DNA of 64,000 nucleotides from Leucoraja erinacea (Eukaryota): positions 5,518,001 through 5,582,000 of the forward strand of contig NC_073391.1 of the NCBI RefSeq assembly GCF_028641065.1, given 5' to 3'. The position numbers were made by a program, and so were the translations under genes. The notes beneath the pieces are model-generated. The model was not told the origin of the DNA, made no database searches, and saw only the letters and a list, made by a program, of their open reading frames with translations. How positions within the stretch are numbered: position 1 is the first letter of the stretch; every line of letters begins with the position of its first letter. Below are positions 1 to 64,000 of the stretch, one piece after another.

Positions 1-29
1 CATGTGTAAGCAGGATGGATGAATCTGCT

Positions 30-249
30 GTGAAGGAGGGAACTGCAGATGCTGGTTTGCGCCAAAGATAAACACAAAATGCTGGAGTATCTCAGTGGGA
101 CAGTCAGCATCTCTGGAGATAAGGAATAGATGATGTTTCAGGTCAAAACCTGACTCTGACGAAGAGTCTCGACCAGAAACGTCACCCATTTCTTCTCTCC
201 AGAGATGCTGCATGGCCCGCTGAGTTGCTCCAGCATTTTGTGTCTATCT
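30..249. mobile_element. Penelope-derived fold-back mini-element with hammerhead motif
   Basis: Inverted arms at about 65-150 and 155-250. Motif CTGACGA-AGAGTCTCGACCA-GAAACGTC at 156-183. 14-bp TSD TGGAT(G/T)AATCTGCT. Confidence 0.75.
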
Positions 250-795
250 TGGATTAATCTGCTCATACTTTACTGATGATTCTACTGCTGGCCAATGTAG
301 CTACTTTATGTGAAGAACCTTGTTCTCTATTTTCTTCATGCTAGAACATTGCTTTGCATCAAATCCCAGCCTTGATAAGAATGTAGTATCAACAGATTCC
401 TTTGTGAAATATTTGCATAAGCAAACCAAGTGAAACAGCTATAAAACATATGCCTATAATTGAAGGCAATAACTCACAACTAGACTGCAATGTCTGGTGC
501 AGTGATGCATCAAATTCTTATCACACAACACACTCATTCCTTAAAGGTAGGCTGGAGGGAATACAAGGAGGTGCCTGCCAGGAAGCATCATGACTCTTTG
601 TCTGTATGTCCTTTGTTCAATGTGTGTGTATGATGTGTGAGTTATTGAGAAGGTTGAAAGTTGTGAGGAGTATAGGAGAGTGGAGGAGCTAACTGCTGAG
701 GTGGGGTATGTGTCTGTGTGTGAGGTGAAGACTCAGAGCTGTGATCAATGTGATTGCCTGTGCTTCAAGGCAATAAAGGTGAGCTACACTCCTAA

Positions 796-1136
796 TGGGC
801 GCGTCCCACTTACGCGACATATTCGGCGACTGCCGGCATCCGTCATAGGTCGTCGCAGGTCGGCGAAAATCTTCGACATGTTGAAAATTCAGCGGCGACC
901 AGAAAGATGCTATGACTCTTTGGGCAACTGAGGAGACGACTCACGACCATCCAGGCGACACCCTGGCAACATCTCGTGGGGTGAAACCTGTATGGTCGTG
1001 AGTAGTCGCCCAAAGAGGCGTACCTTGTTCTGGTCGCCGCTGGATTTTCAACATGTCAAACATTTTCGGCGACCTGTAACGACCTATGACGGGTGATGGC
1101 AGTCGCCGAAAAAGTCGGGTAAGTGGGACGGGTCTA
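796..1136. mobile_element. PIF/Harbinger-type fold-back MITE, subfamily 1
   Basis: TIR TGGGCGCGTCCCACT / AGTGGGACGGGTCTA. Near-complete internal palindrome with about 160-bp arms. Flanks TAA/TAC. Confidence 0.8.
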
Positions 1137-1552
1137 TACTGACAGAAGCACTAACGTTGACATATTGTAAAATGGTAGAAATTCTTCCTGCATTATTGTC
1201 TTGGACAGTGAACTGAAGTACGTTACACCTCAGCCACTTCCTCCTAGTCCAGCAAAAAGTCTTGCATGCTGGAGTGATCTGTTTTAGTAATCTTGATTGG
1301 AACCTAAATTGGAACATGGCATGAGGTAACTCCCCTGTCCTCTCTCACATCTCGTGTGAAAATGGCTGGGCATGTTTTGAATCTAGAAGGGTGATGATCA
1401 TTAGCTCGCCATACCAAATAGCTGACAAACTGTTTCTACATTAAATGCCTTGCTTATTATGGCACAAGGAGATGTGGTTCAACCTATCCAGTTGATGCCA
1501 GCGACAAGCAGAGCATTTCCATCAGTCCATTTTCTTTTTAGTCCAACACCTT

Positions 1553-1864
1553 GGGCGACATCTTGGTGGGGTAGCGGTAGAGTTGCTGCCTTGCAACGCT
1601 AGAGACCCGGGTTCGATCCTGACTACGGGGGCTGTCTGTATGGAGTTTGTATGTCTCCCCGTGATCTGCGTGGGTTTTCTCCGAGATCTTCAATTTCCTC
1701 CCACACTCCAAAAACGTGTAGGTTTGTAGGTTAATTGGTTTGTTATAAATGTAAACTGTCCCTAGTACGTGTAGGATTGTGTTTATGTGTGGGGATTGCT
1801 GGTCCGTGTGGACTCGGTGGGCCGAAGGACCAATTTCCGCGCTGAGTCTCTAAACTAAACTAAA
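1553..1864 (+). mobile_element. tRNA-derived V-SINE (HE1-like)
   Basis: Box A/B (GGTTCGATCC), V-domain, CR1-like tail and (TAAAC)n. Confidence 0.85.
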
Positions 1865-3078
1865 TGCAACATATTCCTTCTCAGGTGCCTTTTGATCATT
1901 TTGTCACATCATCATTTAGGGGTAATTTACAATAGCACTTGAATATCCCAGCCTGTTTTTCACTGTGGGTGGTTTTCGAGAAAGCAGAATACAGTAAAGG
2001 TTGTCACAGAAAGAAAGAGTTGTGGCAGGGACCAGGATATCAGTTTGCAAATGCTCGGTGCTCAGCCCATGGTTACAGATCAGCTGCAGAGGGAGGAAGT
2101 GTTTGTCAATGATAAATGATGTGGAGCACGCAGATAATGAGCCAGTAGCTAACGAGCAGAAAACCAAGTGGTGAGGGGGAGAAATGACAGACAGCGGCAG
2201 AGGTAAGTATTGAACCTGTGACTCTGGTCAGACTACTGGGCCAGCCAGCTGATTTGGGAAATAGGGCAATGTCGTGATATGTGACAGCAAACCATCCTTG
2301 CAAATATCAGTTGCAACATTCTGGTACAACCACTGCTCAATTTCCCAAGAGTCAGTTTCTTTCTGCTGGTTAGCCCTGAGTTACAGCCTTTATTTTCGTT
2401 CTTGCCCGCCTTGCGCTCTCTCCCACTCCACGAGCCTCACCTCAATTAAAAATGTAGACTTCCCTCTGGCATTGTTTTAACAAATCATGAATTTTAAACG
2501 AGTACTATCCGTTTCTCTGCTACGTGTCTCCTGGGAGAGTGGGCATTGCTCGGATTTTCTGGAGCCTTGATTTCAACTTAATTATTTTTGAGTAGTTTTG
2601 TTAGGGCACTTATTTCTCCTGTCATTGGCAGTAACTAATGCCCTTGGGATTCAAACCATCGATCTGTTCTTAGATATTGCACAAACAGAACACAGGGCTA
2701 CCTGCGTGGTGACAGGCACTTCTAGTGAGTCACTGAAAATAATTCTTCAAGGCAGGATGCTTTCAATAGGAAGTGGATACGTGATTAATTGGAGCAGAAC
2801 AGTGTGTCGCCGGTGGGTTTTGTTACACACTGGCCCAGCATCAATACGTGGTGAAAATGGAATGGTTTGGATGCTTACTGACACACATATTTGAAGTGAT
2901 CCATTCCCACCAACTTGCTACAAGGTGGATAAGGGGGAAGGGTCCTGAGGAAAATACCATGGTTGAATCGGAAATCATACTGCTAGTGGGTCAGACAGTC
3001 GCTATGGTAGCAAAGGGATGGTCAATGTTCGGGTCAAGACCCTGCATCTGCAGCTTCTTGTGTCTCCCAAATTAAATA

Positions 3079-3170
3079 AAAGAAGGTAGACTAAAAATGC
3101 TGGAGGGTGAGGCAGCATCTATGGAGTGAAGGAATGGGCGACGTTTCGGGTCGAGACCCTTTTTCAGACT
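3079..3170 (-). mobile_element. Penelope-derived mini-element (hammerhead core mutated to CUGAAAA)
   Basis: Perfect 16-bp TSD TCTCCCAAATTAAATA at 3063-3078 and 3171-3186. Confidence 0.8.
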
Positions 3171-3225
3171 TCTCCCAAATTAAATAGCTGGGCGTCGCGT
3201 ACGTGTCAGTTTTGAGATGTTGGTG

Positions 3226-3527
3226 TTATTTAGTTTAGAGATACAGCGTGGAAACAGGCCCTTCGGCCCACCGAGTCCGTGCTGACCAGCGATCCCCGCA
3301 CATTGACAACTACCCTACGCACACTAGGGACAATTTACATTTATACCAAGCCAATTAGTCTACAAACCTGTACGTCTTTGGTGTGTGGGAGGAAAACAAA
3401 GATATCAGAGGAAACCCATGCGGTCACGGGTAGAGAGTACAAACTCCGTACAGACAGCACCTGCAGTCGGGATTGAACCCGAGTCTCTGGTGCTGTAAGC
3501 GATGTAAGGCAGCAACTCTAAAGCTGC
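3226..3527 (-). mobile_element. HE1-like V-SINE
   Basis: Reverse complement of the 1553-1864 family. Confidence 0.85.
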
Positions 3528-3878
3528 TCTGGAATGCCATACTATACCGTGTTATGATTCAATACGAAGTGTTTGATAGTTTAATAATGCTGGTGAATGA
3601 TTGAGGGTAATCAAGGTCCTCTAATTTAATTCAGGTGACTAAAGCCTTGTTTGTTTAACGATGTTCTTTGTGGCATTCTGAGGATTCCTGTGGTGCTGTG
3701 CGCAGATTCCTAATTGGTTTCATGAACAATGCCTGTTGGACAATATTCTTTTCTAAAAATGAAGAGGTCTTGGTCAAATAAAGCTGGTACAGTGGATTGT
3801 CACAGAGTAATGACTGGTGCCACAATATCAGTTCACAAGTTCTCGATGCATTTCCCGTGGTACATGATAAGTAATTAA

Positions 3879-4296
3879 CTTCTTCTTGCATATGATGCGC
3901 ACAGCCTAAAGTTGTACGACAACTTGTTCTATTTGATCTTATTTGATTGTGCACACCAGGTTGATTGCATTAATCGAAACAGGGCAGACAACGTCAAGAG
4001 CGGAACTCGCTATCAAAACATGGAGGGGACGGGGAACACAATTTGTTGGTGGCCGCGTGCGCATGCGCACACTCACACACACGCGTGCGAGGCTTCGGAG
4101 GCTCAATCCAGTGCTAAATGCAGCTCAACTCTGCATGTCTCACCGGGTTAACCAGCAGCCCTGCCTGGACTGGCGGGATACCAGCATTGCTTCTCCGCGC
4201 TGGCCATATTTCCTGCAAGCCCAGGCAGGTTAACATGGCGGGAGAGGCAGAGTTGAGCTGGGTTTAGCACTGTTTCTCTGCGCTGGCTGTGGGCCT

Positions 4297-4329
<33 letters not shown>

Positions 4330-4673
4330 CGGGGGGGGGGGGGGGGGGGGGGGGCACTCGGGGACAGCGCCGGAGACCCATCCGGGATCGATCCTGCCTG
4401 CAGATGAGGCGCAGGTCTGTGCCATGTCTCCCTCCTCCAATCGCCACACTCTATCAGTCCCCCCCCCCCCCCCCTCCTCCCTCCTCCAATCATCGCGCAC
4501 TATATCCTCAGTCCCACCTCCACTGTCTCGCGGAAAGCGGAGATTTTAAAATATGGATCACAAAAACTTGGGGGGGATGACCCCCACCTCTCAAAATATG
4601 GGGGGGACGTGTCCCTTCTGGCTCCCCCGGGTTTTCCGCCCCGGAACACGTGAAGGTTGCAATCTCCCACCCC
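3879..4673 (-). mobile_element. Family A ribozyme-headed retroposon split by a nested hAT-type insertion
   Basis: 3879-3994 joined to 4644-4673 reconstitutes the element seen at 25844-25983. Confidence 0.85.
3995..4643. mobile_element. Non-autonomous hAT-type DNA transposon with poly-G/poly-C tracts and an internal hairpin
   Basis: Imperfect TIRs CAAGAGCGGAA / TTCCGCCCCG. Imperfect 8-bp TSD GACAACGT/GAACACGT derived from host GACCACGT. Confidence 0.7.
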
Positions 4674-4677
4674 ATAT

Positions 4678-6110
4678 GTAAGTAAGTAAGTAAGTTTATT
4701 GGCCAAGTATTCACATACAAGGAATTTGTCTTGGTGCTCCGCCCACAAGTAACAACATGACATACAGTGACAGTTACGGATGACTCAGAAAACACTAAAC
4801 ATTAATAATAATAAAACATTAATGATAAAACACAATTGATCAACTATGTGAACCAACAAAATACCAGATCAAAGGGAGGCTACAGATTTTTGGCTGTTGA
4901 GTAGAGCAACTACTCGTGGATAAAAACTATTTTTATGTCTGGCTGTGGCAGCTTTGACAATCCGGAGTCGCCTTCCAGAGGAAAGTGATTCAAAGAGTTT
5001 ATGGCCAGGGTGAGAGGGGTCAGAGATGATCTTGCCCGCTAACTTCCTGGCCCTTGCAGTGTACAGTTCATCAATGGAGGGAAGGTTGCAGCCAATAACC
5101 TTCTCTGCTGATCGGACGATTCGCTGCAGCCTCCAGGTGTCGTGCTTGGTGGCTGAGCCAAACCAGACCATGATGGAGAAGGTGAGAACAGACTCTATCT
5201 TGGCCGTGTAGAATTGGACCAGCATTGCCTGTGGCAGATTGTGCTTCCTCAGCTGCCGTAGGAAGTACATCCTCTGTTGTGCCTTTTTGACTGTGGAGTC
5301 GATGGTAGCCCCCTACTAAGGTCCTTGGAGATGATGGTTCCCAGGAACTTAAAAAACTCCACAGATGTGTGCGGTGAGGGGAGGGGGAGCTCTCCTAAAG
5401 TCTGCTATCGATTCCACTGTCTTAAGAGCATTGAGCTCTAGGTTGTTGCGTCGGCACCAGGACGCCAGCTGTGACACCTCCTGTCTGTAGGTAGATTCCT
5501 TCCCATCCTGGATCTGTCCAATCAGGGTTGTGTCATCCGCAAACTTGAGAAGTTTGACAGAGGTATCTGTGGAGGTGCAGTCGTTGGTGTAGAGAGAGTA
5601 GAGGAGAGGAGAGAGTACACAGCCTTGCGGTGCTCCTATGCTGAGCGTTTGCGCATCCGAGATGTGCTTTCCCAGTCTCACATGCTGCTTCCTGTCTGTC
5701 AGGAAGCTGGTGATCCACTGACAGAGGGGTTCAGGCACAGTCAACTCTGAAAGTTTGGAGTGTAGTAGCTCTGGCACAATGGTGTTGAATGCAGAGCTAT
5801 AATCAACAAACAGGATCCTCGCATAGGTCCCCTGGCGGTCCAGGTGCTGTAGGATGAAGTGCAGGCCCAGGTTGACTGCATCATCCACAGATCTATGGGC
5901 CCAATATACAAACTGCGGAGGATCCAGCAGGGAGTTGGTAATTATTTTCAGCCTGGCAGGCACAAGCCTTTCGAGTGTCATCATGACTACAGAGGTCAGT
6001 GCGACAAGCCTGTAGTTATTAAGACAAGTAATCCTTGCCTTTTTGGGTACAAGGACAATTGTGGAGACTTTGAAGCAGACATGGACTGTACATGTTTGCA
6101 AGGACTGATT
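4678..6110 (-). mobile_element. Rex1/Babar-type LINE, 5'-truncated, RT domain frameshifted
   Basis: ORFs 5349-6134 ([34 protein letters not shown]) and 4869-5270. (TTAC)n tail. Confidence 0.88.
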
Positions 6111-6365
6111 AAAAATGATGCAGATGTTTCTCATTTATAAATGGTGCGGAGCACACAAGGTAATATGCAAGTTTCAGCTCAGGAGAACACAGATAGGCGG
6201 CATTTCGGGTTGGGACCCTTCTTTAGGCTGATTGTGGGAGCTGGAAAAGAAAGCAGGAGGAGAGGCAGGACATGACAAAATGTGGCTGAACCTAAACCAA
6301 CACAGGTGTGAATTCATTAATAGGCAGATGGTTGGACGAAGGCCAGAGATGAAAAGATAAGTGTG

Positions 6366-8745
6366 GAGTCATACAGTGTGGAAACAGGCACTCCAGCCCA
6401 ACTTGCCCACGCTGACCAAAATGCCCCATCTACACTTTTCCCATCTACCTGCATTTGACCCATATCCCTCCAGACCTGTCCTATTAATCAGGTAACAAAA
6501 GCCTTGTCCATATCCAAATGTTTTTTAAATGTTGTGTTTGTACGGTGCCCCAATTACTTCCTCTGGCAACTCGTTACATATACCTACTACCTTTTGTGTA
6601 AAAATATTGTCCCTCAGGTTCCTATTAATACTTGTCCCCCTCACCTTATGCCTATGCCCTCTAGTTCTTGATTGCTCTACTCTAGGTAAAAGGCTCTATT
6701 TATTACTCTCATGATCTTATACACCTCTATAAGATCACCCCTGATTCTCCTGTGCCCCAAGAAATAACGTTCTAGCCTACCCAGCGCTCCCTATACCTCA
6801 GGCCCTCGAGTCCTGGAAACATCTTTGTAAATCTTTTCTGCACCCATTCCAGTTTATCAACAGTGACACTGATCAAAACTGCACACAATGCTTCAAATAT
6901 GGCCTCACCAATGTCTCATGCACAATTGTGCCATGACCTCCCAATTTCTATACTCTTTACTCTGACTGAAGAAGGTCAATTTGCCAAAAGCTTTCTTTAC
7001 CTGTGACGCCACTCTCATGAAATGATATACCTGCATGCCTAGATCCCTCTGCTTTACAACACTAGATCCCTCTGCTCTACAACACTAGATCCCTCTGCTC
7101 GACAACATTCTCCACAGCCCTGCCGTTCACTGTGTGGGTCCTTCCCTGGTTAAACTACCCAAAATGCAACACCTCGCCCTTCTCGATAAAACTCCATCAA
7201 CCATTCCTCAGCCCACCTGCCCAACCGATCAAGATCCTGCTCCAATTTTTGACATCCATCTTCACTATCCACAATATTACCACTTTAGTAAGAAAATTTA
7301 CTAATCATGCCTTGTACATTCTCATCCAAATCATTGATATAAATGGTAAACAGCAATGGCCCAGCACAGAACCCCAAGGTACACCACTGGTCACAGACCT
7401 TGAGATGAAAAACAACCTTTCACCATGACCCTCTGCTTCTTTCAGTGAAGCCAATGTTCTATCCTGTCAGCAAGGTCTCCTTGGATCCCAGGTGATCTAA
7501 CCTTCCACAGCAGCGTATCATGCAGACACATCAAATGCCTTGCTGAAATCTATATACATGTCTACAGCTCTGCATTAATTACCCTTTTTGGCCACAGCTT
7601 CAAATAACTCAATCAGATTCTTGAGGCACGATCTCCCCATACAAAACCATGCTGACTATCCCTTATCAACCTTGTCCGTCTAAATGCAAGTTTATCTTAT
7701 CGCTCACAATGTTCTCTAATAAATTTCTGACCACAGGTGTTGGACTCACTGCCCTATAGTTCCCAGGCTTCTCCATGCAGCCCTTCTTAATTAATTTCCC
7801 ACAAATGTCCTTGGATATATCTGATAATGGCTGGGAGATTTGACTACCTTCATACATGTTAGGATGACCTCCTTGACTATAACACTGACTGACCTCAAAT
7901 ACTTCCATTGACTGTCCAAGTTCCCCAATCTTCATGTCTTTCTCCATGATAAAAAACAATAGAAATACTCATTGAGGACATTGCCGATCTTCTGAAACTC
8001 TGCACAGCTCTGATTCCTGAGATATCTCATTCTCTCCCGATGTTAGGATGACTTCCTCTATCTTGCTGTGTCTGCTCTCACTAGCTGTGGCACTCAGAGT
8101 ATCCAGTACTACCCTGGGGGTCCTGCTATGTAGCCTTTGACATAACTCCTTCTACTCATTTTTGAGTACCTCATTCCTTTTGCCACCTATGCCATGCATG
8201 ACTTCCTACTGCTCACCCTCTTGCTTGAAAATGCAGCCGCCCTGAGACATCCTGGACCTTGGCACCAGGGAGGCAGAATATTATCCTGGAGTCTCGACTG
8301 CTGCCGCCGAATCTCCTGTCTGCACCCCTAACTAAAGGGTCACCTATCACTAAGCCTCTGCCTGACAGTACCCTCCCCTGCTGAGCCTCAGAGCTAGGCT
8401 CGGTGCCACTGCTTTGCCAGGTACTGCTGCTCAACTTTGATATGTCAACCTCCCCCACAGCACCCAAAAGAGCAGACCTGTTATGAAGAGGGGTGGTCAC
8501 AGGGGTCACCTGCACTCCAGTTTTATTCCCTTTCCTCTGGTCACCCACTTTCTCTCTCCCTGGACCTTGGACATGACAAACTCACTCTATGCCTTATCAA
8601 GAAGCTATCGTTCTCCCGGATGGCAACTCCAGTCCCTAATGCCTTCGTTAAGGAGCTGCACCTGGACACGATTCCCACAGGTGTAGTTATCTGGGACACA
8701 AGCAGTTTCCTTGTTTTCCCACATCAGCATTTTCCCAGTTGTGAA
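6366..8745 (-). mobile_element. Decayed CR1/HER1-type LINE (3' tail, RT, and an esterase-like ORF1 remnant)
   Basis: PGNYRAVS and VIGDPLVRGADRRF...CLPGAKVQDV remnants. The 3' tail is shared with the SINEs. Confidence 0.75.
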
Positions 8746-9166
8746 TTTTGAAGCTCAGTGGAAGGACAGGGGAGGGGGGAAATATGTGTGAGTTCAGACG
8801 GGGCAAAGCGGAGAGAGGCAGGGTGAATAGAAGTGGGGTTATAATGGAGAAGAAGGGAGAGGGGTTGTGTTATGGAGTTACCTATAATTGAGATTTCAAT
8901 ATCTGTAACCTCCCTTTGATCTGGTATTTTGTTGGTTCACATGCTTGATCAATGGTGTTTTATCATTAATGTTTTATTATTATTAATGTTTAGTGTTTTC
9001 TGAGTCATTCGTAACTGTCACTGTATGTCATGTTGTTACGTGGGAGGAGCACCAAGGCAAATTCCTTGTATGTGAATACTTGGCCAATAAACTTACTTAC
9101 TTATTTACTATACCATTGGATTGTAAGCTAACCAAGCAGAATATAAGGTGTTTTGCCAGTTTGCAT

Positions 9167-9214
<48 letters not shown>
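9167..9214 (+). repeat. (GACA)n microsatellite
   Basis: Read directly from the sequence. Confidence 0.95.
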
Positions 9215-9404
9215 TGGAATCAGGCCCTTCGGCCCACACCAACCATTGGGCACCCATTCACACTAATACTATTTTATCCCAATTGTACATCCACCTCCTG
9301 CACACAAGAGGCAATTTACAGAGGCCCAATTGACCTACAAGCCCGCACATCGTTGGGAAGTGGGAGGAAATCAGTGCACCTGGAGGAAAACCATGCACTC
9401 CATA

Positions 9405-9745
9405 TAACCATATAACCATATAAGCATATAACAATTACAGCATGAAAACAGGCCATCTCGACCCTTCTAGTCCGTGCCGAACACATAATCTCCCCTAGTC
9501 CCATATACCTGCACTCAGACCATAACCCTCCATTCCCTTCCCGTCCATATAACTATCCAATTTATTTTTAAATGATAAAAACGAACCTGCCTCCACCACC
9601 TTCACTGGAAGCTCATTCCACACAGCTACCACTCGCTGAGTAAAGAAGTTCCCCCTCATGTTACCCCTAAACTTCAGTCCCTTAATTCTCAAGTCAAGTC
9701 CCCTTGTTTGAATCTTCCCTGCTCTCAGTGGGAAAAGCTTTTCCA
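9405..9745 (-). mobile_element. CR1/HER1 LINE 3' end with (ATATGGTT)n tail, nested in a SINE
   Basis: RGNFFTQRVVAVWNELP...LDSYM. Near-identical to 27085-27540. Confidence 0.8.
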
Positions 9746-10632
9746 AGGGCGAACGTGCAAACTCCACATAGACAGCACCCAAGATCAAGATGGAACCCGA
9801 GTCCCTGATGCAGTGAGGCAGCAGCTTCGCAACCTGTGCCACCCTATTAGAATGACAACATTTATTAATTGAGCAATTTTCAATACATGTCTTCTTGGTA
9901 TTGGAAATTAAAATATTTGCCTTGTAGTTTAATTTCCACAAAAAAACATAACTAAGGCAATTAGCTTGAATTTCATTGTAAATAAGTATCATTTTATGGA
10001 GGAAGATAATGATACATCAGAGGAATGCAGATACATGATCCTCCTCCCTTGCTTCTTTCTCTTTCACCTTGTCCCAAATCCTCTTTCATTCTCATAATTG
10101 ACACCATTATTCCTTTCTTTAGTTTCCAAATATTTGCAGAACACCAAATAAAGGTGATGAATGATGCCGAATCATCATTTTTTTTCTTTTGTGTTTTCTC
10201 CATCACACCGGTTCATAAAGATTATAAATGCACTTAGACAAGGCAGGTAATAGCTCAGCTCAGAAACGGTTTTGAAATTTGACCCTTAGTCTGACACATC
10301 ATAATTTTAAAAGCCTTTTAAAGCTAAAGAGAATATTTTTTTTTGGTATAGTCAACATAATTACAGCATTCAACAAAATGATGTCTGCTGCTGATTTTTT
10401 AATGGTAAAATTTAATTTCTGAGTAAAACGTTATCCCTGCAATTCTGCGATGCTTATTCCAATCTTATGCCTCAAATGGCCAAACCTTTACAGAAATGTA
10501 ATTAAAGAAGCTGGACATACTCTTTCCCCTTTCCTGTAGATTATCTAGGAATTCCATCCAATTTTTCCCCGAGAGCTCATCAAAAATTAAGCATCTTTAT
10601 TTCTACACACAAGCTTTTTAGAAAACGTGAGG

Positions 10633-11395
10633 TTTAGTTTAGTTTAGAGATAGTTTAGAGCGTGGAAACAGGCCCTTCGGCCCACCGTGTCCGCTCCGAC
10701 CAGTGATCCCCACACACTAGCACTATCCTACACACAAAATTTACAATTTTACCGAAGCCAATTAACTTACAAACTCTTTGGAGAGTGGGAGGAAACCGGA
10801 GCACCCGGAGAAAACCTACACAGTCACAGGGAGAATGTACAAACTCCGTACTAATAGAACCCGTAAAATACAGGATGGAACCCGGATCTCTGGTAATATA
10901 AAGGGCCTGTCCCACTTGGCATCATTTGCGCCTCATTTACACGTCATATGTGAAATAGGTCGACGCGTCGTTACGCGCAACATCGCGCGCAGATCACATG
11001 TCATCATGGCGTCTGGTGCGCGTGACGTCATTAGAATACACTGCGGAGCGCGGCGACGCATAGTTATGCACGGTGAAGTAACCATGTGTCACCACGCGAT
11101 ACACGTGAGACATCGGGACGCCAGCGTGTGACGCCAATGCGTCAGCTTGTGTATGCGATACGTCACGCAGGTGGCGTGTGAGGATTTCGTACAGTATGAA
11201 ATCCTGGAGCACCGCGCGATACCGCACACAATTCCACACTCCTCCACGGCTCTCTATACGCGCTACCCACACGCTACCCTTGCGTCACAATGCGACGACC
11301 ACATTTTTGGAGGTCGCGTTAATGGCGCGCAAATGACGGCCAAGTGGGACAGGCATTTGCGGCAGCAACTCTACTGCTACGCCACTGTATCACCA
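10633..11395 (-). mobile_element. HE1-like V-SINE split by a MITE
   Basis: SINE sequence resumes at 11361 after the MITE. Confidence 0.82.
10902..11357. mobile_element. Harbinger-type MITE, CpG-rich subfamily, nested in a SINE
   Basis: TIR AGGGCCTGTCCCACTTGGC...GCCAAGTGGGACAGGCATT. Interrupts the SINE at TAA|GGCAGC. Confidence 0.8.
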
Positions 11396-11757
11396 CCATA
11401 TTGCAATACATTGGATGTATCATGTTATCGTGAAAGCCATTGTTTTGATTTTGCATTGATCTTTGTGCTGATTGTTAGTTTCGGACTTGATATGGAATTA
11501 TATCACTATTTGGATGCATTCTGTGGAACACAGAAAGCCAAAGCTAGATCCTAAGGCCAGGGCCCAGAATGTGCAATCAGTGTGTTGAATTCACATAATA
11601 TATTTCTTACGAATTAATCCTTTATAGAAAACTGACCCAAAAATTGTGACAACTGGAAGTAAAATACAATACATTATACTTTGATTTTATTTACAATTCT
11701 GCAGTTCTTTGCTTCTAAATTCTGCTCATTATCCAGCTTCATCCTCTACTTCTCTCA

Positions 11758-12186
11758 AGGGCCTGCCCCACTTCGGCTATCGGTGACTGTCAGAGTCGTA
11801 GCAGGTCGCTGAAAAACTGGCGACTGGACCCCCTTCGCCATAAAATTTGAAATAAAATCATTACTTTAACAACAAAAAAAAACCGAAGTCAGTGCCGGCA
11901 ACAATCTACGTCACCTGGGGACAACCTACGTTAACCTGGCGACAACTATGACAGCACCGACATCAGGAGAAGTCAAGCTACGCTCATTGGCATCAAACCC
12001 ACTGTCACAGATTGTCTCCGAAAATGTTTCAACATGTTGAAAATCCAGCAGCGGCTAGAAAGACGCTACGACTCTTTGGGCGACTGAGGAGACGACTCAC
12101 GACCATACAGGCGGCACAGGTAACCATATGGCAACAGCCTAGTCGCCTGTAGTCGCCTCAAAAATCACCTAAGTGGGACAGGCCCA
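11758..12186. mobile_element. Harbinger-type MITE, subfamily 2
   Basis: TIR AGGGCCTGCCCCACTT/AAGTGGGACAGGCCCA. 3-bp TSD TCA/TCA. Colinear with 41764-42170. Confidence 0.85.
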
Positions 12187-12574
12187 TCACATCACTGTTC
12201 AATTTGATTGTATTTAGTCCCATTCATTATTCTTGTGCCAATGTTCCTCAGGCATGTTCCTTAGTGTTAGTTCATTGCTATTTATAGTTTTGTTTTTCTT
12301 CTCACGAGACTGGTTAACAGAAATTTGCGTGGTCGTGTAAATGATGTTTTACAAATTCACCTGAGGCTACAAAAAAATGACCTTCTTGTGAATAAGAATA
12401 AGTGACCTTTTCATTTTATATAAGACAATGGTCAAGATAATGTTGATTGTATGTTCACTTCCTAATGTAGAGGTGCTTTCATTCTTCTGCCATTGCAGAA
12501 ACATTTTTAATTTTGTATGAATTATTATTCTAAATAATTACATTTCCTGACATGTGGTGTTGCCAAAATGTACA

Positions 12575-13800
12575 CTATTACCAGCCTTTGATCCGCCAAA
12601 GAGGAAGTTGAGGATCCAGTTGCGTAGGGATGAGTAGAGAGTCCAGTTCCCTGAGTTTGATAACATGTTTGGAGGGGATGATGGTGTTGAATGCTGATGA
12701 ACACCAACCCTTTTTCTTATTGTTCTAGTGGTCTGGTGCACAGTGGAGAATCCACTGATAATCTACTGTTGACGAAGGCATATTTCTTTTAGAGATACAG
12801 CACTGAAACATGCCCTTCGGCCCACCGGGTCCGCGCAGACCAGCGATTATCGCATATTAACACTATCCTACACCCACTAGGGACAATTTTACATTTACCA
12901 AGCCAATTTACCGACATAGCGACATTGGATGTCTTTGGAGTGTGGGAGGAAACCGAAGATCTCGGAGAAAACCCACACAGGTCACGGGCAGACAGTACAA
13001 ACTCCGTACAGACAGCACCCGTAGTCGGGATCGAACCTGGGTCTCTGGCGCTGCAAGAGCTGTAAGGCAGCAACTCTACTACTGCACCACTGCGGCACCC
13101 TAATTGTAGTGAGTCCAGGTCCTTGCGATAGTAAGAGTTGATATGTGCCATACCCAACCTCTCAAAGCATTTCATCACCACATACGGTAGTCAGTAACAG
13201 TCACATTACCTTACACCTCTTGGGCACTGGTATTATTGATGCCCTTTTATAGCAGGTGGGAACCTCGGACTTTAGTTTACTTGCATGCCCATTCCAGTCA
13301 ATGAGAGGTTGAAGGTGTTCGCAAAATTTCCAGGCTGTTGGTCGGTAGTGATTTCAAGAAAATCATCAGGTTTAGATGCTTTCTAAGGCTTCACCCTCAT
13401 GAAGGATCTTCTGACATTGACCTTGGTGACTGAGATTACAATTCCATCAGCAGCTATGGGGGCCCAAGAAGGCACATTGGTTTTACCCCTTTCAATGCAA
13501 GCATAGATCACATTGAGCTTGTCGGGGAGTGATGCCTTGTTCTAGCTCGAGCTGCTACTTGGCTTCACCTTGTTGGAAGTGATGGCGTTGCAAGTTCTGC
13601 CACAGCTGCCAAATGATCATCTCATCCTCCAATTTATAGTGCGGTCATACATTGAGGTCCGATATGAATCTACATTACTAGACTTGAACGCCCGAGATCT
13701 GGTCCTCAGTAGATTGTACACCTGGTTTATCCAAGGCTTCTAGTTAGGGAACGTGCGGATGGTTTTGGTGGGAACACACTCCTCCACACATTTTCTTGCT
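12575..13800 (-). mobile_element. Older Rex1-type LINE fragment with a nested SINE at 12787-13100
   Basis: LRNWILNFL and VMKCFERL remnants. Confidence 0.7.
12787..13100 (-). mobile_element. HE1-like V-SINE
   Basis: Matches the family consensus. Confidence 0.85.
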
Positions 13801-14780
13801 GAACTCCTATCTACCTCATTGGAGACCCTCAGACTATCTTTGATTAGACTTTACTGGTGTTACTTGCACTAAACATTATTCCCTAGGGAATACTCTAGGG
13901 TGCTTATGTCAAGGCACAGGAGTCATTCAATTCATTCATCAAAGGGGTGCAAATGTTTTTTCCGCAAATACTATTATATAAATAGAGCATGAAGGTGTTG
14001 GAATGAGGGTATGGGTAAGTGCATGAAGACATATGTTCAGTAGAAATACTGCCAGTTATTTTGTCAAGGCCGAAAATTCACTCGTACTCAATGAAATTTT
14101 TAAACAAATAACAAAGAAGCACAAAATTATTTCATCCCAGTACAGTTAGAGATTGTAGGAAGTTATGGTTTATAGATTATGAGTTTGGAATTCATAACCA
14201 GAAGCCAATGGAAAAGATTTGACCTATAGGTATATGATTGTTGTGAAAGATATCTTGCAGCATTGTCATTTGAGTATTTCTGATTTGCCTGTGGGTTGAG
14301 TTGGGTGTAGACTAATGGAAGTGCACATTCAGTCCAAGTTACTTAACACTTACGATTCAGCATTGTAATTGACTTGCAAGTTAATTATATGTGTAGATGT
14401 AGCCTCAAATGCATTGGAATTTTGGGTGGAACAAATATTTAGAGCAAACGATGAATGCAGACTAAATACAGGAATAATGGTAGAAGGTCTGTTTCTCGAG
14501 TCTGGGTCACGTGAGTGTGAATGCAGTTGGTATGAAGAGAAATTTTGGCTGCAAGCTTTGCTAAGTGATAGGAGCAGAATTAGACCATTCACCCATCAAG
14601 TCTACTCTGCCATTCAATCATGACTGATCTATCTCTCCCTCCTAACCGCATTTCCTGCCTTCTCCCCATTACCCCTGACACCCGTAGTAATCAAGAATCT
14701 ATCTATCTATCTCTGCCAGAAAAATATCCATTGACTTCTCCTGCACAGTGCTCTTTATGGTTTGGGCTTGTAAAGAAGGC

Positions 14781-14830
14781 TGTGTGAAGAACAGGTTGTG
14801 TGAAGAACAGGTTGTGTGAAGAACAGGTTG
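14781..14830 (+). repeat. 16-bp tandem repeat x3 (TGTGTGAAGAACAGGT)
   Basis: Read directly from the sequence. Confidence 0.95.
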
Positions 14831-15765
14831 GCAAGATGGCCACCAGTCCCCAGTGTTGGCCGGCCCTGCGTCAGCTATTCACAATAGAGGCACCAGTAAA
14901 TCAAATCCAGCCTCCTCCTTTCAGCTGGAGTACGTATGGATTGGAGGTGTGGCCAGCATTCTGCTTGAATGTGGTGCTTTCAGTAGCTAAATAACTGGCG
15001 CAACAGCAAGTTGAAAGCCATGGAACACTTCCATCTGATTTCCTTGACCACATCATCAGCAGAGGAAAGAGAGGAAACTATAATTAAGTTTAGAACATGT
15101 TTGGTACAATGATCATGTTTAGTACATTCACACAGAGTGGGAATTCAACATGCAGAAACTCCTAGCATTAACTACCACACCTGGGAAATATTTACTCAGA
15201 TGCCATGAGGGAACAAAATGTATGGTTGGATCACATTATGGTGTAGCCAATTAATTTTTAGTTCTGTGCTTTGGGAATGTGCAGCTGACAAAAAGAGCAA
15301 CAGTCTTGTCTATAGTTACTGCTGACCCATTCCTTCTGGTCTTTTAATGGACATGGGTGACGAGTTCACACCTGCGGGATTGCCTTGGGCTGAGACAATG
15401 ATTTTTCAAAGGTAGTTATCAAAAGTACATTTTCACCTTGGGCTTCTGTGCATTTTACCATTGATTTGAATTGGCATGAACAATGCTGTTCAAAAATGTA
15501 CAGCCCTATATAGTTGAGCAGCAAGAAAATTCCCATAAGGCATATTTGTAAAATTATAATTTGAATGGAGTGGGGGGTAGAATGTGGGGGTGAGATGGAG
15601 TGGAATGGAATAAATAGGAGGAGATTCAAAACATGGAGTATTCTGTGCTTACTGGAACTCTAGTAACTTTGTACCAAAGTGTTAATTTACTACTACTCCA
15701 TGGTAAACGCAACCAACATTTTGTTGCCCTTCCTTATCCCCGTTACAAAACCACCTTTCCCACTC

Positions 15766-16410
15766 GTTTTTTACACAGAGAGTGGTGAACCTCTGGAATT
15801 CTCTGCCACAGAATGTAGTTGAGGCCAGTTCATTGGCTATATTTAAGAGGGATTTAGATGTGGCTCTTGTGGCTAAAGGGATCAGGGGGTATGGAGAGAA
15901 AGCAGGTACGGGATACTGAGTTGGATGATCAGCCATGATCATATTGAATGGCGGTGCAGGCTCGAAGGGCCGAATGACCTACTCCTGCACCTATTTTCTA
16001 TGTTTCTATGACTTGGCCTCCACAGCATTCTGTGGCAAAGAATTCCACAGATTCACCACACTCTAAATAAATTTCTCCTCATCTCCTTCATAAAGGAAGG
16101 TCCCTTAATTCTGAGGCTATAACCTCTAGTCTTAAACTCTCCTACTTGTGGAAATTTCCTCTCCACATCCACTGTATCCAAAGCTTTCACTATTCAGCAA
16201 GTTTCAATGAGGTCCCCCCAAATCGTTCTAAACTCAAGTGAGTTCAGGCCCAGTGCCGTCAAACGCTCATCATATGTTAATTCACTCATTCCTGGGATCA
16301 TTCTTGAAAACCTCCTCTGGACCTTCTCCACAGCCAGCATATCTTTCCTCCAATATGGTGCCCAAAATTGCTCACAATATTCCAAATGCGGCCTGACCAG
16401 CACCTTCAGC
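15766..16410. mobile_element. CR1 LINE 3' fragments (+ 15766-16010, - 16010-16410)
   Basis: VRPHLEYCEQFWAP...VQRRFSRMIPG and FTQRVVNLWNSLP. Confidence 0.75.
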
Positions 16411-17008
16411 ATTACACCCCTATATTTGCAATGGGAATCAATCAGCACTATTACAGTATGTCAGTTTGGAGCTGCCAAATATTTTAATTGTATGAAGCAA
16501 GGGCACACAACTATGCAAAGCTAAACCAAGCATATCAATTCTCAACAGTGAATGTCGAGCAATGTCTCAATGGAAGGCAAACAATTACTATATTAAACCA
16601 CAGAACGAAGGTCCTTACAACATTTAGGTGAATGAACAAGGCAGTAATTCACTCAACATTTCATAGATACAAAAGATGATGAAAAATAAAAGCAGCAATT
16701 TCAAATTAGGGTAAAAAATAATTATATAGGCATCAACATGAATGTTGACACAATTACAAAAATAATAGAATGGTGCATTAAAATAGAAATTGGGAAATTC
16801 TTCATGCAAGACCCCGAGAATATGAGGGAAAGTGCAATGAGTAGTACTCTACAATGTGCAAAAGGCAAACCTGCCAATTATAATTGTAGATGATTTAAAA
16901 CCTTCCACCATCACCCTCTGCTGCCTTCCATGAAGCCAAGTTTCTATCCATTCAGCTATCTCTCCTTGGATCCCATGCAATCTAACCTACAAAGCCACTG
17001 GCTGAAAT

Positions 17009-18385
17009 GGTTCAAGTTCAAGTTCAAGTGAGTTTATTGTCATGTGTCCCTGTATAGGACAATGAAATTCTTGCTTTGCTTAAGCACGCAGAAAAAAATA
17101 GTAAGCATTTACTACAAAACAGATAAATGTGTCCATATACCATGATATAAATATCTACACACATGAATAAATAAACTGGTAAAGTGCAAATAACAGAAAG
17201 TGGTTATTAATAATCAGAGTTTTGTCCGAGCCAGGTTTAATAGCCTGATGGCTGAGGGGAAGTAGCTATTCCTGAACCTGGTTGTTGCAGTCTTCAGGCT
17301 CCTGTACCTTCTACCTGAATGTAGCAGGGAGATGAGTGCGTGGCCAGGATGGTGTGGGTCTTTGATGATACTGCCAGCCTTTTTGAGGCAGCGACTGCGA
17401 TAAATCCCCTCGATGGAAGGAAGGTCAGAGCCGATGATGGACTGGGCAGTGTTTACTACTTTTTGTAGTCTTTTCTTCTCCAGGGCGCTCAAATTGCCGA
17501 ACCAAGCCACGATGCAACCGGTCAGCATGCTCTCGACTGTGCACCTGTAGAAGTTAGAGAGAGTCTTCCTTGACAATCCGACTCTCCGTAATCTTCTCAG
17601 GAAAGTAGAGGCGCTGATGAGCTTTTTTGATAATTGTGTTAGTGTTCTCGGACCAGGAAAGATCTTCAGAGATGTGCACGCCCAGGAATTTGAAGTTCTT
17701 GACCCTTTCAACCATCGACCCATTGATATAAATGGGGCTGTGGGTCCCCCTCCTACTCCTTCCAAAGTTCACAATCAGTTTCTTGGTTTTGCTGGGGTTG
17801 AGGGCCAGGTTATTGCGCTGGCACCATATGGACAGTAGCTCGATCTCTCTTCTGTACTCTGACTCATCCCCATCAGTGATACGCCCCACAATAGTGGTGT
17901 CGTCAGCGAACTTGATGATGGAGTTCACACTGTGGTTCGCTACGCAGTCATGGGTATAGAATGAGTACAGCAGGGGGCTGAGCACGCAGCCTTGAGGTGC
18001 TCCCGTACTGATTGTTATTGAGGCTGACACATTTCCACCAATACGAACAGACTGTGGTCTGTGGATGAGGAAGTCGAGGATCCAGTTGCAGAGGGATGCG
18101 CAGAGACCCAGTTCTGCGAGTTTGCTAATCAGTTTGGAGGGGATGATTGTATTAAATGCCGAGCTGTAATCAATGAATAACAGCCTGACATATGAGTTTT
18201 TGTTGTCCAAGTGGTCCAAGAGCAGAGTGGAGGGCCAGCGAGATCGCATCCACCGTTGATCTGTTGTGGCGGTACGCGAACTGCAGTGGGTCCAGGTTTT
18301 TGTCGAGGTAGGAGTTGATTTGCTCTATGATCAACCTCTCAAAGCACTTCATCACCACTGGCGTCAGTGCCACTTGTCGATAGTC
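17009..18385 (-). mobile_element. Rex1/Babar-type LINE fragment
   Basis: ORFs 17554-18249 ([28 protein letters not shown]), 17214-17765 and 18170-18415. (TTGAAC)n tail. Confidence 0.88.
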
Positions 18386-19149
18386 AAGAATGGAATGGAA
18401 ACATTCATTCATCATGAATTATCAGGGCTATTATTGAGCAAAACCTGAGATGATAACGAAGGGAATGATCTAACATTGATCAATGATCTAATGATCTAAC
18501 AAATGGGTTGAGGAATGGTTGATGGAATTTCATGCAGGAAACGGATAGGACAATTCTCTCTTGCTGATCTCACAGGCAGCAAGGGAGAATAAAACTCATA
18601 CAGATCCAAGCTGTAATACTGCGGCAGTTGGGCATTCCTCACCCCCTGATGTTCTCTATCAGCCACCCCACCTCGGCTAGACCCTAAGTTTCTGGTCTCC
18701 CTCTTGGCCACTTTCAATGTGTTTGGATTCCATCTTTCTTCTTCGGTTCTAGCTCCTGTTTAGCCCATTCCCATGGCTTGCCATTAACCTTTCCTGCCCT
18801 GAATCCCAACTTCACCTCTTCCCGCAGCAGCTCCTATGAACTGAACTAGATTGGAGCTGTGAACTAAGGGATGTGGTTTGCAAAAAATATATAGATAGTA
18901 TCATCAATATTCTGCAGGCATGATTCAAGTTTTAAAAACACTAAAACGTTTTATGTAGTTTTAGGTTGATTTCTCCCAAAAATAAATATTTCTACTGTCT
19001 TTTATAAATTAATCACAATTTATAACAGTGAACATTAAGTTTGTGTAGTTTTGTCTGGCTTGCCTGTAATTGTCCCAGTTTAGGTAGGGTCCCACTCAAA
19101 TCCATGTAAAAGTGGATGCCAAGCAGAGCTACTGTAAACCTGGGACAGG

Positions 19150-19602
19150 GCAAAGGCCGCGGATGCCAATAGGATTACCAAGCCCCATCCTGGGGGCTGT
19201 TGGATTCATGGGAGATGGTCTTGGAGGGGAGGATGCTCCTCAAACTGCGGAGTGCCTTAGACAATGCAGCTCATCCCCTCTGTGACCCATTGGTCAATCA
19301 GAGGAGTACCTTCAGCAACAGACTGGTTCCACCAAGATGCTGTACAGAATGCCACAGGATATCCTTCTTCCCTGTGGCTATCAGACTGTACAACTCCTCC
19401 CCTTCTGTCGTGGGGTAGACTGACTCTTCCCCCCCCCCCACCCCTCCCCCCCCCCCCCTCCTCCCCCAAACCACCCCAAACTTTGCACCCCCCCCAATCT
19501 TTTCCACTCGTCACTTTAATGTCATGTTTCATGTATCTTGTGTTCATGATTGTTGGCAGATCAATTTCCCTCCTGGGATAAATAAAGTTCTATCGTATCG
19601 TA
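19150..19602 (+). mobile_element. Rex1-type LINE 3' end
   Basis: HPL..L...RSTFSNRL...SFFPVAIRLYN, followed by AATAAA and a (TATCG)n tail. Confidence 0.75.
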
Positions 19603-20341
19603 CCTCAGTATTGAAAAGTCAGTGGAAAAACAGTTAAAGAACAAAAGCATTGTAAGTGTCACAGAGTAATTGGCTGATATACAAGTGGTGGCACCCAAGG
19701 TGATTAAGGGTTTCTGGCTTCACAGAGACCTTAATGTTACGCTTAGCGGAGCAGTAGATGACGGGCAATTGTCTGCGCAGTTGAGATGACATTCTATTTG
19801 CAACATCTGTAGAGGTAGAAAACCTGCAAGTGAACTTACTTGGGGAAATATTACAAAAAGACTGCATCAAGGCGATTGCAGCAGAAGGCTTTAAAAAAGC
19901 AAGTGATTTTTTTGTGCAAAATGTATTTAAGAATTTCAAGACTAGGAAATGGAATGCAGCAGAGAAAATTGAAGTCATCTTCAGAGCGAGAGAAGCCTAA
20001 TGAATATACATTATGAGTATTGATCAAATGTGGTAACAGTACACTCAAATGGAGACATTGACATTGATAATTACAAATGCTGTTACAAGATTTTACCAAT
20101 CCTTCCATGGAGGACTTTTCACACTAGTTAATGGCCACAGGCCATTGTTGGCCTTTCTGAGGGTTAGTCTGCTGATGTGAAATAGTAAGATCAATAACGC
20201 AGAGGTTGGCCATCATTTTGGCCCAGTGAAGCAATGATGCTAAGTGCAGTGTATCCAAACAAAATGCATCATTAGTTACCTTGTTGAGACTACCATCTGT
20301 AGAATACAGATTCCTCTACTGGCAATGGAATTGATTTGCCT

Positions 20342-20647
20342 GTTTAGTTTAGTTTAGTTTAGAGATTCAGTGAGGAAGCAGGTCCTTTGGCCCACCGGTT
20401 CCACGCCGACCAGCATATTAACACAACCCTACACACAAGGGACAATTTTATATTTATACCAAGCCAATTAACCTACAAACCTATACGTCATTGGAGTTTG
20501 GGAGGAAACCGAAGATCTGGGAGAAATTACTCGCAGGTCACAAGGAGAACATAAAACTCCGTACAGACAGCACCCATAGTCAGGATCGAACCCGGGACCC
20601 TGGCGCTGTAAAGCAGCAACTCTACCGCTGCGCTACCGTGACGCCCA
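20342..20647 (-). mobile_element. HE1-like V-SINE
   Basis: Matches the family consensus. Confidence 0.85.
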
Positions 20648-20806
20648 CGCAATTATTGTTATCAAACGGATATAGCTGGAGCTACACTGAAAGAGCCTGT
20701 TTGGCATCAAGTGCATAACGACACTTTAAATTGATGGCAGATTTGGACAGAGGTCTGAATGAAGACATAACTCTGTTTTACCACAGACAGTGTATACAAT
20801 CCACCC

Positions 20807-21115
20807 ACCGGTGGTGCAGCGGTAGAGTTGCTGCCTTACAGCACCAGAGACCCGGGTTTGATCCTGACCACACATGCTTGTCTGTACGGAGTTTGTTCGT
20901 TCTCCCCGTGACATATGTGGGTTTTTCTGAGATCTTCAGTTTCCTCCCACACTCCAAAGATGTACAGATTTGTAGGTTAACTGGCTTTGTATAAATGTAA
21001 ATTGTCCCTAGTGTGTGTAGGATAGTGTTAGTGTGCTGGGATCGCTGGTTGGTGCGGACTCAATGGGCCGAAGTGCCTGTTTCTGTGCTGATCTCTAAAC
21101 TAAAGTAAACTAAAC
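20807..21115 (+). mobile_element. HE1-like V-SINE
   Basis: Matches the family consensus. Confidence 0.85.
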
Positions 21116-22345
21116 CAGGGCTAGGGTTTGGTACCAAAGGAATTAAAAAGGAAGATTGTGCTATAACACCATATCTGGGTACAGTAACTCTGAAGGCAGT
21201 GGCTAAAGAATATATAGTATCTATTGGCTTCACATTGACAAAGATATAGAAGACCTAGGCAGGAAATAAGCAACACTTTAGGGCAGCAGATCATAACTTT
21301 AAGGAAACACTTCCGTTCTAAAAGTGGTCCACCAGCCATTATTGCAGGTCCAGATTATTACGGAAAAGATGTGGGCAACTTCTCGGTATTAATTTACAAC
21401 CATTCAGAGTGGCTGGAAATAAAGATAGTGGGATTACGTCCTACCTGAGAACAGAGGAAAGCAGTGCAGATCTATCTTTGTAACACACAGACTTCCTAAA
21501 ATAATTCATATCAGACAGTGGTTTGCAGTTGAGATTGTTCTATTTTAACCAATGAATGGAATAAAACATTGTTTATGTCTTCCTACCACTCAGCTTCAAG
21601 TGGTGAAACTGCAAGGTAAGTTTGCATGGTAAATGAGGCATTTAAGAGGCAATTAGGTCAATCAAACTTCATCATGATACATCAAGTTATTGCGGCATTT
21701 TCCTAAGCCCGGGGAGAGTGTTACTTTCCACAATGGGATTTACTCCAGCTGAAATAGTAATTATCTAGAAGACTATCTCATCCAATCTCTTTGGAATGGA
21801 AAGTGGGGGAGAGGTATTTAAAACAGGAATTGTAAGGAGAAAATATACAATTTTGTTCAAATGTAAGGGGAAAAGATACAATGAATCACCTGACATTTAA
21901 CAGCATTGATGTATTGTATAGAGGGAGGGATCATTGGGTCGGTCCATAACTCACTGAGAGTAGATAGAATGGTTAAAAAGGCATATTGTGTGCTTGATGT
22001 AATTGGTTGGAGCAGTGAGTATGAGCTAGGAAGTGGTCATGCAGCATTATAATGGTGGTGTTTGAAGCACGATACGTTAGTGGCATTTAAAAGATTGTTG
22101 GATAGACATATGGATATCCAGGAAATGGAGGGATATGGATTAGGTACAGATTGATAATTGATGCTCTTGGCATCATTTTTGGCTGACACATTGTAAGTTA
22201 AAGAGCCTGTTCGTGTGCGGTACTGTTCTGCATTCTGTGTTCAATGTTCAATAAATCTGTGGCAACGATACAAACCATATGGAGAAAAGATTCAGTCTGC
22301 ATGATAGACTTCATTCACTGAGATTTCCTGGCAGTTTGTCAAAGA

Positions 22346-22685
22346 GTCATAGAGTGTGGAAACAGGCCCTTCCGCCCAGCTCCCCCACTCCGGCCAACAT
22401 GTCCCAGCTAAGCTTGTCCCACCTGCCTGAATTTGGCCCAAATCCCTCCAAACCTGTCCTATCCATGTACCTGTCTAACTGTTTCTTAAAAATTGAGATA
22501 GCCCCTGCCTCAACTACCTCCTCCGGCAGCTCGTTCCATACACCCACCTCCCTTTGTATGAAAAAGTTACCCTTCAAATTCCTACAAAATCTTTTTCCCT
22601 TTATCTTGAACCTATATCCTCTGGTCCTTGATTCACCGACTCTGGGCAAGAGAGACGATCTATTCCTCTCATGATTTTATACATT
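22346..22685 (-). mobile_element. CR1/HER1 LINE 3' end
   Basis: ORF 22347-22649 TRGYRFK...WNELPEEVVEA. Confidence 0.8.
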
Positions 22686-22829
22686 GTAAATGTGGAGACA
22701 GGACATCAGAATATGGGTTGGGAAACCCTTGTGAAAGTCTGAGAGAAATTCTCCACGATCAGCACTGGCCCCTAATCCTAGTGAATGGGAGAGTGGTGAG
22801 ATAAGCTGCTGAGTCAGATGTGTCACCTA

Positions 22830-23120
22830 TGGGCCTGTGCCATTTACGTGACTTTTTTGGCGACTGCCGGCACCCGTCATAGGTCGGGCCAGCCGCGACC
22901 AGAACAAGGTACGACTCTTTGGGCGACTACTTACGACCATACCATCTCGCCAGGGTGTCGCCTGTAGGGTCGTGAGTCGTCTCCTCAGTCGCCCAAAGAG
23001 TCGTAGCGTCTTTCTGGTTGCCGCTGAATTTTCAACATGTTGAAAATTTTCGCCGACCTACAACGACCTATGACGGGTGCCGCCAGTTGCTGAAAAAGTT
23101 GCGTATGTGGTACAGGCCCA
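22830..23120. mobile_element. Harbinger-type MITE, subfamily 1 (internally deleted)
   Basis: TIR TGGGCCTGTGCCA/TGGTACAGGCCCA. Flanks CTA/TTA. Homologous to 796-1136. Confidence 0.8.
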
Positions 23121-24980
23121 TTATGCTTGGTTGGTATGGATACTACGACCAATGTTGCTCAAGAGGGGTTAAGTTAATCTGTGATGTTTCTATTAAAAGC
23201 CTGGATGCTTTAAAAAAAAATAAAATAAAAAAATTGGATAGGTATATGGACGGGAAAGGAATGGAGGGTTATGGTCTGAGTGCAGGTAGATGGGACTAGG
23301 GGAAAATAAGTGTTCGCACGGACTTGAAGGGCCGAGATGGCCTGTTTTCCATGCTGTAATTGTTATATGGTTATATGGTTATATGCAACAATATTGTTAA
23401 TACAGGTGATGTATGATATTCCTACAATACGTGGTGAATCATTGACTTTAGCACAAGTACTGTGCCAAAACATCATAAAGACTCTGAGACTGTGATTCAA
23501 TGAAATCGTAGTCTGCATTGTATGCTAACTTGTACGTCGTAACCCTTTGGACCCACTCCACCTTTGAACCCCAGGTGAATTGGAAGACAGGGTATCAATA
23601 ATGGAATGTGGAGAAAGCAGGAACAGATTCTGATATTGGAGGATTAGCCATGATTATATTGAATGGCGGTGCTGGCTCGAAGGGCTGAATGGCCTACTCC
23701 TGCATCTATTTATTATGTTTCTATGCCAGCCGTGTGATCACTGAGACAGAGGAGTAGGGAACGGGCCATACTTGCGTCAACTACAGCTGCCCCGAGAGCA
23801 CCTGATGACCTAATTCTTTCAAATAATTAAACCCTTTATTCAATTATTCGTTGGGATTAATTACAGCTGTTTCCTTTCCCAATGTACATAACTAGTAATA
23901 CTGTTAGTGGGATGTATTTAGTGCTGAGGCATATCATTGATGCTGGTAAAAATGGTGCTGGAAAGAAAATTGGTGCTTATTTTCTGCTAGTTTGTTAACT
24001 ATGAATTGGCCTCTGCATTATTCCATTGCCGTTATTATCCATGCCAAGTGTTCCATTCCTTTGAGAAGCAATCTTAATTAGCATGCAACATGCTAATGAA
24101 GGTCATCAGACAGTCGATAACAACATCTGGTTGGCACCTCCCTCCATTAACTTCATATGTTGAGGTAATGCCTTTGCCATGCTAATTTATTTTAATCTCC
24201 CAGAGTGTGAGAGCGGTGCCAATGAAGGCTGTACGAGGTTCGGTTGTAACTTTCCCAACCCAGCCATTAACTGGGATGTCATTGTGGTGCTGTGCCAATC
24301 TGATGGCCAACACGATGCTTGGTGAGGCCCCAGACAAATCCACGTTATCATAATTCTTATTCCCAAAGAGGTAAATGGCTTTCTTGTGAAGTGGTTTACC
24401 TCAGTAATTGTTTACCTTTTCCTCCCAATGATTTGAAATATATGTCCAACGCAGGATTGTGCAGGAGCTTTGAAATCAGCTTCTTAATTCCACCCAATCC
24501 CCATTTGACAAGGAGAGGAAGGACAGCACTCTTCACTAGAATTTAAAGAAGGCTGGGCAAGAACTCTGGCATGAGTAGATCCAATTCCCTATTCGTGATG
24601 ACATGACTGCAAGGGCAGCACAAGTGGAGAGTATGTTTCCACTCATGGCAGAGTCTAGGACCAGAGCCTCAGAATAAACCTTTAGAAAGGAGATGAGGAG
24701 GAATTTTATTCAGAGCATGATGAGTCTATGGCATTCATTGCCACAGATGGCTGTGGTAGCAAAGTCAATGGATATTTTTAAGGCGGAGATTGACGGATTT
24801 TTGATTAGCAATGGTGTCAGGGGTTTTGGGAAGAAGGCAAGAGAATGGGGTTGGGAGGGAAAGATAGATCGACCATGATTGAATGGTGTAGACTTGATGG
24901 GCCGAATGGCCTAATTCTGCTCCTATAACTTATGAACTTACGAATCTGACCTATATTATATACTTTATATTATGTCTATT

Positions 24981-25097
24981 CTGAAGAAGGGGCATGACCC
25001 GAAATGTCACCCATTCCTTCTCTCCAGAGATGCTGCGTTACTCCAGCATTTTGTGTTTACTTTGGTTTAAACCAGCCTCTGCAGTTCATTCCTACAC
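24981..25097 (+). mobile_element. Penelope-derived mini-element starting at the hammerhead core
   Basis: CTGAAGAAGGGGCATGACCCGAAATGTC... Repeat CTA(T/C)ATTATATACT at 24951-64 and 25097-110. Confidence 0.75.
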
Positions 25098-25843
25098 TAC
25101 ATTATATACTGGGCTTTTAATCCCTTTCCTTTTTGATGTATTAACTCATATTTATTATTGTACGCAACAATTATTATGATTGTTCTTATCATTTCTTATT
25201 AACAACCATCTACAAACATTCCTCTTCATACATGCACCGGGCCCTGGATACTGCTAAGACCACGCTCATCTTTTACTGATACAGGAACACGTCAATGTAC
25301 CTGGAGATCTACTAGAGAAACTGGGATAAAATTGGGGTTAAAATAAAAACAAGAAAGATCAATCCTTGTGAAAATCAGGATCTTAATTTTAGCAGAACTC
25401 CCTATCTCTTAGTAATTGTGATTAGGGTTCTACTTCCTGTTATTTATTTTTTTTGCTTAATCTTCAACAGTCCATGATAACAGATATTCTGCATTTATGT
25501 ATTTTATTTTCTAGTCAGTGTCCTATTCAGTGGTGCAGGTCTGACCTGACAGAAGAATTATTTGTATTCCTTTTAATCATTTCCATGCTGTATACAATAT
25601 CAGCAAAGCTCGGGTGAAGTCTACTCTGTAAATGGCAATGCTAATGGTGTTATCAAGAGGGACACATGTCTCCCGTTAAATTGTCTGAGGTTTTCATTTA
25701 ACAAAGATGCATCTTACCATCCAACCAATGTGTGGATTTTTATTTCTCATATTTTTGGCTGAAATCATTTTGCTGATTTCACAGTCTCCTGAGTTATTGA
25801 ACAATTACTTTTGCCTTCTAACCTGATGACAGATCATCTTGAA

Positions 25844-25983
25844 TTCTTCTTCTTGCGCATGGCGTGCACAACCTCAAGTTGTAAAGTCAACTTGTTCTAT
25901 TTGATCTATTTGTTTGTGCACGTCGGGTTGATTGCATTAGTCGAAACAGGGTGGACCATGTGAAGGTTGCAATCTCCCACCCC
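25844..25983 (-). mobile_element. About 140-bp retroposon, family A: HDV-like ribozyme head, structured 3' end, (AAG)n tail
   Basis: Same 5' start GGGGTGG(G/A)AGATTGCAACC as the copies at 36986 and 4673. Tail reads CTTCTTCTT on the + strand. Possible degenerate 10-bp TSD ATCTTGAATT/ATGTGGAATT. Confidence 0.85.
25930..25983 (-). ncRNA. Minimal HDV/CPEB3-like ribozyme fold (family A)
   Basis: GGGGUGG GA GAUUGCA ACC UUCACAU GGU CCACCCU GU UUCGA CUAA UGCAAUC. 7-bp P1 with G1.U, 7-bp P2, 3-bp P3, 7-nt L3, J4/2 CUAA. Confidence 0.85.
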
Positions 25984-27084
25984 ATGTGGAATTGTTTAAT
26001 GAAGGTTTTCTCCCTACTGCTTAGTGGAAGAGAATGTTGTACATTAAGGGGCAGAACTAGAGGCATCACATCCACTGTAGCCACACTGCTAGAACTACAT
26101 AATGATCCTTCTGGTGACCGACCATTCTAAGTTTAGACATAGTCTTCCTCACAGTCGGGCGACTGAAGCAGGAGTCTATCTTATGGTCTTAAAGGTGGTA
26201 CCTGCACTTCCTGTTGGTGTTGAGTCCTAGAAATGGTTCTTTGCATTTTGGAGGCATTGAAAAGATATTCTGTGTCTCCAAAGCCATTTGTATAAAGAAC
26301 AAGTTATAATTGTGAGGTTCCACAAGAGTGGATGTCACCATGGAACACCATGCTGAAATTGTCCTTTCCAACACAACCTTTCCTACTGATACAATTTAGT
26401 TTAGTTTATTGTAACATGTACCGAGGTACTGTGAAATGCTATTGTTGCCTGCTAACCAGTCAGCAGAAAGACAATACGTGATTACAATCGAGTCACTTAC
26501 AGTGTATAGATACATGATAAGGGAATAACGTTTAGTGCAAGGTAATGCCAACAAAATCCGATCATGGATAGTCTGAGGGTCACCAATGAAGTGTTTAGTT
26601 CAGGACTGCTCTCTGGTTGTGGTAGGATGGTTCAGTTGCCTAATGACAGCTGGGAAGAAACTGTCCCTGAATCTGGCGGTGTGCGTTTTCACACTTCTAT
26701 ACCTTTTGCCTGATGGGAGAAGAGTTGTCAGTTTTCACAGTTCTCAGCATGCAGCATCGCAGGTGTAGTTTTGAGTCTAGTTCAATTTCTTAAACAAGCG
26801 ACAGACCTTTGACTGCAGAAGAGTGATGTTGTGTGTGAGTAGATGCTGCAGGGATGGGAGAGTGCTCCAGAGGCAGAGAGATTTGGTGAACAATGAAACA
26901 ACTACTGATAACTTCTCTCAGTGTCTGATACATTGACAGTGCCTGATAGGATTCAAGACAAGCCTTGTATGATATGTGCATAGAATTACATCCCTGAATT
27001 CAGTGCAAGCCTCTAAGTTAAGTTAAAGTCCTATGATATACATATGTATATATTAAGGAAGTATGATCTAAAACATACACTCAC

Positions 27085-27540
27085 TTGTTACAGAGAAAGG
27101 TTGAACAAGTTAGGGCTTTATTTTTTGGAGCGCAGAAGGTTAAGGGGGGACTTGATAGAGTTTTTTTAAAATGATGAGAGGGATAGACAGAGTTGACGTG
27201 GAAAAGCTTTTCCCACTGAGAGTAGGGAAAATTCAAACAAGGGGACATGACATGAGAATTAAGGGGACTGAAGTTTAGGGGTAACATGAGGGGGAACTTC
27301 TTTACTCAGAGAGTGGTAACTGTGTGGAATGAGCTTCCAGTGAAGGTGGTGGAGGCAGGTTCGTTTTTATCATTTAAAAATAAATTGGATAGTTATATGG
27401 ATGGGAAGGGAATGGAGGGTTATGGCCTGAGCGCAGGTATATGGGACTAGGGGAGATTATGTGTTCGGCACGGACTAGAAGGGTCGAGATGGCCTGTTTC
27501 CGTGCTGTAATTGTTATATGGTTATTATATTATATGGTTA
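27085..27540 (+). mobile_element. CR1/HER1 LINE 3' end
   Basis: LEQVRALFFGA/RRLRGDLIE...FFTQRVV remnants with a TATATGGT tail. Confidence 0.8.
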
Positions 27541-27977
27541 CTTTGAAGTGAGACAAAAATGCTGGAGAAACTCAACGGTTGAGGCAGCATCTCACATTGA
27601 AGAGGATATTTTCTGAAAACATTTTAATCAAGGCTGGTTGATTGGATTTCAGAGGTAGGTTCTCTTTATAAGGGGGGCAAAGGAAAGTCTCCAGGGCTAC
27701 AGCCAGCTATTCTTGGTTACGGGTTGTTGGTGAGGTCTCTGTGGGGAATAATCCTAAATATTTGATTGCATTCAGGGGCAGGCAGCAATACAGTTCATGC
27801 CCATTCCAGCTGAAGCTGAAGGTAGAGTAGATGAAGTTTTAGCCTCTCAGATCAGAGTGTGGATGCTACTAATGCAAAAGTGAAACATCAAACATTGAGA
27901 TGTAGCAGAGACTGGCAGCAGCAGTCTGGAATGGCCGTGATGCCAGTAACTCGAGGGACGTAATGATCACAACTACC

Positions 27978-28475
27978 GTATGATGCGGTACGATAGAACT
28001 TTATTTATCCCAGGAGGGAAATTGGTCTGCCAACAGTCATAAAACACAACTAGATACATGAAACATGAAATTAAAGTGACCAGAGGATGGTCCAGGATTG
28101 GGGATGTGCAAAGATCGAGGAGGGAGGGGAAGGGAAGGGGAGGGGGGTCAGTCTACCCCACGACAGAAGGGGGAGGAGTTGTAACAGCTTGATAGCAAAA
28201 AGGATCTCCTGTTGCGTTCTGTGCTGCATCTTGGTGGAACCAGACTGCTGCTGAAGGTGCTCCTCAGGTTGACCAGTGTGTCATGGAGGGAGTGAGCTGT
28301 ATTGTCCTAGATGGTCCACACTTTGCGGAGCATCCTCCCTTTCAAGCCCATCTCCAACTCCACCCCCAGGATGGAGCCAGCCTTCCTGATGAGCTAGTTA
28401 ATTCTGTTCACGTCTGCGGTCTTCGCCCTGTTGCCCCAGCACACGGCAGCGAAGAAGATGACACTGGCCACCACC
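27978..28475 (-). mobile_element. Rex1-type LINE 3' end, same family as 19150-19602
   Basis: Reverse-complement similarity to 19150-19602. Confidence 0.75.
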
Positions 28476-30413
28476 ATGGTAGACATGGGCAATTCACATG
28501 TATAAAGTTGTATTGCTGGTAATGGGGAAGCACAGATCTAGAAAAGGCAAATAGTGCATTTTGAATAGTCTTGGCAGAGTCTTGGGGGAAACGGGTTTAG
28601 TAAAAATTGTCTGTTCTGGGAGTAAACAAAAGCTGTCATTTTTCAGACTATTTCTCTACTTCTCTAGAAATGTATCCTTTCCAAACAGGTATAACTGTAC
28701 AGCTTCTTTACAATAATTTATGCTTCTTCCGCCTCACCAGTGGCTCCTATATTTGTTATAGAATGTGAAAACTAAAACTACAGAAATGCCACATGTTTAG
28801 AATATCTTCCCTGATTTTCAATTTCATCCCCCTAGAGCTGAAGCAAAAAGACGACTTGGTTGAGGTACTCAGCCGGTAGGGCAGCATCCATGTTGGTATA
28901 GGATGTGTGACATTGCAGATTGAGAGCCTGATGCAAGGTTTTGACCTGCAATGTCTGCAATTCCATTCCCCTCATAGATAACTCACTAATATCCTTCTGC
29001 AGACTCTTTATTTCAACAGATTCCAGCACCTGCAGTCGCTCTATGTGTCTCCTCTAGAACTACATCCAGTGCTTGATTTGCTTCTGGACTTACTTATTGT
29101 CTAGCAATATGACTTTGAGAACTCCCTTACACTCACACAGCCTTTTGCTTCCCTGCATAATCTTTCTTCCTTTAACCTTATTTTTTCTTATAAAACTGTC
29201 ACGCTTTCCCTGTGTCTTTATTCGTATTCATTTTCCAATCATTTGGCTATTCTTCAACAAAAAGCAAAGCACTGGAGGAACTCAGAGGGTCAGCCAGCAT
29301 CTGTAAAGAGCATTGAACATTTTGGGTCTGCATCCTTCTTCAGACAATATGCTATTGTTCATTAGCATTATTTGTTCAGAAGTCCTTCGCAGCTTGTTGT
29401 GTTTGGTAGAAGCTATATGGCCTGGATTATTGTCCTTTGTAAAAATGTATAATGAGAGGACATTATAGGCAGAGATGAAATGCATCTTTTGGGTAAGTGG
29501 CTTTTCGCTTGAAATGGTGCATTTGAGGGCTGCTGATTTTTCCATTAGCCTCATCTTTCTTCATCAGCACTAGCATCATTCCAGTGCTAAGCCTCAATCT
29601 TCCCAAGACACTTGATGCGCTATACAGAGGGTTGCAGATTGCCGAAGAGAGCTATTATTGCAGCCCTGAAATAACCTAGCTGGTTATTTCAGAAAGAAAA
29701 AGAAGAATTCTAATTCTTTTTTAGATTTCAAGGTAAGTTAGTCATGAGAAAAGAAATACAGACGCAAAGTACCGGAGTAACTCAGTGGGTCAGGCAGCAT
29801 ACCTGGAGAACATGGATAGGCAAAGTTTTTTTTTTCAGCTCTGGGTCCCTTCAAACTTATCAGGGTCCCGATGAACTTTTGATAAATTTCACTTAAAATA
29901 CCTGCTGTATTTCTTAATGTGATTCGCAATTAATATTGGCTAAGTCAATTATGTATATTCCTCTTCGAACAATTAAAAACAAAACAGGTAAGATTAACAT
30001 CCAGAACACATTCCTGTCTGTGTTTGCTTTATTATGGCAGAGAGGGTTCTAGACAATTGGGTTGACTGTCCTTCCACATCAGAGGTATGGGGAGGGCATT
30101 GGGACATGTTGTAGAGCACAGGCATCTAGGTACACGTGCATAGTTCCTTGAAAGTGGCGTCACAGGTCATTTAGTTTTGTTTATTGTCACGTGTACTGAG
30201 GTACAGCGATAAGATTTGTTGCATGCTAACCAGTCAGTGGAAAGACAATACATGATTATAATTGAGCCATCCACAGTGCACAGATACATGATAAAAGGAA
30301 TAACGTGAATAACATTTCACGCTAGATATAGTCCAGTAAAGTCCGATCAAAGATAGTCTGAGGGTCTCCATTGAGGTAGATAATGCTCTCTAGTTGTGGT
30401 AGGATGGTTCAGT

Positions 30414-30504
30414 CTTAAGAAGGGACTCGACCCGAAACGTCGTCCATTCCTTCTCTCCAGAGATGCTGCCTCACCCACTAGGTTACTCCAGCATTTTGAC
30501 TACC
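30414..30504 (+). mobile_element. Penelope-derived mini-element nested in a Rex1-type LINE 3' end
   Basis: 15-bp TSD GTAGGATGGTTCAGT at 30399-30413 and 30505-30519. Confidence 0.8.
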
Positions 30505-31614
30505 GTAGGATGGTTCAGTTGCCTGATGTCTATTCCTCAGAACAAATTCCCATGCAAAAATGTTGTTGTTCGTTCTATGTGATATCTCATTTGAGAGAGA
30601 TGATATCCAATGCTCAGTATCCAGATCGCGGCATGGCAGTTTCCTTTGTGACATCATGTCTCGTTATCCTATATCAATCATTCTCTCAGATACTCAAGGA
30701 TATTTAATTACATTCAAGTTGCGGTCAAAAGTATTTGATTAAACAAAAGTACTTACTGAGTGCCAGGCAGTATTCCTACACAGAGACAGGCAGCTTCTCG
30801 CAAGCTCCAAACTAAAACAATTGTTCAATGACAGTTAATCAAAACTCAAAGTGTAGGAGAAGCTCATTGGGTCAGGTGGCATCTGTGGAGCGAATGGACT
30901 AAGGTTTTGTGTCTCTTCCTCTGGCTTCATATATTGAGCAGTTAATCATATGTAGCATTTCCTAGAAGGTACACACTTAATACTACATGAAGTACATATG
31001 TTGTATGGTAATGTTACATCAAGAATACTTGGTTTCAATGATTTATATTCCATGCAAGCCATTTCATGCACACCACCAGATTCAGGGACAGTTTCTTCCC
31101 AGTTGTTATCAGGCAACTGAATCAACCTACCAAAACCAGTGAGCAGTGCTTATATACTATTTACCTCTTTGATGTCCCTCGGACTATCCTTGATTGGACC
31201 TTGCTGGATTTACCTTGCGCTAAATGTTATTCCATCATCATATGTCTGTACACTGTAAATGTATTGATTGTGTTCATGTATTGTCTTTCTGCTGACTGGA
31301 TAGTATGCAACAAAAAGCTTTTCACTGTACCTCGGCATACGTGACAATAAACTAAACTGAGTATTATTGCAAACCAGTAATGATTTCATCCAAATCTTAG
31401 ATCCTGGTCACATCTTATGTTTCAGTGGTTGGAGGCTATGACCATGCTGCTTCAGTTTTCACTATGATCATCAATGGAAAATTAATATTGGGTATCAAAC
31501 ATTAAACAATGCCAAGATTTGAGAATATCATTATGACGAATGTTTGAGTTCTTACCCTAACTGCATGGTGTGCCACTAGCATAATTAATCATAAAGAAAC
31601 ATGAAAACTTTCTG

Positions 31615-32017
31615 AAGATAGACACAAAAGCTGGAGCAACTCAGCGGGTCAGGCAGCATCTCTGGAGAAATGGGATAGGTGGCGATTCAGGTTGAGACCC
31701 TTCATCAGACTGAGATTCAGGGGATAGGGAATGAGAGATATGGACGGTACATAGGAGAAATGAATGGAAGGTATATAATAAACACCGATAATCAATAAAA
31801 TGTGGGGCACACAATTGGTTATTGTTGGCTGTGGGATAGATGACAGTAAGTAAACAGACAGAGGAACTCAACAGGATGACAGTAAAACAAGTACAATAAC
31901 TAGGGTGCGGGAGGGATGGAGAGAGAGGGGATACAAGGGTTAATTGAAGTTAGAGAAATCATACCGCTGAGGTGTAAGTTGCCCAAGCGGAACATGAGGT
32001 GCTGTTCCTCCAACTTT
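31615..32017 (-). mobile_element. Penelope-like element 3' end: ORF C-terminus, 3' UTR and hammerhead-bearing terminal repeat
   Basis: Minus strand encodes KLEEQHLMFRLGNLHLSGM..FSNFN*, the GIY-YIG C-terminal end of PLE ORFs. It continues into CTGATGAAGGGTCTCAACCTGAATC. Flanked by AACTTTCTG repeats. Confidence 0.75.
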
Positions 32018-32400
32018 CTGTTCTCCACGTGAATGGTCCAAGTCCTCATCTGAAGTATTCACTCATGATCTTCTCAGCTGATCAGTTCTCTCTCTTCATG
32101 CAGAGTTCTAACATCTGCTTTCCTTTCTGCACTTTTGCCAGTACTCATGATTTGGCACTGCCATGCACTGCTATGCAGTCGGTGTCTCAAACCTCTCCGT
32201 TATCTCCAAAGCTGGTTGGTGTTCGGATAAGATTTGCCTTGAAGTGCATTTTTCTCTTTTTTTCCTCTGTCCTTCAATTATTCACATCCTTGTGGCTAAT
32301 TTGCAAATGCACCAGTGGTTCTTATTCTAACTGAAGATAGACACAAAATGCTGGAGTAACTCAACGGGTCAGGCAGCATCTCTGGAGAGAAGGAATAGGT

Positions 32401-32428
32401 GACGTTTCGGGTCAGTACCCTTCATCAG
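32401..32428 (-). ncRNA. Minimal Penelope-type hammerhead ribozyme core within mini-element 32335-32431
   Basis: CUGAUGA-A-GGGU(ACUG)ACCC-GAAACGUC. The core is intact, with an extra A after A9 and palindromic ACGU in place of helix III. Helix I has only about 2 bp. Confidence 0.6.
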
Positions 32429-33222
32429 ACTAACTGGAACTAACTGTAACTAAATCTAACTGAATCAGGAAGGGATGTGGAGAACTGCTGAAATGTTGTT
32501 TATTCCAGTCTATTCAACTAGCACAAATGTCATATATGTCCACTACACATTTCATGCATTCGAATTATATTTAATGCAGCAAGGTAAAAATACTTTTATC
32601 ACTTTGCTTGCAATTTTAGCAGTAACACAGTCTCCCAGCATAAAAGTACATGACATTAACTTTTATGCAGTGAAATCTTATGTTCAGTTCTGGATTGGAA
32701 TAAAATTAATGGCAAAGGAAATCAGGAGGAGTGTATACTTTGTTGCTAAAGCAACATCACCCAATTAACATTGTTTCTGGCTTTAATGGTTGGTGTGCCT
32801 TCTCTTGCGTCGCTGATGTAAACCCCGTTGTAAACTCAATAATTTTGATTGTGGAGTCATTGACAATAGACAATAGACAATAGGTGCAGGAGTAGGCCAT
32901 TCGGCTCTTCGAGCCAGCACCACCATTCAATGTGATCATCCCCAATCAGTACTTTGTTTCTGCCTTCTCCCCATATCCCCGGACTCTGCTATCTTTAAGA
33001 GCCCTATCTAGCTCTCTCTTGAAAGTATCCAGAGAACCTGCCTCCCACAGTCACCCCACAGTGGCTTATTTTACTACTGTACCGAGAGTTGGCTCTCTAC
33101 AGTCAATGATGCATTTTCATGCATCCACCTTTGTTCTAGATTGAAGATTAGTTCTTGTTTGCATAAATGACTGCTAACAAAAGAAAAGAGGAAACCTATT
33201 CTGACATTACTTGTATCTTTTT

Positions 33223-33530
33223 GGCGGCACGGTGGCGTAGCGGTAGAGTTGCTGCCTTACAGCGCCAAAGACCCGGCTTCCATCCTGACTACAGGTGCTG
33301 TCTGTATGGAGTTTGTACGATCTCCCTGTGACTGCATGGGTTTTCTCCGGGTGCCACGGTTTCCTCCCCCACTCCAAAGACGTGCAGGCTCGTAGGTTAA
33401 GTGGCTTTGGTAAAATTGTCTCTCGTGTGTAGGATAGTGTTAGTGTACGGGTGATCAATGGTCAGCATGGACACAGTGGGCCGAAGGGCCTGCTTCCACG
33501 CTGTATCCCTAAAGTCTAAAGTAAAGTTTA
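33223..33530 (+). mobile_element. HE1-like V-SINE
   Basis: GGCGGCACGGTGGCGTAGCGGTAGAG head. Confidence 0.85.
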
Positions 33531-33573
33531 GAAATACAATGTATTCTAAAGCAGCCAACCCTCTTATCAGTTA

Positions 33574-33748
33574 ATAGACACAAAATTGCGGAGTAACTCA
33601 GCGGGACAGGCAGCATCTCTGGAGAGAAGGAATGGGAGACTGAAGAGGGGTCTTGACCCAGAACATCATCTATTCCTTCTCTTCAGAGATGCTGCCTGAG
33701 TTACTCCAGCACTTTGGTTTAAACCAGCATCTGCAGTTCCTTCCTACA
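33574..33748. mobile_element. Penelope-derived fold-back mini-element
   Basis: Inverted arms. 14-bp TSD CCTCT(T/A)ATCAGTTA. Confidence 0.75.
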
Positions 33749-34690
33749 CCTCTAATCAGTTATTTTAGGATATATTGAGAGCGTGGTAGGAGCAATCACA
33801 CTCTCTGTAAACGCTGAAATATTTTAGGCACATTTATAAAATATTCAAATTGAGTCCTGAGTATTTGGGAGAACTAGACACTGCAATAAAAACAAGCCTT
33901 CGTGTGACATTAACCAAGGAGTGGAGATTATTCAGGGTCTCCGGCGTTGTACCGCTACCACCGGCGTTGTAAGCCAGCAACTCTACCGCTGCATCAGCGT
34001 TCCGCCCTTTAATGTATGTAATCTGCTGTTACACTGTAAATGTCACATCACCGTCCGACCATTGTGCAGTGAGGCTGAGATCACATTATAAAGGCATTAG
34101 AAGTGAGTTTTCAGTCATCACTGGTGATTTTCCCTAGGCTTTGCACTTTGAGTGAAATTTCTGCATATCTAGGTAAAGTTGAGATTTTGCATTTCCATTT
34201 CCCATGTCAGGCATCTTTCTATGCTTTCCGAAGAAGATGGCCAATTAGTGCTGAAATACTAGAAGTTTTTGCAGTAAATTCAGGCCTGTTAAGAAACGAA
34301 GGCAGACTTTTCAAATTGGCTCCACTTAGGGACCGAACAGTTGTCAGCAAAAGGAGAATTTTATTGTTTGAGTTTTGGCTCAAATGGAACCCAGGTCCCA
34401 AGGGCAAAAAAATTATTTGACACTGCAATGGATATTTTTTCAACATGAGAGTACTGGTGCAGGTAGTTGGATGTTTTACCCAAGCACTTAGTATAAGCGT
34501 TTTGTTCCGTTTTGTTTTAGGCAAAAATATATAAAAGCTAATTTAGTTTCACACTGTGCTCAAAGTAGCCTCAGTGTGAGCAGGCAGAGATGTTTAAGGC
34601 CAGGTCTCCTTCATGAATATATTGTGAACTGACTGCTCTCAGATGTGTTCTCTAAAATATGACACCGTCCAGAGCAAATATATATCTAAT

Positions 34691-34865
34691 GTGTAGGAAG
34701 GAACTGCAGATGCTGGTTTAAACCGAAGGTAGACTCAAAAAGCTGGAGTAACTCAGCGGATTACAGTATCTCTGAAGAATGGTCTCGACCTGCAACATCA
34801 CCCATTCCCTTTCTCCAACGATGCTGTTCTGACCCGCTGAGTGACTTTAGCTTTCGTGTCCATGC
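34691..34865. mobile_element. Penelope-derived fold-back mini-element
   Basis: 11-bp TSD ATATATCTAAT at 34680-90 and 34866-76. Confidence 0.75.
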
Positions 34866-35228
34866 ATATATCTAATTTGGGTGGCCGTTACATTTGCCTG
34901 TGCAGAGCCGCCCCCCATATTCCATTGTTGCGGTTCAGATGTGTTCAAAATATGTTTGATGATCGGCAACTGGATACAAATTTTGTTGTGAGTAGTAGCA
35001 GCATTGAATGTTTTCCTACCACTTGATTAACTTTGCAATACCATAGGATGTGATGAACACCTTTATGATCTTTCCACCGGGGAGGAGGCGGACAAACAAG
35101 AGCTCATTCAACGCCAGGGATATGACAAATCATAAGAAGAGGGTAACTCCCTCCTCTTGTAATCACCTGGGCCTACAGTCAATGTAACAGTGCCATGTTA
35201 TAGAACCAGCACCAGTGGGATATTGCAT

Positions 35229-35557
35229 GGGAGGCACGGTGGCGCAGTGGTAGAGTTGCTACTTTACAGCACCAGAGACCTGGGTTTGATCCTGACTACG
35301 GGTGCTTGTCTGTACGGTGTTTGTATATTCTCCCCGTGACCTGTGTGGGCTTTCTCCGGGATCTCCAGTTTCCTCCCACACTCCAAAGACGTACAGATTT
35401 GTAAGTCAATTGACTTGGTATAATTGTAAATTGTCCCTAGTGTGCGTAGGATAATGTAAGTGTGCGGGGATCACTGGTCGGTGTGGACTCGGTGGGCTGA
35501 AGGCCTGTTTCTGCGCTGTATCTCTAAACTAAACTAAACTAAACTAAACTAAACTAA
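35229..35557 (+). mobile_element. HE1-like V-SINE
   Basis: Family match with a (TAAAC)n tail. Confidence 0.85.
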
Positions 35558-35655
35558 ATTGAATTGTGGTCAGAGAGGATGTTGATAGTGTGCTGGTGGT
35601 CAGGGAGAGTGTGGGTGGTCACGGAGGGTACTGGTGCTCAGGGAGGTAGGTGGAT

Positions 35656-35828
35656 CTTCTTCTTATCGAGTCCACACACAGGATTAGAAGTTGTTCAGCC
35701 AGAGCTGAACACACCTCTCGGCTTCTGCATAATGGTGTCTGTCTTGTCGCTTCTTGTGCTTCTTGTGCGTGGTGGTGGAAAGATTGGTGGAAACAGGGCC
35801 GTGACGTGAACGCTCTTTCCTTGACCCC
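35656..35828 (-). mobile_element. 173-bp retroposon, family B: HDV-like ribozyme head and (AAG)n tail
   Basis: Perfect 11-bp TSD GGTAGGTGGAT at 35645-35655 and 35829-35839. Minus-strand tail GATAAGAAGAAG. A second copy lies at 51817-51986. Confidence 0.9.
35777..35828 (-). ncRNA. Minimal HDV/CPEB3-like ribozyme fold (family B)
   Basis: GGGGUC AA GGAAAGA GCG UUCACGU CAC GGCCCU GU UUCCA CCAA UCUUUCC. P1 GGGGUC/GGCCCU with G1.U, P2 GGAAAGA/UCUUUCC, P3 GCG/C(A)C, L3 UUCACGU, C-containing J4/2. Confidence 0.8.
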
Positions 35829-36204
35829 GGTAGGTGGATAAGGAAGGAGGGTACTGCGTGTCAGGGAGAGTGTTGAGCGGGAGGGAGTTGGTGATGGGGA
35901 CTATGTTGGTGATCAGGGAGAGTGTTGGTCATTAAGGAGAGCGCTGAGAGTGAGAGAGGGTATTGAGGACCTGGAATGGTGTTGAGTGTCATTGAGGGTG
36001 CTGGTGGTTTGGGGAGTGTGTTTGCGCTCAGGGAGTGTGCTGATAGTTTGGGGTGGGCTGTGGTCAAGGCAGCTACTGGGAGGGTGTCTGGGAGTGTGAA
36101 TGTGATGGTTTTGAGTTTCAGGGTTGTGGTGGTTGGTGAGTGTGTTGATGTTTGGGGATGGTGTTGAGTGTCAAAGAGGGAGATTTGGGAGAATTGGGGA
36201 GGGT

Positions 36205-36740
36205 CATAGCGTTATAGAGTAATACAGTGTGGAAACAGGCCTTTCAGTCCCACACTGGCCAACATGTCCCAGCTACACTTGTCCCACCTGCTAGCATTTG
36301 ATCCATATCCCTCCAAACTTGTCCTATCCATGTACCTGTTTAACTGTTTCTTAAATGTTGGAATAGTCCCCCAGCCTCAACTACCTCCTCTGGCAGCTTG
36401 TTCCATACACCCACCACCCTTTGTGTGAAAAAGTTACCTCTCAGATTCCTATTAAATCTTTTCCCCTTCATCTTAAACTTATATCTTCTGGTCCTCGATT
36501 CACCTACTTTAGATTCAGATTCAGATTCAATTTTAATTGTCATTGTCAGTGTACAGTACAGAGACAACGAAATGCATTGGGCAAGAGACTCTGTGCATCT
36601 ACCCGATCTATTCGTCTCACGATCGTATACACCTTTATAAGATCATCCCTCATCCTCCTGCGCTCCAAGGAATAGAGTCCCAGCTTACTCAACCTCTGCC
36701 TATAGCTCACACCCTCTCGTCCTGGCAACATCCTCGTGAA
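36205..36740 (-). mobile_element. CR1/HER1 LINE 3' end with a small nested (TCTGAA)n-tailed fragment at 36510-36577
   Basis: LGLYSLERRRMRDDLIKVY and RGNFFTQRVVGVWNKLP. Confidence 0.8.
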
Positions 36741-36985
36741 AGTATTTATGGTCAGGGAGGGAGTTGGTGTTCGGAATGCATCAGATGGCTTAATGCAATG
36801 TGTTGGTGACTGGACAAGGTTGATGAGCCCGTGAGGGGCTATAGATCAATGCTTAGGGCAGAAGGGGAGACACCATAAATAAATGCTTTAAAATACATCC
36901 ACCTGAGACTTTTTTCAAAGCTAGCCTGCAACCTATTCAAGAAGGTTATTTTAATCTGTTATAAAGCAGGCTTCACAGAAACAGT

Positions 36986-37121
36986 GGGGTGGAAGATTGC
37001 AACCTTCACTTGGTCCACCCTGTTGAATGCAATCAACCTGGCGTGCTCAATCAAATAAGATCAAATAGAACAAGTTGTCCTACAACTTTAGGCTGTGCAC
37101 GCCATACTTAAGAAGAAGAAG
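36986..37121 (+). mobile_element. Family A ribozyme-headed retroposon, full length, J4/2 region deleted
   Basis: TSD ACAGAAACAGT(GG) at 36975-36987 and 37122-37134. Tail AAGAAGAAGAAG. Confidence 0.88.
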
Positions 37122-37834
37122 ACAGAAACAGTGGACGCCTTCTTCTACATGTGTGGATTGTGGGCAGCAGTTTTTGCATCCATGACTAAGACACAGAAAA
37201 CTTTGCCCTGAAGCCAGTAAGCATGCTTTGTTTTTTTTGTTAGAGAAACAGTGCGGAAACAAGCCATTCAGCCCACTGAAGTTTGAAGTTTTTGTATGCT
37301 AACCTATCAGTTACTTATCAGTTAGTTACAGTTGCAACTTACAGTATCAGTTATTGCTCTGTTACTTATCAGTTTTCAAGTTTTTTTACATATAGAAATT
37401 TTACCATGTGGAACACAGAACCGAAATACTACACACTCAGGTTACTAGGCAGTTCAACAAAGCAGAAAACAATCATCTGAGTGAATGAATGAATGATATT
37501 CTATTATCACATGTGACATGTCACAGTGAAATTCTTCATTTTGCGTACTATACACAAAATATGCAAAGAGTTGCCGTGTATATAACGCCATAAGAGTTGT
37601 AAAGTGCTCAATGTAGTCCCAGTGGTCCCTCTTTGATCTATCGGTGGCCCCTCACGGCCGTTCCTCCTTTGTTCTCTTGGCGGTACGTCCTGCACTAGCT
37701 ACTGCCATCCACCGTGGACCTGCCCGACCTCTGGCACTCACAGATTTACTCGACGTGCATGGAGCATTTGATTCTAAAAATGTCAGATACTGGTTGGTAC
37801 TTCTGGCTAATATATCGGTACCAAAAAATCCTCT

Positions 37835-39418
37835 GTGGCTTCATGGAAGGAAGCAGAGGGTGCTGGTGGAAGGTTGATCTTTGGACTGGAGGCCTGCGAC
37901 TGGTGGTGTGCCTCAGCGATCGGTAACTTGAGTGTGTAGTTTCAATGATTTGGATGAGAATGTCCAAGAAACGATTAGTAAGTTATCAGATGATGCTAAA
38001 ATAGTTGATATCAAAGACAGTGAACTTGGTTATCAGAAATTCCAGCAGTATCTGGATCAACTAGGCAAATGGGCTAAGGAATGTCTAATGGAGTTTAGTG
38101 CAGATAAATGTGAGGTGTTGCATTTTGGGGATTCAAACCGAGGCAGGACATTCACTGCTAATGTTATGGGGAATGTTATGGGGAATGGTATGGGGAATGT
38201 TATGGCGAATGTTATGGCGAATGTTAAGGGCCCGAGGAGTGTTGTAACATGGAGGGATTAGGAGAACAGGTACATGGTTCCCTGAAGGTGATACCAAGGT
38301 GATAGATTGGGTGGTAAAGTAGGGTTTTGGCACATTGTCCTTCATCATTCAGGGTATTAATTATATAAATTGTAACGTTATGTTACAGTTGCACAAGACA
38401 ATAGACTATAGACAATAGACAATAGGTGCAGGAGTAAACCATTTGGCCCTTCGAGACAGCACCGCCATTCAATATGATCATGGCTGATCATCCCCAATCA
38501 GTACCCCGTTCCTGCCTTCTACCCATATCGCCCTGACTCCGCTATTTTTAAGAGCCCTATGTCTTGAAAGCATCCAGAGAACCTGCCTCCACTGCCCTCT
38601 GAGGCAAAGAATTCCACAGACTCACCACTCTCTGTGAGAAAAATTGTTTCCTCGTCTCCGTTCTAAATGGCTTACTCCTTATTCTTAAACTGTGGTCCCT
38701 GGTTCTGGACTCCCCCAACATCGGGAACATGTTTCTTGCCTCTAGCGTGTCCAAGCCCTTAACAAACCTATATGTTTCAATGAGATAACCTTTCATCCTT
38801 CTAAACTCCAGAGTGTACAAGCCCAGCTGCTCCATTCGCTCAGCATATGACAGTCCCGCCATCCCGGGAATTAACCTTGTAAACCTACACTGCACTCCAT
38901 CAATCGCAAGAATGTCCTTCCTCAAATTAAACATTAGACATTAGACATTGACATAGACATTAGACAATTAGCCATTGGAGAGGCCGTGTTTGGAGTATTA
39001 CATTGTTTCAGTTTTGGCCACCCTCCTATCAAAACGATGACATTAAGCTAGAAAGAGAGCAGAGAAGATTTATGGGAATGTTACCATGACTCAATAGTCT
39101 GAGTCACAGGGAATGGTTGGTCAGGATATGACGATCCCTTGGAGCACAGGGTGGTGATTTTATAAAAGGTGTATAAAATGTCGAGGGGAATAGATAGAGT
39201 GATTTTACAGAATCTTTTACGCAGCGTGGTAGTATCATGAACCAGATGACATAGGTTTAAGGTGAAAGGGAAAAAAATTAACAGGAACCCGTGGGGCAGC
39301 TTTTCCACTCAGAATGTGGTGGATGTATAGAATGAGCTGTCAGAGGGGGTAGTTGCGGCATGTACAATAGCAACTTTTAAAAACACTTGGACAGGTACAT
39401 GGATAGGAAAGGTTTAAG
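37835..39418 (+). mobile_element. CR1 LINE RT fragment with an antisense CR1 copy nested at about 38400-38930
   Basis: WLHGRKQRVLVEG, SKLSDDAK and KCEVLHFG. The nested ORF is 38557-38934. Confidence 0.78.
38160..38226 (+). repeat. 12-bp tandem repeat x5.5 (AATGTTATGG(G/C)G) inside a CR1 fragment
   Basis: Read directly from the sequence. Confidence 0.9.
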
Positions 39419-40125
39419 AATGTAATATTGAAGCTGCAATTTTAATTACTCCTTTTCATCTTCAATTTTATTCCAGTACTTGACCAAGTCCAAACCCATT
39501 GGGCACGTCCCCCAAAGCAATATTCCACCACTCACTCATAGCCCCCAACTGCACAGGCATGGTTGACGGGTTCCCGTCGTGAGGCCTGAGATCCCCGTTA
39601 TGCCGCGGGTGACTGCAACCCTCCCCCAACTGCGTAGATATGGCCGGCAAATGGGAGCCGACTGCAATGTTCCTAAAGAATAAAATGGCAATAACTTGTA
39701 AATAATAAGATCAATGTGAACGTATCTCACTCTCCAGTCTCTTCAGTCTCCTATTTCCATCCTTCATTATCCTCTCTCTCCACACCCTCCACCAACCCTC
39801 CTCTGTTTCCTCCCCTCACCCCTTCCCTTCCCTCCTCTCTCTTCCCCTTTTCCTCCTCCATTATCTTGCCATCCCTCTTCCTACCCCTCTCCTCCACCCC
39901 CCTCATCTCCCAGCACTCCCTCCCCCTCCTCTTCTTTCCCCTATCCTCAGTCACTCTCTCTACCCCCTCCATAACCACTCTCCCCTCCCTACCCTATCCT
40001 CTCTCTCTCTCCCCCCTCCTCCTCCCCCCCCTCCTCCCTCCCCCTTACCCCTCCCCCTCCCCCTCCCCACCTCACCCTCCCCCTCATCTCCCTCTACCGC
40101 CCTCTCCGCCACTCTCCCTCCTCAA

Positions 40126-40228
40126 CTCCCCAGGATTTATAAACCACCGCCGACCCTGGTTTCTCCACCACGTCGGCGATGAAGTTGTACTTGAGGCGGG
40201 GGCTGTGGGGGGGCACGAATGGCTGGGC
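40126..40228 (-). pseudogene. HTRA2: Captured fragment of an HtrA serine protease gene (HTRA2-like exon 1 3' end)
   Basis: Translates [30 protein letters not shown] (frameshift) ILG, versus human HTRA2 [28 protein letters not shown] recalled from memory. Confidence 0.8.
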
Positions 40229-40720
40229 CGAGCGGCCTGGAGCTGGAGAGGGGGAGAGGGGGAGAAGCCGAGGCAGTTGGAGCCAATCAATCGACCCCAC
40301 ACGTGGGACCCGGACCAATCGGACGTTGTGCGGGAGGTCGGAGAAAATTAATGGGGGGGGGGGGGGGGGGGGGGGGGCGGCGTCGGAGAATTCCCCATAT
40401 GTGGGACCCGGATTAATCGGGCATCGATCAGTAGGTCGGAGCCAATCAAGCGACATTTGTGGAAGGGGGCCCGCATCGGCGCTCCCCCCACGTGGGAACC
40501 GGACCAATTGGGCATCGAGTGGGAGGTCACTTTTCCCTCCCTATCCCCTCTCTACCCCCTCCTCTCCCTCTATCCCCCTGCTCCCCCCACTCCTCACCTC
40601 CCTCTATCCTCCCCCTCCTCCCCCACTCCTCACCTCCCCCCTTACCCCACTCCCCCCTCCCCACCTCACCCTCCCCCCTCATCTCCCTCTACCGCCCTCT
40701 CCCCCACTCTCCCTCCTCAA

Positions 40721-40749
40721 CTCCCCAGGATTTATATGTAAACCACCGC
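40721..40749 (-). pseudogene. Second partial copy of the HTRA2-like exon end
   Basis: GCG GTG GTT TAC ATA TAA ATC CTG GGG AG|TTGAG = AVVYI*ILG(R), followed by the same G-rich sequence as the first copy. Confidence 0.7.
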
Positions 40750-41763
40750 ATATTTTTATGATACTGACTGTAAAGGGAAATTCATTTTGTTGTCTCTAAT
40801 TGAGACAATGACAATATATTTGAATACAATACAATACAATCCCACCCACCCCCACAATGAAAATCGCAATGTTTATTTAAAAATTAAATTCTCAATGAAA
40901 ACTGTTTTTTCTTTAAAATAACCTAAACACAATTTTAGCTGTTAAAGAAAACAGAAGAATTTGATTAAAACCAATTTTTTTTATTAGAATAAAATCAATG
41001 TGAATGAAAATCACAATTTTTTTTAATGTAAATGAAATTCGGGTACCCATTGTGATGTCATTGTAGTGTCGAAGGCAGCTATGCAAGTGGAAAAGTAGTT
41101 TTGTAAAGTGTTTTTTTGTAAAGTTTAAAATGTCAATAACGTAAAATATACCATCAATCTGAATGACTTAGCTAATGCACACCGCAGGACAATGGTGAGT
41201 AAGGTGGGCCAAAAATTGTAGCGCTATCGTTTACCGTTTTTGTAGAGTTTTGGGAAATCATGTACAAGCAAACAAACAAACAAACAAACAAACAAACAAA
41301 CAAACAAACAAACAAGATGAAAGTTTTAGTAATATATAGATATCCTTTAACTTCATTTACTTGTGACCAGCTTCTGTTCACATCATTGCACAGGCTGTGA
41401 ACAAACTAATTTTAAACTGAGTAAAAGCATTTTTTTTCTTACAATGTGAGTAAAGATTGCCATTTACCTCCCATGGCCTTTGTCGTCTGATATGGTTATG
41501 TGCCGATGAGCCTGGAAATGCACGACCATGCATGTATGACCTAGGTATGGAGCAAGTCGGACACCTGAGATAATTATTCAGGGTGATTTCCAGGCTCAAT
41601 AGTTAAAAGCGATGAATGCAGTCCTTTCACAGTACATTTATCTGCCTCTGTGTGTCTTACCCAACCTCTAATTACAGTCTTTGAAATCCCACGGTAACTT
41701 TACTGTTTTCATCAAGTTTTCATCATATCTTCATCAAGCGCCGAACTAATAACCATCACCTGA

Positions 41764-42170
41764 AGAGCCTGTTCCACTTAAGCTATTTTTTGGTGACTGC
41801 CGGCGACTGTCATAGTCATAGCAGATCACCGAAAAAATGGTGACTGGACTCCCATTCGACATAAAATTTGAAATAGAATCATTACTTTAACAACACAAAT
41901 AAACAAAGTCAGCACCGGCGACAACCTACGTCACCTGGCGACAACTACGACAGCACCTACGTCAGGAGAAGTCAAGCTACGCTCATTGGCATCAAACCCA
42001 CTGTCGCTGACTGTCTCCGAAAATTTTTCAACATATTGTAAATCCAGCGGTGACCAGAAGGACGCTATGAATCTTTGGGCGACTGAGGATAAGACTCACG
42101 GCCATACAGGCAACACCCCGGCAACCATGCTGGCAGTCACCTAAGAAATCGTCTAATTTTGACAGGCCCT
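41764..42170. mobile_element. Harbinger-type MITE, subfamily 2
   Basis: AGAGCCTGTTCCACT...GACAGGCCCT with TSD TGA/TGA. Confidence 0.8.
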
Positions 42171-42694
42171 TGATTCTTCACTAACTACTGTTTTGCTAAT
42201 ACATGTATCAACAATGCTAGTGATACTCCCATCAGTCCTGATCTCTGCTCGTATCCCCTTATTGACCACCTGACCAGATTCATTTGCTGACATTGACACA
42301 AGTTGCTGGAGTAACTCAGCAGGTCAGTCAGCATCTCTGGGGAAAGGGAATAGGTCTCGACCAGAAAAGTCTCCCATTCCTTCTCTCTAGAGATGCTGTC
42401 TGTCCCGCTGCATTAATTTATTTCCTGGTTCACTAAAGCTATAAAATAACCTGCCTATCCACTGTCTCTGAACTCGGATTAGATATAAATACGAGAGTGT
42501 GAATGGATAACCTGGTTATAGATGCGTTAATTTTAGATCATTTTCTTAAAATGTGAATCATCTTCAGTTTCATTGGCAAGAGCCTTATTTTTCCTGTGAG
42601 TATTTTCCTGCTGAATTATTTAGCAATGGGGGAAATCATTCCCAGGCTGAAACAGATCCCATGGAGTGATGATCACATGCCACATTGGTTTGTC

Positions 42695-43143
42695 CTGTGG
42701 ACGTTAATATCGGGTGCTCGCGGATCCCTGGTGATAGACCGCTTTTCGGAGCTTCAGCAACGGCAAACTTCGCCCTCCCAAATCGAGGGGTTAAATCGAC
42801 CTGGAGCGGGGCCTTACATCGCCCGGCGCAGCTGAAATGGCCGCAGAACTTTCCATTGTCTGCCGGGGACACCAACATCTAAAAACGAGAGCCTCGATCG
42901 GCTCGATGCAGCAGTTTGGGTGCTTGACTGCGGGAGACGAATGGCCATAGAGGACGGGGAAGAGATAAGACTTTTGCCTTCCATCACAGTGAGGAGGTGT
43001 TTGGGGATTCACTGTGATGGACGTCTGTGTGGAATTGTGTAATTGTGTGTGTTTTTTTTTGTTTGTTTTATGACTGCAGAAAAGTAATTTCGTTTGAACT
43101 TATGTTCAAATGACAATAAACGATTCTGATTCTGATTCTGATT
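42695..43143 (+). mobile_element. GC/CpG-rich non-coding retroposon with a Rex1-like 3' tail
   Basis: AATAAA plus (GATTCT)n tail. 13-bp stem at 42980-43021 shared with the element at 45010-45719. Confidence 0.6.
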
Positions 43144-43852
43144 GTCAGTAGGTTTATGCTTTGGCTGAAATAGGAGCGATCACTGCCCCTCTACCCTCCC
43201 TCCTCTTCATCTGAAGTCTGGGTGAATATATACAGGGTTTCTTCTTTGGGGTGGGTTAGCATTCCCACATCAAGCAGCATGACTAAAAATGTAAAGAATG
43301 GCAATGATTTTATTTCAAAATTAATGAACTCCAGCTGAAGTAGTTTGAGATGTTTCACTGAAGGTGGTAACGGGCTGTATATGTGGAAAACTTTATTTTA
43401 ATCCTGTGCTCTAGTGGTGGGTGAACTTGCAGAATTAAAGGTGCTAGAGTTGTGTTACAAATTGCTGCGGAATGTCCACTTTGCTGCAGATATCTCTAGA
43501 CGCATCTGTCTCATGATGGCTTCGACTCTGTCTCTGCACTTTCAATTTTATAATCTTTTGATAGTGCTTTGGAAGCAAGTAAACAAGGTCATTAATCTAC
43601 ACTATAGATGAGTTGTCTCCAACCACAATAAATTCTGCCTGGAAAAAGCAATAAGCTGTGGAAAGTGAAGTTTGTTGCTTTATATGCAGTATTAACCTCT
43701 TCGATGCTGAGTTTCATGCTTGCAATATAAATATAATTTTTTTATCATCTTTAAAAATATTGCTTTGTGAAATGTTTTCAGATTTCCAATGCAATGCATG
43801 GGTTGGGAGGAATATTACCATATTCTCACCACAGCTTAAATGTGAAACCAGG

Positions 43853-44832
43853 AGAGTCGAGAGTGTTTTATTGTCAAATGTCCCCGACAGAACAATGACG
43901 TTCTTACTTGCAGCAGCACAACAGAATATGTAAGCATAGTCCACTGTAAACAATGTAATAAATGAGAAAAACAGGTTCAGTGTGTACACACACACATAAA
44001 TATATGCACATACACACACATATACACATAAAAACAAACAAACAAACAATAATCGTGCAAAAAAAAGACAAAACCAATGCCCCCAAGTCTATGTAATTCA
44101 GAGCTTATTTTGAGGTTGCAGTGTTCAATAGCCTGATGATGGCTGCAGGGAAGAAACTGTTCCTGAACATGGAGTTTTCAGGCTCCTATATCTTCTTCCT
44201 GATGGCAGGGGTGAAATGAGTGTACGGTCAGGGTGGTGTGGGCCTTTGATGATACTGGCTGCCTTTGTGAGTCAGCTACTCCTGTAAATCCCTTCGATGG
44301 TGGGGAAGTCAGAACCAGTGATGGACTGGGCAGTGTTCACAACTTTTCACAGTCATTTTCACTATTGGGCATTCAAGTTGCCGTACCAGGCCGTGATGCA
44401 GCCAGTCAAAATGCTTTCCACTGTTCACCTGTAGAAGTTCAAAACATACCGAATCTCCGTAACCTTCTCAGGAAGTAGAGGCGTTCATGGGTGTTCTTTA
44501 TTACTACATCAGTGTGCTGGGTCCAGTAAAGAGCTTCAGAAGTAGGCGTGCCCAGGAATTTGAAGCCTTTGATTCTCTCCACCATCGTCCCGTCAATATA
44601 GACTGGTTTATGGTTCCTCATCCTTCCTCTTCCAGAGTCCACAATCAGTTCCTTGGTTTTACTGACATTGAGAGCCAGGTTGTTGTGCTGGCACCATTTG
44701 GTCAGTTGATCAATCTAACTTCTATACTCTAATTCATCACCATCTGTGATTTGTCCAACAACCGTGGTGTCGTCGGCGAACTTGGACAAAGTTCGCACTG
44801 TGTCCGGCTGCACAGTCATGAGTATAAAGTGA
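43853..44832 (-). mobile_element. Rex1-type LINE fragment
   Basis: KFADDTT remnant at 44762-44783. FKFLG...RLYFLRRLRRFG in ORF 44439-44642. Confidence 0.8.
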
Positions 44833-45009
44833 GTAGACCTATTTGTCTATTGTGTAATATGGCACTAATGCAGAAATTAGATCCTGGGGCATTCACATGG
44901 CAGCGGTATTTAAAAAAAGCGCAGATTTTGAAGCAAAGGAACTCACGTTTGTTCACATCAATTCCTCCATTAGCACCTCTTTTACTGATGATCTGCTGAT
45001 TATCTGCTT

Positions 45010-45719
45010 TTTTGTTGTTATTTTTAGTGTGTTTTAAAAGTTTGTGTTAATGTACTCTGGTTTGTTTTATGTGGGGGGTGGGGGGGAGGGGGTCGGGAGA
45101 AACTTGTTTTCAATCTCTTACTTTGCCAGAGATGCGATTGTTTTCCGGATCGTATCTCCGGTCGCTCTGCAGCCTAACATCATGGAGCTTGAGGCCTTGC
45201 TCGGGACTGACTTTGAGCCCCAACGGGGGGACGTGGACTTACCATCAGAGCCGATGCCTTGCCTGGGTTCAACACTTTAACCACGGCCTGCGGACTTTAA
45301 TATCAAAGAGCTCGCAGTCTTGGGTTGAGACCGGAGTCGGGAAGCTCCAAAAGCCGCACGACGTTTGATTAGCCCCGACCCAGGGTAGATGGCCCGGCAC
45401 TGGGGAGCTGAGATTACCCCCCTATGCAGGAGCTTGATCACCCCAACGAGGAGGCACGCTGCCGGGTACGGGAGTAAGATCATCCCGTTAACAGAAGGTG
45501 GGAGGCCCCCGACTGCTGGAGGACAAAAAAGGGAGAGATTTGATTTTTTATCGCCTTCCAGCACAGTGAGGAATGTGGACGAGTTACTGTGGTGGATGTT
45601 TATGTTAAAATGTAGTCTGTGTGTTCTGTTTCTTTTTATTGGTATGACAGTATGGTAAATCAAATTCCTTATATGTTGCAAAAGATACTTGGCTAATAAA
45701 GTATGATTATGAATATGAT
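45010..45719 (+). mobile_element. GC/CpG-rich non-coding retroposon with a Rex1-like 3' tail
   Basis: Ends ...ATACTTGGCTAATAAAG(TATGAT)n. Shares the GCCTTCCA.CACAGTGAGG hairpin. Confidence 0.6.
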
Positions 45720-46199
45720 CACTTTCATTAGTATGGGTGTCAGAGATTAAGAGGAGACGACAGGAGAATGAGGTTAGGAGGGAGAGATAGATCAGAAAGG
45801 CAGAGTAGACTTGATGGGCCAAATGACCTAATTCTACTCCTATCATTTATGACCTTATTATTGCTTTTTTTGGGAGATAGCTGCTCCGTTGCCAACCACA
45901 TTTGAAAAGTATTTCAATGGTTGTTATAGGGTCATGAAAGGCATTCGACAAATGAAAGTCTTCTTTGTAATATTTGATGATGACATTTTTCATAGGATGT
46001 GGATGAAAAAGTTTATTGACCAAATATGTACACATACAAGGAATTTGCCTTGGTGCTCCGTTCGCAAGGCTAAGAAGGCGGTTAGGGTGCAGACGGATTG
46101 ATATGTGGCTGGAGCCACATGCAGACCAGAACAGAGCAGACCAGATAAGGACAGCATATTTTCATCTCTGAAGAACATTAGTAAACAAGGTGAGGTCAA

Positions 46200-46695
46200 G
46201 TCATAGTGTAATACAGTGTGGAAATCGGCCCTTCAGCTCAACTTACCCACACCGGCCAACATGTCCCAGCTACACTAGTCCCACCTGCCTGTGTTTGGTC
46301 CATATCCTTCCGAATTTGTCCTATCCATGTACCTGTCTAACTGTTTCTTAAACATTGAGGTAGTCCCAGCCTCAACTACCTCCACTGGCAGCTTGTTCCA
46401 TACACCCACCGCCCTTTGTGTGAAAGAGTTATCCCTCAAATTCCTATTAAATTTTTTCCCCTTCACCTTAAACCTATGTCCTCTGGTCCACGATTCACCT
46501 ACTCTGGGCACGAGACTCTGTGCATCTAAACGATCTATTCCTCGCATGATTTTATACACCTCAATACGATCAACCCTCATTCTCCTGCCATCCAGGGAAT
46601 AGTCCCAGCCTACTCAACCTCTCCCTATAACTCAGACCCTCTAGTCCTGGCAACATCCTTGTAAATATTCTCTGTACACTTTCCAGCTTGACAAC
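46200..46695 (-). mobile_element. CR1/HER1 LINE 3' end
   Basis: ORF 46275-46580 IEVYKIMRG...TRGHRFK...WNKLP. Confidence 0.82.
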
Positions 46696-47137
46696 ATTAT
46701 GAAACGCTCTACCTCTGCTTCACATATTGACATTGCAGGGTTTGCTTTTAGGTGACAATATATTTTATTTACTTTGTTAATCTCTCTCCTTCTAAATCTT
46801 TCTGCTGTTATTTACAATATCATCAAACATAACTACAATAGTAATTGTGGAGAGGATTGGCAAAGTCTTTGCTTTCTCCATCTCACCAGTCAGTCCTCAG
46901 CCAAGCTAATTCACTGTCTGTGATTTAAAGAAATGGCAAAGAGCACAAGATGCATAAAATGATAGTGGGCCAGACAATATCTCAACTGCTGTGCTGTAGA
47001 ACTAGTTTATAGATTCAGATTCAATTTAATTGTCATTGTCAGTGTACAGTACAGAGACAATGAAATGCATGTTATTCCAAGCCAAGTTATTCTACTATAG
47101 GAACCGCAAGGGATGACGCAATTACCCCAGCACATGT

Positions 47138-47462
47138 GGGCGGCACGGTGGTGCAGCGGTAGAGTTGTTGCTTTACAGCACAAGAGACCCGGGTTCGATC
47201 CTGACTACGGGTGCTGTCTATTCGGAGTTTTTACTTTCTCTCCGTGACCTGCGTGGGTTTTCTCCGAGATCCTCGGTTTCCTCCCACACTCCAAAGACGT
47301 ACAGGCTTGTAAGTTAATTGGCTTGATATAAATGTAAAATTGTCCCTAGTGTGTAGGGTAGCGTTGATGTATGGGGATCTCTGGTCGGTGTGGACTCGGT
47401 GGACTGAAGGGCCTGTTTCCCCTCTGTGTCTCTAAGCTAAACTAAACTAAACTAAACTAAAC
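47138..47462 (+). mobile_element. HE1-like V-SINE
   Basis: Family match. Confidence 0.85.
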
Positions 47463-49034
47463 ACAAGTTATACATTGAGGAAAAAGAGATCTCAGGCCAA
47501 GATTATCATTTTGATGATAAAGAAATTCTGGTCCAAGGCAGAAAATAGGATGTAGATATTTTATAAAATCAAATAATTTTATTTCAGGAAGATACATTGC
47601 TCCTGGAATTTAAAATAGGTCCAATATAACTTTTGCAAAATCTTCTGGAGTTCAAACACCAACCAGGATAAAAATCATGACACGTCTATCTTTATAACAG
47701 TTCTTCCTACATGTACTGGATTGGTTTTCCAAATGACAGGAGAGCCTGATGATTAACACCAACAATGGAAGGTTCCCAACACGAAATGTCGCCTTTCCAT
47801 GTTCTCCAGGGATGTTGCCTGACCCGCTGAGTTATCCCAGCACTCTGTGTCCTTTTTAATAGGATGCGTGTGACCCGCAAGCCCTTTGCATATCACTGCC
47901 CAAAAATATTCCACCAACACTCCTCTCCTGCTCTGGGATTATAGGTTGGCATGTATCATTTTTGGCATCAAACATATCGCATCTATGTTAAGTAGCTAAA
48001 AACAACAAGAAATGATATTTAACAAAAATACATTGAACAAAAAGGTGGGGTGCTATTCAAAGTTGAGTATGACTTCAGGCCTGAAAATGCCAAAGCGGAA
48101 TATGATATGCTGGTATAAATAGCAGAAGAAAGATATTGATGGAATTGCCAACTCATTCTTTGGGCACTGATATATATTGGCTAAGACGTCATAAGCATTT
48201 GTCATAAGCATTTTTCTACTTTAAATCTCTATGCCCTCATTTTTGCATTCGGCTTAACAGCAGGCAATGACAAGCAATAACTGTTAGAAAGTCGCTTTAA
48301 TTTTATCTTGATAGTTACTGGAACTCCAGGAAGCCTGAGAGAAATTGCATTAGACTTATTTCATATTCGACATCTCTGAGAATGATTTTATCTTATTTTA
48401 TATCTTTCTTTAATTTGTGTTACATTTGGTGTCTTGGTCTGGATGCGTTCCACCTGCATTGGCAATACAACAAATAAGACTTTGAGTTTACGCTTCCTAC
48501 AGTAATTCCTCTGACTTTTATATCTATTTTATCTCTGAGTTTTATGCGAAGTTGACAAACTGTTCTTTGAATGATTCTTTAAATAATTAAGTGCTGGAAT
48601 GTCTTTGTTTTATATCAATGTCACTGGCTGATTGTCTTTCAGAAATGGAAATGGTTGTTTCGAGCATTTTTATGTGTGAGCTTGCAGATTGATGCTGTTT
48701 TGTTTAGGAGGATTTTATCCATTAAAAGGGAATAAATGCTTTCAGAAATATTTTTATGTACTAAACTGAACTTGGAGAGAATTGTTAACAAGCACAAGGA
48801 GTGCACATGTTATCACTCACTAAGCAACATTATATGTTTTGGAGGTTCAGTTCGGTGCAGAAGCATTTACAACCTTGTGTAAACCTACATAATCACCTTT
48901 GTGAGCAGTTAAACTCAGCGCTCAAAGTAACACACTGGCCTTTATACATTACAGGCAAGTGTACTTAGCCAGATTTGCTGAAATAGTTTGGATCTGAAAT
49001 TCAAACTTTGAAATGAAGAAATAAATGAGACTAA

Positions 49035-49351
49035 AGGGGCTGTCCCACTATACGAGCTAATTCAAGAGCTCTCCCGAGTTAAAAAAAATTCAAACTCGTG
49101 TTAAGCACGTGGAATGTACGTAGTGGGTACGTTGGAGCTTGGGGACGTCTCTTAGCGGCTTGTAACGCTAAAGGCAGGTACTCGGGAAACGCGGTAAGCT
49201 CATGAAGACTCGTGAAGGTTTTTCAACATGTTGAAAAATGTCCACGAGAGCCCCGAATACCTACGAGTGGCTATTACCGTAATTCTCCGAGTTCGAATCA
49301 GGGGAAACACGGGAGAACTATTGAATTAGCTCGTACAGTGGGACAGCCCAA
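49035..49351. mobile_element. Harbinger-type MITE, subfamily 3
   Basis: TIR AGGGGCTGTCCCACT/AGTGGGACAGCCCAA. Flanks TAA/TTA. Confidence 0.82.
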
Positions 49352-49480
49352 TTACAATGTTTTTTGTGTTGGAAATTTTATGTATAAATTGGAGATTATG
49401 TACATTAAAATATCAACAGCTGAGACAGAAAATGAAGTGCTATCTGTATTAACTCTGTTTGCAGTTGTCAAAAGAGCTAA

Positions 49481-49777
49481 AGGGCCTGTCCCACTGTACG
49501 AGGTAATTCAAGAGTTCTCACGAGTTTCCCCTGATTCAAACTCGGAGATTTACAGTAATAGCCGTTCGTAGGTACTCGGGGCTCTCGTGGACACTCTCCG
49601 CACTGTTGAAAAAACCTCACGAACTTACCGCATTTCACGAGTACTTGCCGTTAGCGTTACGAGCCTCTATGTGACATCCACAAGCTCCTACAGACCCGCT
49701 ACGTACATTAAACAAGCTCGAATCAGGGGAGAACTCGGGAGAACTCTTGAATTACCTCGTACAGTGGGACAGACCCC
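49481..49777. mobile_element. Harbinger-type MITE, subfamily 3, inverted relative to 49035-49351
   Basis: Long TIRs AGGGCCTGTCCCACTGTACGAGGTAATTCAAGAGTTCTC. TSD TAA/TAA. Confidence 0.85.
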
Positions 49778-50093
49778 TAAGTAGCCACAAGGCTTTTGGT
49801 AGCACATGCCATCATATGTATGGAGCATTGTATGGGGCATATGAATTAGGAGCAGGTGCAGGGCTCTGTCTCTCAAACCTGCTCACTTGTTTAATAATTT
49901 CATAGCAGATATTTGTAATTTTTCATTACCTTCCACCGAAAATCACACTTCACTCCCTGACTTATCAATATTCAAAGATATGCTTCCACTGTCCTCTGAG
50001 AGACAGCGTTTTGTCTATCAAGTGGGTGATCATTATTTTTAGCAATGATCCCTGGTCATAGTCTCACCAACTCTATCGACATCCACTTTGTTA

Positions 50094-50410
50094 GGGTGGC
50101 ACAGTAGTGCAGCAGTAGAGTTTCTGCTGTACAGCGCTTTCAGCACTAGAGACACGGGTGTAATCCTGACTACAGGTGCTGTCTGTATGGAGTTTGTACG
50201 TCCTCCCCGTGACCGCGTGAGTTTTCTCCGAGATCTTCGGTTTCCTTCCACAATCCAAAGATGTACAGGTTTGTAGTTAATTGGCTTGGTATAAGTGTAA
50301 TTTGTCCCTAGTGTGTGTAGGATAGTGTTAATGTGCGGGGATCGCTGGTCGGTGCGGACTAGGTGGGCTGAAGGGCCTGTGTCCGTGCTGTATCTATAAA
50401 CTAAACTAAA
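50094..50410 (+). mobile_element. HE1-like V-SINE
   Basis: Family match. Confidence 0.85.
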
Positions 50411-50898
50411 TATCTCTCAACTGTTCTGTATTTTTTAATCACCACTTCTTACTCATCTAAACTTCAATGGACTCAAGCGTGGTCTGTCCAACCCTTCCTG
50501 CTTCTGGTGTTTGTCAAATAAATCTTTAGCAAGATGCTCCCAATGCGTTAACGTTCTTTGGTAAATAAGGAGGCCAACACTGTACACAGGACCCAGATGT
50601 GATCTCAACTGAACTGCCCCTCCAACTTCGCTCCTTTTGTTTTTGACCTACTGAGCAGTAAATTATTATATTATTTTAACTTTCCGAATTACTTGCCGTG
50701 ACTACATAGTAGCCTTTGGCGAATCATGCACTAGGATATGGGATCCCCCTCCTTCTCAGAGCTCTGCAATCTCTTACATTTTCACAACGTGTTTCCCTTT
50801 TATTTTCCATCTGCCAAACTCAATCTTTCAATTTTTCTGCATTATATACTTATTTTTTTATATCTTTGCCCACTTATTTAACCTAACAATATGCCTTT

Positions 50899-51816
50899 GT
50901 ACAAGAGAGGTGCCAGAAGACTGGAGGGTGGCAAATGTTGTACCTCTTTTCAAGAAGGGCTGCAGGGAAAATGCTGGGAACTATAGGCCTGTGAGCTTAA
51001 CATCTGTAGTTGGTAACTTACTGGAGAGTATTCTGAGGAATAGGATCATTTGGATGGGCAAAGGCTGATTAGGGATAGTCAGCATGGTTTTGTATGTGGG
51101 AGGTTGTGTCTCACAAAACTGATTAATTTTTTGAAGACTCGACCAAAAAGGTTGATGTAGATGTTGTGTACATGGACTTCAGCAAGGCGTTCGACAAGGT
51201 ACATGGTGGACTGCTCTGGAAGGTTAGATCGCATGAGATCCAAGGAGAGATAGCTGAATTAATAGCAAATTGGCTCCATGGAAGGAAGCAGAGGGTAATG
51301 GTGGGAGGTTGCTTCTCAGACTGGAGGCCTGTGACTAGTGGTGTGCCTCAGGGTTCCGGTGCTGGGCCCGTTACTGTTTGTCACCTAGATCAATGATTTG
51401 TATTAGAACATACAGGGCAAGATTCACAAGTTTGCTGATGATACAAAAGTGAGTGGTTTTGCAAATAGCGAAGATGGTTGTGAAAGTTTGCAGCAGGATC
51501 TGGATCGATTGGCCAGGTGGGCAGAGGAAGGATTAATGGAATTTAATACAGAGAAGTGTGAGGTGTTGCATTTTGAGAAATCAAACAAGTGCAGGACCTA
51601 CACAGTAAATGGTGGGCCTCTGGGTAATGTTGTAGAGCAGAGGGATCTAGGAGTGCAGGTGCATTGGTTCCTTGAAGGTCAAGTCTCAGGTAGATAAGAT
51701 GGTCAAAAAGGCTTTTGGCCTTCATCAGTCAGAGTATTGAGTATAGAAGTTGGAAGGTCAAGTTGCAGTTGGAAAAGACGTTGGTGAGACCGCATTTAGA
51801 ATATTTTGTTCAGTTC
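50899..51816 (+). mobile_element. CR1 LINE RT fragment
   Basis: VPEDWRVANVVPLFKKG, YMDFSKAFDKV, VTSGVPQGS and KFADDTK. Confidence 0.85.
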
Positions 51817-51986
51817 GGTCAAGGAAAGAGCGTTCACGTCGCGGCCCTGTTTCCACCAATGTCTCCACCACAACGCACAACAAGCACAAGAAGCGACAAG
51901 GCAGACACCATTGTATGCAGAAGCCGAGAAGTGTGTTCAGCTCTGGCTGAATCTCTTCTAATCTTGTGTGTGGACTTGATATGAAG
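51817..51986 (+). mobile_element. Second copy of family B ribozyme-headed retroposon, inserted in a CR1 LINE
   Basis: GGTCAAGGAAAGAGCGTTCACGTCGCGGCCCTGTTTCCACCAAT... is colinear with the reverse complement of 35656-35828. Flanked by (C/T)AGTTC at 51811-16 and 51987-92. Confidence 0.85.
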
Positions 51987-52038
51987 TAGTTCTGGGTGTT
52001 AGGTGCGGTAACTGGTGAGGTGAAAGGTGTGGAACAAG

Positions 52039-53181
52039 CAGGGCCGGCTTTAGGAGTTGCCGTGCCCAATTGGGAACAATTTTGGTGAGCCCCAGGTTCC
52101 CAGCCAAGGTCTGTAGATTCATAGAAATATAATTAAAGTCTATTATAGACTTTATATCTCTATGGTAGAATGGAAAGTAATCAAAATATGCACTTAAAAA
52201 AGTGCCTGCGACTTAATGGACCAAACAGATCTAAGCTGCATTTTAATATAAAATTGCATACATATAAGCCTACAAGTAACAAACAAAATGTGTAGATCAC
52301 CTCTGAAAAATACAAACTTACAATACCACTTGTTTTAGTGACTGTGAAATGAAAAAAAAAAGGTGATTTAATTAAATAGATCCTGGAAAACCAATAACCA
52401 TTGGTGAAAAAACAGTCCAGGCATTACATTTTGGGCTTCAGCCCCATCCTACCCTTTGGGCTTCTACCCCACCCTAACTTAGTTTTGTGTGTTAGTTGTA
52501 TGTTCATGATGTGTGTGTGTTAGTTGTCTGTGCGTTNNNNNNNNNNNNNNNNNNNNNNNNNNNNNNNNNNNNNNNNNNNNNNNNNNNNNNNNNNNNNNNN
52601 NNNNNNNNNNNNNNNNNNNNNNNNNNNNNNNNNNNNNNNNNNNNNNNNNNNNNNNNNNNNNNNNNNNNNNNNNNNNNNNNNNAGGGGAGAAAGAAGGGAT
52701 GGAGCAAATGAGAGAAGGGAAAAGAGAGAGGAAGGAGGGAGGGAAGGATAGAGAGAAGGGAGGGAGGGAAGAAGGGAAGGAGAGAAGGGAGGGAGAGGAC
52801 CGGCAGTGGGAGCGGATGCCGGGGTCTGGGCAGACGGGTGGGAGCTGAGGTTGAGGTTTGTAAACGTTGCTCCAACCCCCGGCCCGACCCTCCGTGTATT
52901 GTTCACTGCGTCTCCCCGGGGAGAGGGGGGGTGGAGCCGGGGCTGAGCGCGTGAAGCACGGCGACTGGAGGTGTGGGGGTGCTGCCGTAAGCGACAGCAC
53001 ACCCCTCCCTCCTCCTCCCTCCCCCCCCCCCCCCCCTTCTCCATTCCCCTCTCACACCCCCCCCCCCCCCCGTCTACCCCTTTCTTCCCCCTCCACCCCT
53101 CTACTCTCTCTCTGCCCCCTCTCGCCCCCATCCACCCAGGGTAGATCTACCCGAGCCGAGAGTAGATTACGGCCGGCTTTG
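52039..53181. mobile_element. hAT-type non-autonomous element (possibly composite) spanning the assembly gap
   Basis: Ends CAGGGCCGGCTTTA / TTACGGCCGGCTTTG. Imperfect 8-bp TSD GGAACAAG/GAAGCAAG. The host Penelope ORF is continuous on both sides. Confidence 0.6.
52537..52682. other. Assembly gap (146 N)
   Basis: Run of N. Confidence 1.
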
Positions 53182-53428
53182 GAAGCAAGGGATCTCTATC
53201 CTTGTTTGGTCTAGGGAGAGGGGGAGCAAGAGCATTACTATGGGGCACAGAGGAGAGATGTAGGTGAGGGATCCATCTATGACAGCAGGGGGGAAACCAC
53301 ACTTTCTGAAGTATGAGGATATCTCAGATATCCTAGAATGGAAAGTGTCATCTTGGGAGCAGATGGGTAGAAATGGAGAAATTGAGAATAGGGAATAGTG
53401 TCTTTGCAAGAGGCAGGGTGGGAGGAAT
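53182..53428 (-). mobile_element. Penelope-like element ORF fragment, continuing at about 51996-52038 across a nested insertion
   Basis: SSHPASCKDTIPYSQFL / ICSQDDTFHSRISEISSYFRKCGFP...NKDRDP, and LV.TFHLTS on the far side of the insertion. Confidence 0.75.
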
Positions 53429-53686
53429 TGCAAGGAGGAGATTCTTGATTAGTAAGAGTGTCAGGGGTTATGTGGCAAAGGCAGGAGAATGGGGTTGCGA
53501 GGGAAAGATAGTTCAGTCATAAATGAATGGTGGAGTAGACTTGATGGGCCAAATGATCTTATTCTACGCCTAGGATCTATAAACATATGAACTTATATGG
53601 TTTTAATAGGCAGGAGGCACAAATGTTTATTTAATGAGATGCTGCTTATATACTGCTTATATTTAATGAGATACTGCTGAGTTACT

Positions 53687-54157
53687 GGGCGGAATGGTGA
53701 CGCAGAGGTAGAGTCGCTGCCTAACAGTTATTACAGTGTCGGAGACCCAGGTTCGATCCCGACTATAGGTGCTGTCTCAATGGAGTTTGCACGTTTTCCC
53801 TGTGACCATGTGGATTTTCTCCAAGATTTTCAGTTTCCCCTCACACTCCAAAGATGTACAGGTTTGTAGGTTAATTGGCTTGGTATAAGTGTAAAATGGT
53901 CCCTTATGTGTGTACGGTAGTATTAATGTATGGATATCGCTGGTCGATGCGGACTCAGTGGGCTGAAGGGACTGAAGGGCCTGATTCCTTGCTGAATCTC
54001 TAAACTAAACTAAACTAAACTAAACACATGCTACACATTGAGGAAAAAGAGGTCTCAGGACTAGTGTGTGTTAATGTGCGGGGATCTTTGGTCAGTGTGA
54101 ATTCGGTAGACCAAATGGCCTGTTTCCGCGCTGTATCTCTAAACTAAACTAAACTAG
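53687..54157 (+). mobile_element. HE1-like V-SINE plus an additional 3' fragment
   Basis: Family match at 53687-54025, with a tail fragment at 54060-54157. Confidence 0.8.
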
Positions 54158-54797
54158 AGAGGGAAATAGCCAGATGTTCCAGTGAAGTTACCAAGCTCTT
54201 CATTGATTCTCCCCAATGTGGGAAGTTACGGAAAGAAAACAATTGGCTTAACTGAGATTTTTGCCATACATTCCACTCTAGAGAATGACCTCAAAATCTA
54301 GAGGCAGATAGTGTTAATCAAAAAATGTTTTTTTTCTTTGCAAGATGCATGCAAACTGACTTAGCTGTCTGCATAGTTTAATCAGCTCTCTTGAGGGCTG
54401 CAATTCCCTTTACATGCAGGATTGTCTAACCTTGCCTTGAGATTTAGTTAAGCTTACAGTGATCTACCTGGCATGTTGGCAACAAACTCTGACTGATAAT
54501 TGCTTTTACTATTGGATTTCATGCCTTCATGGGATCCCGTTTCAGTCCTTGAATATAATAGAGGATTGAGCTAAAAATATTTTATATTTCAGAGATACTC
54601 GCAAACAAGCCCAAGAAAAGGGCTGTCATGAAATCACATATTTGCAATGGACAATTTTTAAAGTAATTCTTCGAGTAGACAATAATAAATAAAATTGTAA
54701 TTCTTGGAACTTAGGTGAATATTTGTAGATAACATGAAAGCAGTATTCGCCCAAAAGTATCAGACTGTCTGAATCTGTGAATTTCAAACCATCACTG

Positions 54798-55092
54798 TGG
54801 GTGGTGCAGTGGTAGAGTTGCTGCCTTACAGTGCTAACAGTGTCAGAGACGCGGGTTCGATCCCGACCACTGTCTGTACATTCTCCCCGTGACCACATGG
54901 GTATTCTCCGATATCTTTGGTTTCCTCCCACACTCCAAAGACGTACAGGTTTACAGAATAATTGGCTTGGTATAAATGCAAATTGTCCCTTGTGCGTCGT
55001 GTAAGATAATGTTAAGGTGTGGGGATCGCAGGCCGGCGCGGGCTCGCTGTACCTCAAACGGCCTGTTTCCGCCCTGTACCTCTAAACTAAAC
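54798..55092 (+). mobile_element. HE1-like V-SINE
   Basis: Family match. Confidence 0.82.
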
Positions 55093-57137
55093 TGGTTGCT
55101 TCTTTGGGATTTCATTTTGACGATGTTACATGACTTTGATTGAAACTACGTTGACTCACTTACATCTTTAATATCCTGGAAAGGAGATTATTGAAGGGTG
55201 ACAGCTTTTTGGAATAATAGGCAAAAAATGATATGGAAACAGATGGAGAAGAGAAATAACAATACATTGAATTTTAATTGTCATTTTTGTCTCCTTTGAA
55301 GCAAGCAGAATTAGAGATTTATTTTCAGCTTAAAACATAGTTATGAATTAACTTTCCTGAAAATGTACACATTTGATGTTGTTATTATAGTTTTGGCATG
55401 CCGATTTTACTGTTCTACACAGTTTGACACCGAACCTCCACGCAGCTTGCAGCATTGTAAAAACAATAATTTCATTGATTTTGTTTGCATTATTTATGGT
55501 TGAGTGTTGATGTTTGCAGTGCATTTGTGGACCAAATTTGCATCCCTACCGTTTTTTGTTGTAAGAGCTGTCAATGAATATGACTGTGAGGTCTTAGCTT
55601 TTTCAGATTAACTCTCCGGGTCCAAGTGTGTAGGAAAGAACTGCAGATGTTGGCTTAAATCGAAGGTAGACGCAAAATGCTGGAGTAACTCAGCGGGACA
55701 GGCAGCACCCCTGGAGAGAAGGAATGGATGATGTTCCAAGGATGACTTACTAAAACTCTGAGTTTCTGGAGACTGAGATGGCAAATGTTGCTAATGTGGA
55801 GAATGCAGACTCCTTCACAGATGGAAAACTGATGACCAACCGGGTTTGCCTGTAAGATGGTGCACTCCCTCCACTGCTTATGAAGAGACTTCTGTGGGCA
55901 CCCAATGCATGGTCTTAGCGACCTTAGCACCAACTCTCTTTGAGGAGTCATGGCCCACAGTTCGCAGAAGGTAGGAACGTGTGTGTAGGAAGGAACTGCA
56001 GGTGTTGGTTTAAACCAAAGATGAAAATGAATTACAGACAATGAGACTCAACAAGATGACTCTGAAGTTAGTACAAAGACTTGGGCGGCGCCTATGCCTT
56101 TTATCCTAAGATGCTGTCTGTCCCGCTGAGTTACTCCAGCATTTTGTGTCTATCTACGATTCCAGAAGGCAGTGTGAATGATGCGTTTCTACACGGATAC
56201 TTAGTGCACACCTTAAATCTTTTCCTCTCTTTGCCTGATAATTCCTTTCCATTGACTCTACCTTCAGAAATAATTGGAGACAGACACGCTTGCAAGACTG
56301 TTTGATGCTGAATGTTTTATATTTCCTGTGGAGTATTTTTAATAATAATGGTGCAATTTTTCAATATTTCTACATGAGGAAATCTAATGATGTATATTCT
56401 CAGTTTGGCAAGCTGTACTTTCCTTTTTTTGGAAATACAACTGGTTATTATTTATGATCTATAGTATATTAGTTACTGTGTATGAAGCAAGGGGAAGGTT
56501 TTCACACGTCAACAAATTTTTATTTCAAAAAAAGGTGTTATTTTGCCATTTCACTAACTCTACCTAGTATTTTTTTGGATGCAAAGAAATTTGATGAACT
56601 ATGGTAAACTTACAAAAGAAAACTTCTCGTGCTGCCTTTACCCAAATGAACAGATAGGCAACAGCTTGATTTGTAACAGAACACTTCAATTTAATTGTTG
56701 TTAGCTCTTGAACTGACCACTGCTCATTGTAGTAAAATGGAATAATAAAGTATAAAATCACTAACTTTGCCTTTAAAATGTGATCTTTATGTACTTCTGA
56801 CTGGGCGATGTGCTGTCTTAAGAAGACAATATGAACCATTATATATGCAAGGAATGGATTTTGACTTTTACATTACACAATGAAACTCCTAAGCAATCTT
56901 CCCATATCATATGGAAAATAGAAATAGCTTGCAGATGGCACTTAAACTCAGTGCAGATAAATAGGTTTGTGAACCAATTAGAAACCATTTTAAGAAAATG
57001 ATCCAGATGGCACATCAAACGGAATACGATGTTATTTCATCAAATATAAGAACTTAATGTTATCTGCAATTGAGGCAAAGGGATGATTTAATAAGAGGGA
57101 TTTGGTCTCTAAAAATTGAGATGTTAACAATGAGGAT

Positions 57138-57447
57138 GTTTAGTTTAGTTTAGTATAGACATACAGAGCGGAAACAGGCACTTTGGCCCACCAGGTCCGC
57201 GCCGACTAGTGATCCCCACACACTAACACTATCCTACACACACTAGGGCCATTTTACTATTTTTTTAACCGTATCCAATTGACCTACAATCTTTGGAATG
57301 TGGGAGGAAACCAGAGCACCCGGAGAAAACCCATGCAGGTCACGAGGAGAATGTACAAACTCTGTATAGACAGTACCAGTGGTTAGGATTGAGCCTGGGT
57401 CTCTGGCGCTGTAAGGCAGCAATTCTACCGCTGCGCCACCATACTGC
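57138..57447 (-). mobile_element. HE1-like V-SINE
   Basis: Family match. Confidence 0.85.
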
Positions 57448-58069
57448 ACCTCTTGTCTTGTCTCCTAATTCAAAATAGACCTCCAAACTAGTACTAAAAT
57501 GCTGCATTGTTTATATTTGCACTTATCTGAAGCTGAATGAATACAGAATAGGTAAGATGCTACAGTATAGCAAGATCCCAACTAACAATTAACATAAAAT
57601 GCCCCAATACAAAGAGATGTGACTTGAGGGTTGTCTGCCTTTCAGAATTGGGGAGGACCTCTGCCAGCAGGAATACACTCTGATTGATGAATGATTGGGT
57701 GGGAACACCTGACTTTGGTATAGATCTGCTTGAGAAGATGGGAATTGGCAAGTTGACTCAAGATGCTTGGGAGAGCAAGAGTGTCTAGGGAGAGTTCATG
57801 TCATGATTAGCTGGTTTTTGGTGAACATGGATATGAGGCATGTGCATTAAGATATGATGTATGGTGAGAGTTTCAAGCCACAGAGCAAATGAAGTCATTG
57901 ATTAACCAGTAATTATCAGAAAGGCACAGGCAGCATATAAGTGTTTGAAATGGATGAAATAAAGTAATTCTTCTTCTTCTTCTTTGGAAAGTCTTGTTTA
58001 AAACAATAGTTTTGTCCCATTTGAGACTTTCACCAGTTGAATAGTCTTGAGGAAAGAGAAGTTGGACCC

Positions 58070-58235
58070 AAAATACCGGAGTAACTCAGTTACTGGAGTA
58101 ACTGGCAGCATCTCTGGAGAGAAGGAATGGGCGACATTTCGCGTCGAGACCCTTCTTCAGATTGATGTCAGGGGAGTGGGCAGGGCAGAGATAGAATGTA
58201 GTCGAAGACAGTAAGACTGGTGGGAGAACTGGGAA

Positions 58236-58271
<36 letters not shown>

Positions 58272-58320
58272 TGGAGAGAGAGGGAAAGCTAGGGCTATTT
58301 GAAGTTAGAGGTCAATGTTG
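58070..58320 (-). mobile_element. Penelope-like element 3' end with poly-G tract
   Basis: Same architecture as 31615-32017. Hammerhead-like CTGAAGAAGGGTCTCGACGCGAAATGTC on the minus strand. Confidence 0.7.
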
Positions 58321-58578
58321 AGGAAACTTGAGGAAAAGTTTATCTTAACAATGTCTAGTGATCAGCGATACCTGATGGAAGATCAAATAGCCACTTTGAA
58401 TTTGATCCATTTGGATCTGTCCACATTTTCTGTGGTAGTGCAAAACTAACTACTATTTTCATTGTTGGGTCATAAATGTTATTAACAATGGCTTCATCCC
58501 ATGCCTTCCTCCAGGCGACTGCAGTGTTGAGCAGTCTCATAGCATGGGAAGATCTACATTGCTCTTCATTGCTCTTAT

Positions 58579-58893
58579 GGGCAGCACGGTGGTGCAGCGT
58601 TAGGGCCTTACAGCACTTTCAGCGCCGGGTGGTCGATCCCAACTCGGGTCCTGTCTGTGCATAGTTTGTAAGTTCACCCTGTGACCATGTGGTTTTTCTC
58701 CAAGATCTTCGGTTTCCTTCCACACTCCAAAGGCGTACAGATTTGTAGGTTCATTGGCTTCGTATAAATGTAAAATTGTCCCTATTGTGTGTAGGATAGT
58801 GTTAATGTGCGGGGATTGATTGCTGGTCGGTGCGGACTCGGTGGGCCGAAGAGCCTGTTTCTGCGCTGGTATCTCTAAACTAAAAAAACTAAA
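58579..58893 (+). mobile_element. HE1-like V-SINE
   Basis: Family match. Confidence 0.82.
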
Positions 58894-59674
58894 TGTAATT
58901 AACCTCCCGATATGCATCTGCTCAATAAATATCTTGGGAGAAATACTGGATCTCATTAGTTCAGGACTACAGTGAGAGCATTCCTTGCAGAATTTAGTTG
59001 GGCAAATAGTTATTTATAAGTGTTTACATTCCTACAGGTGGCCACTGAAAAGACCATTGCAAAGATTGAAAGTACTCCTACCATGTTACCATATCACTGT
59101 TACATTCAACTCTCTTAGTCAGGTTCCTGAGTTGTTTCTAAATAGTAATAGGAGCCATAGCTGATTTGAAACCTCATTTCACATGCCATGGTATTCTAAA
59201 TGTGGTTATTTCAGACAGTTGATGAGTATTTAACTGGAGGGAATTGCAATAGCTTGCACGATATGATGTCATGTCCCCAGCTTGCCATTGTATTATTCAA
59301 TCACACGGCAATGCAGAAAAAGTAGTAATTATAAAATAAGTCCTCAAAAAGTACAGGCACACCCCATAACAGCTCAGTTTTCCTGGCTGCATTTACTGTC
59401 CGAGACAAATGTTCCGTTTTTAATGTAATGTTAAAATAAGTTTATGTATTATTTCAATAACTTCATAACATTGGAATGGTTCAGGCCTCAAAACTGCTTG
59501 GTCCCTGGAGTTAAATTGGTGCATTCAGGGCGGTAGTTTATCGATGGCCTGTCCCATTGCAAATTGTTATAGCAGACAAGATCAAAGGCATTGTGTGACC
59601 AAGGGGACACCTCGAACACTCAATGCTTTTGGCCTTAATGTTGAAAAGAGGAAGCCACAAAGATCTTGAGGATG

Positions 59675-59899
59675 TGTGCAGGAAGGAACTGCAAATGCTG
59701 GTTTACACCGAAAATAGACACACAAATGCTGGAGTAACTCAACGGGACAGGCAGCATTTCTGGCGAGAAGGAATGGGTGACATTTTGGGTCAAGACCAAC
59801 TTCAGGAAGGCTCTTCTTCAGGCGTCACGACCCGAAAGGTCACCCATTCCTTCTCTCTAGAGATGCTGCCTGTCCTGCTGAGTTACTCTGGAATTTTGT
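59675..59899. mobile_element. Penelope-derived fold-back mini-element
   Basis: 16-bp TSD AAAGATCTTGAGGATG at 59659-74 and 59900-15. Confidence 0.8.
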
Positions 59900-61215
59900 A
59901 AAGATCTTGAGGATGCCACATTCCCATGGGATTGGTGGGAATTAAGCTAATCAGAATGTAAGGATTAGTGGGATTAGCGTAGCTGGGACACATTGGCCAA
60001 TGTCCGAAGGGCATGTTTCCACGCTGTATCATTCTGTGACTCTATGATTGGGTTGGGTCATCACTGCAGTTTCACTTGGAATGATTATAGCAAATAATGT
60101 ATATTCATTGAAGGGGGACCTGGGCTAACCACAAAGGAGAACAGAATATGCGGCTGAATTGATGGGGGTAGATTAAGGAGTAAAGAAGGTTTGGTGGAGC
60201 ACACACACAAGCATACTCTGAGGAAGGGTCTCAACCTGATACGTCACCTATTCCTTTTCTCCAGAGATGCTCTCAGACCCGCTGAGTTACAACAGTTTGT
60301 GTCTGTCGTCGGTTTAAACCAGCATCTGCAGTTCTTTCCCACACAAGCAGAGATGTGTTGGGTCAGGAGCACGGCTTCTGTTTTGTGACTACTTTGCATT
60401 ACTTGGTAACTCGGTAATTCAATGAATGCATTTATAAGCTCATCAACCATCAAAAGAGTCCAAATAATGATAGATGGGTCCATGCAGTGACCGTCCATTC
60501 AACTGGTCCAAATGATTTACTTAATTTCAAAATTTTGGAAAATAGCGAAACAGTTGGATCAACATTATTGATTTTGTTTCGCTCTTGATAATGCTTTCTT
60601 TATCATTGTCAGGTAGTCAGAGGCATTGCATTGCACGGCACTATATTATTTAATCATTTCAGTCTTGTGACATAGCTTACGGAAAAGCAGACAGCACAGC
60701 TTGTTAATCTTTAGTACATTGCTGATATTGCTGGCGCTTTTAAGAGATATCAGAATCAGATTTATGGCAAGTAATATCACTCCTCCCACGTCAGTTGCAA
60801 ATCTAGACCGTATTCAGTTTGGATGAAAGACAGAATCTTCCCATTTTTAAAGCATTGGTTGTGGTTCGTAATTCTTCACTGTTTCACTGATAAATTACCA
60901 GCTCACACAAAATGATTTAACACTATGTTATAGTTTCTTGTTGTTTATTCTTCTGAGCTGTGAATTTAATGTTACTCCATTTGTTATTTGTGCGGTAGAT
61001 GTTGCTTCAGGCAGCAATATTGAGCTATTTAACTTCTCTTTTTATGTACTTATGTCCTACAGCGAAATATTTGAATTATGAAATCTCAATCATGTCCATG
61101 GTTTTGATTATCTGCTTTGCATTATTTTACTGCCTATCACATATTATTTATGCAACAAATATATACCAAACCCACTCATAGCTCTTGATTTCCAATCCCT
61201 TTTTTTGTGTTACAG

Positions 61216-61318
61216 AGGTAAAGAGGTTGGCCATGACGTAGACCTTCTGATCAGCTGCCTAGAGGAAGGGAATGTAGAAGGTCTCCTTCACAAAGCCCTC
61301 AGTAAGCTAGACCGTCAG
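61216..61318 (+). CDS. POLM: Internal coding exon of a family-X DNA polymerase, most likely DNA polymerase mu (exon 8 equivalent, catalytic DxD motif); TdT/DNTT not fully excluded
   Basis: Polypyrimidine tract and TACAG acceptor (AG 61214-15), GTAGGT donor at 61319. Translation (phase 2): (R)GKEVGHDVDLLISCLEEGNVEGLLHKALSKLDRQ. It has the same 34-codon length and boundaries as human POLM [34 protein letters not shown], compared from memory. Confidence 0.8.
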
Positions 61319-61555
61319 GTAGGTATCACCTATTGCATTTTTTAAATTCATTTTTGGGGATCTGGGCAATGTGGGCAAGGTATGCGTGAATTACCCATTG
61401 CCAATTGTCTTTGAGAAGGTGATGGTGAGCCACTTCAACAACTCCAGTTGTTCTTCTGCTCAAGGAACTCCTTCACTGTAGATTAGAGTGTTTGAGGATG
61501 AAAGCCAGGAACAATGAAAGATTCACAACGTTAGCAAAATTTGGATGGCGTAAGA

Positions 61556-61829
61556 AAATTTGGCTCCCCCCGCCACGGGTACCATGTAATCCCGTGCTAC
61601 CTGCTCCATGGCCGGATAGTCGGCGACTAAACCGTTTCCCCCACCTGGTTTGCCAGGTGAGGAGGGGGCTGTGGACCCCCAGCAGGACCAAATGCAAGAC
61701 CTGTCAAAGGGTGGATGAACTCTTAGCGAGCCAACGGCCATCCACACTTCACTAGAAGTTGCGATCACTGTCGTACATAGCGTTGTAAGGCACCGTGCCT
61801 GGTGATGTTTTCAACGATGATGATGATGA
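61556..61829 (+). mobile_element. About 275-bp short retroposon with a (GAT)n tail, RTE-derived-like
   Basis: Imperfect 14-bp TSD TGGATGGCGTAAGA/TGGATGGCATATGA. GC-rich body and (GAT)5 tail. Confidence 0.6.
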
Positions 61830-64000
61830 TGGATGGCATATGACTTGGAGGTGGTCGTGATCCCATGTAGCTACTGTGCTTGTCCTGCTTGGTGGTAGCA
61901 TTCATGGGGTTGGTGTCAAAGTAGCCCAGAGCAGTATCTGCAGAGTATCTGTAAGGTATTGTTTCAAACCGTACACACTGTAGACACTGTGCATTACACT
62001 CACAAAGGCTAAACAGGGATATTTATAGGTGCCAATCATCTGCTTTGTTTAGGATGGTTTTGAGCTTCCAGGAGATGGTTGTTACCCATCCAGATCATTC
62101 TTCTCACCTTCTACTGGTGGTAAGAGCATGGGGTTTGGAGGTGGTGCCAGGAGGTGAGTCAACTGCAGCAGGAACCCTCACCTCTGCTCTGCCCACGGAG
62201 CCATGGTATTCATTGTCTGGGGAACCTACTGGAGATAGTCACTGTCTTGTGGCATCAATGTTACTTGTCTAAATGGTGTTTGGATCTTGCTGAATACATG
62301 CAAGGGATGCTTCATTGACTGAATGAATGAATGAATGAATGAATATTTTGTTGTCACATATGACAAGCCACAGTGAAATTCTTTGCATGCATGCCCAAGG
62401 TATACAATAATCACCCTATAAAGAGAGCCAACAAAGTTACAAAGTATCCCGTGCCACGTCCACCTTTGTTCTTTTGTTCTCCCTCCCTCACAACAACCCC
62501 TTCATCCCCCTCCCCCTCACGGCAGTCTCCCCAGGCCGGGTCCTCCTTTGTTCCACCCTCGAAGAGTTGTGAATGGAATTGACTTTAGCCAAATGTCCAC
62601 TACTGGGTTTTTAATTGAATGAAGGTCACTGAAGAAGCAAGTGTAGATTTTGGACCTTTAGAAAACTACCCTAGAGCAGGGATGATTCATGTCAGACAAC
62701 CTCAGCCACCTTCCTGTTCATGGAACACTATGCTATTTATGTTTTTCCCTGTGATGCTCATTGCCTGGGGTTTTATCAGAAACTTTAAAGCCGCAAGTGA
62801 TCATCTGTTAACTTGATGTCAGGGTAGTTGCTCTCATCTCACTTTTACAATGAAGCTATTTGGTGTCAGCTTGGGCCAACATTGAGTTGTAAACACACTG
62901 TTGGAGGAACTCTGTGGGTAAGGCAGCGTGTGTGGTGAGGAAGGTTGGCATTTCAGATCACCACTCCCAAAGCAGAGTCTCAAACTGAAATGTCGACAAA
63001 TTTATTTCTCCCACAGATGCTGCCTGACCCGTAGAGTTTATCTAGTGTTTTTTTTTTGCTCCAGATTCGAGCATCCACAGTCTTGTTTATTAACAATCCA
63101 GGCTCAACACATACTGGTCATTGGTGAGTGAGTTATTGACGAGTTGGTGTTGCTTCTGTGACATCACTCTGCAGAAGTGGAATCCACTGTGGCGGATGCT
63201 TAGGTTAACTTTTATGTGGTTGCTGCTTGCTTTTGGCTTGTTGCTTTTCACTTTGTATGGCTGCATGGTAACTCAAATTTCACTGTACCTTAATTGGTAC
63301 ATGTGACAATAAACTGACCTTGAAACCTTGAAATCTTGATGTTCATAAGTGATAGGAGCAGAATTAGGCCATTTGGCCACCATTCAATCATAGCTGATCT
63401 ATCTTTCCCTCTTAACCGCATTCTCCTGCCTACTCCCCATAACCTCGGACACCCTCAATAATCAAGAATCGATCTCTGCCTTAAAAATATCCATTCATTT
63501 GGCCTCCACAGCAGTCTGTGGCAACGAGTATCACAGATTCACCACACTCTGAGTAAAAAAAAATCCCCCTCATCTTCTTCCTAAAGGAACGTACTTTATT
63601 TCTGAGGCTATGACCTGTGGTCCTAGACTCTCCCACTGATGATGGAGGATTGACCAATTCAGCAATGAGTTGTAATGGATTTGTTCTGCTTTTTAGACTA
63701 AGTTATGCCTGTTGGGTATTTCTACCTTGTAAGGCAGGTATCGGCGTTGCAGCTGAATTTAATCAGCTTGGCTGGTTATTCTGCTAGTTCTGATGTAGAG
63801 ATCTTCTGTACTACAACTGGGATGTTGTGTGGTCCCACAGCATTTGCTATATCCATTGCTCCCATGATATCATATGGACTGAATGCATTGGATGGAGGAG
63901 ACTGGATTCTGCCATGGTGAAGATCTCAGGAGAAAAACAATATGAAATATTTACTCAATGCTTTTGGCTGAACATTGTAGACGCTTTAACCTTTTCTTTG

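What the first reader, a model, noticed from the sequence alone, without database searches (positions are those of the whole stretch)
25844..25983. A second, sequence-distinct ribozyme-headed retroposon (family A, 3 copies)
Seen: all three copies (3879-4673, 25844-25983, 36986-37121) start at the same GGGGTGG. The 54-nt head gives a 7-bp P1 (GGGGUGG/CCRCCCU), a 7-bp P2 (GAUUGCA/UGCAAUC), P3 ACC/GGU, L3 UUCAC(G)U, a 1-bp U(UUCG)A vestige of P4 and J4/2 CUAA. The CCACCCU/CCGCCCU-type variation between copies keeps the pair as U-A or U.G. This copy keeps the putative catalytic C but has G-to-A in L3. Inference: about 40% of the element is ribozyme, and three copies in 64 kb suggest a very high genomic copy number.
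Basis: partly seen in the sequence, partly recalled or inferred. Interest (0 to 1): 0.88.

Follow-up and report, generated by a model that had tools for sequence, protein, structure and literature searches.

The report
Ribozyme-headed mini retroposon, family A
A 136-140-base mobile element, present roughly 10^4-10^5 times in this vertebrate genome, starts exactly at the predicted cut site of a stripped-down HDV/CPEB3-type self-cleaving RNA fold, and public RNA reads show transcripts beginning at that base, though cleavage itself has not been shown.

Summary
Three copies (36986-37121 +, 25844-25983 -, 3879-4673 -) all begin at the same GGGGTGG and end in (GAA)n. One has a clean 11-13-bp target-site duplication.

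The first 54 nt fit the HDV-like nested double pseudoknot: 7-bp P1 with G1·U, 7-bp P2, 3-bp P3, L3 UUCACGU, almost no P4, and J4/2 CUAA.

- **Not chance:** a strict descriptor hits only this copy in the window and none of 20 shuffles.
- **Covariation:** the sister family B keeps the fold through 8 compensatory pair changes, while L3 and the J1/4-J4/2 core stay identical.
- **Consensus:** public reads show the family majority has the L3 G (85-88%) and the J4/2 C (about 90-99%, by run).
- **Copy number:** summed depth is about 10^5-fold over the flanks.
- **RNA ends:** in an oligo-dT library, template-switch-oligo sequence is joined directly to G1.

All three window copies carry core lesions. 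No Rfam HDV model matches family A, and self-cleavage is untested. The partner LINE was not found.

The scan noted this family on other pieces of the same genome (s1-877453, s1-876316), and a follow-up read family B the same way.

Verdict: a new variant of a known kind.

The parts
25844..25983 (-). Family A copy c2, the copy in the finding. 140 nt: ribozyme head, structured body and (GAA)3 tail. No clear TSD.
25977..25983 (-). P1 5' strand GGGGUGG. G1 (25983) is the first base of the element and the predicted cleavage site lies 5' of it.
   Evidence: No variant at 5% or more in reads. TSO-joined RNA ends lie here (table 7).
25968..25974 (-). P2 5' strand GAUUGCA
   Evidence: No variant at 5% or more listed.
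25965..25967 (-). P3 5' strand ACC
25958..25964 (-). L3 UUCACAU in this copy. The family majority is UUCACGU: position 25 (coordinate 25959) is G in 85-88% of reads. That is the same heptamer as in the CPEB3 ribozyme.
25955..25957 (-). P3 3' strand GGU
25948..25954 (-). P1 3' strand CCACCCU (majority CCGCCCU). U36 gives the G1·U wobble. The variants at positions 31, 32 and 36 all keep pairing.
25941..25947 (-). J1/4 G37 (candidate P1.1 partner of L3 C22), followed by UUUCGA, a 6-nt linker or 1-bp vestige in place of P4.
   Evidence: Family B has GUUUCCA at the same place.
25937..25940 (-). J4/2 CUAA. The putative catalytic C44 is at 25940. C-to-U is seen in only 1.4-3% of organism A reads and 5-10% of the related species' reads. 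Position 45 is U, G or A.
25930..25936 (-). P2 3' strand UGCAAUC
25853..25929 (-). Body. A closing stem (GCGUGCAC / GUGCACGC type) encloses a 7-bp hairpin (AAGUUG... / ...CAACUU). Presumed recognition module for the partner reverse transcriptase.
   Evidence: MFE z = -2.0 to -2.7 in the three copies. Family B has the same architecture.
25844..25852 (-). (GAA)3 3' tail
36986..37121 (+). Family A copy c3, 136 nt. TSD ACAGAAACAGT(GG) at 36975-36985 and 37122-37132. Head has G25U and a 5-nt deletion that removes C44.
4647..4673 (-). Family A copy c1, 5' piece (ribozyme positions 1-27)
3879..3989 (-). Family A copy c1, 3' piece (position 28 to the tail). P1' reads CUGCCCU and J4/2 reads UUAA, so the catalytic C is lost. 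Approximate TSD TTACTTA(C)AT.
3990..4646 (.). Unrelated ~657-bp insertion that splits copy c1. It has a poly-G run and an internal 48-nt inverted repeat.

Best explanation
Family A is a non-autonomous, LINE-dependent retroposon of about 136 nt with no promoter of its own.

**Proposed cycle, with the basis of each step:**
1. Copies sitting in host transcription units are transcribed as passengers. Shown: many RNA reads run from the element into diverse flanks.
2. The first 54 nt fold into a minimal, nearly P4-less HDV-like double pseudoknot with a CPEB3-type core (L3 UUCACGU, J4/2 C-N-A-A). The fold is shown by complementarity and covariation.
3. The fold cuts the transcript immediately 5' of G1, releasing an RNA whose first base is G1. 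RNA ends at G1 are shown; the chemistry is inferred.
4. The structured body plus the single-stranded (GAA)n tail is bound by the reverse transcriptase of an unidentified LINE. Inferred.
5. That enzyme copies the RNA by target-primed reverse transcription to its very 5' end. TSDs and the constant G1 start of the DNA copies are shown.

Each new copy therefore carries a complete ribozyme.

Source copies are under selection for the ribozyme. Inserted copies then decay, and all three copies in this window are damaged in the core.
For: **Element boundaries.**
- All 3 copies start at the same G1, with unrelated upstream DNA.
- Copy c3 has an 11-13-bp TSD, and family B has an 11-bp TSD that starts exactly at its G1.

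**Fold.**
- A strict HDV-type descriptor gives 1 locus in the window and 0 in 20 shuffles.
- Family A and family B differ by 8 compensatory pair changes: P1 pair 6, P2 pairs 2-6, and P3 pairs 1 and 3. L3 and G-UUUC-N-AC-N-AA are conserved.
- Family B was picked up only through its L3 and CCCTG. Its 7-bp P2 is therefore an independent test, with a chance of about 0.375^7 (my estimate).

**Genome-wide reads.**
- G25 is present in 85-88% of reads.
- C44-to-U is seen in 1.4-3% of organism A reads and 5-10% of reads from the related species.
- No variant at 5% or more is listed in the P1 5', P2 or P3 strands, although 6 rows of that table were not shown.
- Common variants sit only at linker positions (8 and 45) or keep pairing (positions 31, 32, 36).

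**RNA 5' ends.**
- In run X24 (oligo-dT RNA), 532 reads have loose ends beginning right after 25983, with a median length of 25 nt.
- Their consensus is the reverse complement of the SMART template-switch oligo.
- The oligo's GGG comes in addition to the element's own GGGG. Strand invasion on the element's own G run is therefore not the cause.
- No such signal appears at the tail end of the element.

**No Pol III head.** No tRNA, 7SL or 5S-type head was found.

**Abundance.** Head depth is 2.09 million against 21.6 in the flanks.
Against: - Self-cleavage has not been demonstrated.
- No Rfam HDV-like or CPEB3 model matches family A, even at E<=10.
- The nested part of the fold is no more stable than shuffles (z = -0.02). 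ViennaRNA cannot score the pseudoknot.
- In both RNA runs many reads cross G1 into flanking sequence, and the tool lists no pile-up of molecule ends. So under a fifth of molecules simply begin at G1, and none do in the standard polyA run X21. Most copies are therefore uncleaved passengers, or cleavage is inefficient.
- The share of oligo-joined reads among the 532 cannot be counted exactly (consensus agreement 0.42).
- Oligo-joined ends would also arise from transcription starting at G1, and the G run leaves 1-3 nt of ambiguity.
- The partner LINE is not in the window.
- Copy c2 has no recognisable TSD.
Confidence: 0.8

Rival explanations
1. The element is an internally deleted derivative of an autonomous LINE. 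That LINE would carry the same ribozyme at its own 5' end and the same 3' module, as R2 SIDEs and NARTc do. This concerns origin and is compatible with the main mechanism.
For: - Known precedents exist: R2-derived SIDEs (PMC3414825) and L1Tc/NARTc (PMC3383444), both seen.
- Families A and B share the same architecture and the same (GAA)n end, as expected if both depend on one LINE lineage.
Against: - No LINE with a related head or tail is in the window.
- The two RT-bearing fragments, 5349-6134 and 17554-18249, end in (CTTA)n and (CTTGAA)n tails rather than (GAA)n.
- The other 64-kb windows of this genome could not be read.
Confidence: 0.35
2. G1 is a transcription start set by an internal promoter, Pol III or Pol II. 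On this reading the conserved fold serves another purpose, such as binding the reverse transcriptase or protecting the 5' end, rather than self-cleavage.
For: - Oligo-joined reads show only that RNAs begin at G1, not how that end was made.
- L1Tc's ribozyme region doubles as a promoter (PMC3383444).
Against: - No tRNA-like, 7SL or 5S head was found.
- The conserved positions are exactly those needed for HDV-type catalysis: G1·U, the L3 U...G, and the first C of J4/2.
- Positions known to be free in this fold vary.
- Many transcripts read into the element from upstream flanks.
Confidence: 0.07
3. The resemblance to an HDV-like ribozyme is a chance property of an ordinary short repeat.
For: - No Rfam hit for family A.
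- P4 is essentially absent.
- The nested fold energy is unremarkable.
Against: - 0 of 20 shuffles match the descriptor.
- Family B shows 8 compensatory changes.
- The boundary of the repeat coincides to the base with the predicted cleavage site in both families.
- Family B's head scores 20.9 bits (E = 8e-4) against the CPEB3 ribozyme model.
Confidence: 0.03

Closest known systems
HDV-like ribozymes at the 5' end of non-LTR retrotransposons (R2, RTE, Baggins, L1Tc) and their non-autonomous derivatives (NARTc, SIDER, R2 SIDEs)
   Same: - The ribozyme sits at the extreme 5' end.
- Cleavage upstream of G1 leaves the whole catalytic core on the element RNA.
- The element depends on read-through transcription.
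- New copies are made by target-primed reverse transcription (PMC6765202, PMC8256844, PMC3414825, PMC3383444).
   Different: - This element is only 136-140 nt and has no coding remnant.
- The ribozyme has almost no P4: 54 nt, against about 184 nt in R2 and 77 nt in L1Tc.
- Copy number is of the order 10^4-10^5.
- Insertion is dispersed, not specific to rDNA.
- The autonomous partner is unknown.
Mammalian CPEB3 ribozyme (Rfam RF00622)
   Same: - L3 is UUCACGU in the family majority, the same heptamer as in CPEB3 (consensus; mouse primer in PMC10919898).
- P1 starts with GGGG.
- A single G follows P1' as the candidate P1.1 partner.
- J4/2 reads C-N-A-A. A 27-38% subfamily reads CGAA, which is the CPEB3 version as I recall it.
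- Sister family B matches the model's P1-P3-L3 half at 20.9 bits (E = 8e-4). The intact copy of B contains a 15-mer identical to the mouse ribozyme.
   Different: - Family A gives no hit to RF00622 even at E<=10.
- The P2 and P3 sequences are unrelated.
- P4 is missing.
- CPEB3 is a single conserved intronic locus in mammals, not a mobile family.
Minimal (P4-less) HDV-like ribozymes from metagenomes, and theta ribozymes of gut phages
   Same: - The double pseudoknot lacks the P4 domain.
- The catalytic C is the first base of J4/2 (PMC10879173).
   Different: - Those come from microbiome or phage DNA, often next to tRNAs, and are not heads of retroposons.
- This one lies in a vertebrate nuclear genome and is mobile.
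- No sequence relationship was tested.
Hammerhead-bearing SINE-like elements of schistosomes, and animal retrozymes / Penelope-derived mini-elements
   Same: Both are short non-autonomous retroelements whose RNA is trimmed by a small self-cleaving ribozyme (PMC6765202, PMC7229834).
   Different: - The ribozyme class differs (hammerhead against HDV-like).
- Those elements are often tandem or circularising and may be Pol III-driven.
- Family A copies are solitary, with the ribozyme at the 5' terminus.

Membership tests
HDV-like (delta-like) self-cleaving ribozymes | Nested double pseudoknot: P1 and P2 interleaved, with P3 inside, in the order P1-P2-P3-L3-P3'-P1'-(P4)-J4/2-P2' | tested here: met
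   - Copy c2 has a 7-bp P1, a 7-bp P2 and a 3-bp P3 with no mismatch.
- 0 of 20 shuffles match the descriptor.
- Family B differs by 8 compensatory changes.
HDV-like (delta-like) self-cleaving ribozymes | Catalytic cytosine as the first base of J4/2 | tested here: met
   - C44 is present in copy c2.
- It is replaced by U in only 1.4-3% of organism A reads and 5-10% of the related species' reads.
- It is lost in copies c1 and c3.
HDV-like (delta-like) self-cleaving ribozymes | G1·U wobble closing P1 at the cleavage site, with no sequence requirement upstream | tested here: met
   - G1 pairs with U36.
- U36 changes to C in only about 5% of RNA reads.
- Upstream flanks are unrelated and diverse.
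HDV-like (delta-like) self-cleaving ribozymes | L3 with the U...G pair (U20/G25 in HDV numbering, from my own knowledge) and a C that pairs with J1/4 to form P1.1 | tested here: met
   - The majority L3 is UUCACGU, followed after P1' by G37.
- This copy has G25A and copy c3 has G25U.
- P1.1 itself (C22-G37) is a single invariant pair, so covariation cannot test it.
HDV-like (delta-like) self-cleaving ribozymes | P4 helix | tested here: not met
   Only UUUCGA lies between G37 and C44. P4 is dispensable in the minimal ribozymes of this class (PMC10879173), so this makes the element a minimal variant rather than excluding it.
HDV-like (delta-like) self-cleaving ribozymes | Self-scission giving a 5'-OH product, abolished by changing the catalytic C to U | not testable with these tools
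   There is only indirect support: RNA 5' ends at G1, seen as template-switch-oligo junctions.
Mammalian CPEB3 ribozyme (RF00622) | Match to the Rfam covariance model at the gathering score (35 bits) | tested here: not met
   - Family A gives no hit at E<=10.
- Family B scores 20.9 bits, below the threshold, and matches only the 5' half of the model.
Classical SINE (Pol III head derived from tRNA, 7SL or 5S) | tRNA-, 7SL- or 5S-derived 5' head with an internal promoter | tested here: not met
   ARAGORN finds 0 tRNA-like genes and Rfam at gathering score gives 0 hits in the window. The head is the ribozyme.
LINE-dependent non-autonomous non-LTR retroposon | Target-site duplications of variable sequence, a 3' simple-repeat tail, no ORF, dispersed copies | tested here: met
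   - TSDs: 11-13 bp in copy c3, approximate in copy c1, none seen in copy c2.
- All copies have a (GAA)3 tail.
- The element is 136-140 nt.
- About 7,000 contig pieces, with diverse flanks, were laid on it.
LINE-dependent non-autonomous non-LTR retroposon | 3' module shared with an identified autonomous LINE | tested here: inconclusive
   No related LINE tail is in this 64-kb window. The rest of the genome could not be read.

The most novel reading that the evidence does not exclude
Families A and B belong to an old vertebrate lineage of retroposons headed by a CPEB3-type minimal HDV-like ribozyme, and the single-copy mammalian CPEB3 intronic ribozyme is a domesticated head of such an element. 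This would give the first concrete source for the CPEB3 ribozyme.

If the copies are active, it would also mean that one vertebrate genome carries on the order of 10^5 potential self-cleavage sites inside its transcription units.
Probability: 0.2. Interest if true: 0.85.

Novelty: new variant of a known kind. Interest (0 to 1): 0.62.

Why it matters
- **Known background.** HDV-like ribozymes are known to trim the 5' ends of some LINEs. I found nothing in the held literature on a SINE-sized vertebrate element built from a P4-less ribozyme, a small 3' recognition module and a (GAA)n tail.
- **A natural sequence-function data set.** The family offers roughly 10^4-10^5 variants of a 54-nt ribozyme.
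- **A natural test of 5' end definition.** It shows how a 5' end can be set without a promoter.
- **A eukaryotic home for minimal ribozymes.** The origin of minimal HDV-like ribozymes is described as open in PMC10879173.
- **A lead on CPEB3.** Family B gives a testable link to the origin of the CPEB3 ribozyme.
- **A practical point.** Copies in introns and UTRs could cut host transcripts.

Tried and rejected
- **Rfam.** The whole window at gathering score gave no hits. E-value mode on copies c3 and c2 gave only noise and no HDV-like family.
- **tRNA-like head.** ARAGORN found none.
- **Partner LINE in the window.** A scan for (GAA)n tails, sensitive blastn with the family A and B bodies, and Pfam on all ORFs of 150 aa or more found two RT fragments. 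Their tails are (CTTA)n and (CTTGAA)n, so they are not the partner.
- **More copies or relatives in public metagenome contigs.** Two exact-pattern scans gave 0 hits. That collection is not expected to hold this genome, so the blank means little.
- **MAFFT alignment of the A and B heads (A2).** It mis-registers B's 6-bp P1 and c3's deletion, so I did not feed it to the count of structure pairs. I counted pairs by coordinates in a script instead.
- **Minimum-free-energy folding of the head.** It recovers P1 and P3 but cannot score the pseudoknot (z = -0.02), so it is uninformative.
- **Molecule-end table of read laying.** It lists no pile-up at G1. The 5'-end evidence comes only from the loose-end table.
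- **Literature.** Searches for skate, shark or cartilaginous fish with HDV-like ribozymes or ribozyme-headed SINEs found nothing relevant. Webb 2009, Ruminski 2011 and Webb & Luptak 2011 are not held.

Full report
**What is there.**

The window holds three copies of one short repeat.
- Copy c3 lies at 36986-37121 on the + strand.
- Copy c2 lies at 25844-25983 on the - strand. It is the copy in the finding.
- Copy c1 lies at 3879-4673 on the - strand.

Their similarity starts at the same GGGGTGG, and the DNA upstream is unrelated. Sensitive blastn finds no further copies.

- c2 and c3 are 85% identical. c1 and c3 are about 95% identical.
- c1 is split between ribozyme positions 27 and 28 by an unrelated insertion of about 657 bp (3990-4646).
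- All copies end in (GAA)3.
- c3 is flanked by a direct repeat, ACAGAAACAGT, possibly extended by GG.
- c1 has an approximate TTACTTA(C)AT repeat. c2 has none that I can recognise.
- There is no ORF.
- No tRNA-like head was found, and no Rfam family reaches its gathering score anywhere in the window.

This is the anatomy of a LINE-dependent, non-autonomous retroposon, but without a Pol III head.

**The head.**

Read on the minus strand from 25983, copy c2 parses as follows:

| Part | Sequence |
|---|---|
| P1 | GGGGUGG |
| J1/2 | GA |
| P2 | GAUUGCA |
| P3 | ACC |
| L3 | UUCACAU |
| P3' | GGU |
| P1' | CCACCCU |
| J1/4 | G |
| P4 position | UUUCGA |
| J4/2 | CUAA |
| P2' | UGCAAUC |

That is the strand order of the HDV-like nested double pseudoknot. 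It has a G1·U closing pair, a C at the first J4/2 position, and practically no P4.

I wrote a generic descriptor with these requirements:
- a 7-bp P1 with G1·U
- a 6-8-bp P2
- a 3-bp P3
- an L3 of the form U-N-C...
- a G after P1'
- J4/2 of the form C-N-R-A
- no mismatches

It finds this locus only in both strands of the window, and nothing in 20 dinucleotide shuffles. The descriptor was written after seeing the element, so the control is supportive, not blind.

ViennaRNA recovers P1 and P3 but cannot score the pseudoknot (z = -0.02).

**Covariation.**

Parsed in the same register, B reads: GGGGUC, AA, GGAAAGA, GCG, UUCACGU, CGC, GGCCCU, GUUUCCA, CCAA, UCUUUCC.

Against family A there are 8 changes on both sides of a pair:
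- P1 pair 6
- P2 pairs 2 to 6
- P3 pairs 1 and 3

L3 is identical, and the stretch G-UUUC-N-AC-N-AA is conserved.

B was recognised without reference to P2. Its perfect 7-bp P2 at the right place is therefore an independent test, with a chance of the order of 0.375^7 (my estimate). This is the strongest in-window evidence that the fold, not the sequence, is what is kept.

**The family genome-wide.**

I laid two raw RNA runs and two contig sets on 25744-26083 at 85% likeness.

*Abundance.* In the DNA contigs of the same species (X1), summed depth is 21.6 in the unique flanks and 2.09 million over positions 25-36 of the head. The tool warns that this is not a copy number. Even so, the roughly 10^5-fold ratio agrees in order of magnitude with 3 copies per 64 kb, and with the scan's notes of similar densities on other pieces (s1-877453, s1-876316).

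*Letters at key positions (position = 25984 minus coordinate):*

| Position | Role | Variation in reads |
|---|---|---|
| 25 | L3 | G in 85-88%, so the majority L3 is UUCACGU and this copy's A is a CpG decay product |
| 32 | P1' | G in 51-67%, otherwise A; pairs with U5 either way |
| 44 | putative catalytic C | replaced by U in 1.4-3% (organism A), 5-10% (related species) |
| 45 | J4/2 | U, G (27-38% in X24 and X1) or A |
| 8 | J1/2 | G or A |

- The other listed changes in stems, at positions 31 and 36, also keep pairing.
- No variant at 5% or more is listed in the P1 5', P2 or P3 strands. Six rows of that table were not shown.
- Common, subfamily-level variation is thus confined to linkers or to pair-preserving changes.
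- I read this as selection on source copies. That is an inference.

**RNA 5' ends.**

In run X24 (oligo-dT RNA-seq, same species label), 532 reads stop matching exactly after 25983, which is G1. Their unmatched parts have a median length of 25 nt. Their consensus is CCCATGTACTCTGCGTTGATAC.

That is the reverse complement of AAGCAGTGGTATCAACGCAGAGTACATGGG. The string occurs in 80 papers and is named as the TSO in PMC11846981. So cDNAs ended at G1 and switched to the template-switch oligo.

- The oligo's GGG comes in addition to the element's own four Gs. The usual strand-invasion artefact on the element's own G run would give a run of 3-4 Gs, so it is not the explanation.
- An ambiguity of 1-3 nt within the G run remains.
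- No such signal is seen at the (GAA)n end, or in the standard polyA run of a related species (X21).

*Limits.*
- Agreement of the consensus is only 0.42, so the oligo-bearing share of the 532 reads is a plurality that I cannot count.
- The tool's own table of molecule ends lists nothing.
- At least 605 further reads in X24, and all boundary reads in X21, continue into diverse, AT-rich flanks.
- So many copies are transcribed as uncleaved passengers. This fits a family whose inserted copies decay.
- Template-switch junctions also cannot tell a cleaved 5'-OH end from a transcription start.

**State of the three window copies.**

| Copy | Lesions |
|---|---|
| c2 | G25A in L3 |
| c3 | G25U, and a 5-nt deletion that removes C44 |
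| c1 | C44U, C31U, and the 657-bp insertion |

From what is known of HDV ribozymes (my own knowledge), the L3 G pairs with the L3 U to hold the catalytic metal. The theta-ribozyme paper also notes that changing the catalytic C to U inactivates the ribozyme (PMC10879173). None of the three copies is therefore likely to be active. The finding is about the family, not about this locus.

**The rest of the element.**

- In all three copies the body folds into a closing stem that encloses a 7-bp hairpin, followed by the unpaired (GAA)n (z = -2.0 to -2.7).
- Family B's longer body has the same plan.
- c1 carries a C-G to U-A double change in the closing stem (read).
- I take this module to be the handle for a partner LINE's reverse transcriptase.
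- That is inference, and the partner was not found. The two RT fragments in the window end in (CTTA)n and (CTTGAA)n.

**Comparison with what is known.**

- HDV-like ribozymes at the 5' end of R2, RTE, Baggins and L1Tc, and of the non-autonomous NARTc and R2 SIDEs, are established (PMC6765202, PMC8256844, PMC3414825, PMC3383444). The working principle is therefore not new.
- What differs is the form: a 54-nt P4-less core, a total length of 136-140 nt, a vertebrate host and very high copy number.
- PMC10879173 describes P4-less HDV-like ribozymes as known from metagenomes and phages, with their origin open.
- Family A gives no Rfam hit.
- Family B's head scores 20.9 bits (E = 8e-4, below the gathering score of 35) against the CPEB3 ribozyme model over P1-P3-L3-P3'-P1'.
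- The intact copy of B contains the 15-mer GTTCACGTCGCGGCC, which is also the mouse Cpeb3 ribozyme primer in PMC10919898.
- A shares B's L3 and junctions. This makes CPEB3 the closest named ribozyme by core sequence, but membership in RF00622 is not met.
- Common descent of CPEB3 from such retroposons is an open and attractive possibility. I put it at about 0.2.

**Verdict.**

- New evidence here shows that RNAs begin at the predicted cleavage site.

Noticed in passing
window 35795-35828 (-) and 51815-51986 (+): Family B's head gives a sub-threshold hit to Rfam CPEB3_ribozyme (20.9 bits, E = 8e-4). A second family B copy at 51815-51986 starts TC instead of GG and has two mismatches in P2. Its P3 (GCG/CGC) is intact, and it contains a 15-mer identical to a mouse Cpeb3 ribozyme primer.
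   Followed up: partly
window 3990-4646: The ~657-bp element that split copy c1 carries a G run of about 60 nt (4296-4355), C-rich runs, a 48-nt internal inverted repeat (4109-4156 / 4225-4272) and repeated CTMTCAAAAYATGGRGGGGACG motifs near both ends. Its kind is unknown.
   Followed up: partly
window 5349-6134 (-) and 17554-18249 (-): Two LINE reverse-transcriptase fragments (Pfam RVT_1, E = 3e-27 and 4e-22). Their 3' ends carry (CTTA)n (about 4674-4700) and (CTTGAA)n (about 17010-17035) tails. Copy c1 of family A inserted right at the (CTTA)n tail of the first.
   Followed up: partly
window 25888 (loose ends): Most RNA and DNA reads lose alignment to copy c2 at 25888. c2's hairpin region (GACTTTAC) differs there from the family majority (GTCCAAC / GTCCTAC type). 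The apparent 30-fold lower depth of the tail is therefore largely an alignment effect, not proof that heads outnumber tails.
   Followed up: partly
window 57968-57982 (-): A (GAA)5 run preceded by sequence unrelated to families A and B. It could be the tail of another element using the same 3' repeat.
   Followed up: no
runs X3-X14, X21: Five other coded organisms hold 20-48% of the sampled words of the 3-kb stretch around copy c2. RNA of one of them (organism D, run X21) carries family A with almost the same variant spectrum, so the family predates the split of these close relatives.
   Followed up: partly

What the first reader, a model, noticed from the sequence alone, without database searches (positions are those of the whole stretch)
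39479..41340. Helitron that has captured an HTRA2-like exon-intron junction
Seen: Helitron-type ends (A|TC..., a 3' hairpin, degenerate CTAG|T) enclose a segment encoding [22 protein letters not shown], the N-terminal signature of the HtrA protease domain; VVY is HTRA2-like. A duplicated partial copy reads AVVYI*ILG-AG|TTGAG, an exon end with a decayed GT donor, and both copies continue into the same G-rich sequence. Established: Helitrons capture genomic, intron-containing gene fragments, best documented in maize, bats and insects. Inference: this is DNA-level gene capture in a cartilaginous fish, which could have spread HTRA2 fragments genome-wide.
Basis: partly seen in the sequence, partly recalled or inferred. 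Interest (0 to 1): 0.8.

Follow-up and report, generated by a model that had tools for sequence, protein, structure and literature searches.

The report
Stray HTRA2 exon fragment, not Helitron
A broken, unexpressed, low-copy scrap of the skate's own HTRA2 protease gene (the end of exon 1, cut off exactly at the exon boundary) sits among ordinary repeats, and nothing shows that a Helitron transposon carried it there.

Summary
The HTRA2-like piece is real. Minus strand 40282-40139 matches the little skate's own annotated HTRA2-like protein (XP_055487789.1, E 3e-10) and solved HTRA2 structures. It shares skate-specific residues (LPRLL, HSPRLKY).

Homology stops exactly where exon 1 ends in about 40 vertebrates, inside the Arg codon after ...VVYIEILG. 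So it is an unspliced copy, or one joined at the donor site. A second partial copy at 40749-40652 is confirmed: 1 substitution in 92 aligned bases.

The piece is dead. The first 71-78 codons are missing. Both copies share a TAA stop, and copy 1 has a 4-bp deletion. No further HtrA exon lies in the 64 kb, and RNA depth is about zero.

The Helitron reading fails.
- No hairpin+CTRR+T end exists anywhere in 39000-42000.
- The claimed 3' end is an (ACAA)13 microsatellite.
- The "element" is a mosaic of repeats with very different copy numbers around a low-copy core.
- The core and the right junction are present in a related species, so no empty site was seen.

Genome-wide spread is not supported.

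Other first-reader "Helitron" notes exist for this genome. The one that was followed up also found Helitron delivery not shown. HTRA2 was not noted elsewhere.

Verdict: an ordinary unprocessed pseudogene fragment, vehicle unknown.

The parts
40126..40282 (-). HTRA2 exon-1-derived fragment, copy 1. It covers roughly codons 72-119 of the skate HTRA2-like protein plus the degraded IEILG+AG exon end. The exon end (AG) is at 40127-40126. A 4-bp deletion follows VVY, and the TAA stop is shared with copy 2.
   Evidence: tblastn of XP_055487789.1 (P0127) gives 40282-40139, 32/51 identical, E 3e-10. Bamboo-shark exon 1 (P0001) gives E 7e-10. PDB HTRA2 gives E 6e-5. Sequence read.
39736..40125 (-). G-rich (C-rich on + strand) low-complexity sequence that follows the exon end in copy 1. 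Putative intron-1-derived sequence, untested. It begins TTGAGG, where a donor would read GTGAGG.
   Evidence: many overlapping short-period arrays. The junction position is inferred. Similar CT-rich arrays lie elsewhere in the window at 53004-53121 and 58231-58294.
40721..40749 (-). Exon tail, copy 2. It reads AVVYI*ILG+AG, keeps the ancestral frame with TAA in place of the Glu codon, and is truncated on its upstream side at 40749/40750.
   Evidence: Alignment A1, identity counts, sequence.
40530..40720 (-). G-rich low-complexity sequence that follows the exon end in copy 2. Its first ~70 bases are near-identical to copy 1; further on it is diverged by slippage.
40276..40530 (.). About 2.7 tandem units of a ~91-98-bp repeat, each with CACGTG and two CCAAT/ATTGG motifs. 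It is interrupted by a 25-G run at 40353-40377. GC is 0.635 and CpG observed/expected is 0.87. Depth is single copy. It abuts the upstream break of the HTRA2 piece.
   Evidence: the repeat finder families D3 and D8, TRF, composition, depth 35.8 in bin 40338-40504 against 21-35 for single copy.
39503..39735 (.). Left-flank interspersed repeat of high copy number: summed depth about 130,000 against about 22 for single copy in 39503-39669, falling to about 8,000 beyond. It has an internal 81-bp-spaced duplication. It ends in a 47-bp AT-rich module that is also found twice in the right flank.
   Evidence: bins; record 2 is a 999-bp contig of which only 39507-39735 fits; variants at 39563, 39608 and 39614 appear in 45-115 contigs. 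Family D9. Module alignments.
40750..41263 (+). Right-flank AT-rich multi-copy sequence with uneven abundance: about 293,000 in bin 40672-40838, then about 5,600, 10,600 and 47,000 towards the 3' side. The same AT-rich module lies at 40963-41014 and 41119-41163.
   Evidence: (bins; indels at 40901-41170 seen in 7-45 contigs per run).
41264..41315 (+). (ACAA)13 microsatellite that ends the multi-copy stretch. Single-copy DNA starts at about 41324. Reading this as a non-LTR-type tail is an inference.
   Evidence: TRF. Depth falls from 47,338 to 34.5 at 41340, and contigs of organism A (X1) and organism C (X6) start at 41324.
39045..39415 (.). Separate dispersed repeat to the left of the finding, truncated at 39415/39416. 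Not part of the claimed element.
   Evidence: Other copies in the window at 46689-46319, 36492-36315, 22653-22450 and 6856-6502. A loose-end consensus continues differently after 39416 in 914 records of X3.

Best explanation
This is a dead, unprocessed pseudogene fragment: about 150 bp of the 3' part of exon 1 of the skate-lineage HTRA2 gene.

It was copied as DNA, or at least without splicing to exon 2, together with what lies beyond the exon 1 donor site. It then landed in a repeat-rich stretch next to a CpG-rich 95-bp tandem array.

Later a local duplication copied the last 29 bases of the exon piece plus the adjoining G-rich sequence to the other side of the array.

It encodes nothing and is not transcribed at a detectable level. 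The flanking multi-copy sequences are unrelated interspersed repeats that inserted around or next to it. One of them looks like a microsatellite-tailed non-LTR element.

Shown: parentage, the exact stop at the exon boundary, the disabling lesions, isolation from other HtrA exons, the local duplicate, low copy number of the core, mosaic flanks, and presence in a related species.

Inferred: that the G-rich flank is intron 1, and that the vehicle was an ordinary segmental duplication or repair-templated copy rather than a transposon.
For: - Parentage. The best match is the little skate's own HTRA2-like protein, with shared lineage-specific residues (LPRLL, HSPRLKY; sharks have DSPRF[RK]F). PDB HTRA2 scores E 6e-5.
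- Exon boundary. About 40 exon-1-only ORFs stop right after ...EI[VL][GD]R. The skate and shark proteins continue R-HP[FL]SGRE. The window continues AG|TTGAGGAGGG instead.
- Lesions. TAA for Glu in both copies, a 4-bp deletion in copy 1, and residues 1-71 of P0127 absent.
- Isolation. tblastn with the skate, four shark and two teleost HTRA2 proteins finds only 40282-40139; all other hits have E above 0.7. No GNSGG or TNxHV motifs. No Trypsin or PDZ Pfam hit in 147 stop-free minus-strand segments from 16197-40286. Nothing with E. coli DegP/DegQ/DegS.
- No RNA. Depth is at most 0.21 across 40004-40504 in an oligo-dT run, of which about 5% was read.
- Copy number and mosaic. Single-copy depth is about 21-35. 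The core bin 40338-40504 is 35.8, the exon bins are 191-379, and the flanks range from 1,400 to 293,000.
- Age. A 404-bp contig of organism C at single-copy depth spans 40160-40573 with 12 substitutions, and the same 41324 boundary is seen in C.
Against: - The exon-bearing bins are 8-17 times single copy, so a few more copies elsewhere cannot be excluded. This includes the parent gene or genes.
A composite unit that moved as a whole is therefore not excluded.
- One joint (39545 to 39902 with 27 other letters between, in a contig of about 13 times depth) hints that the left repeat and a CT-rich array co-occur elsewhere. If so, the G-rich flank would be repeat-borne rather than intronic. That match is only 24-30 letters of low-complexity sequence, though.
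- The parent gene's intron 1 was never seen.
Confidence: 0.68

Rival explanations
1. The whole mosaic (about 39416/39503 to 41323) is one mobile or once-mobile composite carried by a non-Helitron element. One example would be an unspliced antisense read-through or 5'-transduced transcript retroposed by the machinery of the (ACAA)n-tailed non-LTR element in + orientation. Another would be an uncharacterised element with internal low-complexity arrays that picked up the HTRA2 piece.
For: - Multi-copy sequence lies on both sides of a low-copy core.
- There is a sharp repeat-to-unique boundary right behind a microsatellite tail at 41316-41324.
- Depth rises towards that tail (5.6k, 10.6k, 47k), as in 5'-truncated LINE families.
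- A 47-bp module is shared by the left and right flanks.
- The exon piece is antisense to the tailed element, which would explain the lack of splicing.
Against: - No convincing target-site duplication. Only a 7-bp GTAATAT at 39419 and 41329, and it is not adjacent to the tail.
- The flanks differ in abundance by 10- to 100-fold, so they are not one family.
- No second copy of the composite was seen.
- The core bin is single copy.
Confidence: 0.15
2. Helitron gene capture: a non-autonomous Helitron spanning about 39479-41340 captured the HTRA2 exon 1/intron 1 junction by rolling-circle read-through or end bypass.
For: - A gene fragment that keeps an exon boundary sits inside a repeat-flanked segment whose right edge (41324-41340) coincides with the claimed end.
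- Helitrons are known to capture such fragments (PMC4778049).
Against: - Defining features tested and not met: no 3' CTRR, and no palindrome 10-20 nt upstream of any CTRR+T in 39000-42000 on either strand.
- The nearest inverted repeat is weak, AT-rich and about 90-100 nt from the claimed end.
- The 3' end is a microsatellite.
- The 5' TC is unspecific: ATC occurs once per 70 bases.
- There is no RepHel ORF. The only large ORFs with Pfam hits in the window are reverse transcriptases.
- The exon piece is low copy.
- Chondrichthyan repeat landscapes are dominated by non-LTR elements and SINEs (PMC5381603).
Confidence: 0.04
3. RNA-level origin. The junction sits at the donor site because exon 1 was spliced (or template-switched) onto another, G-rich sequence, and the chimeric RNA was reverse-transcribed into the genome. 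The G-rich flank would then not be an intron.
For: - Homology ends exactly at the splice donor position.
- The donor-like TTGAGG is weak evidence for an intron in a GA-rich context where TGAGG recurs.
- CT/GA-rich arrays are common in this window.
Against: - No poly(A) tract or target-site duplication in the sense orientation.
- The fragment starts mid-exon next to a tandem array.
- No known exon-like partner.
Confidence: 0.08
4. It is a live exon: the true first coding exon of HTRA2, or an exonised piece of another gene on the minus strand.
For: A 137-codon stop-free frame contains it.
Against: - There is a frame-breaking 4-bp deletion and a stop at the conserved IEIL.
- The N-terminal targeting and transmembrane part is missing.
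- No downstream HtrA exons lie within 40 kb.
- RNA depth is about 0.
- A separate annotated HTRA2-like gene sits on another contig.
Confidence: 0.02

Closest known systems
Unprocessed (duplicated) pseudogene fragments, or gene relics, left by segmental or repair-templated DNA duplication
   Same: It carries parent-gene homology that stops at an exon boundary without the next exon. It has disabling lesions, no expression and low copy number, and it is older than the split from a sister species.
   Different: Only about 150 bp of one exon survives. It is re-duplicated locally and abuts an unrelated CpG-rich tandem array. The duplication tract and the parent intron were not seen.
Helitron gene-fragment capture (maize Helitrons; Helibat/Helraiser in Myotis, PMC4778049)
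   Same: A genomic, intron-containing gene fragment lies between multi-copy sequences.
   Different: No 5'-TC/CTRR-3' ends, no subterminal hairpin, no evidence of an A|T target, no family of copies sharing the ends, no RepHel ORF nearby. The 3' edge is a microsatellite.
LINE-mediated transduction or chimeric retrocopies
   Same: A microsatellite-tailed, apparently 5'-truncation-graded repeat directly adjoins the duplicated exon tail.
   Different: No target-site duplication was found. The flanks are several families. The fragment is antisense to the tailed element. None of this was testable genome-wide here.
HTRA2/Omi serine protease (parent gene; skate XP_055487789.1, human structures 1LCY/5M3N)
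   Same: It matches the N-terminal signature of the mature protein: the region of the AVPS-type IAP-binding motif through [18 protein letters not shown].
   Different: No catalytic triad, no PDZ domain, no mitochondrial targeting or transmembrane part. It is not a protease gene.

Membership tests
Helitron (rolling-circle transposon) | 3' terminus CTRR (CTAG in Helibat) joined to a host T | tested here: not met
   The claimed end reads TTTTAG|T or TATAG|A. The only CTRR on the + strand in 41150-41360 are at 41159 and 41172, about 150 bp or more inside. Feature definition from PMC4778049.
Helitron (rolling-circle transposon) | Short palindrome or hairpin about 10-20 nt upstream of the 3' end | tested here: not met
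   No stem of 6 or more pairs followed within 2-15 nt by CTRR+T in 39000-42000 on either strand; shuffles average 0.5. The nearest inverted repeat, 41210-41242, is 11 nt, 82% complementary, AT-rich and about 90-100 nt from the claimed end.
Helitron (rolling-circle transposon) | 5' terminus TC joined to a host A, no target-site duplication | tested here: inconclusive
   One ATC at 39458, 21 bases from the stated start. ATC occurs once per 70 bases, so it carries no information. The multi-copy sequence starts near 39503-39507, not there.
Helitron (rolling-circle transposon) | Other genomic copies share both termini | tested here: inconclusive
   The flanks are multi-copy but 10- to 100-fold unequal in abundance, and the 3' edge is a microsatellite. 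Shared termini as such could not be examined without the assembly.
Helitron (rolling-circle transposon) | Empty A|T site in a relative | tested here: not met
   Organism C (2-3% diverged) has a contig across 40160-40573 and the same boundary at 41324. No bridging empty-site contig was listed. More distant skates were not examined.
Helitron (rolling-circle transposon) | RepHel protein (autonomous copies only) | tested here: not met
   ORFs of 150 aa or more in the window give only RVT_1. The 147 minus-strand segments give no Helitron helicase or Rep hit. This is not required for a non-autonomous copy.
HTRA2-derived sequence | Significant similarity to HTRA2, better than to HTRA1/3/4 | tested here: met
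   PDB HTRA2 E 6e-5 against HTRA1 0.018 and HTRA3 0.086. Skate HTRA2-like E 3e-10.
Functional HtrA protease gene | Catalytic His-Asp-Ser protease domain and PDZ domain in the same gene | tested here: not met
   Searches find no further HtrA sequence in the 64 kb.
Unprocessed pseudogene fragment | Homology ends at a native exon boundary without the following exon | tested here: met
   The exon 1 end after ...EILG+AG is inferred from about 40 exon-1-only ORFs. The window has AG|TTGAGG there in both copies, and no HP[FL]SGRE follows.
Unprocessed pseudogene fragment | The sequence beyond the boundary is the parent gene's intron | not testable with these tools
No tool here reads the skate assembly.
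Unprocessed pseudogene fragment | Disabling lesions and no expression | tested here: met
   Shared TAA, a 4-bp deletion and a missing 5' part. RNA depth at most 0.21 in one run, partly read.

The most novel reading that the evidence does not exclude
The low-copy core (HTRA2 exon-1 end plus the CpG-rich 95-bp array with E-box and CCAAT motifs) is a portable first-exon/promoter-like module. It would be carried in a handful of copies (the 8-17 times depth) by an uncharacterised composite element of skates. That would be a case of DNA-level gene-fragment mobilisation in a cartilaginous fish by something other than a canonical Helitron.
Probability: 0.1. Interest if true: 0.45.

Novelty: new member of a known kind. 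Interest (0 to 1): 0.12.

Why it matters
It matters little biologically. It is one more dead gene scrap in a repeat-rich vertebrate genome.

It is useful as a caution. A|TC and ...TAG|T "ends" occur by chance every few hundred bases, and they should not be read as Helitron termini without a subterminal hairpin and shared copies.

Two practical points follow.
- Annotation pipelines should not call this ORF an HtrA-like gene.
- The little skate's annotated HTRA2-like model is itself low quality and truncated, on a small separate contig. The true HTRA2 locus of this species deserves a look.

If the fragment did turn out to be carried by a mobile composite, it would be a rare documented case of DNA-level exon capture in chondrichthyans.

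Tried and rejected
- The search for homologous proteins with the 137-aa ORF (residues 88-137) was blank. The length limits exclude full-length kin, so this says little.
- Pfam on the ORF gave no family. The fragment lies upstream of the Trypsin_2 domain.
- The search of protein representatives with the 40-aa piece gave a single hit, the bamboo-shark exon-1 ORF.
Neither the shark locus nor the skate parent locus could be read, so the parent intron 1 stays unseen.
- Rfam, ARAGORN and the promoter/terminator scan on the region gave nothing relevant.
- tblastn and an HMM of E. coli DegP/DegQ/DegS against the window gave nothing. Power for decayed vertebrate exons is low.
- The joint 39413 to 42304 (skipping 2890) in all three DNA runs looked like an empty site. 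I rejected it. The shorter side is only 23-24 letters, and both repeats share CATGGATAGGAAA-like words (loose-end consensus at 42304). The skipped stretch also contains single-copy DNA at 41340-41673.
- The 7-bp GTAATAT at 39419 and 41329 was considered as a target-site duplication. I rejected it as too short and not adjacent to the tail.
- Paper searches for Helitron with Leucoraja or with HTRA2 found no papers.
Full report
**What is there**

The minus strand of 40094-40507 is a stop-free frame of 137 codons. Its C-terminal part reads ...[46 protein letters not shown], then KSWGVEE.

Against all solved structures, the only meaningful hits are HTRA2 chains: E 6e-5 to 1e-4, residues 94-123 of the ORF against the mature N-terminus [29 protein letters not shown]. 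HTRA1 scores 0.018 or worse and HTRA3 0.086. Pfam finds nothing, because the piece lies upstream of the protease domain proper.

The whole-library search with the 40-residue piece returned one protein, a 134-aa exon-1-only ORF of the bamboo shark (GCC46483.1). A profile of such ORFs then retrieved the little skate's own [quoted passage not shown] (XP_055487789.1, 266 aa, on a 63.5-kb contig) and four shark HTRA2 proteins.

The skate protein aligns to 40282-40139 with 32/51 identities, E 3e-10. So the fragment descends from the skate-lineage HTRA2 gene, not from a foreign or ancient source.

**The exon boundary**

Of the 42 exon-1 ORFs first retrieved from many vertebrates, nearly all end ...VVYIEI[VL][GD]R. 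A stop or a few read-through residues follow directly. The spliced skate and shark proteins continue R-HP[FL]SGRE. Exon 1 therefore ends inside that Arg codon (AG|GT..).

In the window, copy 2 reads GCG GTG GTT TAC ATA TAA ATC CTG GGG AG | TTGAGG (40749-40715). Copy 1 reads the same with four bases missing after GTT TA (40150-40120). Homology to HTRA2 thus ends exactly at the conserved exon end, and no exon 2 sequence follows.

One caveat applies: TTGAGG in a GA-rich run is weak evidence for a decayed donor.

**It is dead and alone**

- Both copies carry TAA in place of the Glu codon of IEIL.
- Copy 1 has a 4-bp deletion as well.
- The first 71-78 codons of exon 1 (targeting sequence, transmembrane segment) are absent.
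- tblastn with seven vertebrate HTRA2 proteins finds nothing else in the 64 kb; all other hits have E above 0.7 and are not collinear.
- Motif scans for GNSGG, TNxHV and others are empty.
- Pfam on 147 stop-free minus-strand segments between 16197 and 40286 gives only reverse transcriptase.
- Bacterial DegP/DegQ/DegS give nothing.
- In an oligo-dT RNA run of the same species, depth over 40004-40504 is at most 0.21. About 5% of that run was read.

**The local duplicate**

39956-40150 and 40548-40749 are 82.8% identical overall. The first 100 alignment columns from the shared start have 91 matches, 1 mismatch and 3 indels. Beyond that, the low-complexity sequence has slipped.

Between the copies lies a tandem array of about 95 bp units (40276-40530). 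It has CACGTG and CCAAT motifs, a 25-G run, GC 0.635 and CpG observed/expected 0.87.

**The Helitron test**

By the published definition, Helitrons have 5'-TC and CTRR-3' ends, a short palindrome just upstream of the 3' end, and insertion between A and T (PMC4778049). The 3' features are absent here.

- No hairpin followed within 2-15 nt by CTRR+T exists on either strand of 39000-42000; shuffles average 0.5.
- The claimed 3' end is TTTTAG|T or TATAG|A, directly after (ACAA)13.
- The only nearby inverted repeat is weak, AT-rich and about 90-100 nt from the claimed end.
- ATC occurs once per 70 bases, so the 5' "A|TC" carries no weight.

**Copy number and relatives**

Contigs of three DNA runs from three coded organisms were laid at 80% likeness or more. 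Single-copy depth in organism A (run X1) is about 21-35. The table gives the organism A values.

| Stretch | Summed contig depth |
|---|---|
| 41340-41673, 42509-42675 (single copy) | 21-35 |
| 39503-39669 | about 130,000 |
| 39670-40003 | 4,700-8,100 |
| 40004-40337 (exon-bearing) | 191-379 |
| 40338-40504 | 35.8 |
| 40505-40671 | 1,359 |
| 40672-40838 | about 293,000 |
| 40839-41172 | 5,600-10,600 |
| 41173-41339 | 47,000 |
| beyond 41340 | 34.5 |

The claimed element is therefore a mosaic of several repeat families of very different abundance around a low-copy core. It is not one family.

The 8-17-fold depth over the exon piece includes the local duplicate, any parent gene copy that fits at 80% likeness, and GA-rich runs. 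It does not show genome-wide spread.

A 404-bp contig of organism C at single-copy depth spans 40160-40573 with 12 substitutions. C's contig also starts at 41324, as in organism A. C differs from A by about 2-3% in the single-copy flank. So the structure predates that split, and no empty site was seen.

A joint 39413 to 42304 in all three runs is an artefact of short shared words between two repeats, not an empty site.

The left flank's last 47 bases recur twice in the right flank at 70-79% identity. The depth gradient towards the microsatellite resembles a 5'-truncated non-LTR family. That reading is an inference only.

**Conclusion**

The observation of an HTRA2 exon-1 end with a partial duplicate is real, and its stop at the exon boundary is well supported.

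The best explanation is an ordinary unprocessed pseudogene fragment of the skate's HTRA2, locally re-duplicated and surrounded by unrelated repeats. The copying vehicle is unknown. Plain DNA duplication or repair-templated copying is most likely (about 0.68 for the overall reading). A non-Helitron composite or transduction event is possible (about 0.15). An RNA-level chimera scores about 0.08, Helitron capture about 0.04 and a live exon about 0.02.

**Context and housekeeping**

- Chondrichthyan genomes are dominated by non-LTR elements and SINEs (PMC5381603).
- No paper links Helitrons with HTRA2 or with Leucoraja erinacea.
- Earlier notes of this scan list seven first-reader "Helitron" readings in this genome. 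The only one followed up (s1-878675) likewise found Helitron delivery not shown.

Noticed in passing
window 40276-40530: A single-copy tandem array of ~95-bp units, each with an E-box (CACGTG) and two CCAAT/ATTGG motifs. GC is 0.635 and CpG observed/expected is 0.87. It looks like a CpG-island or promoter module abutting the HTRA2 piece. Its origin (HTRA2 promoter or not) and methylation state are unknown, and no RNA was seen in one run.
   Followed up: partly
window 40353-40377: A run of 25 G inside the first array unit. It was masked as a repeat by the reads tool. A related species' contig spans it with gaps, so it is probably real but variable in length.
   Followed up: no
protein P0127 (XP_055487789.1), not in this window: The little skate's annotated HTRA2-like protein is flagged LOW QUALITY. 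It is only 266 aa, degenerates after about residue 200 and lacks the catalytic Ser region. It sits on a 63.5-kb contig. Either the true HTRA2 locus is poorly assembled or this is another decaying copy. A full-length model (over 380 aa) would have been outside the search's length limits.
   Followed up: partly
window 38334-39001: An extremely abundant repeat: summed contig depth 4-14 million against about 22 for single copy. It is also heavily represented in RNA reads on both strands (thousands-fold depth).
   Followed up: no
window 42295-42415: A high-copy repeat with a 43-nt inverted repeat (42312-42354 / 42373-42415). It gives a sub-threshold Rfam hit to MIR1507 (29 bits against a gathering score of 73), almost certainly a chance match to the hairpin. 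Many RNA reads show a 'goes back 41' joint there.
   Followed up: no
window 39674-39720, 40963-41014, 41119-41163: A ~47-bp AT-rich module (TAAAG..TAAAATG.CAATAAC..GTAAA..ATCAAT.TGAA) occurs three times in the same orientation in otherwise dissimilar multi-copy flanks. It may be a shared LINE-type 3' module or a poly(A)-signal-like tail.
   Followed up: partly
window 5349-6134 and 17214-18324 (minus strand): Reverse-transcriptase ORFs (RVT_1, E 3e-27 and 4e-22): LINE fragments. They are the only sizeable protein-domain hits found in the window.
   Followed up: partly
window 53004-53121 and 58231-58294: Further CT/GA-rich low-complexity arrays, 72-78% similar to the one beside the HTRA2 piece. 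Such arrays are common here, which weakens any argument that the G-rich flank must be an intron. The N run at 52537-52682 was left untouched.
   Followed up: no
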